A stretch of 60,392 bases of DNA from Folioceros fuciformis (GCA_049999805.1 JBNGIO010006095.1:1-60392); one strand, 5' to 3'. Shown: positions 1 to 60,392, counted from the stretch's first letter. Translations and numbers: made by a program. Notes: generated by a model from the sequence alone, not told the origin.

Positions 1-415
1 TTGAAGGGCCAAAGCACGTCAAGAGGGAGAGCTGAGGATGGGGGTGGGGATCAGATGAAGACCCAGAGTAAGCTAGATTCTGCTTGAAGAATTCAACCGC
101 GCGGGAAGTGGAGGCCCTTGAATGAGTGTCGAAGGATCTCTATGCCCCATGTGGGCTTCGAAAATGATGCTTAACATGAGGTAGGGGAGGGCGGTCATGG
201 ATATCATGGATAAACCTTATGATTAGGCAGGCCTCAATCACTGGCGATGGCGAGAGACCGAGGCCCCCCCTTAGAAATGTCTCGTTTATTCCAGGGTCCC
301 GAGACACTAGCCTCAAGCCCTGCAATAATGTAGTCAGGCAGAGGGGCGTTAGGTGCGTGCCGGTGGCTTATGGTCTAATTCAAGAGGAAATGAGAGTGTG
401 ATTTGCGGGGCTGAG

Positions 416-814
416 TATGGCATACTAAAGGGGACACGCCCCCTCTCTAGTTTTTTTACAAACACACGGCTTATGCTTCCGCTTTGGCGCGTACACGAGT
501 TTGAGGGCCAAAACCAAACCAAGCACGGGCGCACCCCCACCTATGGTTACAGGGAGTGTTTGGGCTTTCTGCCCTAAGGCTGCCTAGCGTGCTTGGGTGC
601 CCAGCGTGCTTGGCTTTTTGCCCTAAGGCTGCCCGACATCCAGCCCAATACGGCTGTAACCATTGACCCATGTCCCCTTTGGTGCGGCGTGCGGTTTGGT
701 TGGTTTACCAAAAGGGTAGGAAAGATATAGGCATCAAAAATGGAATATTCTGCTAGATACCATGGGAAACCCTGAAAAATGTATAGTGAGAGAGTGTCCC
801 CTTTGTATGCCATA
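416..814. mobile_element. Non-autonomous TIR element (MITE/foldback-like), 399 bp
   Basis: Left end tatggcatactaaaggggacac (416-437) is the reverse complement, with one indel, of gtgtcccctttgtatgccata (794-814). The identical 6-mer gctgag lies directly outside both ends (410-415, 815-820). Further internal inverted matches are present. Confidence 0.7.
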
Positions 815-2168
815 GCTGAGACCATGGAGAAGAAACCGTGCAGTGTACCAGACACTCTGCTCTGGAACCCTTTTACCTTCTCGTAGATGTAACACGCACA
901 AGTCTGAAAGCATGGCCGGTGTGGTGCACGGACCTCTTCGCGGAAGGCCCCGCGGCGGACAGCTCTCCACAGTGACTGAACATAGGCATATGCTAGGAGA
1001 TACCCGGGGAGATAGTACTAAAATTCTGACACCTCCCCTCTGTCCGATGTGGTATGCCATACGCCCCTTCCCGTCGTCGTCCACATATCCTATTCAACGA
1101 GTGGAACCGAACTGACTGACACCATACGTTTGGCACTGATTGCAAGAGCTGTAGACACAGGACGACAGCCTGGAGGAGCCGTGGATAGAGGACGACTTAA
1201 AACTCGTCATAACGTGGTCGCCGGAGCCATTGTGACAAATTATGTCAAAGCATACATATCCATCTCATCTCAGCAGTCTTGCCAACTTTCCTGCCCTTCG
1301 TGAATCGCATTGCAGACAGAAACATGGACAGTCAACATGTTTCATCGGAGAGCCTTGTGTATGCAAGCCCAAGGGGGTTTCTCATTCACGACTCTTGTCA
1401 CGATTCAGTGAAACAACGGAATCATGTGGATGCGTTGCTCAGGATTCTACACAGCAAGCATCATCGGCAAGCATCGCTAGAGAGACAGGGCACCCTTCCG
1501 GTTCGAATTCTGAATAGTGCACCACCGTCTGTATGGTGACTGGATTGTGAACTAACTATTCACACATGGAGAAGGAGTTCCAGGTCAGCTGTGGAAATCA
1601 AGGTGAGCTACAGAGCCACATCAGGTACTTCTGGACGTGTTGGGATTCCATCCCACACCTCCAGTGTAATCTGTCCCGCACTCTTACCAAACCAACCGGA
1701 ACCACAAATCCTCTCCCTACGACTTGAACCTGAACCGGCTTGCCACATGGGAGACTGAAGGTTTCGCCTCCTGCAACAGGCTGTGCTTGCCAGACACGTT
1801 TTCTTGGAACACTCGCATCCTGCTGTGGAAGAAACGTATAGGTGCAGATACTCACCTTGTTTTGCATTGCTTTATCCGTGGAAGCAAATGTCTCCTCACC
1901 AGTGTCTGCGTTCCGGGCTCAGGAATGCAGTCACCACAGGACGTCACTTAAAGCAGGAATGCACTTGTCGCTTGTGATTTTAGAGAGCAGGAAACTACCC
2001 ACTTCATCGGAATCTCTCACTCGCGTCCAACACACGAACCTCAAGATTTATGCCCTGCATCTCTTTGCTCTCGTCCTGCCAGAAGAACAGTACCTGCTGC
2101 ACAGTGTACGAGGAAGCAACACACAATCGACTACACTCACCCCATCATTGCCTACACTTACTTCCCTG

Positions 2169-2272
2169 CTGGGACTAATAAATCACATGTGGAAAAACTA
2201 TGTATTATGCACTCTTTGAGCTGGGACTAATAAATCACATGTGGAAAAACTATGTATTATGCACTCTTTGAG
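2169..2272. repeat. Perfect 52-bp tandem duplication
   Basis: ctgggactaataaatcacatgtggaaaaactatgtattatgcactctttgag occurs at 2169-2220 and 2221-2272. Confidence 0.95.
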
Positions 2273-2545
2273 CCTAAACCTGATTGAGCATTCCTACTAA
2301 GCTTCGGCAAGTGGGGGACAGGCAAATGTGAGTTAGATTAGGTGGGAAGGCAGGTGCGTTGCCGGTGGCGGTGAGGTAGGTGCATTCGGGAGATGGAGGG
2401 TCATGGGCACAGACTCATACGCCCGCCCAGCTTCAGCTCCAGCTCCACCTCCAGCACAAGATCTTGCAAAGCCGCTGGATGTCGCGGCTCCAGCTCGTCA
2501 GGATCCCCTTGCCTCCCGCACCTCCTTTGCAGCCCGCCCCCGTTC

Positions 2546-2645
2546 NNNNNNNNNNNNNNNNNNNNNNNNNNNNNNNNNNNNNNNNNNNNNNNNNNNNNNN
2601 NNNNNNNNNNNNNNNNNNNNNNNNNNNNNNNNNNNNNNNNNNNNN
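2546..2645. other. Assembly gap (100 N)
   Basis: Run of N. Confidence 1.
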
Positions 2646-3069
2646 CCTTCCAACCATCTCCTCTCTGCCCCGAGGCATGCCAACCACCTGATGGACCGCC
2701 TCATTTCCTCACGTCATGCCCGAAATGCGAAGGCAGACAGTCACACACGCCGAATGCGAGTCACGTTAACGCCAGATTCGATGACAGGATCGTCGGTTCC
2801 TCCAGGTCCGGTGCGAACCACACGGACCACGGCGTCCCTATCATCAGAACCACCAAGGTGCAAGATTCGCAAGGTGGTGTTCCTGGCCAAGCTCAGAAAC
2901 GCGGAGGCGAGAGACGAGTGACAGGATACAGCGCAGCCGCTGTTCTTCATACTCGTGTCCGGACAAGAGGGATAACGGACTCGCCAGACGCTCCCAAAGT
3001 GAAGGCAGCCTCAACCAGGTCTACACATTGCAAGGCAGTGAATGCATCTGTTTGCTGTGGCTAAGTATG

Positions 3070-3592
3070 TCACACACTTGGGATGTAAAACTCCACTTCC
3101 CGGATGTAAACAAGGGGAACAACACCATTGAACCCTTCTGTGAGTATGACGCCGTTGTCGGACATGAAAAGTTTCATCCCATCCTTGAGAGCTCTCCACA
3201 TCCAGGTGAATGAAAACTTCACAGATCTGTCGCATTCCGCTTATAACTCCGCATTGATTTGACAAGCCTGTGGCGAAGTGAATATGCAAGCGCCCCATTC
3301 TGCTCAATCCCACCTTCGTTATTTCATTCAAGTATGGGAGGTACGTACCATGGACATAAACTGCAACATCTTGAGCAGACAGAACTGGCGCCAAGAGGTG
3401 CTCTGTCTTGACCGCCGTGATCGAATGACCTTGATTAGCCCTAACAAGGAGCTTTCCAGTTTCCTCTAGCAGGCTAAATCTATGCTTCGTGTCGGAAGCA
3501 TCGGCATCTCGTACGTCGTCGATGGTATGTGACCTCAAGGCCACGCTTGCTGATGTCTTCACATTCAGCTTCAACAGCTCAGCTACATCTAT
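3070..3592 (-). other. Tpt1/KptA (PTS_2-RNA) domain segment, N-terminally truncated, intronless
   Basis: Motifs SHTIDDVR, KHRFSL, VRANQGHSI, VHGTY, GLSRMGRLHIHFA and GVISGMR. After a frameshift at ~3190 it reads ALKDGMKLFMSDNGVILTEGFNGVVP to a stop at 3072-3070. This is collinear with plant Tpt1. Confidence 0.92.
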
Positions 3593-5634
3593 GTCAAACA
3601 CCTTGTCACTGTCCGCTGTAGGAGTGATGCAATACTGTTCGCGCATAGCCTCAAAGTACCTGCGGCCCTTGGTCACTTCACCAGTGTGACTGCACGCTTT
3701 TAGCACACTAAGGAACGTAATGCCATCTGGCTGTATGCATTTGGAGAACCAAGTCAAACACCTTGTCACTGTCCCCTTGATGGGTGTACCCTGCAATAAG
3801 AGCACTCCAGGTGGTGACATCTCTGTTGGGCAATGTCTCAAAAACAAGCTGTGCATCAACCATGCTACTGCACTTCCCATACATGCTTATCAAACTGCGG
3901 GCCACAGGCAAGTCCCCTTGAAAACCTAGGTCTTTAATCTGTGCGTGAAGCTGCCTTCCCATACGTAAATCTGCCAGACTTCCACATGCCTGGAGCAGGG
4001 AAACAAATGTTACGGCGTTCGGCGCAACAATGCCTTCTTCTTGCATATCCCTGAAGAGGGCAAGGGCTTCCTGCCCCATGTCCAGCTGCGAATATCCTGT
4101 GATCATGGCGGTCCACGTCACCAAGTCCTTTCGAGGAAGCCCATCAAACACTCTGTGAGCATCTTCCAAGCTGCCACACTTTGCATACATGCAAACCAAA
4201 CTGCTAGCGACGAACACATCAGCTTCGTGTCCTCGTTCCATAATTTGCGCATGGAGCTGCTTCCCCGTCCCCAAAGCTGGTGCCCCTAAACTGGAACATG
4301 CCTGGAGGAGGCACACATAGGTCACAGCATTGGGTGACACGATGCCTTCGTCTTCCATAACCCGATACACACCAAGGGCTTCCTGAGCCATGCCTTGATG
4401 GGTGTATCCTGCTATCATAGCACTCCATGTCACAACTGTTTTATGACCAAGTCCATCAAACACGTCCCGAGCATCGTCCAGGCTGCCACACTTTGCATAC
4501 ATGTCTACCAAACTATTAGCTACAAATACATCGGCTTCAAGTCCGGCTTCTCTAATTTGTGCATAAAGCTGGTTACCATGGTCCAAAGCACGTGTGCCCA
4601 AACCTGAACATGCCTTTAGGAGGCAAACAAATGTTACTGAATCAGGCGCAACCATGCCTTCTTCTTGCATACACCTGTAGAGATGAAGAGCTTCCTGTCC
4701 CTTGCCCTGCTGGGTATACCCTGCAATCATGGCACTCCACACCACCACGTTTTTCTTAGGAAGTCCGTCAAATACCCTCAGAGCGTGGTCCAAGCTGCCA
4801 CACTTTGTATACATGTCCACCAAAGCAACTACAAACAAACAAGTCACCCTGCAAGCCGCCACTCAACACGTCAGCATGCACCTGCTGCCCAGATTCTAAA
4901 TCCCCTGCCCTAGCACAAGCCTGAAGGGCTGCTACAAAAACATGGCCATCTGGCTTCACACTCGATCTGCACAGCTCATGGTACAACTGTATGGCTTTCT
5001 CATCTTGTTTTTGTCTAACATGCGCAGAAATGATGGCAGACCACGTATACGCATCTGGTTCAGCTGCCATATTGAACACATCTCTCGCTTCTTGCAACCT
5101 GCCATGAGAAGCATACATTCGGAGGATGTGGTTGCACAGGAACGTGTCCGACTCATAACCTGTCTTCACGCTCAGATCATGAACACGGCGACCCAGAGGC
5201 AGATTCTTGCGAACCAAACATTCTTTCAGTACCGTGTATAAGAGGGATCTGGAGACCTCACAGCCGGTAAGCACCAGCACTCCCAGCGCATCGACAGCCT
5301 GGGCAAGCTGCCCTTGCCGACAGTGTGTGCTAACGCTTTCAGCCGTTACACCCCTTTGGCATCCTGCAGGCATCCGAGGCCCACCATCGAGTATATCCAG
5401 CACTCTCTGTATATCCAGCTGCTCATCCGCCCAGTCTGGCTTACGCACGTTGCTTGATCTGGAGAACCTCCTGGAGCTCCTCATCACGGAAGTCAGGCGA
5501 TGTGGAGCCATTGTCATCGTCACTGTGGTCCAAGCAGAAAAACAAGCAGCCGCAACACGTCCTGGTGACGCCCTCCTCTGGAAGGTCCACCAGGACACAT
5601 TGAGCAAATTGGGCGTCTTGCAAACATGCTGCAA
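3070..5634 (-). pseudogene. PLS-class PPR array fused to a C-terminal Tpt1/KptA RNA 2'-phosphotransferase domain; three frameshifts
   Basis: Consecutive ORFs 5634-4768, 4862-3708 and 3880-3011 carry P-L-S motifs (LVDMYAKCGSL, VVTWSAMIAGY, VTFVCLLKAC). Frameshifts lie near 4829 (+1), 3740 (about 11 nt deleted versus the paralogue at ~11535) and 3190. The last PPR motif (ACSHTG...ITPT) runs in frame into Tpt1 sequence. The 5' end is uncertain. Confidence 0.85.
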
Positions 5635-6369
5635 CTGCCGGCTTCATTGCCTCCTAAGGGCTGGCTCCTTGCGGTCACCTGAGCCAAGTCTCTTAAGAGC
5701 AAGAAGATGATATCATCCAGGCAGACATGGCTGGCAGGAGCACAAGGTGAGCCAACGGATGCAAGAGGCACCCACCCAAGTGCGCTTTCATCGCACAAAG
5801 CTTCACTAGATAGGACTCCTCTCAGGCGAGTGCAGTCAGGTGTCCAAGGCTGTGGGCGAAAGCATGGGGCATGGCGCCCCTGCATGAATGATTCCTCTGT
5901 TGAACGTACGCTCGGGACAAGATGAGTCGACAAGGGAAGGATATGGAGCATCTCCTGAGCACAACCTCATCGACGGAGCTGCAGTGACGGATGTGGTAGT
6001 AGCCATTGAAGCGTATGAGCTCATGTCATGCGGCTGATGAGACAGTTTACTTGAACAGTACTTGCACCAACAGATACCTCGCAAGAAAGTGAGCATTCCC
6101 TTCCTTGGCCTAACGCCTCGAGCCCTGGCCATAAAATTTTGATCTGCATGTAGCTCCGTAGGAGTCCCATCATGCCTTCCTTCCCCACAGGCTACTACGG
6201 GGGCGAAGGCATCATGCATACAACACGGTGGGGAAAGGAGCGCACCCCATCCAAGAACTGATCCGTCCCTGGGAGACTACCTGGGGAGTTCCAATGTCCT
6301 GACCTCTGGAGACTGCTTCAAAGGGATAACGGCATTGGCAAGCTCCCCTTCTCCTCCTGTTCGACTCTT

Positions 6370-9116
6370 TCAACTGCAACAATCGTTTGCGAATCGATGC
6401 ACTCGGTACCCATCTCTCACAACAATGTGACTCTTTTCAAGCCTTGACATGATCTCGGTGCAGCTGTGACAGTCACTGCACATGCGTAGATTCTTCGTCA
6501 CCACCAGGGGTGTCCCACTCGAAGTGTTCAACAGACCAAACGCCAGAGCTAGCTTCTCAGCATGCCCACAAAGCGCATCTTCCTTTTCCTTCTCACGCAG
6601 AGGCTTCAACACCAAATTTGTGCGAGGAACGTGGCCTCCTTCCTGCTTCAGTCGTGCATTCGTGCACTCTACCTTCAGCGCGATATCCTCTCTCCTGCCT
6701 CCCACCACAAATCTATGTACTTGCTTTTTCCCCTCAATGCTCGCAACTCCAGGTTTCTTGTTGGCTCCTGCTACTAGTCTCTGTGTTTCAATCCGGTCTA
6801 TATCGCTCCACCTGCCTGCATCTGCGCAGACATTGGCCATGAGCACATACGTGGGCGCCCACCGACAGTCCAGTTTCACCAGACTGTCGAAACACCACAT
6901 CGCCCTCTCTACATCTCCGTGACTTCTGCACGCATTCAATGGCGACGTCAGCCCCACAACATTCCTTCGGTCCTCACAAGACAAAACATTTTCTCAGCCT
7001 CATCTAAATGGCCTGTACGCCCAGAAAGGTCAACCATGCAATTGTAATGCTCAAGAGCAGGTTTGATTGATGGCATGCTCTTCAGCGATGGAATCAAAGT
7101 ACTTGCGGCTGGCCCTCGTGGACCAGTCCCTCGTGACTGCATGTTGCTACAAGGCATGTAAAAGTTGCACCATCAGGCGGAATACCAGCAAATAGCATCT
7201 CCTCAATACAAGCTTATGCTCTGTGCCCATCACCACCCACGCACCATACCCAGATGTCAGGGCATTCCATGTCACCACATTCCTTGTGGTCATGCTGTCA
7301 AAAACCTGGCGTGCATCTTCCAGTTCCCCGCATTTTGCATACAAGTCCACCAGGCAATTGCCACTACGTTGTCCAGCAGTCCACTTTCACCAATCTGTCA
7401 GTGCAGCTGCCTGCCCGTCTGCAAGGCACCTGTGCTGGCTCGGGCGTTGAGGAGGCAAGCAAAAGTAAAATGGTTAGCCAAAACAAGGCCTTTCTGCTCC
7501 ATTTGTTCGTACACCACAAGTGCCTCATGTCAGAGTCGTTGCTGGGAAGACCCAGCAGTCAGCACCGTCCATGTCACCACATCCTTGGTGGCCACGCTGT
7601 CAAACACCTGGCGTGCATCTTCCATGGAGTTCACAACCTTTTGCATACGTGTGGGCACCAAGCAGTTGCCCAACACCACGTTATCCACCAGTTTTTTTTC
7701 CACAATCTGTGATTGCAGCTGCCTGCCTCTCTGGGAGGCACCCGTGCTTCTGTAGGCCTTCAGAAGGTAAGCAAAAGTAACGTGGTTAGCCTCAACGTGG
7801 CCTTCTTCTTCCATTTGTTCATACAGAACCAGCGCCTCGCAAGCAAGAGCTTGCTGTGCATACCCAGCAATCAGGGCGTTCCATGGCACCACGTTCTTTG
7901 TGTTCATGGTGTTAATAACCTGGCGTGCATCCTCCAGTTCCCCACATTTTGCGTACATGTCCACCAGGCTGGTTCCCAAAACTATGTCATCCAGCAGGCC
8001 TCTTTCCACCATCTGTCAGTGCAGCTGCCTGCCCTTTCTGTAAGGCACCAGTAATCCGCTCCCACAGGCATTCAAGAAGCAAGCAAAGGTGACATGGTTT
8101 GCCAAAATGAGGTCCTCTTGCTCCATTTTTCTACATAGCAGAAGAAGAAGAAGAAGCGCATCTTGACCAAGTCGTTGCTGTGCATACCCAGCCATCAGAG
8201 CATTCCATGTCACCACATCCTTGGTGGCCAAGCTGTCAAACACCTGGCGTGCATCTTCCATGGAGTTCACAACATTTTGCATACATGTGGACACCAAGCA
8301 GTTGCCCAACACCACGTTATCCACCAGTTTTCTTTCAACAATCTGTGACTACAACTCCCTTCCCATCCATCTGTAAGGCACCAGTGCTTGCACATGAGTC
8401 CAGAAGACAAGCAAAAAGTAACATGCTTGGCCAAAAGCAGCCCCTCCTGCTCCATTTGTCCATACACAGCAAGAGCCTCATGTCCAAGCCCTTCCTGGCC
8501 ATACCCAGCAATCAGGGTGGTCCATGTCAACACATTCTTTGTGGAAAAACTCTCGAACACCTGGCGTGCATCTTGCAATTCGCCACATTTTGCATGCGTC
8601 CACCAGGGAGGTGCCAACAAACAAGTCAGGACGAATGCCACTGTGCAACACATCAGAGTGCACTCTACTGCCAGATTCCAAGTCGGCAGCGAATGCACGA
8701 GCTTGCAGGGCAGGTACGAAGACGTGAGCATCAGCCTTCACTCCTGACCTACGCATGTCATGGTACAGTTGTATGGCCTCTTTAGGCTTCCCACGTACGT
8801 ATACGCGGAGATCATGGAAAACCAAACGAAGGCATCTGGTTTGCACACCCTGGTGAACACGGTCATGGCCTCCTCCAGACTACCTCCACATGCATACATG
8901 CCGCGAGATATGGTTCCCCAAGTATGCATCCGCATCGTACCCAAGCTTCGCCGTAACATCATGAACTCTTCGTCCCACAGCCAAATCCTTCTTAGCTGTA
9001 CAATGCTTTAACACAGTGTATAACAGAGACTGTAAAATGGCAGTTTTTTCCTGTGCCAGAGAATCCAGGATGCCAACCGCCTCAGAAATCTTCCCCTGCT
9101 GACATAGCATGGTCAC
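6370..9116 (-). pseudogene. Decayed PLS-PPR-E-DYW:KP gene
   Basis: PPR motifs are spread over at least 8 short ORFs in changing frames. The C-terminal ORF 6984-6370 has ANKKPGVASIE, CGHAEKLALAFG, NLRMCSDCH and HRFANDCCS, then TGA where the last Cys is expected. Confidence 0.9.
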
Positions 9117-9925
9117 TGCTGTAGCCGTTAGTTACCATGCCCGTTTCCGAACCTATATGCATGCCACGTTCTGGCTTATAACGAAAGCACTTGGATAGAG
9201 AGACATCATGACTCATCTGTATACGTATCCAAGAAAACGAGCTGCTCATCCACCCATGCTGGCTTGGCTTATACATGCTGTGTAACCAGAGGACCTCGCC
9301 AGATCCCTTACGCCGGAAGTCAGGCGAACGGGAGCTCTTCGTATCTCGTTGCTCTGTTGTCCCACCACATGGTAGGGTCCAAGAAAAGTTGTTGCCACAA
9401 GTGCTTCTGCTCCTGGCGACGACCATCCTTGCAAAATCCGTCCCCACCCACACTACTCATCGGAAGCGGAACTGCTGGGCTCCTTGCACATGTACTGTAC
9501 TCAGCTTGGCACATCAGCCCATGGTTGTCGCAGGAAGCTACAATCATGGTTCAGGCTGGAAATTGCGTGGGAGGTGTTGGAGCGATGATTCTCGATTATG
9601 GTCCGGTGTAGTGAGCTTTCCGTTTGTCGCTCAGTTTCTATACTGGCTTCTGAAGCTGGCTGAAATAGGCAGTAGCCGGGGCGCAGTTTGTCCGTTCTTC
9701 GAAACGCAGAGTATGGCGCTGGCCCGTGATCGCCTGCTCCGGGGATGATACAGGTATTGAGGATGTCATCTCCGGCGATGAATCCGCTGCTCTGGTCTGG
9801 TCTGGCCTGGTGTCGGACATTGGACTCGATTTCAGGGTTTAAAGCAGGTCAGCAGGGAAAGAAAGAGGTAGGACTGTTTAGGCTCTCTCACAACAGCTGA
9901 TGTTCACAAATCTGCCCGAGCCTTT

Positions 9926-12034
9926 TTGTTGCATCCGTATGAGGGGCTGGAGGCCATGGCTGTCTGTAGCTTTGCAATTCAATCATGCCAACGTGACCCG
10001 TCGGGGCTGCATTCTCTCTGGACGCAACCAAGCGGTCCAGGAAGAGCTTCCGATGACCTGATTTCATGGCACAAGCCAATAGCAAATTACGAATCCGCGA
10101 GGTTCAGCACCTCTGCAGGAAGGCCAACTCGTGCAGCAGGGCGTCTGGCTGGACCTGGATCCAGCAGCTCGGAATTTTTGTATTCGCAGCTCGATCCTCT
10201 GCAGTCCTGTCATGACCCTGGCAGGCCTGCAGGATCCGTCACAGCTGAAACTGTGAGCAACCTTTGTCGGCAGGGGAAGCTCGCTGAGGGTGTTGATGCT
10301 CTGGGAGCTCTGGTACGCACCGAGATTCGTATCCCTAAATCCCTTTTTTACACCGTATTCAAGGAGTGTGTGGCTAAGAAGGACTTGTGTCTGTGTCGCC
10401 GTGTTCATGCTCTGGTGGTGGAGAGGGGGCATGAGTCGGACACGTTCTTGTGCAACCACATTCTGCGAATGTATGCTTCTCATGCCATGTTGCAAGAAGC
10501 TTTGGATGTGTTCGCTGTGGTTTCCAGACCCGATGCCTTCACGTGGTCCGCCATGATATCTGCGCTCGTTAAACATGGACAGGACAAGCAGGCCGTGCAA
10601 CTGTATCGTGGGATGCGCAGGTCGGGTGTGAAGCCAGATGGCCATGTGTTTGTAGCAGCCCTTCAGGCTTGTGCCAGGGGAGCAGACCTGGAATCTGGGC
10701 AGCAGGTGCATGCTGATATTATGGCTACTGGAGTTGAGCCTGACTTGTTTGTCTGTAGTGGCTTGGTGGATATGTATGCAAAGTGTGGCAGCTTGGAAGA
10801 GGCTCAAACAGTCTTCGACGGGTTTCCCAACAGAGATGTGGTGACATGGAATGCCATGATAGCAGGGTATGCCCAGAAGGGCATGGGGCTGGAGTGCCTT
10901 CGTTTGTATGGGCGTATGCAAGAAGAAGGTACAACTGCACCCAGTTCTGTGACATTCGTGTGCCTTCTGCAGGCATGCGCAAGTTTGGGGAATCAAGTGT
11001 TGGATCAGGGTAAGCAGCTTCACGCACATATTCGAGAACGAGGACTTGAAGCTGATGTAGTTGTCGGTGGGAGCCTGGTGAACATGTATGCAAAGTGTGG
11101 AAGCCTAGAGGATGCTCGTGGCGTGTTTGATGGACTTTGTCAAAAAAATGTGGTGACGTGGAATACCATGATAGCACGTTATTCCCAGCAGAACATGGGG
11201 CATGAAGCCCTAGGTCTCTACAGGGCTATGCAACACGAAGGCATTGTTGCCCTCGATTCTGTGACCTTTGTGTGCCTTCTTCGGGCATGTGAAAGTGTAG
11301 GAGCTCTGCAATTGGGACGTCAGCTGCATGGACAAATCAAACATTTAGGGCTGCAGGCTGACACCACTGTCGGCAACAGTTTGATAAACATGTATGCAAA
11401 GCTGGGGAGCATGGTCGACGCACAGCAGGTGTTTGATCTTTTGCCGGAAAGAAACATTCTCACCTGGAGTGCACTGATTGCAGGCTACGCCCGTCAAGGA
11501 GACAGTGGTGTGGTTTTCGACTTGCTTCTCAGAATGGGCAAGGCTGGCATACAACCAGACGGAGTTACTTTTCTTAGTGCTCTCACAGTATGCAGTCATA
11601 CGGGTCAGGTGACCCAGGGGCGACAGTACTTCGAGGCCATGACCAACAACTACGGTATAACTCCCACAGTGGATCACTACACATGCATGGTGGATCTCCT
11701 AGGTCGCGCAGGACGACTGGAGGAAGCACTAGGTTTTGTAAGGACAATGCCTGTAAGGCCTGATGCTGCAGTGTGGCGCACTCTCCTGGGTTCTTGTAGA
11801 AAATGGGCGGATGTGGAGGTGGGACGTCATGCTTTCGATGCAGCAGTGAAGCTAGACAAGCAAGATCCCTCAGCATATATCTTGATGTCGAACATATACA
11901 CTAGTGCTCAGATGTGGGAGCAGGCAGAGGAGGTGCAGGCAAGAAGAGTAGCCCTTGGGGCATGGAAGCAGCCGGGGCAGAGCTGGTGGACAGACATGGA
12001 CGGATCAGTACATAGCTTTTTCAGCTGGGGATAA
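9926..12034 (+). CDS. PLS-PPR-E1/E2 protein with a WW-type PG box, truncated before the deaminase domain
   Basis: 702-aa ORF of PLS motifs and E motifs (HYTCMVDLLGRAG, WRTLLGSCR), ending KQPGQSWWTDMDGSVHSFFSWG*. The true start is uncertain because the ORF begins at TTG. Confidence 0.88.
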   Translation: MLHPYEGLEAMAVCSFAIQSCQRDPSGLHSLWTQPSGPGRASDDLISWHKPIANYESARFSTSAGRPTRAAGRLAGPGSSSSEFLYSQLDPLQSCHDPGRPAGSVTAETVSNLCRQGKLAEGVDALGALVRTEIRIPKSLFYTVFKECVAKKDLCLCRRVHALVVERGHESDTFLCNHILRMYASHAMLQEALDVFAVVSRPDAFTWSAMISALVKHGQDKQAVQLYRGMRRSGVKPDGHVFVAALQACARGADLESGQQVHADIMATGVEPDLFVCSGLVDMYAKCGSLEEAQTVFDGFPNRDVVTWNAMIAGYAQKGMGLECLRLYGRMQEEGTTAPSSVTFVCLLQACASLGNQVLDQGKQLHAHIRERGLEADVVVGGSLVNMYAKCGSLEDARGVFDGLCQKNVVTWNTMIARYSQQNMGHEALGLYRAMQHEGIVALDSVTFVCLLRACESVGALQLGRQLHGQIKHLGLQADTTVGNSLINMYAKLGSMVDAQQVFDLLPERNILTWSALIAGYARQGDSGVVFDLLLRMGKAGIQPDGVTFLSALTVCSHTGQVTQGRQYFEAMTNNYGITPTVDHYTCMVDLLGRAGRLEEALGFVRTMPVRPDAAVWRTLLGSCRKWADVEVGRHAFDAAVKLDKQDPSAYILMSNIYTSAQMWEQAEEVQARRVALGAWKQPGQSWWTDMDGSVHSFFSWG

Positions 12035-12859
12035 CGAACATCCAGCAAGGCGGGGACACCTCGTTTCAACATTCGATCTCTGATCCGGGTTCTTCCACAC
12101 TGTGTGCTCACCGATATCAAGATCCTAGGGCGGGCCCAATTGTTCCTGATGATATGCAGGTTCGTCCTCATGTGCATCGCAATCAGCATCAACGTTTTAA
12201 TTATCAAGCCTAGGATCGCAAGGCACGTAATACTGGGAGTGATGATGAGGGAAAGCTTGTGACAACTGGAGGCAAGAGGGAAGCTGTGGCTGTGTCGGGA
12301 GGGCATGCATTTTGGGGGTAGGTGAGGAAAATCATGGCTCCTCTTCACTCGCATTTCCAGTAGACTCTGGCGGAGAGAATCTCGTCACCGGAATTGTGCA
12401 ACGGTTACGTTACCCTGCATGGAAACATGCATGGTGGAAGATTACCTTAGCATCACATGTTTGCTTGCCGTGGTAACCTTGTGGCTATAGGTCACAATGG
12501 CAAGAAACCATGTGTGCTAACCTAGGTTACCATGCACGGTGGAAGGTTATCTTGACAAGAAAACATGTGATGCAACAAACGTGCCCTCTTGGGAAACCTG
12601 AAGGAGTTTGGGCTTTCGGATGGACGTGTCATGTGGTGTTCCGTGCCAGGAGAGTTGTGACTGCATTTTGGCTGACGAAAGAAGGGTTTCTATACACCGG
12701 AAACCGTATGCGGGCGTACGACTGTACTGTAAGTGCCGCAGGTGAGGAATCTTCAATGAAGGCCTACCCGTGACCTTAGTTTTTTATCAGGAATTTCTGA
12801 CAGCTTTGATTGTTCCATGGTTGGCTAATGGAGAAGGGAAATCTGGCAGAACAGTTGGT

Positions 12860-13478
12860 TGTGACGTGGTGCAGAGTGGCTTTCCTCCCGAGTTGTGTCT
12901 TGGCACCAACCTGGTGGACATGTGTGCAAAATGTGTTGAACTGAAAGATGCACGACAGGGTTTTGACAGCATGGCCACAAAGAATATCACTGTGATGTGG
13001 AACGCCCTGATAGCTGGGTCTGAAAATTGTGGTCAACTGAGAGATTGCCGCCAGGCTGTTGACAGCAAGGACCAAAAGGCTTTGGTGACATGGAATACTC
13101 CCTGATTGCTGGCTACGCACAATGAGGACTCGACCCCAAGAGGCCCTTATTCTGTGCGTATGGGCAAAATCAGCGAGAAGGCGAGGTGTGGCCAACCCTG
13201 ATACTTTTATTTGCCCTCTGAATGCCTGTGCAAGCAGCGAGACCTTACAGGGGGACAGGCAGCTGCACTCGAAGATTGTGGATGGAGGGCTGCTGGATCC
13301 TGTCGTGGTGGTCAACAGCCTGATGGACATGTATGCAAAAGCTGGTGAATTGGAAGGTGCACTGGGGTTTTGTAAGCTTGGCCACAGAGAATGTAGTGAC
13401 ATGGACAACCCTGATTACAGGGTATTTACCAACAAGGACGTGAGGCATTTGTTTTGCATGGCAGGAGGGCTGCTTTAG
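12860..13478 (+). pseudogene. Degenerate PLS-PPR fragment
   Basis: Fragments LGTNLVDMCAKCVELKDARQGFD, TFICPLNAC and NSLMDMYAKAGEL are interrupted by stops and frameshifts. Confidence 0.8.
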
Positions 13479-14112
13479 GCTAAGCATGTTACTTCTGGTT
13501 ATACCGTGTTAAAAGGGGACTGGAAGATACGACAGCTGGTAGGCAACAGAACTCTCAGAGCATGAACTTGTAACGGAAATGGTACTTCATCTTCGGCTTG
13601 TTGGAAAGGTTTTGCACCCCACTTGAGGATTTGACGATTCATGCCTGGAAGTGTGGTGAAGTGAGTTTGCGGAGTATAGGAATGGACAACACCTCCCTAG
13701 ATCTTGGGAGGCGGGACAATAAGAAGTGGAATTGGGAATCGATTTCATGGAGACGAAAGCTAGAAACGTCAGTCCAGAAAATCCAAACACGGAAGACGCC
13801 ATATACCTTGGATGATGACGCAGACGTTTCAATTTATGTTTTAATATTTTTTTGAATGAAAAGTCTATGCTAAGTGATATCATGTCGAAGTTTCAAGTAG
13901 TAACTTACAACCTTGCTCTCCAAATTGCACCGCTGGTTTGTAGTCTAGTGGAGTGGAGCTTATTGAAATACTAGAGAGCCATACGTAGGTGATCCACTTA
14001 AACAACTAAAAAATTTATGAAATATAAGCAACTAAGCATAATGCTTTTCTCTAGGGATGGAAGTGAAAGCAAGTTCGAGACACCCATGTGTGGTTACGTA
14101 ATAAAGCACACT

Positions 14113-14990
14113 TTGGGTTCACACTCTAAACATTGGGTTCACATTGTAGACCACACTTGGGTTCACACTCTAAACATTGGGTTCACATTGTAGACCAAAT
14201 GTTTCTCCGTGAGTACCATGTGGATTCAATGACACCAATAAGGAGCAATATAGATCCAGTGGATTCAAAGACCCAGCGGATTCAATACCACCAACAAGGA
14301 GCAATATGGCCCCAACGTGGATTCAACGCCATCAACAAGGGGCAATATGAACCCAATGTATGATATTCAACACTACCAACAAGGAGCGATATGGACCCAA
14401 TGTATAGTGACGCGCAGTGTGAACTCAAAAGTAATAGTATGGATCCAATGTATGTTATTAGCAAGGCATAGTGTGGACCAAATGGCAAGCAAGTAGTGTG
14501 GACTGCATGCTTCTAGCAAGGTGTAGTGTGGATTGAATGATTCTAGCAAGACACAATGCGGATTCAATGATTCTAGCAAAGCATAGCATAGTACTAGTGT
14601 GGATTGAATATTCTAGCAAGGTGTCATTCAGACTCAATGGCGTGTGGACCCAATGGCAAGCGAGTAGTGTGGATTGAATGATTCTAGCAAGGTGTCGTTC
14701 AGACTCAATGGCGGAGTGTGGACCCAATGGCAAGCGAGTACTGTGGATCCAATGATTCTAGCAAGCGAATATTGTGGATCCAATGATTCTAGCAAGCGAA
14801 TATTGTGGATCAACTGATTCTAGCAATCGAGTAGTGTGGATCCAATGATTCCAACAAGCGAATATTGTGGATCACTGAACTGATTCTAGCAAGCGAGTAG
14901 TGTGGATCCAATGATTCCAGCAAGCGAATATTGTGGATCACTGAACTATTTCTAGCAAGTGAGTAGTGTGGATCCAATGATTCTAGCGGG
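14113..14990. repeat. Minisatellite island: 44-bp dimer, then a degenerate-to-homogeneous ~31-bp array (gtggatccaatgattctagcaagcgaatatt)
   Basis: The 44-bp unit starts at 14113 and 14157. About 8 well-conserved 31/35-bp units span 14743-14988, with more diverged gtgga(t/c) units from ~14220. Confidence 0.9.
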
Positions 14991-15359
14991 GCCTAGTCTC
15001 TACTCAATGCTTTTGACAGGGACCCAACTTATAATGCCTGGTAAGAGATAATGTGGACGCAACTCATATCTCTAGCAAGGCGCAACATGGATGCAACCCA
15101 ACCTTTGTCATTTGCAACGTTATAGCGAGAACGTACTGTTATTGGTAAATTTAAAGTGTATGTATGTGGATCCAATGTTACCTACAAGTCAAGATGTGGA
15201 CTTAAACGTTATCTACAAGCGGTGGTGAGGGCAAAATGTTAAGGGCAAGGTCTAAACCTAGATTGCATGGAGTCCAACCCAATGTTACTAGCAAGTCCTA
15301 GACTATGTGGACCCGATGTTGCTGGCAAGATGGAAACATTGGACGTAGTCTGTAATTGT

Positions 15360-15498
15360 TGCAACAATGGGTAGCACATAAACTGCAACAATGGGTAGCA
15401 CATAAACTGCAACAATGGGTAGCACAGAAATTGCAACAATGGGTAGCAGATAGTTGGTTATGTGGCCAGGGGTAGCAGATAGTTGGTTATGTGGCCAG
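15360..15498. repeat. 24-bp tandem repeat (x~4) merging into a 29-bp duplication
   Basis: tgcaacaatgggtagcacataaac units start at 15360, 15384, 15408 and 15432. gggtagcagatagttggttatgtggccag starts at 15441 and 15470. Confidence 0.92.
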
Positions 15499-16540
15499 AT
15501 GATGGTGTTGGTCAACAGAAAACTAATCTAACGTGTAAGAATGAAACATGACCGAGCTTTGTCACCAAACCTCTCATATCACAGCAGCGAGGACTCCTAT
15601 CTAGGTTTCACGGATCTGGAGCCCTGAGGTGTACATGCAGGATACGAATCGACAGGCTGTGGGATCACTCGCCTTCACCTGGACCGCCTGCTTTTGCTGG
15701 TGCTGGTGCTGGCAGCTGGTCATCTTCAAACTGGCCCCCATCCGACTCATCTTCTTCGAGGCCGCATCTTCTGTGATCACTGACTGCTCGGTCACGGGAT
15801 TTCCGGCCCTGCCAGCAGGACTCATGCCTGTCGTACCACCGCGCCTCCTCGCCAGCCATCTCCGTGCTCGATCTGTACGTGTACCAAGACTCCTCGCAGG
15901 AGATCAGCACCCTTTATCGCAGCAACGGAGCCCCTTGTGCTGATCTCTTCCGAGGACTCCACACGCATCACTAACGAGCAAGACAGCAATAAAAAAATAT
16001 GTATCCCAGGTCAGGGTCTCGCCCGTGTGATATTATCATATTGGCCCAAACTGCAATCTCGTCGTCGGAAAGGAACTGGTGATGACTCCAGGGAAACGAT
16101 CTAACCACGCCTGTTTGTATGTTTTGGTTTGGGATAGCGGTGCTGCACAAACCAACGACCCGAAAGCTCCTTCATCTGCGGCGTCAGCACGCACAACAAA
16201 GTTGTCGCAAACCGCTCCGAAATCTCAGCCTCGGATTCCCTGAGCAAAGGAACGACGTTTGTTGGACCTGGTGTGGCACTGGAGCTACGTACAGAAGCAA
16301 TCATCAAGATGGTGTGATGCCGGGCCATGTCGCTTAATACATAAGAGGTACTGTTATCAGATTCACTGCTGGCAGTGATATCGCCTAATACATAGTAGAC
16401 CATGTGATCAAAATTCACAAAAGCTAGAACCCCTGCCAGAAACTAGTCTCTACTTGTAACAAGTAGCTGTAGCTAGAGCCAAACGGATCCTTGGCGCGAT
16501 TAGTAATACCTGGGACATCACAACTTCAACTTCTGATAAC

Positions 16541-17392
16541 TCACTTAAACCTTTCAGCATCTATCAGGGACACCAACTCCTCGTACTTCGCACCGGCAAT
16601 GAAGTTCAAGACAACCTTTCCGCGCTTGAAAAACCTGAAAGTAGGCACCACCTGCAACCGCACTTCCCTAGCCAATTCCTGGAACAAACACCGAAAAGCT
16701 TAAGAAGCAGGCATGACTGAGGCCACAGCAATCACCAGTGCTCACTCCGATCCTCACTTGCATGGACCAGCAGTATACAGGCTCTCTACGTGTACGACGG
16801 GTGCGAACGTTACCACATTCCGATCTCTCGTGCAGTCCATCTTGAGGAACATCACATCTGTGTACTTCCGGGAAAGCTCCTCAAACTTGCCGGATATGGA
16901 CTCGCACGGCGGGCACCTGGAAAGGAAGGGTTCAAACAGTACGTCATTCTGCAAACAAGCACTGCTCAGTCAAGTGAGTCAGGTCAGGGGGAGAGAAGAG
17001 CGGGGAAAGCATTGCCATCGCCAAGGCGATGACGGCTCCCTCACGTACCTCTGGGTGTACATCTCCAGAACCACCAACTTGTCTCCAGCGCCATGGACGA
17101 CCTCCCAGAAGGCGTCCTGGTCTACGGCAGTGACTCCTCCGGCTGGCGCCCCCTCAGCGGAGTGATGCTGATTATGAGAAAACGGTGATGCACAAAGAGG
17201 CTTGCGAGCAAGAACTAACCAAGGCGTACGCCCCTGCGGCGAGACCGCCAGGCTGCGGCCAGCATGCCCAAGGTTACGCGTCGGAAGCGCCGTCGCAGGC
17301 GACAAGCACTGCACAGGGGGGAGCTGTCGCAACAGCCCGCTCCGCTGCGGCTGAGCCTGGAGGCTCGAAGACGGGAGCGATCGTGGCCCCAT
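16541..17392 (-). CDS. Thioredoxin, f-type-like, spliced, with an RCPPC active site
   Basis: Exons ...-17049 (FWEVVHGAGDKLVVLEMYTQ), 16916-16814 (RCPPCESISGKFEELSRKYTDVMFLKMDC) and 16678-16541 (LAREVRLQVVPTFRFFK...GAKYEEL) join in phase through GT-AG introns. The 5' exon and start are uncertain. Confidence 0.8.
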
Positions 17393-17766
17393 TGGAAACC
17401 GTCGAGCGGGCTGTGGCACCTCGGCTCGTCTTAAAACTCTCGCCGCGCTCCAGGACTGCGCGTACTCTGGCGTCTGGTTTTGCTCGCTGAGGCGACTCAA
17501 TCCAGCTCAGCCGGTCGTGAAGTTGGCTAAGAAGACTTAGTCTGCTCGATAACTCGCTTCTTGTGTCTCATTATTATGTCGACGTTCGAGGTAATGGGCG
17601 CATCATGTACAAAACCTTAGTCCAATAAGACGCCTCCACATCACGAGGAGAGGTAATCCAACGTTCGCTCCATTAGCCTTATGCCCAAGTTTTTTGGGAA
17701 GGCCCCAGTGTATGCTACTTGATCCACAGACACGCTGCCTAAAGTTGTTTTGCAACAGGGCAGCAA

Positions 17767-19894
17767 TCACAGCAGGCCTGCGATTGCAATGTTCCGATTG
17801 ATTCTATCCAGATTTGTGTATATTTCTTTCCTTTCAGGATGCTCTTTGTCTTCGACGAGGAAGGTGTGGACCCGGCTGTCAAGTTCCATCCATGTGCGTC
17901 CAGGTTCCTTTCTTGCACCCGCTTGCTGCATCATCATCCTTATGCTTGCCTTGTCGTCCAGCCTGCCAGCAGCACCATAGATGTCTCCCATGATGACATA
18001 TGATGCAGCCATGGTTGGGTCTAGCTTTAAGATGGCCTCAAATGAGAGTTTTCCCATGTCCAAGTTTCTGTGGATTCGACTTGCTCCCAGCAAAGACATC
18101 CACAGACTGCTGTCCGCCTGCACAGGCAGACTGGTGATGAAGTCGTGAGCTTCGCCTAGGCGACCTGACCGGCCTAACATGTCGATCATGCATAAATAGT
18201 GGTCCATGCCAGCCGCCACACCGTATTGCTCATACATCGCCTGAAAGAGGCGGGTTCCTTCCTCTAACTGGCCACTGTGACTGCAGGCAGAGAGTAAACA
18301 GACGAATGTGACCTTGTTGGGATGTACGCCCTCCCTCCGCATTTGATAGAATAGCTCAAGGGCCATCTCACCATCTCCATACTGGGCATATCCACCCATC
18401 ATCGCATTCCAAGACACCACATCCTTCTCTGCAAGTCCTTGGAACACGGTTCTTGCATCTTCCAGACTCCCACATTTTCCATACATGTCAATCAGAGTGT
18501 TGCCCACGGACACATCTGTGCCAAGGCCAGTCTCCACGGCATGTGCATGAAGCTGTCGACCCTGCTTCAGAGCAGCTATGGCGGAACATGCTTTGAGGAT
18601 GCTCAGCATCGTCACCTTGTCGGGACGCATTCCCTCTGATTGCATCTGCTGGAAAAGCCGTAATGCTTCATTGCCATCTCCATGCTGTGCATATCCTGCA
18701 AGCATGGCAGTCCATACCACCCTGTCACGTTTTGGCATTCTATCAAACACCCTGCGTGCATCACACAAGCTCCCGCACTTGACATACATATCAATGACTG
18801 CACTTCCGATGTACAAGTCACAGTCGTAGCCAATTTCCACGATGCGAGCATGTATTACCCTGCCTTCGTCAAGTGCTGCCACACTAGAGCATGCTTTCAG
18901 AATGTTGGAAAGGGTAACCTTGTCTGGCTGTCTTCCGTCTTCCAGCATCTTCCAAAACAGCTGAAGTGCCTCTTGCCCGTCCCCGTGCTCAGAATATCCA
19001 GCAATCATTGAAGTCCATGAGATCAGATCTTTAGTCGACAAGGAATCAAAAACCTGGCGAGCGTGATCCAGTCGCCCACACTTGGCATACATGTTTACGA
19101 GGGTGTTGCCGACAAATATGTTGGACCCGCACCCCACTTCCATCACATGGGCATGCACGATTCTCCCCACTCCCAGAGCCCCAGAGCTTGCACATGCCTT
19201 GAGCACGGCAACAAACAAAACATTGTCTGGGTGCAATCCACTCTGTTTCATCGATTGGTACAGCTGCAATGCTTCATCCGCTCGCCCATGTTGGACGTGC
19301 GCAGATATCATTGACGCCCAAACAAACACATTCGGAGCATGCAGTCTGCTGAACACTTCCTCAGCTTCCGCCAAACTCCCGCAAGCAGCATACATCCGGA
19401 TGAGGTGATTTCCAACAAACGCGTTGGACTGACATCCACTTCTGATGATAACGGAGTGAACTCGTCTGCCCACATCCAAATCTTTGTTTTCAATGCACCT
19501 TTGCAGGAGACTGTACAGGATGTTTGTCGAAAGACGAATGCCTTGCTGTTGCAAAGCTTCCACAGCCTGGAATTCATGTTCGAGCTGTAGCCCATCGTGG
19601 TCCCTTGTGTGCAACTTTCCAACTCCACAACTGTCATCCCGTCCCAATCTGCAACATTGCATGCAGAAGGTGGGGCCCTGGTCAGTATATGACCACACAG
19701 GAAGATGCACATCCAGGAAGGTAAGGAAGAGGAGTTACTTGCCTCAAACCAATTGCTCCTTGGGAAACCCCTGATGCTGCCCTTTGCTGACCACTAACTG
19801 CTTTTCTGCCATTCCATAGCAACCCCTTTGCTCTGTGTTGGAAAAGGTTGAAGAGTTCTGATGCTGCCTGTACGTGATGTATCCACAGGGTCAA
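17767..19894 (-). CDS. PLS-PPR-E+ protein (PG box, no DYW deaminase)
   Basis: Long ORF of PLS and E motifs ending KEPGRTWMELDSRVHTFLVEDKEHPERKEIY...*. An in-phase GC-AG intron spans 19742-19649. The start lies further upstream and is uncertain. Confidence 0.92.
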
Positions 19895-20577
19895 TTCAAA
19901 CTAGCAAGAGGGCAGATGGCCAGCTTGCACAGTTTTGCATAACCAAGGACCGGGGAACGAAGTACCACCATATAGCTCCCGCAAACATCGCCTGCCTAGA
20001 CTTGCGTCCGGCAGGTTTCGGGGCTGTTTCGCTGCAGCTCATGGTTGCTCTGATGGCACCCCACTTCTGGGTCGCAGGGATCGTTTAAACAGCCTTCTTG
20101 GCTGCAATTTTTTAGGGCCCATCGACAGGGCATTCGGTGAAAGCAAGCCCGGAGAACGGATGCATGCCGCAGAACAGATGAGAATACCTAGTGCTCGTCA
20201 CGAGAAAATTACCCTGCTGTCTCTGAAGGGGAGGAGAGTCAACCCCAACCCACGTCTGTCCACCCCGCAAAAATCTGCACTGAAGGCCCCAGAGCTTGAA
20301 AACACAAGGCGTGAGAGTCGCTTAGGCACAGTAGGCTTCTTTTGCAGGGCTTACGATTGTGCAGGCGATACAGTGTTGCAATCCAATCTGCAGGACTCAG
20401 GGTATCTGACCGATGCTGGGCATTCCAGGTCGAACGCGGTACAGTCTGCTTGGCTTTTCACCAATTCAGGATTTGCCATGAATTTCAGTCGTGCGAAAGC
20501 TCCAGCAGGACATTGAGGCATGGTTTGTGGCAGTTGACCGTTGCTGATCACCACAGAGAACCTTCAAGTATCTGGAC

Positions 20578-22644
20578 TTGGTGCACAGCGATGGAAGAGC
20601 GGGCTCACATGATCACCTTGCCCCTAGAGGAGCGCTCGTCGAGGACTTCTCAGCGTTGGACGAAGTGTTTTCTGCTCCGTTTGCAGCGTCCTCCCTAGTA
20701 GATGAAGAACATGGGGTCAGGAGTGACAAGGAGAATTTTGTCAGGTATCCTTATTTCCACACATGGAATCCTTGTACATCGTTGGGATATGGCGAAGTTT
20801 CTTGCTGGTTTCATATAATGGCTAGCTTGGTCTGATTCTTCGCTGGTACTTGCAGCAAAGTGTGCAAAGATGATGACCAGCTGTTCGACGCAGTGAGGGC
20901 TTTGGACCTCATGTGCAAGCAGGGAATCCAGGTGTCGGTGGGTATTTGGTATTCTTTGTTGAAGAGGTGCATGGCTCAGAAGAGCCTAGCCATGGGACGG
21001 TATGTGCATGCCCTTGCATACCGAAGTGGGTACAACCGCAACATTTTTCTAGGAAACCACATCATCCGCATGTATGCCTCTCATGGCAGTCTAGCAGAGG
21101 CCAACCAGGTGTTCAGAACACTTCCGGCACCCAATGCTTTTGTCTGGACTTCAATGATTACAGCCTACGCGGAACATGGGGAAGCGGAGCAGGCCATAAG
21201 ACTGTATTTGCAGATGCGGCAATCCAGTGTGAAACCAAATGACTACATGTTTGTGGCAGTGTTGAAAGCCTGTGCAGACATCGGTGATTTGGCATCAGGG
21301 AAACTGGTACATGCTGATTTGGTGGGCAGCTGCTTCGAGGTGAATGGGTTTGTGGTGAGTGCACTGGTGGACTTATATGCAAAGTGGGGAAGTCTGGAGG
21401 AGGCTCGAAGAGTCTTCGACAAATTGGTAACCAAGGATGTGGTGGCATGGAATACTATGATTGCAGGATATGCCCAGCACAGTCTTGGTCAGCAAGCTAT
21501 CGCCCTGTATACAGACATGAAGCGAGATGGCGTGTTGTTTCTTGGCAACCAAGCGACGTTTGCAATTGCTCTGAAGGCATGTGGCAGTGCCGGGGCGATA
21601 TATGAGGGTAGACGAATCCACGTTCAGGTCTTGGAAAGAGGCTTTGAAGCAGACGTGGTGGTGGGCAATGCACTAGTAGACATGTATGCAAAATGTGGGA
21701 GCATGGAGGACTGCCACACACTGTTTAGCAGACTGTCCACGAGGGACACAGTGACATGGACTGCCCTCATTGATGCATATGGCCAGCACAATGACTCGGC
21801 AATGGCTGTGCAGTGTTTCGAGGACATGCTGCAACAGGGGGTGGACCCAGATGCCGCTACGTTTTCTTGCCTCCTTACTGCATGCAGCCATGTGGGCCTG
21901 GTGAGCATGGGCAGTCACTACTTTCGAACGATGGAGGAGGAGTACGGCATTTTACCAGGAATTGAGCACTACAATAGCATGGTTGATATTCTTGGAAGGT
22001 CTGGACAACTGGGCGAGGCAGAACTTCTTCTTCGAACAATGCCCTACGAAAATCCTACTGTGGGTTGGATGTCTCTGCTGACTGCCTGTAGACAGCATGC
22101 TAACGCAGAGCTAGGAAGGATATGTTTTGACCGCTTGGTCCAACTGGAACCCAATCAGGCTGCTGTCTACGTGCTTATGTCCAATATATATGCCAAGGAT
22201 GGACGGTGGCAGGACGCAGATAAAATAGAGAACATGCGACAGGATGCAGGAGCTCGTAAGAAGCCTGCAAAGGCCTCGGTCGAAGTGGATCACAAGGTGC
22301 ATGAATTCATTGTGGGCGACATAACAGAGGACACTCGCGCAAAGTTAAGGAGCTTAAATCTTATGAATGGAGACGTACCTGATGCAGGCATGATGTTGGA
22401 CCCAGATCCGATCAAGGATGATGCTCTTTGTGGACACGCTGAGAAGCTTGCATTGGCTTATGGTCTCCTCAACACACCCGAAGGAACCACCTTGCTGGTA
22501 ACGAAAAATCTGCGGATGTGTGACCATTGCCACAGAGGCACGAAGATCATCTCCAAGATTGAGAATAGGGAGATCATAATTAGAGACGCCCACCGAGTTC
22601 ATCACTTCAAGGGTGGCGTTTGTTCGTGTGGAGACCACAATTGA
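20578..22644 (+). CDS. PLS-PPR-E-DYW:KP protein (putative U-to-C editing factor), ends DHN
   Basis: Motifs ARKKPAKASVE, CGHAEKLA, NLRMCDHCH and RVHHFKGGVCSC. An in-phase intron spans 20745-20855. A further 5' exon is likely. Confidence 0.93.
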
Positions 22645-22806
22645 GAGCTGTCAGTACGAACAGAAATTCAGCATCACACTCATCCGGACTGCATTCAAGA
22701 GACTTACTCAGGTTGTGGAAGCTGTGGACCCTATCAGGGCCAAAGCCATTTGAAGGTTGCCGTTAAATCCAGACAACAGATTCCACAGTAGTCACAAACA
22801 GGTGTA

Positions 22807-25711
22807 TCAGACTGGGATCCTCGCGTCCAATTGGTTATTTAATTCTGATAGCTTTGCATACACAGGTTGGGTGTGGGGCTGATTGTCCAGCCCCACTAAG
22901 AACGTGTACACCTTGCCCTGATGCTCAATCCAACTCCGACCAGCCTTCTTCCAAGCGCCTGCACGCACTCTCATGGCCTCTATCTCCTCTGCTTCATCCC
23001 ACATTCGGGCATGCACATAGATGTTCTGCATGAGGGTGTAGGCAGCGCAGTGTTTGGGCTCCACACCGACAGCCTGTTTGAAGGCACGTCTTCCACACTC
23101 CACGTTGCCATACTTCCTGCAGCCCCCAAGCAATGACAACCACACTGCCAACCCAGGCTGCGTGGGCATAGTTGAAATCAGGCCTTCTGCCTCGTCGAAT
23201 AGGCCTGCACGCCCGAGGAGGTCGACAATGCTGACATAGTGTTCTATCGTGGGTACTAGACCGTAGTCCCGACTCATGGATTCAAAGTACACCATGCCTT
23301 GGTCCACCATGCCTGTGTGACTACACGCAGACAGAATGGGAACAAATGTAACCGAGTTTGGCCGCATGCCCATCCGCTGCATCTCCTGGAAGGCTAGGAG
23401 GCTCAGCTCATAGTCTCCCCGACGAGCGTATCCAGCAATAAGTGCAGTACAGGTGAAAACATTATGGTGCGGGTACGAGTCAAAGATTTTTCGAGCCTCC
23501 ACCATGCTCCCACATCTGCCGTATGCATGTACCATGGCACTTGCCACGGTAACACTCCATTCATATCCGGCTCCCACAATGTTGTTGCACACCTTTTTGC
23601 ACATACTGAGAGCTCCCAACTTGCTACAGGCTTTTAGGAGGCACAAGAACGTGGTTTCGTCTGGTGTCACTCCGTCATCTTGCATTTCATTGTAAAGGTG
23701 CAAGGCATTCTCAGCTTCCTCTTGCTCAGCGTATCCTAAAATCATAGCATTCCATGACACTCGGTCACGACGGGACAACCTGTCAAACACATGTCGTGCA
23801 TCCAGGACGCTCCCACAACTTGCATACATGTGCACAAGAGAGTTTCCGACATATACGTCTGAATCGTAGCCGCTTTTGATGACTTGAGCGTGTAACACTT
23901 TAGCCTTCTCAAGCGAGGCTTCTTTGAATGACTGCCCATCACTCCAGGTTGCTTTTTCCATGGCAGCCATGCTACCACATGCCTTGAGCACACTGACAAA
24001 AGTTCTATCATTTGGCCTGACACGAGTCTCTTGCATTCGGGTGAATAGTTGCAAAGCGTCGTCCCCCTGGTCTTGCAGGGCATAGCCTGCAATCATTGCA
24101 TTCCATGTGACCACATCGCGCTGGGATAGCATGTCAAACACATGCCGTGCATCCACAAGGCTTCCGCAATTCGCATACATGTGTACCAGAGTGTTGCCCA
24201 CGAAGACATCTGATTGATAACCTGTTCTCACAATATCAGCATGTATAGCTCGTCCTTGCTGAAGTGCTTCCACTTTCACCCATGTCCCGTCAATAAATAA
24301 CCCCTCATCTAATGCTGCAATGCTCCCACATGCTTTCAGCACACTGGCAAATGTTCTGTCGTTTGGCTCCAGCCCTCCATCTTTCATTTCTGCATAGAGC
24401 TTCAAAGCCTCATCACCCTGTTCTTGTCGAACATATCCTGCAATCATCACATTCCATGATACCACGCTTCGCCCCGACGCATCATCAAACACGGTGCGTG
24501 CATCACAAATACTTCCACAGCTAGCATACATGTGCATGAGCGTGTTGGCAACAAAGAGATTCAAGTCGATGCCTCTCCTAAGGATTTCCGCATGAATGTG
24601 CTTCCCCCTGTGAAGAGAAGAAAGCTTGACTACCCAAGAATCTATCGCCACCTCCGTCTCCTCTGCAGCTATGCTGCTACAGGCTTTGAGTATTCCTACA
24701 AAAGTCCGTTCGTCGGGCATCACACCCTCCTCCTTCATTTGTTCATAGAGTTGCAAGGACTTGTTACCCAAATTCTCCTGAGCACACCCTGCGATCATCG
24801 AGTTCCATAAACCTACATCCCTTTGAGACAAGGTGTCAAAAACCTGCCGCGCATCCTCCATTTTCCCACATCTTGCATACATGTCCACTAGACTTGTGCC
24901 CACAAATAGGTCTGTTTCACAACTGTATTTGACAGCCTCAGCATGGACACGCTTGCCTTCATCCAGGTCAGCTAGGACAGCACACGCTTTGAGCGCGCCA
25001 ACAAATGTGTGCCTGCTGGGCTCCACACCCTGCTCCTGCATCAGCCAGTAGGTTCTCAGAGCCGCGTGACCTTGCCCACTCTTGCTGTACCCCGAAATAA
25101 GAGCGGTCCAGGAGAGCGCTGAAGGTGTGGAAAGCCTATTGAAAACCTGGATGGCATCCGCAAGACCTCGGCATTTGACAAACATGTTGACAATCCAGTC
25201 ACCCAAGTAGCCGTGGCGCTCCAGCCCACTTTTAGCAATGTGGGCATGAAGTTGCCTAGCCTTACCCAGGTCCTTCCTTCTCGTACAGGCTTGCAAGAGC
25301 GAGCCATAGACTTGGATCGAAACCTGCTGGTCGCCGAGCAGCACAGCATCCAGTACCTCATCCAGCCCCTGGCGGATCTCCAGATACTTTGCAGCCTCGG
25401 AGTCGTCACCAGTGCCTACACTGCGCATCCCTGACAGAAAAAATGATTTTCATCACCATGCCCTGAAGGATAAGAATGTCATCTCGATGCAAAACCGAAA
25501 CATCCGGTCACTTGCCTCTTCCTTCAGATGTGCCGAGAACTGCAGACCACGTCCGCCTGCAGCTCTTGTCCCATCCCTCCCGCAACCCTAAGGCTGTTTG
25601 CTGTCCGCTTGATTGACGAGGCCCGAAAGATCCCTGGCAAAGAAGGCTAGAATGGAGAGGCCATTCTAGGCGCAGTCTTTCCACCATGGCCCCAAGGTCG
25701 CCCAGCACCAT
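22807..25711 (-). CDS. PLS-PPR-E+ protein with three long-L motifs, no deaminase
   Basis: 873-aa ORF ending AWKKAGRSWIEHQGKVYTFLVG...*. Upstream exon 25711-25516 joins in phase through a GC-AG intron at 25515-25431. Confidence 0.92.
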
Positions 25712-26100
25712 ATTCCTCTCACCATACACATGCTATCATTTGTGCAAGGAAGGGATGCAACGCGTTTCCCAGTTGAGACATTCCAAGAGATCGACATGGG
25801 CCGTGCATTTTCCAGCAGGCAGTCTCGCGGGTTCCTTAGACCGACAAGGTCATGGAGTTTGCTTGAGTGGCATGAAAAGGCACAGGTGTGGAATGCTGCA
25901 GAAGTAGATTAGATGTAGATCATCAATCCCCTTAACCGGGGTCGGAAAAGCTCGCACCTCTTACGTCGGCATAAAACGCTCGGAGATGGTAACGAAGGAG
26001 GCTAAAACTATCGCTCTCCTCAAAATGGAAGTGCGTCCACTAAAAGAAAGACAACCAAAAAAAAACGACAAAACGCTTGCTGGCAGATGCTGCATCTTCG

Positions 26101-27732
<1,632 letters not shown>

Positions 27733-28082
27733 TCAGCGGAGTCTTCGTCTTCGCGTCTGCGGGCTCTTCCTTCTGCTGAAAACCCTGCGTATCAATGAAT
27801 CCAAACGAGTCCGACGCTCAACACACCAACGACTCCATCACTTGGCTGTGCTGTGAGGGAGCATCCGACTTGCTAGTCGGCGACCCATGTAATCCATAGC
27901 AACATCTGTCCAGCAACCCAGGTGAGCCACTCGCGTGAAATCCCCAAGCGCCAACCACATACAAAACCCTAAACGCATAATGCAATAAACACCACCTTCT
28001 GGACAGTGCGCTCCGAAACACCAACACCAGGACACACGAGTACCATCTCCTCTTGCGTATTATTTTGAAGGTTCTTTAAATT

Positions 28083-31000
28083 TCAGAAATGATGATGAAG
28101 AAGCTCCGGCCTTAACAGTGCACTCAATTCCTGCAGTTTTGCATAAATCTGTTGGCGTCGTGTTTGTGTGTGGCTTTGATCTGCTGCCAGGAAAGAGTAC
28201 ACCTTCTTGTCAAGTTCTATCCAGCTCCGCCCTGGGACTTTCCACGCACCGGCTCGCTGTCTCAGAGGCTCTAATTCCTTTGCCTCCTTCCACAACCTGG
28301 CATTTGCGTAGATGCTTGACATGAGCAGATAAGCTGCACTGTGCCGTGGTTCCAGACTGACAGCACGATCGAAGGCTCGCCTTCCCAGCTCCACGTTGTT
28401 GTACTTCCGGCAGGCACCGAGCAAGGATAACCAGACTTTGTAATCAGGCGGCACAGGCATGGACACCAGCAGCTCTTCCACTTTGTCAAATAGTCCAGCA
28501 CGGCCAAGTAAGTCCACCAGGCTTGAGTAATGGAGGACAGTAGGGATCAGTCTGTGCTCTCTGATCATAGACTCGAAGTACCAGATGCCTTTGTGCACCA
28601 TACCAGCATGACTGCATGCAGTCAGGACAGACAGGAAGGTAACTGCATTAGGCGTCTCACCAGCCATTTGCATTTCGTCGAAGCACTGGAAACAGAGATG
28701 TGATTCCCCCTGCCAGGCGTACCCGGAAATCAACGCATTCCATGCTGCCACATCAGGGTCAGGTAGCATGTCAAGCACTTGGCGAGCACGGACCATGCTG
28801 TTGCATTTACCATACGCATGAATGAGAGATGTCGCCAGATTGACATTGCGCTCCATGCCACTGGCCACGACGTCGTGATGAATCCTGTGGCACATCTCCA
28901 AAGCCCCGGCACTGCTGCACACTTTGAGGAGAGAGATGAACGTTGCCTGGTCTGGCCGTGCGTCAGACTCTTGCATTTCGGTATACATCTGCAACGCCTT
29001 GTCAACTTGTTGCTGCCTCGCATACCCCGAACTCATTGCTGTCCAGGAGACCATAAATCTCTGGGACAACGAGCCGAAGGTGTCCTGTGCGGTCAACATG
29101 TCACCACAGGTTGCATACACACAGACCAGGGTGTTACCGATGCCAATGTCCGACTCGTGTCCCATTCTTCTCAGTTCTGCATGGATGTCTCTTAGGATCA
29201 GGAGCGATTGCGGCTTCACAAGTTGTCCTTCAACTAAGCTGTCCTCTTCAGCAGAGGCTAGGGCACCACAACCTTTGAGTACGCTCTCGAAGGTCCACCG
29301 GTCTGGCCTTATGCCCCTCTGCTGCATTTCAGCATAAAGTGAGAGAGCCATGTGACCTTGTTCGTGCTGGGCGTATGCCCCAATCATGGTGTTCCACGAC
29401 ACCACGTCCTGCTGGGACAATTTGTCAAACACTAGTCTGGCGTCGCCCAGGTTCCCACTTTGAGCGTACATGTGAATCAAGGCGTTGCCTACACATTCAT
29501 CCTGCTGGCCACACGTTACAACTTGAGCATGAAGCTCCCTACCCTTGTGAAGAGCTGACAATCTGAGCCGTTGTCCATTCACCAGTGTATCCTCTTCGGT
29601 GGCTGCAATGGCAGCACATGCTGTGAGCAGGCTAGCGAATGTCCTCTTGTCTGGACTCACACCTGCCACTCGCATCTGGGAATAGAGCTGCAATGCCATC
29701 TCACTCTGGTTCTGTTGAGCATATCCTGTGATCATGGCAGTCCAAGCCACCACATCGCGTGCAGAGAGTGCATCAAAAACAAGCCTCGCATTAGCCATGT
29801 CTCCACACTTAGCATACATGTTCACTAGACTGCTGGCAATGTATAAATCCGTTTCATATTGTGCCCTCATCACTGCTTCATGGATTACCTTTCCCCGTTT
29901 CAACGAACCGGCTTTGACCACTGCTCCATCTACAAGTGTATCTCCTTCCTTGGCTGCCAAAGTACCACATGCTTTGATTGCACTAACGAAAGTCCTGTCA
30001 TTAGGAGAAACGCCCTCTCTGAGCATCTGTTCATACAATTGGAGAGCTTCCACACCATGCCCCTGCTGCGCATACACTGTAATCATGGCAGTCCATGACA
30101 CCACATCGTGTCTTGGAATTCCGTCAAAAACACACCTTGCATCAATCATGCTACCAGACTTGGCATACATGGCCAGCAAACTGCTGGCAACAAACACATC
30201 GGATTCATAGCCTCTTCTGATAACTTCGGCATGAAGCTCCCGACCCTGATCCAGGCTCTCTACTTTCAGATATTCCTCATCGACTTTAGTGTCTTCTTCC
30301 AGTTCTGCCAGACTACCACACGCTTTCAGTACACTAACGAAGGTTCTATTGCCTGGCCTCAGACCATGGGAGCACATTTCTTTGTACAAGTACAAAGCTT
30401 TCCTACCGTCTTCCCCCTGCCGAGCGTACCCAGCGATCATGACATTCCATGACACCACATCCCGCTGGCGCAGAGACTGAAAGACCGAGTGTGCATCCGT
30501 CATTCTGCCACATTTTGCATACATATCGACCAATGCTGTGCCCACAAATAATTCAGTCTGGAGCCTGCTCCTGACAGCATCATCATGAAGCTGCTTACCC
30601 TGTTCCAAATCTTTTTCGCTGCCACAGGCTTTGAGCATACCAACAAGAAGGTACTTGTTTGGACTTACCCTTTCCACCCGCATCTGCTTGTAAAATCTAA
30701 ATGCCTCTTGATTCTGTCCAGCACTGAGATGGCCTGAGATGAGTGCATGCCATGAGCCAGCCGTGCGGTGAGGCAGTTGCTTGAACACCTCCCCCACATT
30801 CCCAAAACTCCCAAACTTTACATACACCAGAACCAGCAAATTGGCGAGGTGGCCATTAGAATCAACTTTGCTCTTCACTATATGGGCATGCAGTAACTTT
30901 ACCACAGGCAATGCCTTCCTCCTAGAGCAAGCCTGCAACAAATACTCGTAAGTCGCTACCGAGGCTACACAGCCCTGCTGATGCATCAAAATGAGGGCGT

Positions 31001-31127
31001 CAAGCGCAGTCTCCAGATGTCCTTCCTCACACAGGTTCTTCACTTTGTTGGCACTCTCAGATCCGCTGTGCACGCTGTACAGGACATGGACATAGAGCAT
31101 TTCAGCTGGTGGCAATTCACACCCCAC
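28083..31127 (-). CDS. PLS-PPR-E+ protein with four long-L motifs, no deaminase
   Basis: 1014-aa ORF ending AWKVPGRSWIELDKKVYSFLAADQSH...IYAKLQEL...*. A probable splice acceptor lies at ~31133, with 5' exon(s) toward ~31550. Confidence 0.93.
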   Translation of the reverse strand: MGCELPPAEMLYVHVLYSVHSGSESANKVKNLCEEGHLETALDALILMHQQGCVASVATYEYLLQACSRRKALPVVKLLHAHIVKSKVDSNGHLANLLVLVYVKFGSFGNVGEVFKQLPHRTAGSWHALISGHLSAGQNQEAFRFYKQMRVERVSPNKYLLVGMLKACGSEKDLEQGKQLHDDAVRSRLQTELFVGTALVDMYAKCGRMTDAHSVFQSLRQRDVVSWNVMIAGYARQGEDGRKALYLYKEMCSHGLRPGNRTFVSVLKACGSLAELEEDTKVDEEYLKVESLDQGRELHAEVIRRGYESDVFVASSLLAMYAKSGSMIDARCVFDGIPRHDVVSWTAMITVYAQQGHGVEALQLYEQMLREGVSPNDRTFVSAIKACGTLAAKEGDTLVDGAVVKAGSLKRGKVIHEAVMRAQYETDLYIASSLVNMYAKCGDMANARLVFDALSARDVVAWTAMITGYAQQNQSEMALQLYSQMRVAGVSPDKRTFASLLTACAAIAATEEDTLVNGQRLRLSALHKGRELHAQVVTCGQQDECVGNALIHMYAQSGNLGDARLVFDKLSQQDVVSWNTMIGAYAQHEQGHMALSLYAEMQQRGIRPDRWTFESVLKGCGALASAEEDSLVEGQLVKPQSLLILRDIHAELRRMGHESDIGIGNTLVCVYATCGDMLTAQDTFGSLSQRFMVSWTAMSSGYARQQQVDKALQMYTEMQESDARPDQATFISLLKVCSSAGALEMCHRIHHDVVASGMERNVNLATSLIHAYGKCNSMVRARQVLDMLPDPDVAAWNALISGYAWQGESHLCFQCFDEMQMAGETPNAVTFLSVLTACSHAGMVHKGIWYFESMIREHRLIPTVLHYSSLVDLLGRAGLFDKVEELLVSMPVPPDYKVWLSLLGACRKYNNVELGRRAFDRAVSLEPRHSAAYLLMSSIYANARLWKEAKELEPLRQRAGAWKVPGRSWIELDKKVYSFLAADQSHTQTRRQQIYAKLQELSALLRPELLHHHF

Positions 31128-32169
31128 AATTCCTGTCTTTCACACGTCAATGTGACAAAGATGCCACAAAATGTTACCAGAACCGCGCCGACTGCTTAAG
31201 GTTCAAGCCCCAAGTAGGATGTTTCCTCAGCTCTTCATCCCTGGCTGAAGCGGGGGGAAGCGTGCCCACTTGCAACCAGATGCACCTACTCGTAAACCGT
31301 AATCGCCTGTACCACAAGCCCGAACGATGGGAACCTCCCTGCAGAGACACCCGTGGATCTGTTTATAACAGCCCAGAGCAAGTGCAGTGCCACCTGGTGA
31401 GCTCAGGAATACACCTGTGAGCGGCAATTTCATTCGTGTGCACACAGGCAAAGTGACTCCTACCTGTGGTAATCTCTTGTCCCAGCATTTTGAAGGATTC
31501 CAGCAAACAATTGGACAGCCCCTCTCCATCGGCATCTGAATCAGCCATCTAGCATTTGCGCAACCAGTATCCATGAGCATAGATTTCTTTCCCCACCCCC
31601 TCACTGTTACTACTCCTTAAGGGGTTCTCAGAGGAAAGGTTCTGGCAAGAAGAATGTTCAGAACTGCTATAGGTGCAAAGGATAGCGGGCTAACGGGCTT
31701 CTAATATCACTGATACTCAACCCAGCCAGTTCTCCATTCCTGCTCGTCACAGGTTTCTCAGATGGATGGATTTTCAGAGTGAGATTTTTCAGAACTGCTA
31801 CACAGGAGGCAATAGTGGGCCAAAACGATCCATCTATCATCTGTTATCATAGGCGCCGTTGCGTTTAAGCTGTACAGATTTCCCTGCGCAAGCAATATTG
31901 ATCCTCCGTTTATGCAACTTAGCTCGGTGTCTGGTCCCTCCGCGCTGTACGTACAGGAGGAGAGCGTTGTTTCCCGTCAGCAGATCGAAGGGGTCGTTCA
32001 CATGCCGACAACTGTCACCCAGACTGCTCAGGAAGTCTCAATTCCAATCAGGCAACGAGACTTATGCAGTCACCATCGGGCAAGGAAGCTTGCGCAGCTA
32101 TGGGCATTGCAACAACCACAGGGCCCATGATCTGCCCGGCCCTGGCTCACACGCTTTGCAAGCATATCC

Positions 32170-35100
32170 ATGTGCGAAGCAAGCATGTCCGTGATGCCTC
32201 CACGATCTGGCACCATGAAAAACATGGTGCGACTTCTACACGGCCTCTCTCGTGTCAGGCCGCCTGTCTGGATGACGGCGGAGGATGTAAGATTGGGCTG
32301 TGCCAACCCCTGCCGAGTGGTGGGAGGTGGAGGACAAGGTGGTGGAGCTGGAAGGGCGCAGATTTTCAGGTAGACTCTGTCTTGTGTGCTCAGCAACTGC
32401 CTAGTCTTGGATCTTGCCAAAGGTTTTGCAAACTTGTAAATTAGAACTCTGGATTCTCTTGCAGCATTACGCGCGCACTGGAGGTATGAATGGTTCTGAC
32501 ACTCATGCAGGGTGACAGACAAAAAAGGTTGTCTCAAGCCTGGAGCATGGAGGAAACTGTGCGAGGAGGGGCATCTGGATGTGGCCTTTCAAGCCCTGGA
32601 CCGTTTGGGTGAACGCGGGACATCAGGGTTCAAGGACATGCTGTACCGTATTCTGAAGGTGTGCATTGCCAGGAGAAATCTGTTCATCGGCACCCTCGTA
32701 CATGATCTTGTTGTGAACAGTGGGTACGAGGCAAATCCATTTTTGGGCAACCACGTGATTCGCATGTATGCTTCTCATGGGAGGTTGGTTGAGGCATCTC
32801 AGGTGTTCGCCAAGCTGGATTCACCGACTCCTTTCGTTTGGAGCTCTATGATTTCAGCACATAGTGAGCATGGACAGGCTGAGCAGGCCATAAACTTGTA
32901 TCAGCGAATGATAAAATCTGGCTCACAACCTGACCACTATGTATTTGTAGCTGTGCTGAAGGCGTGTGGTAGAGCAGTAGATTTAACTTCTGGGAAGTTG
33001 GTCCATGGGAATGTGGTTGAAAGTGGGCTGGAATCAAATATGTTTGTGGGAAACACCTTGGTTGACATGTATGGGAAATGTGGAAGCCTGGAAGATGCTC
33101 GCAGGGTGTTTGACCGGTTGCCAGTAAAAGACTTGGTGACATGGAGTGCCATCATCGCAGCTTATGCTCAGCATGGGCTCGGTCAAGAAGCTCTCACGCT
33201 GTTTGCAAGTATGGAGCAACAGGGCATAAGGCCTGACAGTGTGGCGTTTGTTAGCATGCTGAAGGCATGTAGTAGTGCGGGGGCCATATGTGTAGGCAAG
33301 CGCATTCATCGGCAAGTCATGGATGGGGGACTGGAAGGGGATTTGTATGTTGCAAACTCGCTGGTGGACATGTATGCCAAATGCGGCGGCCTTTCAGATG
33401 CTCAAAGACTGTTCGACAATATGCCAGATAAGACCTTGGTGACATGGAATGCTCTCATCGCAGGATATGCCCTGCATGGATTCAGTGAGGAAGCACTGAA
33501 GACTTATGTAAGCATGGAACAGCAGGGGATAGTGGCAGACAGTATGACATTTGTGAGCCTTTTGAAAGCTTGCAATAGTGTCTCTGATGGCAAGCGCCTT
33601 CATGCAGAGATTGACAGGAGAAAATTGGAAGACGACGTCTATGTGGGCAACAGTCTGCTTGATATGTATGCCAGATGTGGGAGTCTTCAAGATTCTCGTG
33701 ATTTGTTCAATAGGTTGTCCACGAGAAACGTGATAACATGGAACTCTCTCATCACCGCACATGCCCAGGATGGGCTCGATGAAGAAGCTCTCAAACTGTT
33801 TGTCAGCATGCAAGCAGAGGGTGTGAAGCCAGATGGCATCACTTTCATGACCATTTTGAGATCATGTGGTACTTTAGGAGCTATACTTGTGGGCAGACGG
33901 GTTCATGCCCAAATTCTGGAAGTTGGACTAGAAAGAGATGTCCTCGTTGCCAACACCGTAGTTGACATGTATTTGAAATGTAGGGACCTAGATGATGCAC
34001 GTAACGTGTTTGACAGACTCCATGTGAGGGACGTCGTAACATGGAACGCTATGATTGCTGGATATATGCAGCACCAACGTACTCAGGAAGCGTTGGCACT
34101 ATACATGGACATGCGACATAGTGGAATGAGTCCAGACAGTTTCACTCTTGCCAGTGTGCTGAAAGCATGTGGGAGCACAGCCGATATTCATGCCATTCAG
34201 CTAATTCATGCTGAAATTGTGGACAAGGGACTTGAAGGTGATGATTTTGTGGGCAATATTTTGGTTGACCTCTATACCTGTTGTGGACGACTAGAGGATG
34301 CCTGCAGAGTCTTTCACAGGTTGCCAGCCAGAGATGTGGTAGCATGGAGTACTTTGATTGCAGGATGTGTCCATCAGGGTCATGATCAAAAAGCCGTTGA
34401 GCTCTTCTTGAGAATGCAAGAAAGTGGTGTGGCACCAGATAGTGGCACATACGTGATCCTTCTAAAAGCTTGTGGAAGACTAGGAGCCTTAGAGGAGGGT
34501 AGGCAGATCCATGCACAGATCGTAGAAAGGGGACTAGGAGCGGATGTGTCAGTTGGAAGCTCTCTCATAGACATGTATTCCAAGTGTGGCAACCTCGAGA
34601 ATGCGCAAAAGGTGTTTGATAAACTGTTGCAGAAAGATGTGGTTGCATGGACTGCACTCATCGATGGATATGGCCAACATAATGACTGCAGGATGGCCAT
34701 GAAGTGCTTTGAAGAAATGCAACAGCATGGGTTGGCACCAGATGCTACGGCTTTTACTTGCATCATTGTTGCTTGCAGTCATGTGGGGCTGGTGGATGAA
34801 GGTTTGAGGTATTTCAAACAAATGATTGAAGAACATGCCATCACCCCAACGCCGGAGCACTATAATTGTATGGTTGATCTCCTAGGAAGGTCAGGGCGCT
34901 TGGAGAAGGCTCAAAAATTGCTGCAGACTCTGTCATTTGACCAGCGAACTGTAGGTTGGACGTCTCTTTTGTCCGCCAGCAAAATGCACGGCAACCAAGA
35001 GCTTGCAAGGTGGTCGTTTGATAACCTTGTAAGTATGGAACTGCATCATCCCTCTGCATATGCACTCATGTCGAAGACATATGCAGATGAAGGCAGGGAG

Positions 35101-35520
35101 GAGGATGCAGATGCAATCGAGAACATGAGGAAGTTGACAGGCGCTCAGAAAGAACCAGCGACTGCCTTGGTTGTGGTGAAGGACAAGTTGTATGAGTTTG
35201 TTGTAGGGCAAGAAAGTGACGATATAGCTTCAAAACTCAAGAGCCTGAACCTACAGATGCCGGAGGAAGATGGAGAGGTGGCTGACAAGACAGCAAATGC
35301 ACTGTGTGGACATGCTGAGAAACTGGCAGTGGCATTCGGACTGTTGAACACTCCAGATGGAACCCCGCTTGTGGTGATAAAAAACCTCAGGATGTGCACC
35401 AGCTGCCACAGTGGAACTAAAATCATCTCGAGACTAGAGAATCGAGAAATCGTCATTCGAGATGGCCACCGTGTCCATCACTTTAAGGATGGACTATGTT
35501 CCTGTGGAGACGATCTTTGA
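32170..35520 (+). CDS. PLS-PPR-E-DYW:KP-like protein (KEPATA box), ends DDL
   Basis: Exon 32170-32369 joins 32511-35520 in phase (AG|G = Arg). Motifs CGHAEKLAVAFG, NLRMCTSCH and RVHHFKDGLCSC. Confidence 0.94.
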
Positions 35521-36452
35521 GAGGCAACATTCCTTGGACAACGAACGAGCATCTGGCAGCATTTGACCGTCATCAGGAAAGGACGTAACTGACCGACTTC
35601 GGAAGTCTGGCCTGCCTGTGATGTGGAAAAGCAGGCCAGAACCGGCATCTGAGCAAAACGCTCAAGCTATCTTGCCGGGGATGAAAGACAAACTTCCAAC
35701 CACAGGAAGCACGTAGTCACGGATGAGGCACAGGAAGGTTAGTGCGTTCTCCAGTTGGAGCCTCTTTGCTAGACTGCATGTTGGCAATTCTAAGGCAAAG
35801 TGTACGTTTGCATTGCAGGCAGCGGGAATTGAAGGAGGACTCGTCGCAGGACGTAGGTGAAAGCACATCTTGTGCTAGGTCAGAATCCTGAACCACCTAT
35901 GGCGCATCTTTCACTTGTGTCGAAGGCTCACGATGTTCGTGCTCCGACACAGCAGCCATGACACAAGCGAAGATCCAGGCTATCCAGCGAGCAAGCAAGC
36001 AGCTTGCCCCCTGCTTATTTTATTGCGAGCTCGTGTATACACAACAGGCCTAAGGGTTCAGCGTTCCGTCAGATTCCTCAAACAAGCTCGTGTTCGCTGA
36101 CTCTGTATTTACATATGTACCTTGCGAAAAGGACTATATATATGACTGTTTATTCTGGCTCGGAATTGAGGTGCTACATGGTTTGCGTCGCTATATATGC
36201 ATATATGTGGTTGGTGGTAGAAAGTGGCGAGCGTGAAGATATACTCGAGGTGGTAACCCTAAGGCGATAACAAGGTAAGGCCACCAATAGCAACTGCGGG
36301 GGGTTCCTGGAAGGCGCGCCGCTTGGAGATAGGTGGCACAAATTATTGGTGTAGAAGAGAGGGTAGGCGGGCCCAAACGGCACCCCAAGCCCAAGGTCGG
36401 TGTTGGTTGTTAGCGGGTACTACCACCACCATCTACAGATACACGCTGGGAT

Positions 36453-36852
36453 NNNNNNNNNNNNNNNNNNNNNNNNNNNNNNNNNNNNNNNNNNNNNNNN
36501 NNNNNNNNNNNNNNNNNNNNNNNNNNNNNNNNNNNNNNNNNNNNNNNNNNNNNNNNNNNNNNNNNNNNNNNNNNNNNNNNNNNNNNNNNNNNNNNNNNNN
36601 NNNNNNNNNNNNNNNNNNNNNNNNNNNNNNNNNNNNNNNNNNNNNNNNNNNNNNNNNNNNNNNNNNNNNNNNNNNNNNNNNNNNNNNNNNNNNNNNNNNN
36701 NNNNNNNNNNNNNNNNNNNNNNNNNNNNNNNNNNNNNNNNNNNNNNNNNNNNNNNNNNNNNNNNNNNNNNNNNNNNNNNNNNNNNNNNNNNNNNNNNNNN
36801 NNNNNNNNNNNNNNNNNNNNNNNNNNNNNNNNNNNNNNNNNNNNNNNNNNNN
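36453..36852. other. Assembly gap (400 N)
   Basis: Run of N. Confidence 1.
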
Positions 36853-36855
36853 ACC

Positions 36856-38538
36856 ATGGAGATGCCGGCCAGGTGGCCCCACGAGGTAGGGATGCCGGAA
36901 CGGGATTTGTTTGTTTGCAGCCGCTGTGTCTTGCCTGCCTCCGCTCCAGCCTGATGCCGACTCTTGTGCCTACAGGTGCCAGAACAATCTAAGGGTTCGG
37001 ACAGCGATGATAGCCCTGAGGCTGGCTTGCCTCAATTCATGCCGCTCGTCCGCTCCGGATGGTGGTCGGAGATAGGATCTCGGCCGTGTATGGAAGACGC
37101 GCACGTCTGTATCGATGATTTGGATCAGCATCTCGGCACCATTTTTGTAGGGCAGAGTCCAGGTGCCTTTTACGGGGTAAGCCCTTGCATTCCTGCCCTT
37201 GCATTCCTACCCTTGCCTCCTTCTTCTCTTTGCCTTGACCTCCGCCGACAGCCGCATGGATGGAAGCGGAATTCGGCCCGCCGGGCTGCATCTGGGCATT
37301 CTCGTTGTTTAGGAAACCCTTGCTCGCAACGGATGGGACACGGTAAGTGTGAGCTGTGGGTTGAAGCCAATGTATGAAAAAATTCGACGACTCCTCTATG
37401 ATCCTTTTGCCCCGGACACCTTCAGCAGTAGGGATTAGGCTTTGGTCTGGGTAGTTGCTTCTTTCAGCTTTGGAGACCCTGGGTTACGCGTTGCCAGGGG
37501 TCCTCTTAAGCACCTTGCTGGTGGATGCAGGATTTTGAGGATGGTTCTTTGGTTTGTTAACTGCCAGGTTTTCGATGGACATGGGGGCAAGGATGCTGCC
37601 GATTTTGTAAGGGAACATTTACTAAGATTTATTGTGGAGGATGTGGCTTTTCCAGCAGCGGTCGATCAGGCTGTTAGGCATGCCTTCCTTCGAGCTGATC
37701 ACGCATTCGCCCAGGCATGTATGAATGATCAGGGGCTTGCATCCGGAACAACCGCCTTAACTGCCTTGATCTTTGGCAGGTACGTCATCCGGGAATCCCT
37801 CTCCCTCGAATGGTCTTGAAGCTCTTGCCCTCTTCGCTTCTTTTGTTTTCAACCCCCGCAAGGCAGCCATCACTCATTCTGTGAATGAAAGAATGATGGG
37901 TGGGTGGGTGGGTGGTCACTGCGATTACTGAATGCCATCTCTTTCGCGTGGTCCGCCTGTCTTGCAGGACACTGCTGGTAGCCAATGCGGGAGACTGCAG
38001 GGCTGTCTTGTCCAAAAGGGGGAAAGCCGTAGAAATGTCTAGAGATCACAAGCCTGGGTGTTCTGTGGAACGGAGCCGCATTGAGGCAGTGGGTGGCTTT
38101 GTGGATGACGGATACCTGAATGGACAGCTAGCTGTTGCCAGGGCACTTGGGGACTGGCACATGAAAGGCTTGAAGGAGCTCGGAGTAGACGGGCCGCTTA
38201 GTGCTGAACCTGAATTGCAGCAGGCTGTCCTGACTGAGGACGATGAATTTCTCATCATCGGTTGCGATGGCTTGTGGGACGTATTTAGCAGTCAAAATGC
38301 TGTTGACTTTGCCCGGAAGAAGCTCCAGCAGCACAATGATCCAGAACGTTGCTCCAGGGAGTTGGTAGATGAGGCAATTAGGCGGGAGACAGGTGACAAC
38401 CTCACAGTGGTCACTGTCTGTTTTCAAACGCAAGCCCCTCCCAATTTGGGAGTCTGGAGACGGAAGGGAGTAACCAAGAGTATTTCCGTAGAAGGTCTGC
38501 GGAATCTGCAGCTTCTCCTGGACAGCAACGACCATTAA
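36856..38538 (+). CDS. Protein phosphatase 2C (clade G-like), 4 visible exons
   Basis: Exons 36856-36885, 36976-~37176 ([15 protein letters not shown]), 37569-~37779 (VFDGHGG, SGTTALT) and ~37968-38538 ([37 protein letters not shown]). The 5' end may extend into the gap. Confidence 0.95.
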
Positions 38539-41021
38539 TCTGGTCCAATATGACGACGACAAGACTGTACTACCCTCAGCATTGATCGACACGTAGGTTT
38601 GATAGGTTTGTCATGATTTTTTAGTCTCACAGGCACTGCACCTTGTGCTTGAGCCCGTGGGTACCACTTGTGTGTGTGAGAGAGTCCTGTCACCACGTGC
38701 CTGTTTGCAACCTGAGAATCTGGTTGCAGATCAAGTCAGGGGACAGGCGGTGATTTTTGCGGGAAGGTTGATTTTGGCACGCAAGCCACAACGGGTCTTG
38801 CTCATTTTTGATCTAGACTACGCCTGGAAGTTTCACGCCGTGGTCGTCTGTTTGCAATGACGTGTTTTGGTGCGCTGGACCTTCTTGCCCTGAGTATCAT
38901 TCGAGCCACGCGGCTGTTGGAAAGCAGGTGATAGCAGTACTGACACGTAACGTCTAGCGTGGCTGCCAGATGTGCCTTTGATGCATGTTGTCTCTCTAGC
39001 ATGAACCTGACACATTTAACGTGTCTGGACACACCAAAATTTATTTTGTATGATGGCATGGCATCAAAGTGCAAGCTGGGAAATCTCTCAGCGAAGCTTG
39101 AATAAGCAAATTGCAGCAAGGATCTATCTTGTTCTTTCTACTCGTCTCCGATTACGCAATCTGACTTCTCCACACGCACGTTTCTGGAATGGAATCATCT
39201 GAAACGTAAAGCACACGTGGCCCAGCACTAGTTAGGGCAGAGCTTAGCTAACTTAGCTAAGTGTATGAAACCCCTAATAGATGTTGCCTGCAATAAAATA
39301 AGGTTTTTTTACTTTAACCAACTTTCTACTGAAGACCTTGCATGAACAAGATAAGGTTTCCCCAACTGCAAGCAACTCACTACAATATTAGGTCATGCAG
39401 CAAAAACTAGATTAGCTTCTTCATGGCCATTGGCAAGCCACAAAGAAGAATAGTCATTTTTTCCTTGAACCCAACTATTTTGTTGTAGAGCAAAGGGGGG
39501 TGGATTTAAAGAAGCTGCAAAGGTGGGTGTCTACCATACTACTCTTAAAGCTCCATTTGTGAGCATGTCATTGTCAAGTCTCTCTAGGATTGATGATATT
39601 CTACTAGTTGTAAGCATGTTTTCATTAACCCTTGAAGATGCTTGTCACCATCAACTCTTTAGGGTAGGTAATATATGGATATTTTCTTTGAACATAATAT
39701 ACTTCTTTTCTCATACATATAGGATTGGAACATGTGATTTTGTTGATTGGGTTAGTTACAAGCTTATAATGTTTGGATTTTAGTATGAAGCAGATAACCA
39801 TAGGGCCTAATCTTGTCATTAGATCAAATATGAGTTAAGGTGACGCATTTGAACTAAAATTAGAAGGTGGCCTTGAAGTGGATGTGGAGAAATGTTTTAA
39901 CTCTCCCAACTAAAGAACAAAGAACAACCCCATTGCAACTTGGTTGACCCTAGAGTTAGTTGTGTTTAGAGCTATTCCTCAGAAGATCCAATAATAATTG
40001 ATATTTAAACACGTTTATGATGTCCTCCTTACTGCATGTTTAATATGCTTATTAAGATGTATCTATATGACTCATATATATAACAGGAGATTAAATATAA
40101 ATTAAGTAAAATTAATTTTATTTTTTTATTTTTGACCTTTTTGGCCCTACTCAGATTGTTACTCCAAGATTGTTCCTTTGGAGTAACGGACTTTCCAATC
40201 TCTTTTTCAATAATATAATATACTATTTATTTTATCAATTTTATAATATACTATCACTATATAATTATATTTATGAACGTTTCATCTATCAGCTTGATTT
40301 CATAGCTTAGCAAGAAAGCTACCTTTCATTCTTCAATCGTTAGCTTGATGTCATACTCCAGATTAAGAGGTCACTGTTAATTGCTTCAAATCCTTGCCGC
40401 CCAACCTCATAGCTGATATTCCAAATCAACGAGGTTCAAGTGCGAACCAGAATCCAGCGCACCCATGTGTGAACTAGACCGTTTGGATTGCTCAAGGGGT
40501 TCACAACTTAATTCAAGGAACATCTACGGCCAGTTCCACTACTCCTACAAGATCTCGGTAGCTTTCCTTCACGGGGCCTCCAGTCGCACCGCGGTGCACG
40601 AGGTTGTACAGCCGTGCAACCGGGCATTCACTTCTGCCCAAGAGAACGTACTGAAAAACGCTTGAAAGCTCTCCAATCCCTCCATCTGAGGTACAGGAAC
40701 AATTGCAGAAGATCGCAACAACAAAGGTTCAAGTTATTTGAGCCCTTCCAACTGAGGTTGTGAAAGCTGGCAACACGTGTTTGAACCAAAGAAATACTGA
40801 CCGTTCTTGAGAACTCGTCTTGCTGTTAGCACCAGGGAACTCATCAGTTGCTACCCATCCAAGCAGGAGCCTTCAGCATCACCCATCCAAGCAGGGAGCC
40901 CTGCTGCATCATATGCTCCAGTGCAGCAACAACAGTCTTCCAGCTCAAAACATCGACCAGTCAGAGAGCTCCTTTGAACAGCAGACCCAAGTGCTCCAGG
41001 ACAGCGGACAGCCTCCATGTC

Positions 41022-43958
41022 CTACAATTTTGGTTTGCTTGCCTTGGCGCTACTTTTAACTGGAGGCTCACTATTCGGAGGCTCAGTTACTGCAGGCTCA
41101 TTCTTTGCTGTCAAAAAAGCATCGATGACCGCAAACAGAGGCCATTCCTTCGTGGCTGCAGAATCACCAGCAGTCCCTTGCTCAGCCTTCAGTCTCTCAT
41201 GCTTCTTGAACAAGGATGTCCACATGGATTTACATTGGTCAGGAGTTCGATTCACACCCCGCTCGCCAAGGGCAGCTGATACATCAAGCCACAAGCCTCG
41301 TTTCGCTCTTGTGCGGCTGGCCTGCACCTCCATGCTACTGCGCACTTCGAATAACAATGCAGCCTCCTCGGTTGTCCATCTCTTTCGCTTCCTCCCGTCA
41401 GTCTTCGCTTCGGCTGACAACTTCTCTGCAACCTCATCTGTTTGTTCATCTGATGACTGTTCATCTAACATACTACCTGCCGCCCCATCCTCGACCGCTT
41501 CTAGCACTCCTCCGGTCTCGCTATCAACACGGAGCACAGGTACCTCCTCAATCAGTCCCGGTACCTCCTCAACTCGTTCTATCACACTAGTCACATCATC
41601 TGTCAGAATACCCAGGGCCTCCTCCTCCTCCATGGCCTCCAGCAAGGAAGCTGCTCCATTCTTTCCATCTGTTATTACAGAGAGAGACTCTTGTTCGGTG
41701 ACGACATCCGAGACTACTGAGCTGAGCACAGCAACGTCATCTTGGGTAATCCTTGAGACAACTTCAACGTGCTTTTCTTCAGCCCTCACTTTATCCACTC
41801 TATCGACACCGCTTGGTGCCTTGGAGCGCCCAACTGCAATAACAACGACATCTGGCCTACGATTGCTGAATTTCTGCACCACCCTTCGCAACACATTCCC
41901 AATAGTTCTCTCCACGGTTATGAGAGACATATCAGCAGAGCAACTTGCCAAGGCCACATCGGCTGCTTTGTACAGAAGATCCATAAGCTTCCCGCCATCA
42001 ACCCAAAGACACCTTGTAATTATTCGGACGCGGCCCCTCATGCCCACAGCCGAAGAATCTTGGCCTTTTCGTCGCTTAGAATCATCATGATTGTGTACTT
42101 CTACACTGGCAAAGACAATGCCTTCTTGAGCAATGTGCAGTCGCTCATCCACACAAAGATCTGAAGCTGTCCCAAACGCTCTCTGGCCGTCGTTGTACAT
42201 AAGCTTCAACTTCTGCTGGCCAAGGGCACAGAAGCCACTGGACAGGACCCTACCGTTTCGAAGTGGAGCAACCCCAAGCATTTCGCCATTTTTGATGACG
42301 GTGGTATGCCTAATGCCCGTCGACTTGCCAAGTAGCTCGTGCTCCTTCATGAATGCATACTCCCCGTGAATTGGCAAGAAGTGTTGGGGCTTCACAAGCC
42401 TCAAAGCCTCCTCCAGTTCCCCACGATAAGCGTGCCCCGAAGTGTGCAAATTGTCCCCTCTTCCCATGATAATAGTTGGCCCCAGCTCAGCGATGCGATT
42501 CATCATCTTCACCACTCGCGTCTCATTCCCTGGAATCATTTTGGCAGAGTAGAGCACCAAATCATCCTTGGTCAGCTTGAGAGCCCGACTGCCGCCAAAA
42601 GAGGCCAGATTCAAAGCTGCCCGAGGCTCAGCCTGCGAGCCCGTGGTGACAATGACCAGGTCCCGGGGGGAGTACAGGCCGATATCTTCCGACTTAACCA
42701 GCAGCGAGGGATCAAAGGGGGCCTGACCATCTTTAAACGCCGCATCGAAGTACGTCTTCAGCGACAGTCCCAGAAAAACGAGCTTACGTCCAGCAGCCTG
42801 TGCTGCTGCAAACACGCTGCCAAGGCGGTGCACATTGGATGCAAACTGTGTGGTGATGACCCGGCCCTTCGCAGAGGTGATTTTCCGCATCAACGCCTCT
42901 GCCACATCTGCCTCGCTGGTGGTGCGGCCCTGAGACAACACATTGGTAGAATCGCTCATCATCAGAGTAACACCCTCCTTAGCCAGCTGCTCCAATGCGA
43001 CACGATCAAAAACCTTGCCATCCACGGGGGACTCATCAATCTTCCAGTCGCCCGTGTGGAAAATGGTGCCATTCTGACATCGCAGCACCAGCCCACAACA
43101 ATCGGGAATGGAGTGCGTAACCCTGATCGGCTCCACCTCAAAGGGGCCTGCCTGAAACCTCTTGTGCATACTCACAATCTTACACCTGGATCCGGGATGA
43201 ATGCTGTACTCCTTGAGCCTCTTCACAATGAGCTGCATGGTGAATCCCGTTGCGTAAATCGGGGTCTTCGAATCTAAGGCCGGGATAACCCATGGCAACG
43301 CACCAATGTGATCCTCATGCCCGTGCGTGATGATAACCGCCTCGATCTTATCCCGCCACCGCCGAATGAAGTTAGTGTCAGGCAGCACTCGCTGAACTCC
43401 CAGCTCATCGTAGTCAGGAAACATGAGCCCAGCATCGATCATAATATACCTGTACAACGCACATTCATCGTGACAAACCAAACAGGAAAGGCAAGGAAAA
43501 TGACAGCGAAAAATCCAATTCAATCCAATCCAATCCATACTTCACACATACCTGTCATAGTTTCCTACAAGCATACAGTTCATCCCGATTTCCCCAAGCC
43601 CGCCTATAGGGAGAATGCGCAGTGGCGGACCTTCCTGGCCCTCGTGAAACTCCTTCAGCTTGCGGTGCACAGCGTCGTCCAAGCTGTGGCCCACGCCTTC
43701 CCCCTTGGACGTCCGCTTCCCCCCACGCCGACGGGACGCCGACGCGGTGGAGCAGCTCACACACAGCCTCCTTTCTCTGCTACACTTGCCGCTGCCGCTG
43801 CTGGTCGGACACAAGAAAATGGTGTCCCATTGGTGCCTGCGCAAGGCGCAACTGCTGGCGCTGCCGAGACGCATCTCCGCGTCGCTAGGGCGGCAGCCAT
43901 GGCCATGGCCAAGCCGCTTGCAATCGCCTGCTGCCAAAGGCAGGCAGGAAAAATTCAT
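41022..43958 (-). CDS. RNJ: Ribonuclease J (chloroplast type) with a C-terminal GT-1/trihelix-like domain
   Basis: Motifs [46 protein letters not shown] and PIHGE, plus C-terminal RWTTEE...LWLDVS...[10 protein letters not shown]. One in-phase intron spans 43551-43450. The start is taken at the first ATG. Confidence 0.96.
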
Positions 43959-44357
43959 GGCCAGCGCTGCGCTGGCGGGCTGTCTCGCCGCTCTCGCTGC
44001 AATACCTGGCTGCTCACTTCGCTGTCCAAGGGAAGGGAAAAGAGGCACAGGTCGTCCTGTTTTGCTTAACGCATTTAGGATATTTCAAAAACGCTATCCA
44101 CGACATCTATTACCCCCGTGGCCGTCTGCTACGCCCACCCTGTCTCGGGTCGCACAAATATCTTGCTCCTATGGCATACTTGGCACAAACCGTCTTGACA
44201 CGACGCTCGGTCTGCACAGAAGCTCATCGTTTTCGAATTCGTGATTCGAGACGTCTCTGAATCCGGGATTGAAGTGACGAGGGTGGTGTGAAAACAGGAT
44301 TGCTGAGCTCGGGTGTGTGCACATGTGATAGGGCAGACAGTTGATGCGATGTTGATC

Positions 44358-47300
44358 TCATGGCTGATCTTGACACGAGCAGCACCCATCGACGAAATGG
44401 TGCACTCGGTGTGCATCTCTCACGATTATCTCTCGCCTTTCAAGTCTGGACATGATCTTGGTCCCATTGTGGCAGTCATTGCACATACGCAGATTCTTTG
44501 TCACCAGCAAAGGGGTGCCATCCGTGGTGTTCAAGAGGCCGTAAGCTAAAGCCAGCTTTTCAGCATGCCCACAGAGGGCATCCTCCTTCTCTCCCTCAGA
44601 CACTGCCTTGAGCACCAGCTCGGTGTGTGGGACATGGCCACCCTCATCTTTCAACCGCATGTTCACACCTTTCAGCTTGGAGGTGATGTCGTCCCGCTCC
44701 TCTCCCACACTGAATGTGTGAACCTTGTGGTTCACCTCGATCCAAGCAGTTGCAGGCTTCTTGAAGGCGGCTGCAGACCTCCTTAACTGTTCTACCGTGT
44801 CTGCATCGGTCCACTTACCGGCCCCTGCGTACAGGTTTGCCAGGAGCACATAGGCGGATGCATTGTCGGGTTCGAGTTTTACGATATGATCGAAGCATCG
44901 CCTTCCACGCTCTAAATCCCCATGGCTTCTGCAGGCACTTAATAGACTTCGCCAACCCACTACGCCGTCCTCAAATGGCATCAGGAGCAGCATCTCTTCT
45001 GCCTTGTCCAGACTCCCCGACCGTGCCAGAATATCCACCATGCAAGTGCGATGGAAGACATTGGGAGTGATGCCATATGTCTCCGCCATGGATGCCAAGT
45101 ACTGCTCAGCTTCGTGCACTAGGCCTCCCTGACTGCATGCCCCCAACAGGGCAATGAAGGTGGTATCAGTCGGCTCCAGCCCGTTCAGCTGCATGTCTGC
45201 AAAGCACTGCATTGCCATTTGGCCATCGTTACTCTGCCCATACCCATTCATTAGAGTGGTCCATGTCACTACTGTTTTTGTAGGCAGCCTGTCAAACAGT
45301 CTTCGAGCATCCTCCAATCTCCCGCACTTTGCATACAAGTCCACAAGACTGCTGCCAAGACCCACGTCCGTTTCAAGAGCTCGTTCATGAATCTGAGAAT
45401 GAAGCCGTCTGCCCTGATGTAAGGCTCCAACACTGGCACATGCTTTCAGGAGGCACAGATAAGTGATATTGGCAGGTGTGACGCCTTCCCGCTGCATATG
45501 CTCAAAAAGTGCAAGAGCTTCTTGAACACGCCCATGCTCAATGTATCCTGTTATCATGGCAGTCCAGGTAACCACATTTTTCTCTTGTAAGCTTTTGAAT
45601 ACTCTCAACGCCGTGTCTAAGCTACCACACTTCGCATACATGTCGACCAAACTGCTACCAACAACCATATTGGCTGCAAGTCCTTTCTCCTGCACCTGAG
45701 AATGAAGCTTCTTGCCCTCGCTCAATACTCCAGCGTTGGCACATGCATTCAAGAGACACGCAAATGTAACCTCGTTTGCTGGAGAGATGCCATCCCGCTC
45801 CATGTCTGTGTAGAGTCGAAGAGCTTCGAGACTGAACCCATGCTGAGCGTAACCTGCAATCATGGACGTCCATGTCACCACATTCTTGGTGGGCAATCTG
45901 TCAAACAGCCTCTGTGCATCCTCTAAGCTGCCGCATTTAGCATACATGTCTACCAGACAGTTGCCGATGATGAGATCCCCATCCAGCCCTCGTTTTTGGA
46001 TCTGGGAATGAAGCTCCCTCCCCTGCCGTAATGCTCCCGCACTTGCGCACGAACTGAGCAAGGCAACAAATGTACCATGGCTGGCTGTGCTCATTCCCTC
46101 CTGCTGCATACTTGCATAAACCGTCAGGGCTTCTTCGCTGAGACCCTGTTTGGCATATCCTGCTATCATCGCATTCCACGTCACCACATCTTTCGAGGGC
46201 AGCCTATCGAAGACCCTTGCAGCATCTTGTATGCTGCCACACTTACAATACATGTCCACTAGGCTGCTTCCAAGCACGACATCAACTTCAAGTTGTCTTT
46301 CCTGAAGCTGAGCATGGAGCTGCTTTCCTTGAAGTAATGCTCCCACGGCGGCACATGCTTTGAAGAGACACAAGAACGTGACACGGTCAGGCGGAGTGAT
46401 GCCGTCCTGTTGCATGGCTCCGTAGAGAACAAGAGCTTCTTCACCAAACCCATGCTGGGCATATCCTGAAAGCATAGCATTCCAGGTTACCACATCTTTC
46501 GTCTGTAAACTGTCAAAAACTTTCCGAGCATCCTCCAAACTGCCACACTTTGCAAACATGTCGACGAGGCAGTTCCCAACAAACAGGTTGACTCCGTCAC
46601 TGTGCAAGACATCAGCATGCACCTCCTTCCCAGCTGACAAGTCCGCTTTAGTTGCACAAGCTTTGAGGACCGCCACAAATATGTGACTGTTTGGCTGTAT
46701 AGTCGAGTGACGCATCTGTCTATACAGCTCTATGGCCTTCATAGACTGCCCATTTTCAGCATGTGCCGAGATTATGGACGTCCACATAAAGCAATCTGGT
46801 TCAACCACCCTCCAAAAAACCTGTCTTGCTTCCTGTAACCTCCCGTGAGAAGAGTACATGCGGATCATGTGGTTAGCCAAAAAAGTGCTCGACTCATACC
46901 CGCCTATAGTGGTGACATAATGAAGACGCCTGGCAACATTAAAATCTCTCTCTGTAAGACCCTCCTTGAGCGCACCATACAATAGAGCCTTGGGAACATG
47001 CCATCCTTCTTGTACCAGGAGTTCCAGCTTATGAACAGCTTCGGTAAGTCCTCTCTTCACAAACAGGTCGCTGCCAAGTCCCACATGCAAACCTCCTCCA
47101 TAGCCTTTACAGGGAATCCTGAGAACGACAGAGTGCTGTCAATACAACCAAGTTCTCTGAAGCAAGACCCACAACTGCACATTCTGCGAACAGCGGGGTC
47201 TAGGGGAAGAGAAGCCATTGAAACCTCTCAGAGTCCTCTGAAGATGCCTCGACCCTGTTCCTCCTTTGCGAACGATTGGCCAGAGCCTTTTCCCGAAGTG

Positions 47301-47424
47301 CCCACTCACCGTGACTAGAAGCAGATTCCTGTTGCAGCGCCGGAATTGACAGTTGCCGGAATGTGCTTCGAATCACGCTCCTCACTACCAGGTGGCGGCA
47401 GGAAGCACATCCGCCCTTCTTCAT
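44358..47424 (-). CDS. PLS-PPR-E-DYW:KP protein, ends DQP
   Basis: Exon 47424-47310 joins 47104-44358 in phase. Motifs KKPATAWIE, CGHAEKLA, CNDCH and HHFVDGCCSC. Confidence 0.94.
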
Positions 47425-47561
47425 TCAAACAAAAACAGTGCTGATCGCGGCCAAGCTTGGCGGGGACATAACGGGCAATGCTTCCGCACGATGCTGCTCT
47501 TTAACGGGTAGTGCGTGATGATGATGTCGGTCAAGCACGAGCGTGGTCAAGTTCTGCACCG

Positions 47562-50500
47562 ATGAACAAGGGTGGTGGGTTCGGAGGATTGATTCACAGC
47601 AAGCTCCGTTCTCGGAGTCCCTGGGAGACGAGGGGCAGGAACTGGCCATCACTGGTGCCGAGTACAGAGCAGCAACGTCAGTCTGCAGGTAACCTGAGTG
47701 AGTGACTGCCTGTACACCATGAAGGTGTTCCCGATGTTGAAAGCCGCATCTGAAAATTCTTATGTTCAGCTGATATGCAGCGGAGGTGACACAGAAGGCT
47801 TCCTGGGGACGATTTTTAGCCCATCCTTCTCAATGGTGGCACGACAAGCCAGACAAGGTAGATGCCGATGCCCTCCCATCGTCTGCTGACGCACATAGGG
47901 GCAGTTGGACTGAAATGTGCAACGTTGCAGATAAAGCAGGACTGGAAAGGAGGAGCACTGGGGCCATGGTGGGACGACCCACAACGACAACAGGAGTGGG
48001 TTGAGGAGAACACAGAGGAGAACCAGCTAACAGAAGTGGTTGATGCGTTGAATTTGCTAGTGGAGGAAGGATGCCATGTTCCCTCGTCTCTCTACTGTAT
48101 TGCAATCAAGGGGTGCACTAGGCAAAAAGCTTTGAACGTGGGCATACACGTCCATTCCCTGGCTGTTGAAAGTGGGTACGACTCGGACACATTTTTGGCT
48201 AATCACATTATCCGCATGTATGCTTCCCATGGCAGGATGCAGGAAGCATTGCAGGTGTTTGCCAGGCCGGCTGCACCAGATTTTTGCATGTGGTCGTCCA
48301 TGATCTGGGCACATGCTCAACGTAAAGAGCATATGCAGGCTGTCCTACTGTACCGGCAGATGCAAGAGTCCGGTCTGAAGCCAGACAATTATATTCATGT
48401 GGCAGTCCTGAAGGCGTGTGCCACTACAGTGGACTTGTTGTCTGGCAAGCAAGTTCATGCCGGAGTTTTGGAAGACGTGAAGGAGCCTGACGTGTTTGTT
48501 GGCAGCAGCCTGGTAGACATGTATGCAAAGTGTGGGAGCTTGGAGGATGCACGCAGAGTGTTTGACAGTTTGCAGGCAAAAAGTGTTGTGACTTGGAATG
48601 CCATGTTTTCAGGATACGCACACCACGGCCTTGGTCGAGAGGCACTCTCCCTCTACTCAGACATGCAGCAGGAGGGCACTATAGCCAACTATGTCACGTT
48701 TGTCACCCTTTTGAAAGCATGTGCCAATATTGGAGCTCTCCATGCTGGGAAAGAGCTTCATTTTGAGATTCGTGAAAGAGGTTTGGGAGCAAACTTGGCT
48801 CTTGGCAACAGCCTGGTGGATATGTATGGAAAGTGTGGCAACCTAGGAGATGCCCGGAGAGTGTTTGATGAGTTGCCGGTCAAGGATGTTGTGACTTGGA
48901 CTGCTATGATAGCAGGCTATGTTCAGCATGGCCTTGGTGAGGATGCCCTTTCTCTTTATGCTAATATGCAGCAAGGGGGCATCGTTCCAGCCAATCTGGT
49001 CACATTTGTGTGCCTTTTGAAAGCATGTGCTAACGTTGGAGCTTTGCATCAAGGTAAGCAGCTTCATCGTCAGGTTCAGGAAAGGGGACTTGAAATGGAT
49101 CTGATTATTGGGAACTGCCTGGTGGACATGTATGTCAAATGTGGCGACCTAGAGGATGCGCGCAAAGTGTTTGACAGCATGTCTGCGAAAGATGTTGTGA
49201 CGTGGACCACAATGATTGCTGGGTATGCCCATCAGGGGCTTGGTCATGAGTCTCTTACCGTCTACTCGAGTATGCAACAGGAGGGCATCATCCCCGCAAA
49301 CAGTGTGACCTTTGTTTGTCTTCTAAAAGCCTGTGCCAGTATAGGGGCTTTACTTGAAGGCAGGGGGCTACATACTCAACTCCAGGAAATGGGTGTGAAG
49401 GTTGATACGATTGTTGGCAGCAGCCTGGTGGACATGTATGCAAAATGTGGGAGCTTGGAGGACGCATACAGAGTGTTTGATGGATTGCCAAGAAGAGACG
49501 TCGCAACATGGAATGCTGTGCTTGCAGCATACTGTCAGCGTGGGCTGGGGCGGGACGTGCTTTCTCTGCGTGGAAAAATGCAACAGGAGGGCATTAAAGC
49601 CAGTCCTGTGACATTCGTCTGCCTCCTCAAAGCATGTGCCGGCATTCGAGCTTTGGCTGAGGGCAAAGAGCTTCACTCGGAGATTCAGGAACGGGGGCTG
49701 GAGGCCGATGTGGCTGTTGGGAACTGCGTAGTGGACATGTATGCAAAATGTGGGAGCTTAGAAGATGCTCGCAGAGTTTTTGATCGATTGCCGACAAGAG
49801 ATGTTGTGACATGGAATACCATGATCACCGGGTATGCCCAGCATGGACTCGGTGAAGCAGCGCTTTCTCTGTATGCCAGCATGCAACAGCTGGGCATAAC
49901 CTCTGCAGATCCTGTTACTTTTGTGTGTCTGCTAAAAGCATGTGCTGCTGTGGGTGCTCTACATCAGGGCAAGCGGCTGCATTCCTGCATTCGGGAAATG
50001 GGATTGCAAGATGATGTGGTTCTGGGCAATGGCCTGGTGGACATGTATGCCAAACTTGGCAGCCTGGAGGATGCCCGGGGAGTGTTGGACAGACTGCTGG
50101 CAAGAGATATTGTGACATGGAATGCCCTGCTCAATGGCTACGCACTACATAACGAGGCCCAGATGGCAATACAACTTTTCCAAGAGATGAAGTGGCACGA
50201 AGTGGAGCCTGACGCTGCTACTTTCATCTGTCTCCTCTCGGCCTGCAGCCACGGAGGCCTGGTCAAGGAGGGTCAACAGTATTTCCAACAGATGGTAAAA
50301 GAGTACGGCATCGTGCCCACTGCCCACCATTATACCTGCATGGCCGATATCCTTGGAAGGGCAGGTCTGTTAGATGAGGCAGAGAGGTTGTTGCACACCA
50401 TGCCGTTTGAGACTGACATGGTCGGTTGGACCTCGTTGTTGAGTAACTGCAGAAGCCACGGTGAGACTGAACGTGGAGAGAGATGTTTCAATCGACTTAT

Positions 50501-51023
50501 CAAATTGCAGCCTCGAAACGCAACGCCCTACGTGCTCCTGGGGAACTTGTATGCAAATGCCGGTAGGTGGAGAGACGTGAGCAGGATTGAGAACATGAGA
50601 AACCAGGCAGGTGCTTACAAAAAACCTGCGAGGGCATGGATCGAGGTTGACAATAAGGTCCAGTCGTTCGTTGTGGGGGAAGAACGGAGTGACATTTCTG
50701 GCAAGCTCAGGAGTGTGAATGAGCGGCTGATGGAAGAGGGAGGCCATGTCCCCCACACGGAGTTGGTGCTGAAGCCAGTGCCTGACGCAGAGAAGGTGGA
50801 TGCGCTATGTGAACATGCTGAAAAGCTGGCTTTGGCATACGGTCTCCTCAATACTCCAGCTGGAACGACCTTGCTGGTCACTAAGAACCTTCGCATGTGC
50901 AATGACTGTCACAGTGGCACCAAAATCCTGTCAAGGATCGAGAGGCGAGAGATTATAGTCAGGGATGCACATCGTATTCATCATTTTGTGGATGGCCTTT
51001 GCTCATGTAAGGATCTACATTGA
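47562..51023 (+). CDS. PLS-PPR-E-DYW:KP protein, ends DLH
   Basis: Main ORF 47862-51023. Putative in-phase 5' exons are 47562-47688 and 47781-47857, with the main exon from 47931. Motifs KKPARAWIE, CEHAEKLA, CNDCH and HHFVDGLCSC. Confidence 0.94.
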
Positions 51024-51029
51024 ACAAGA

Positions 51030-51265
51030 AGGTGATTGCAGTGTTTCCCACTTGATCTGGGCATTGGATGACACCGATGTACGAACTGGTTGTTTTTTAT
51101 ATGGGCAGTAATAGTGGGAGACAAGCATCTGGCATGGAGAAAACGGTGGACTCTTCCGTCGCCTTGGAACTTGCCATGAGCTGCATCCAACCGAAGGAGT
51201 CATGTGGTTGCACAGGAATGTGTGATGCCTCCTTTTGAAAATCAGAGCATGAACATGGGGACCAA
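51030..51265 (-). pseudogene. Short degenerate relic of a PLS-PPR N-terminus
   Basis: HVHALIFK..HTFLCNH followed, in another frame, by AAHGKFQ and ITAHIKNNQ. This resembles the VHAL..DTFLCNHILRMYASHG start of neighbouring genes. Confidence 0.55.
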
Positions 51266-51608
51266 AACCGGATCTTTCCTCACCAGGCATATCAACTATT
51301 TCCTTTTAACAGTCACTGTGAGTTCAGCCACATCGGTCGCGCGTACGTGAAGACTGGGTTGTCAACCAGTCTGAACGCTGCAGGGGGCACAGCGGGCCTT
51401 ACAAGCCTGTCAGCAAAGTTTCCATCTGCCAGTCGGGTTACATTGGACACGTTTCAGTGACCGGTATCCCCAGAAATTGTAGGCAACCTTTCACAACAAA
51501 AAGATTCGGTCGCAGAAAATCTGCAAATGCACTCACCTCAGGCTAGGAGGAGGATTGCGCAGGAAAGAAATCCTGGCGATGCTTACAGTCTGCAGTTTGG
51601 TACAGACA

Positions 51609-54600
51609 TTAGTGTCGATCGCCACACGAACAAAAGCCATTCACAAAGCGGTGAACACAACGTGCATCCCTGACTATGATTTCACGCTGCTCTGTCCTTG
51701 ACACGACCTTGGTCCCACTATGACAATCTGCGCACATGCGGAGATTCTTGGTAACTAGCAAAGGGGAGCCATCGGGAGTGTTCAGCAAACCATATGCCAA
51801 TGCCAGTTTCTCAGCATGCCCACATAAGGCATCCTCCTTCTCTTCCTCAGGCAGGGGCTTCAGCACTAACTCTGTGTGCGGCACGTGACTGCCATCTTTC
51901 TCCAATCGCAAGTTCACGCTTTTAAGCGTGGAGGAGATGTCATCCCTCTTTTCTCCTACCGTAAATGGGTGAACCTTGCCGTTGAGCTCGATCCAAGCCC
52001 TTGCAGGCTTCCTGTAAGCCCCTGCTGCCTTCCTCAACCCTTCCAGACTTTCAACGTCCCCCCATCTCCCTGTTTTGGCATAAATGTTCCCCAACAGCAC
52101 GTATGGGGTAGCGTTGTGAGGTTCCAGTTGAGTGAGATGGCCAAAACATCGCCTGCCACGCTCTGCATCACCATAGATTCTGCAGGCACTCAGCAGAGAT
52201 GTCCAGCCCACAACAGCATCCTGAGAAGACATCGTTTGCAGCATATTCTCTGCCTCGTCCAGATTGCCTGACCGAGCAAGAACATCAACCATACAACAGA
52301 GATGATGCTCATTAGGTTTGATGCCGTGATCGTCCACCATCAGTTGGAGGTACTGCTGAGCGGCTCCTACCAAACCATCCCGACTGCAAGCTGTGAGAAG
52401 AGAAAGGAATGTAGTAGCATCAGGCTCAACTCTATGTTGCTGCATCTCTTGAAAACACCCGAAAACCATTTCAGTATTATTGCATTGGGCGTAGCCATGC
52501 AGCAAAGCATTCCATGTCACCACATCTTTGGAGGACAACCTGTCAAATAACCTTCGTGCATCCTCTAGGCTCCCACATTTTGAATACATGTCAATAAGGC
52601 TGCTTCCGATAATGACATCAGATTCCAGACCTCTGGCCTTAATCTCTGAGTGAAGATCCTTGCCCCGTTGCCACGCTCCAACACTAGCACATGCTTTCAG
52701 AAGGCCTACAAGGGTATCCTGATCAGCTTGCGCCATGGCCTCCTGTTGCATCCTAGCATAAAGAAAAAGTGCCTCATGACCGAGTCCATGCTGAGCGTAT
52801 CCTCCAATTAATGCATTCCATGCTACCACATCTCGTATCGGCAATCTGTCAAAAACTCTGCGAGCATCATCTAAACTCCCACATTCTGCATACATGAGAA
52901 CGAGGCTGCCACCAATATCAACATCCGCTTCCAGTTGACATTGTTTAACATGGGAGTGGAGCTCCTTGCCGTCAGATAAAGCTCTTATGCTGGCACATGC
53001 CCTCAGTAAGGATACAAACGTGCAGTGATTTGGGGAAGTGAGACCCTCCTGCCACATTCTTCTGTAGAGAGTCAGGGCTTCTTGTACAAGTCCATGCTGG
53101 ACATACCCAGCAATTATTGTGGTCCATGTCACAACATCTTTGGTTTGCAACTCATCAAATACTCTGCGGGCATCCTCTAAGCTCCCGCACTTCACATACA
53201 TGTTGACCAGGCTGCTGCCAAGAATTGCATCAGCTGTTAGTCTCCTGCCCTCGATTCGCAAGTGGAGGTCCTTGCCCTCCTTTAAAGCCCCAATAGCTGC
53301 ACATGCTCTCAAGATGCCCGCAAAAGTGAAGTGATCTTCTGAACCAGGATAATCGAGTTGCATATCTGAATAAAGCGTCAGGGCTTCTTGTCCTAGCCCA
53401 TGCTGAGTATACCCTGTAATCATGGCATTCCATGTGACCACATTCTTTGAGTGTAGCCCGTCAAACACTTTACGAGCATCCTCCAAGCTGCCACATTTGG
53501 CATACATGTCAACCAGGCTGCTGCCAACAACAACATCAGCTGCAAGCCTCCTTTTTTGGATCTGAGAATGAAGCTGCCTCCCTTGATGTAAATCTCCTAC
53601 GCTTGCACATGCTTTGAGAAGACAGAGAAACGTAACTTGATCGGCTGCTGTTCGACCCTCCCGCTCCATACTTGCATACAGCGTGAGTGCTTCTTGCCCA
53701 AGCCCATACTGAGCGTATCCTCCGATCATGGCATTCCAGGTCACCACGTTCTTTCGGGGCAGTCTGTCAAACAATCTACGAGCGTCATCCAAGCTCCCGC
53801 ATTTTGCATACATGTCCACCAGGCTGCTGCCCATGACTACATCCGTGTCAAGTCCTCTACCCTGAATCTTAGCAAGGAGCTCCTTGCCCCTCTGTAAATT
53901 CCCCGTGCTTGCACATGCTTTCAGAAGGCATACGAATGTGACAACATTAGCTGGAATGGTGGAAGTTCGCTCCATATAGGAATAAAGACTGAGAGCTTCT
54001 TGATACAGCCCGTGCTGAGAATATCCTGCTATCATTGCAGTCCATGAGACCACATCCTTAGACACTAGATTATCAAATACACGGCGGGCATCCTCTAAGC
54101 TCCCACACTTTCCATACATGTCGACCAGACAGTTACCAACATACGCACTTACCGTAGTCCCACTCTCCAGGATATCAGAGTGGACCTGCTTGCCATGCAC
54201 CAGATCCTTAGCAACGGAACATGCTTTCAGCACTGCTGCAAATATGTAGTCGTCCAGTTTCACCGTCGTTTGTCGCATCTGTTGATACAATTCTATAGCC
54301 TGCAGGGGCTGCCCATGTTCTACATGTGCTAAAATAATGGACGCTCGCATGTAGGAATCTGGCGCCGGAAGCCTGGTGTACACCTGCAAAGCCTCCATCA
54401 ACCTCCCAACCGCTGCATACATACGGATGATGTGGTTGGCCAGAAACGTGTTGAACTCATGCCCACTTGCAAGAGCCAACGCATGCACAAGTCTGCCAAG
54501 AAGCAAGTCTTTTTGCGCAGTACACCCCTTGAGAAAATGATAGAGGACAGAGGCAGGAATTGGAGCTCCTTGCCTCACCAGCCGGCCCAATTCTCTGCAA

Positions 54601-55052
54601 GTTTGAGGACACTGTAAGAAAACTAGACGAGACATAGAGGTTAACATCACGAGAAAGGCAGCAACATGACAAAGCTGCCCATCATCAGAGTACACTGGTA
54701 AATATGTAAACCTCCCAGAGTCTTCAAGACTAGCCCTCTTGTCGACTCCAGACTGCTGCAGTCCTTGGAACGCAGCTGCAGTTGGCTGTGCACTGGGTCC
54801 AGAACATCGTAGCATGTCTGTACTCGTTCGATGATGAAATGCTTTCTCATCGTCCATGGCAAACGGCACCAGCACCCGCGACCTCTCACAGACAAGCTCT
54901 GGAGCGCCTCTCACCACTGCAAGCCAACAAGATATGAGTATGAGATGAAGTGGCTGCTGATCCCGCAGGCCAGCTGCAACAGGAACATACTCGACAGTTT
55001 TCGAAGCGGAGATTCCGCCCGCAACGGAGAACATGTGAGGTGCCGGCCACAT
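51609..55052 (-). CDS. PLS-PPR-E-DYW:KP protein, ends DRH
   Basis: Motifs RKPARAWIE, CGHAEKLA, CADCH and VHRFVNGFCSCGDRH. The 5' ~450 nt of the ORF probably includes intron(s), with an acceptor near 54595. Confidence 0.94.
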   Translation of the reverse strand: MWPAPHMFSVAGGISASKTVEYVPVAAGLRDQQPLHLILISCWLAVVRGAPELVCERSRVLVPFAMDDEKAFHHRTSTDMLRCSGPSAQPTAAAFQGLQQSGVDKRASLEDSGRFTYLPVYSDDGQLCHVAAFLVMLTSMSRLVFLQCPQTCRELGRLVRQGAPIPASVLYHFLKGCTAQKDLLLGRLVHALALASGHEFNTFLANHIIRMYAAVGRLMEALQVYTRLPAPDSYMRASIILAHVEHGQPLQAIELYQQMRQTTVKLDDYIFAAVLKACSVAKDLVHGKQVHSDILESGTTVSAYVGNCLVDMYGKCGSLEDARRVFDNLVSKDVVSWTAMIAGYSQHGLYQEALSLYSYMERTSTIPANVVTFVCLLKACASTGNLQRGKELLAKIQGRGLDTDVVMGSSLVDMYAKCGSLDDARRLFDRLPRKNVVTWNAMIGGYAQYGLGQEALTLYASMEREGRTAADQVTFLCLLKACASVGDLHQGRQLHSQIQKRRLAADVVVGSSLVDMYAKCGSLEDARKVFDGLHSKNVVTWNAMITGYTQHGLGQEALTLYSDMQLDYPGSEDHFTFAGILRACAAIGALKEGKDLHLRIEGRRLTADAILGSSLVNMYVKCGSLEDARRVFDELQTKDVVTWTTIIAGYVQHGLVQEALTLYRRMWQEGLTSPNHCTFVSLLRACASIRALSDGKELHSHVKQCQLEADVDIGGSLVLMYAECGSLDDARRVFDRLPIRDVVAWNALIGGYAQHGLGHEALFLYARMQQEAMAQADQDTLVGLLKACASVGAWQRGKDLHSEIKARGLESDVIIGSSLIDMYSKCGSLEDARRLFDRLSSKDVVTWNALLHGYAQCNNTEMVFGCFQEMQQHRVEPDATTFLSLLTACSRDGLVGAAQQYLQLMVDDHGIKPNEHHLCCMVDVLARSGNLDEAENMLQTMSSQDAVVGWTSLLSACRIYGDAERGRRCFGHLTQLEPHNATPYVLLGNIYAKTGRWGDVESLEGLRKAAGAYRKPARAWIELNGKVHPFTVGEKRDDISSTLKSVNLRLEKDGSHVPHTELVLKPLPEEEKEDALCGHAEKLALAYGLLNTPDGSPLLVTKNLRMCADCHSGTKVVSRTEQREIIVRDARCVHRFVNGFCSCGDRH

Positions 55053-55525
55053 CTGTATAATCGCCAGAAAGCATAGTGCCTGTCTGGTAAGAATTCGCGC
55101 ACACCCATGTCACGGACTTGATTTCTGGTGCCACGAAGCGCGTTGCCATAGTATCACCATCAGGATGCAGTAGTAGCAGTTGCCTCACTGGTAGCTGCTA
55201 CTGTACAATTTTATCTGCGTGGACGATGCCTACTGCTTTATTCACTTTCCAGAGCACCGTCGTATCAACAGTTCGTAGTGCAGGCAGACACTCGTCTGCA
55301 CATCTCAATGTGCCCAGATCAATTGGAGAAATGCTTCGACAGCACAGCTATGTTGCGAGGTGCTATGTAACTGGACTCGGGGGAAGACAAAATGGAAGAA
55401 ATGGAGGCACACGACGTCACAGTCCGCTGCCATTGGCGGGCAAAGAGCAAAAGGGGTCGATTCTCGTGCCTACATTAAAGTACAAACTCATTACAACGTC
55501 CAAAATTTGTCAGGAAAAGCCTCGT

Positions 55526-58500
55526 TCAGGGAGCCAGGACAAGCACTTTGATTGTTCCTTGGCTGTTGGCCGCCAACATCGTGGGGCTTTCACTCTTCCA
55601 ACAGACGGCGCTGATGAAGTGGGCGGCGTCGTCGTCACTTTCTTCAGGGTCTGGAGAGCCAAATCTATGCCATGCAGCAGGCTTCGACATTGCCTGCAAG
55701 GTCAAAATGGAACCAGGCCATTTAGATCTTGCAGCCTTAGATGCCCTCAGACGTACGAACTTGGGTACAAACCTTGTGGTAGACGAATACTTCATTGGTC
55801 TCACTCCCACAGGCGATGTATTCGCTGTTCACTGTTAGCCCTACGAAGTTCTTCTCATTCGTGTGCCCTTTGAGTGTTCTGATCTGCAGGAATCCAGATG
55901 GTTGAATGGAGTCAGGATTCTTCAATGCTCAGCCATTCCTCAGGAAAAAACAGTCCCAGATATGCCCAGCAATAGTGGCTACTTACCGGGCAATTTTCCT
56001 GCACATCCCACAACCGCAGAGTGCTGTCTGTCGAGGCTGAGGCGAGCTCGTTTGGTGAGATGAACTTCACATAAGAGACCGCCTTTCTATGCCCATTGAA
56101 GACATGAAGGGGATACTGGGCTTTCCGTAGGTCGTAATAGTGAATGTGATGATCAGCTGAACCGACCTGCACACGAAAAAGAACGTAACAAATAGACCGA
56201 CTCCATCAGTGCCAGCAACCAACTTCGGCGGCCTTCACTAATAAAAAAGTTCCTGGACTGTCAAGCTCGCGCTAAAACTTACTGCCACGAAATTGCTAGA
56301 CCCAGGATTGTACTTCACACAGCATATATTGGCTTTCATGTCAATATTCAGTACACTCGACTCCTGTCTGGTGCACCAGACCTTCACCTGCAAGCACAGG
56401 AGATGAGTTACGACAACCACACACGGAGTGCCACACAAGCCATAGCTGTTAAGTAAAGCATTCTTTCATCGCATGTCGCATGAAGACACCAACCTTTCCG
56501 TCATCACTGCCTGAAACAAGTCTTGTTGGCTCAGTCCGTGAAAAGTCAACACTCCATGCCCTTTTCTCATGCTCCTCGTACTCCATAACGCTCTGAAGGA
56601 AAACACTCACTGGTCGGATAAACAAGATCCGCGCTCACCGGAAGACACAGCAGAGGCTTGGGAGAGATCAAACTATCATACCTGGCACGTATTCACATCC
56701 CATACTGTAACAATCCCTTCATAATCGCTACTCGCAATGTGCGATTTTATATATTTATTCCAGCTTAAACAACTCAACTTGGAACGGGTAGACATTTCTA
56801 CCACCGGACAGTGCACGTCAGCCATGTCATTGACCACCTGCCGACAGCAGGACAAAACAAGTGGATGTTAACACACTGCAAGAGCCCCCAAAGAGAAAAT
56901 AGCGCACTTCAGATTTCCACGCCACTTTTCAAATGGAATATAGCACTTCACCAACCCACGCTCACTCTATTTCACTGTCGAGACCACACAGTGTGGCTTA
57001 GTTGGCAGACTTATTTCACAGACCCAGGCAATGATAAAGTTCCTTCACAGCTAGATAAACCCCGGCGAGGAAGAGTACCGTTGCAAACTCGAACACTTTT
57101 ATCCGCCTTGATACTCCAGCAGTGGCAAACAACTCATCATCCCGATCAAACTCAATGCTGAGAACAACAGCAGACCGTCTGGTCAGCGAACAGACGTCAG
57201 AGAGCAGCAGAAAGAGAGTCGATAGGCCTATTTGCACAATATACAGGAGACAGCCGCTTGGCACTATTCACAGATCTGGCAGTCACTTAGAGCGAAGACC
57301 CCACCTTGACACAATATTCGAGGAGTGGAAGAGGTCTCCATGCCGCAACTCTGCAATTACCCGGAGCCGGCTGCATACCAGGAGGGGATACTGAATGAGA
57401 ATACTGATAGACGAGAGAGCGGACCTTTGAACAGAGGGGTAGTTGCACCACATACCAAAACAGATGAAATACCCTGCATCGTACCTGTAACGGGTGAAAG
57501 CAGTGAGTACGGACTGAAAATCCTCCAGGCCACTTTGATAACTCTCCTGCCCTGCAGATTCAAGGCCAACCTCCTCCACGACCGCAGAAGTCACAGCTTT
57601 AGAGCGCTGCACAGCGGCTAATCGCCGCCGTTTCTGGAGGTAACACTCTTGCAAATCTTCGAACTGAAACAACGGGCACAACTACTTTAGCACGTTCTAC
57701 ACAAACACAATGCTTTCTTAGGCCACCAATTAAAAAAAACACCCGGTAAGACCCTAGGGACCGGATGCAAGATATAATGGACAACCCTACGCTCAGAGAG
57801 AGGGGGAGCTGGTCTACGTTAGCGTACCTGAGCTAAAACTCTCCTCTTCTTTGCCAGGGCCAGCCCAGAACTTGCTGGGCTGTCCTGCGGTTCAGTAGGA
57901 GTAACATCCGTAAAAGTGTACGAGCCGGCAGTGATCCTACCCCTCCTTTCTTTCCTAAGAGAAGCACCACCCTGGCCATTCCGGACGGAAGGAGTGGCCC
58001 CTCCACTGCAACATTCGTCTCTAGAGATCTGATCCAAGCTGGGGGCCTGTCCATCGAGAAGCATTCGCAACTTAACGGTGTAGCGTTCCCTGGCTCTTGA
58101 CATGTCCATCCTTTGACCCTCAACAGTAGCAATGTCTTCTTTCAGGAACTGGAGATCATTTTGCAACTACAGGATCGCACAACGCACAGTCAGCGAGAAT
58201 CATCCACACATCGACTGCTGATGGCACAGCAGTTGGCAGAGAAATCTCGACTGCTCGAATCGGAATCCTACCTCATTCAGCTCTTCCTGCTTCTGCTGCA
58301 ATGAACGGTGCAAGAAGTCAAGAAGCATATCCATATTGGACTCAGCCTCTTCCTGTTCGGCTTTCCGCTTCCTTTCCGCGAGCAGAATCAATAGGGAGTC
58401 GATCTCCTTGATGGACACCTCAGCTCCCTGAGACTCAAAGGCAGGGTAGGGAAGTTAGGTGCAGGCACGGGTGGTGGCGTAACAGACATACAAGGCCGAT

Positions 58501-59048
58501 GAGAAACAGTGCGGGACGAGGGCAACAACGGAAGACCTGTTGGAGGGCCACACGAAGGTGCTCCGCCGGTGAGGCATTGCTGACGAGCTGAGAAGCAGAG
58601 GCCTTTTTCAAGAGCTGGAAAAGCACCAGAACCGAGTGCAAGATCAGACCACGAAGAACATGGTGCTGAAAGACGATGCTGGCCAAGCGAAAGACAGCGC
58701 GAATTTGAACGGCAGACGGGCCCATACCTTGCTGAGCAGGAAATTGGGAAACAATTGGCTGTTGGTGAGATAGGCGCTACAGCATGGACAATTGCTCTTG
58801 TTACTCAGATGAGTCATGATACACATGTAGCAGAAACTGTGACCGCAGGCTGTCAAAAACGCTTCCTTCATCGTCTGAATGCATATAGGACACAAAAAAT
58901 CCTTATCCAACACCGGCTTCCCGGCCGAGACTGTGACAATCTGGTACTCATCCTTGCCATCAGCATCGCCCAGCGAGTCGTGCTTAGGGCCAGTGACCGA
59001 GGGTACCTGCGGCCCCACGGATCCCTCCGTGAACGGGGCCCCCTCCAT
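55526..59048 (-). CDS. COP1: E3 ubiquitin ligase COP1 (RING, coiled coil, WD40), about 13 exons
   Basis: Motifs DKDFLCPIC...[69 protein letters not shown] and the terminal [17 protein letters not shown]. Short GT-AG introns separate them. Confidence 0.97.
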
Positions 59049-59809
59049 CCACGCCAGCTCTAAAACCTACCACCACCAGCCGCACCTACACCTTCGGCGA
59101 GGCGTGGCGAGCCAAGAGGTATTGATCCGAAACCATGCACCAGCCCCTGCTACCTTAACCTCCACACCCGCAGACGGCCCTTCCCCATCCACTCCATCTG
59201 CCGACCCTGCCTCCGGTGCCACATCCAGGGGGTTCCTGCAACCATGGCCAGCTCCGACCTTCAGCGTAAAGCCCAATTCATTCCCGCCCACGGCAGCGGG
59301 GCCGCACCCAGGCACCAACCGCACTCCCTACGGCCCCAGAACCGTGCCCTAACCCCTGCAATCCAGCCTGCACGGCACCGTCGGCAGCGGCGGCAGAGCA
59401 AGTGCGGGGAGAGAAGCAGCAGGCAGAGGTCAACTGTCTGTGCGAAAGGCTCGTCAAGCAGCAGGCGAATTGAACATGGGCAACGTCCTCAAGCTCCACC
59501 TGATTCGGCCCGACGGCGTAAGTCTCCAGACCTCGAATCCGGCAACACGCCAAACGGAAGCGAGTGTCGGGAAGACATGGCTACGGCGAGCGGGACAAAG
59601 CGAGGGCGGGGAGGAGAGATGCGATAAATACAACAAGGCTTGAGAGACCTTACTTCTCTCCCTCGGTGCGTGTCATACCCCCCCCACAGTTCTGCGCGCA
59701 CCAGTGCAAGTAGCAGCAGGAAGAAGAAAGCTCAGCCACTCACCTCCCGCCCATGACGTGTCGGAGCCACGGTCGGACGGCACGGCACGCCTTGCCCCGC
59801 CCAGCCCTG

Positions 59810-59882
59810 CCTCGGCTCGGCTCGGCTCGGCTCCCCTCGTTATAGGGTGGTAGTCGGAACTCCAGGACGGGACGGGACGGAC
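59810..59882. repeat. Pentamer microsatellites (ctcgg)n and (gacgg)n upstream of COP1
   Basis: ctcggctcggctcggctcggctc at ~59811-59833; gacgggacgggacggac at ~59866-59882. Confidence 0.85.
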
Positions 59883-60392
59883 CGTATGCCCGTATTTGCC
59901 GACATACGACTGAACGCTACTTTTCCTCCTTTCACGACCACCATTGCAGGCCCCATTTGTCTCACGCCTTATATATTATTATGTGTACATTTACATATGT
60001 AATTACACGAGTCAATCACATTGCATTAAACCGGTGAGATCTGATTGATGTGCAAGTTTCGTTATCGCGCCTGACTCGGAAACAAGTGGTCCCCAGTTCG
60101 AGTCTAACCGCGGACGAAAGGACAAGAATGATATGATCTCGACCATATGCCCATTTTATTAGTCATGTAACGCTTCTCAGCCAAAAAATTGCAGGCCCGT
60201 CCCGTGGATGTACATATACTGTCAGGGGTACCGTATATACATACATGTATAGATGCGTTGACTGAGATATGTAGGAGGCGCGGGAGTTGTAACTAGTGGT
60301 CCCGGAAGAGAGACACGGTGGCGGCGCCGCGTGGAGCGAGGAGAGCCGGTAGGTGAAAAAGGTGGGCACGATTTCCGGGGACGGACGCGATG

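Follow-up and report, generated by a model that had tools for sequence, protein, structure and literature searches.

The minus strand of a 60,392-nucleotide stretch of DNA from Folioceros fuciformis (hereafter the window) carries, from about position 5520 to position 3070, a PLS-class PPR array that passes after its L2 motif into a Tpt1 domain, with no stop between them. The initial annotation saw in this arrangement the architecture of a sequence-targeted enzyme for RNA ADP-ribosylation or dephosphorylation, while allowing that the copy might be a dead chimera or the relic of a family intact elsewhere. The question raised by this locus is whether such an enzyme is, or ever was, encoded here. 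A working PPR-Tpt1 enzyme would be a natural case of guide-free targeting of NAD+-dependent RNA chemistry, of value both for RNA biology and for tool building. We consider it probable that the locus is instead a lineage-specific, one-off chimeric pseudogene, in which a truncated PLS PPR gene is joined to a host TPT1 copy that is headless and probably derived from cDNA. The caveat of a dead chimera is thus the reading favoured by the frameshifts, the missing residues, the joint resembling a repair scar and the residue replacements described below. The enzyme itself finds no support, two of the four catalytic residues being gone and the frameshifts being real.

The gene is spanned by three stop-free frames (5643-4768, 4862-3708 and 3886-3011), and Pfam searches placed PPR repeats in the first two. 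Frame 4862-3708 matched PF01535 with an E value of 4.5e-54 and PF13041 with an E value of 3.6e-53, and the array as a whole gave PPR, PPR_2, PPR_1 and PPR_3 matches (PF01535, PF13041, PF12854, PF13812). P, L and S motifs are present, and the PLS triplets recur with a periodicity of 312 nt. The putative start of the array reads MAPHRL..., its coordinate being taken from the translation and approximate. Compared with a paralogue located 6 kb away (9872-12034), the array shows 71-74% nucleotide identity, and this homology ends near position 3612. No reading frame is intact across the PPR array, which is interrupted by frameshifts at 4827/4828 and 3737/3738. An orthologous PPR protein was not recognisable among the 120 matches listed, ranked by repeat score, from a protein search returning 5408 matches (best identity 60%). 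The window itself is a cluster of about 10 PLS-E/DYW genes. The coordinates of the features discussed here are given in Table 1.

Table 1. Features of the PPR-Tpt1 locus and its 3' flank, with positions counted from the first letter of the window.
Feature	Position	Strand	Basis or remark
PLS-class PPR array	3617..5520	-	Pfam; 312-nt periodicity; homology to paralogue 9872-12034
Frameshift 1: one extra T, in an AGTTGC run on the minus strand	4827..4828	-	Frame change from ORF 5643-4768 to ORF 4862-3708
Frameshift 2: 11-nt deletion in the P2/L2 linker	3737..3738	-	Frame change from ORF 4862-3708 to ORF 3886-3011
22-nt exact copy of 3753-3774 (P2 motif GDSDKVFD)	3593..3614	-	Repeat search; spacing 160
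5'-truncated, intron-free host-type TPT1 copy (Tpt1/KptA, profile positions 32-177)	3073..3592	-	PF01885; tblastn
Frameshift 3: 2-nt deletion in the Tpt1 NAD+ lobe	3192..3193	-	Pfam match and tblastn split over two frames
Scaffold gap, 100 N	2545..2645	.	Some 425 nt beyond the stop codon of the Tpt1 part; outside the gene; limits statements on the 3' flank

The PPR motifs reach the end of L2 (...ACSHTGEVTKGRRYFEAMREQYCITPT), and S2, E1, E2 and DYW are missing. In the translation, ...ACSHTGEVTKGRRYFEAMREQYCITPT is followed by ADSDKVFDIDVAELL... and later by RANQGHS, HGT, GLSRMGRLHIHF and VISGMR, with the junction reading '...REQYCITPT/ADSDKVFDIDVAELL'. The array had been described as stopping exactly where E1 begins, an assignment that has to be corrected by one motif. 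In the paralogue at 9872-12034, ITPT is followed at residue 600 by VDHYTCMVDLLGR; HYxCMVDLLGR also starts at this residue, S2 extends from it, and the Pfam E motif does not begin before residue 646. It is thus the L2/S2 boundary, and not E1, at which the array is cut. Within the fusion gene, Pfam gave no match to the E motif or to DYW. A tblastn search with a full PPR-DYW protein found its C-terminal matches at 10 other loci and detected no S2/E/DYW remnant 3' of the fusion. This indicates replacement of the tail, as opposed to a simple interruption.

What replaced it is recognised in frame 3886-3011 by the PF01885 profile (PTS_2-RNA), with an E value of 8e-29 and 101.4 bits (cut-off 26) over positions 32-158 of 177; together with the motifs and the junction in the translation, this match confirms the uninterrupted passage from the PPR array into a Tpt1 domain. 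At 3240-3070, in a different frame, profile positions 157-177 are matched with an E value of 0.004; the stop codon occupies 3072-3070. Plant TPT1 proteins aligned by tblastn to 3592-3188 and 3195-3085 (frames -2 and -3), with 0 gaps over 135 and 37 residues and with 56-59% identity. The nearest proteins to the segment are land-plant TPT1 proteins, at 55-60% identity, and judged by this similarity the segment is a copy of the plant's own (host-type) TPT1. A bacterial or horizontal origin was considered and rejected on the same ground, land-plant TPT1 being the nearest relatives.

The Tpt1 segment carries the third and fourth arginines of the catalytic tetrad as well as RANQGHS, HGT, RxHIHF and VISGMR. 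The Arg-His-Arg-Arg tetrad is incomplete: Tpt1 homology runs only from 3592, so that the RNA lobe is short of its first ~31 profile positions, including the Arg-His pair of the LRH motif, whose absence had been noticed at the outset. LRH is common to all 24 aligned plant TPT1 proteins and lies about 20 residues ahead of the first aligned window residue. An LRH-bearing TPT1 part was absent throughout the 60 kb in tblastn searches with three plant TPT1 proteins, in which the other matches all had E > 0.1. The tetrad is essential for Tpt1, with its first Arg and His at the extreme N-terminus of the RNA lobe, and the Runella enzyme carrying the R16A change is 380-fold slower in step 1 and 710-fold slower in step 2 (PMC6333775). 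Since the segment lacks the N-terminal Arg-His and the first strand and helix, the canonical NAD+-dependent reaction would not be possible. The frame through both Tpt1 lobes is also broken, by the 2-nt deletion at 3192/3193. As far as its sequence allows one to judge, the proposed enzyme cannot be produced from the locus as it now stands: the Arg-His pair was never there, and three frameshifts come in addition.

The joint between the two parts gives a clue to how they came together. The space between the end of PPR homology (~3612) and the start of Tpt1 homology (3592) is filled by an exact 22-nt copy of sequence from the P2 motif. By our own estimate, ~2e-7 repeats of 22 nt would be expected by chance in 2.9 kb. 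A short copy of nearby sequence exactly at a joint is a known signature of templated filler in error-prone end joining. Plant end-joining junctions can hold such templated filler DNA, a topic linked with polymerase theta. The 22-nt repeat has the look of filler templated during the repair of a break, and the junction would in that case preserve the signature of the repair event.

The origin of the Tpt1 piece was approached through homologous sequence from a related organism (organism C). A 1673-nt contig of this organism matches the window only over 3340-3591, with 29 differences, and its flanks of 446 and 975 letters are unmatched; the exon-like match ends at 3591. This one contig has the appearance of a single exon of native TPT1, and suggests that the window copy came from spliced RNA. 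A cDNA origin of the intron-free Tpt1 segment is likely. From 3070 to the N gap at 2645, the sequence shows neither a poly(A) tract nor a target-site duplication, and classical LINE-type retroposition is therefore not supported by its hallmarks.

We propose that a PLS-class PPR gene for an RNA-editing factor, belonging to the local cluster, suffered a break where its S2 motif begins, and that its S2-E1-E2(-DYW) tail was swapped for a 5'-truncated, spliced (cDNA-derived) copy of nuclear TPT1. The pieces would have been united by error-prone end joining, with 22 nt from 160 nt upstream copied as filler, and the joint would be in frame by chance, an outcome expected one time in three. Later drift of the locus would then have brought the three frameshifts and have replaced Tpt1 residues that are conserved in plants, and the gene was probably never functional. 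Chimeric processed pseudogenes and retrogenes that arise from cDNA capture at double-strand breaks form a known class. The locus resembles them in being intron-free, 5'-truncated and fused to a resident gene, with a nearby copy at the joint, but differs from them in having no visible poly(A) tract or target-site duplication.

The three frameshifts were examined in public sequencing runs of the same organism, in which the share of sampled words found was 0.97 for X1 (2017), 0.92 for X2 and 0.86 for X3 (both 2025). Contigs of X1 and X2 were aligned to 2650-7300. The site of frameshift 1, at which the paralogue reads LFVCSGLVDMY, lies within contigs showing 0 differences from the window in both runs (X1 4485-4955, X2 4486-4942). 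At frameshift 2, the X1 and X2 contigs are identical to the window, and a 177-nt contig of organism C (3647-3812) has 11 letters inserted behind 3737, which restore the frame. At frameshift 3, contigs of X1 (2875-3960) and X2 (3038-3292) are again identical to the window, and a contig from a further related organism (organism D) has 2 extra letters behind 3192. Since the 11 nt are present in organism C and the 2 nt in organism D, the state of the window at these two sites is derived. That none of the three frameshifts, including the one of 11 nt, is a sequencing error is borne out by these 0-difference contigs from two studies. Rescue by splicing, RNA editing or recoding was also considered and rejected, the indels (+1, -11 and -2 nt) lying inside conserved motifs.

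The Tpt1 segment also shows signs of drift. Over 3391-3515, 16 differences between the window and organism C were listed, of which nine are non-synonymous and seven synonymous; this count is a sample, drawn from 20 read differences listed for the Tpt1 part, with 589 further differences beyond. Four of these sites encode D, D, H and T in the window but E, V, Q and N in organism C, the latter being the residues common to nearly all 24 aligned plant TPT1 proteins. Residues conserved in plants have thus been lost from the window copy and retained in organism C, a pattern pointing to relaxed constraint on the segment. A second copy in the same organism as the window, covering 3360-3432, agrees with the window and not with organism C in four states; over this interval only two positions, both synonymous, separate it from the window. 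Because the window and the second copy stand together against organism C, the window copy appears to be younger than the split from that organism.

It is improbable that a once-working PPR-Tpt1 gene, expressed and selected for a time, left this locus behind as a recently pseudogenised relic, perhaps with intact copies in close relatives. Such a gene might have encoded a PPR-guided NAD+/ADP-ribose-binding module, or the missing Arg-His might have been supplied otherwise. The in-frame junction and the conserved Tpt1 motifs, mostly intact, speak for it; so do the disabling changes, which are all small indels, two of them missing from the homologous sequences of relatives, and the synonymous nature of three of the four known differences between the window and the second copy. 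The three correct frames contain zero in-frame stop codons over ~2.5 kb, a further point in its favour. However, by our own rough estimate the Tpt1 part would be free of stops under neutrality with a chance of ~20%, so the absence of stops does not discriminate; together with the intact main motifs, it fits either a young, recently dead gene or one constrained for a while. Against a once-working gene stand the two catalytic residues, of the four that are essential (PMC6333775), that were absent from the outset, and the replacement of plant-conserved residues, among them the changes V to D, N to T and Q to H. The apparent age of the copy also counts against it: being seemingly younger than the split from organism C, the copy would not be expected in organisms C and D. 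An organism D contig matching the L2 region stops at 3611, at the end of PPR homology and short of the filler and Tpt1, which may be read, weakly, as a further point against such a gene. The listed contigs of organisms C and D end at the joint or short of it, and the uncovered parts count as no evidence.

Three protein searches also brought up no PPR-Tpt1 fusion. No PPR Pfam domain was present in any of 53 longer Tpt1 relatives or 67 near-length Tpt1 matches, and PF01885 was absent from all 120 long PPR relatives among the matches listed. In a library of 1.84 billion representatives, the best 150 of 3165 matches included no joined PPR-Tpt1 protein; the top matches with two stretches that were fetched are tandem Tpt1-Tpt1 proteins, and the 10 long matches scanned have no PPR domain. 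The literature, judged by titles, likewise yielded no PPR-Tpt1 fusion. These searches concern databases from which the host proteome is evidently missing, the best PPR identity being 60%. The suggestion of a family still intact elsewhere thus receives no support from protein searches or literature, and an intact PPR-Tpt1 copy in a close relative is unlikely. It would be a long shot to suppose that the fusion once was, or in a close relative or another accession still is, intact and expressed, with a sequence-specific PLS PPR array directing the Tpt1 lobe that binds NAD+ to RNA of the organelles. The protein would then be a guided NAD+/ADP-ribose-handling module in place of the DYW deaminase, and the window copy a freshly broken remnant.

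A one-off pseudogene could also have arisen by capture at the DNA level, through a segmental rearrangement bringing in a genomic piece of an intron-poor TPT1 paralogue or a fragment carried by a transposable element; we regard this as quite unlikely. It agrees with the lack of a visible poly(A) tail or target-site duplication, and with the occurrence in the window of several other genes that are long uninterrupted ORFs, such as that for RNase J (839 aa). A high-copy repeat, which begins some 200 nt past the stop codon of the Tpt1 part, on its downstream side, also speaks for it: the depth of X1 is 277-530 at 2650-2961 versus ~30 over the gene. Four ORFs in this flank (2646-3213) gave no significant Pfam match, the best being DUF7639 with an E value of 0.037. 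Run X1 is probably DNA, because intergenic bins and the gene have the same depth. Against a DNA-level event, the depth over the Tpt1 part corresponds to one to two copies and not to an amplified element, and the organism C contig, which matches in one 252-nt block with long unmatched flanks, suggests introns in the native gene.

The junction itself is covered by a 1086-nt X1 contig over 2875-3960, by an X2 contig over 3270-3960, and with the contigs named above the two runs together span the junction and all three frameshifts, with 0 differences each, in two studies carried out eight years apart. X1 or X2 may be the source of the assembly, and at least one of them is therefore independent of it. 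Such agreement between studies makes misassembly and base-calling error very unlikely, and the possibility, raised by the initial annotation, that raw reads would fail to support the junction is not borne out. A misjoined junction, or an intact gene with base-calling errors in place of frameshifts, is hardly credible in view of these contigs, and because sequencing errors do not typically take the form of a deletion of 11 nt or a templated duplication of 22 nt, despite the 100-N gap 425 nt downstream and the possible identity of one supporting run with the assembly source.

The locus can be compared with several known systems. PLS-class PPR editing factors are built of P-L-S triplets followed by P2-L2-S2-E1-E2-DYW; the N-terminal two thirds of the locus, with their 312-nt periodicity, are like them, whereas the window gene ends after L2 and has two frameshifts inside the array. 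With plant nuclear TPT1 the locus shares 55-60% identity across positions 32-177 of the profile, and it has arginines three and four of the tetrad as well as HGT and VISGMR. The window copy differs from it by the absence of the ~31 first positions, the 2-nt deletion in the NAD+ lobe and the replacement of several plant-conserved residues. Natural Tpt1 fusions do exist: Tpt1-Yae1 of fission yeast is one (PMC12810181), and our matches contained tandem Tpt1-Tpt1 and Tpt1-protease-like proteins. The locus shares with them a Tpt1 domain joined to another module. Theirs, however, is a complete Tpt1 in an open frame and with no PPR array, whereas that of the locus is truncated and broken.

The evidence favours a mutational accident, and the locus leaves knowledge of RNA editing and of Tpt1 unchanged. 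It may serve as an example of how fast-evolving PPR clusters make and discard chimeras. It also carries a warning for annotation, as a 'PPR-Tpt1 fusion protein' may be called at this locus by gene prediction software. Of note, the upstream neighbour at 6367-9100 is likewise split across three frames, and decaying PPR copies are therefore not unusual in this region.

Two versions of the 3' part of the Tpt1 segment are present in run X2, a 2025 sequencing run of the same organism, and one of them matches the window exactly. The second version, 261 nt in length, carries 19 differences and 6 gap letters relative to the window. At position 3127, this divergent version agrees with C and D, two related organisms whose contigs match parts of the window. 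It is probably the last exon of the host's native TPT1.

Features of the window discussed in the text
Feature	Position	Strand
Perfect 52-nt tandem duplication	2168-2273	
Scaffold gap (100 N)	2545-2645	
High-copy sequence	2650-2961	
Tpt1 3' part, two versions in X2	3038-3292	
Upstream PPR-DYW gene	6367-9100	minus
Closest paralogue of the broken gene	9872-12034	plus
Tandem-repeat block	14107-15498	
PF00291 ORF	26101-27732	minus
RNase J ORF	41022-43541	minus

About 200 nt 3' of the Tpt1 stop codon lies a sequence found in high copy in the same organism. In X1, a run from a 2017 study, summed contig depth was 277-530 over this stretch, compared with about 30 over the broken PPR-Tpt1 gene. A Pfam search of the stretch gave no match. 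The scaffold gap adjoins it on the side farther from the stop.

In tblastn, the PPR-DYW gene directly upstream of the broken gene is split between frames -3, -1 and -2. Its DYW domain lies at 6370-6993 (E 3.5e-29), and the gene appears to be another broken PPR member of the cluster. The closest paralogue ends with the E motif and lacks the DYW domain. Several other cluster members possess one.

Two ORFs elsewhere in the window are unbroken. The RNase J ORF (839 aa) encodes metallo-beta-lactamase, beta-CASP and RMMBL domains followed by a C-terminal Myb/SANT-like domain, with no sign of introns within it. The other (543 aa) contains a PF00291 domain of pyridoxal-phosphate-dependent enzymes (E 3.6e-54) and is located within the PPR cluster, at the GC peak of the window (0.58). 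Besides the 52-nt duplication, several short tandem-repeat arrays with periods of 20-74 nt form one block (14.1-15.5 kb) in an intergenic, AT-richer stretch.
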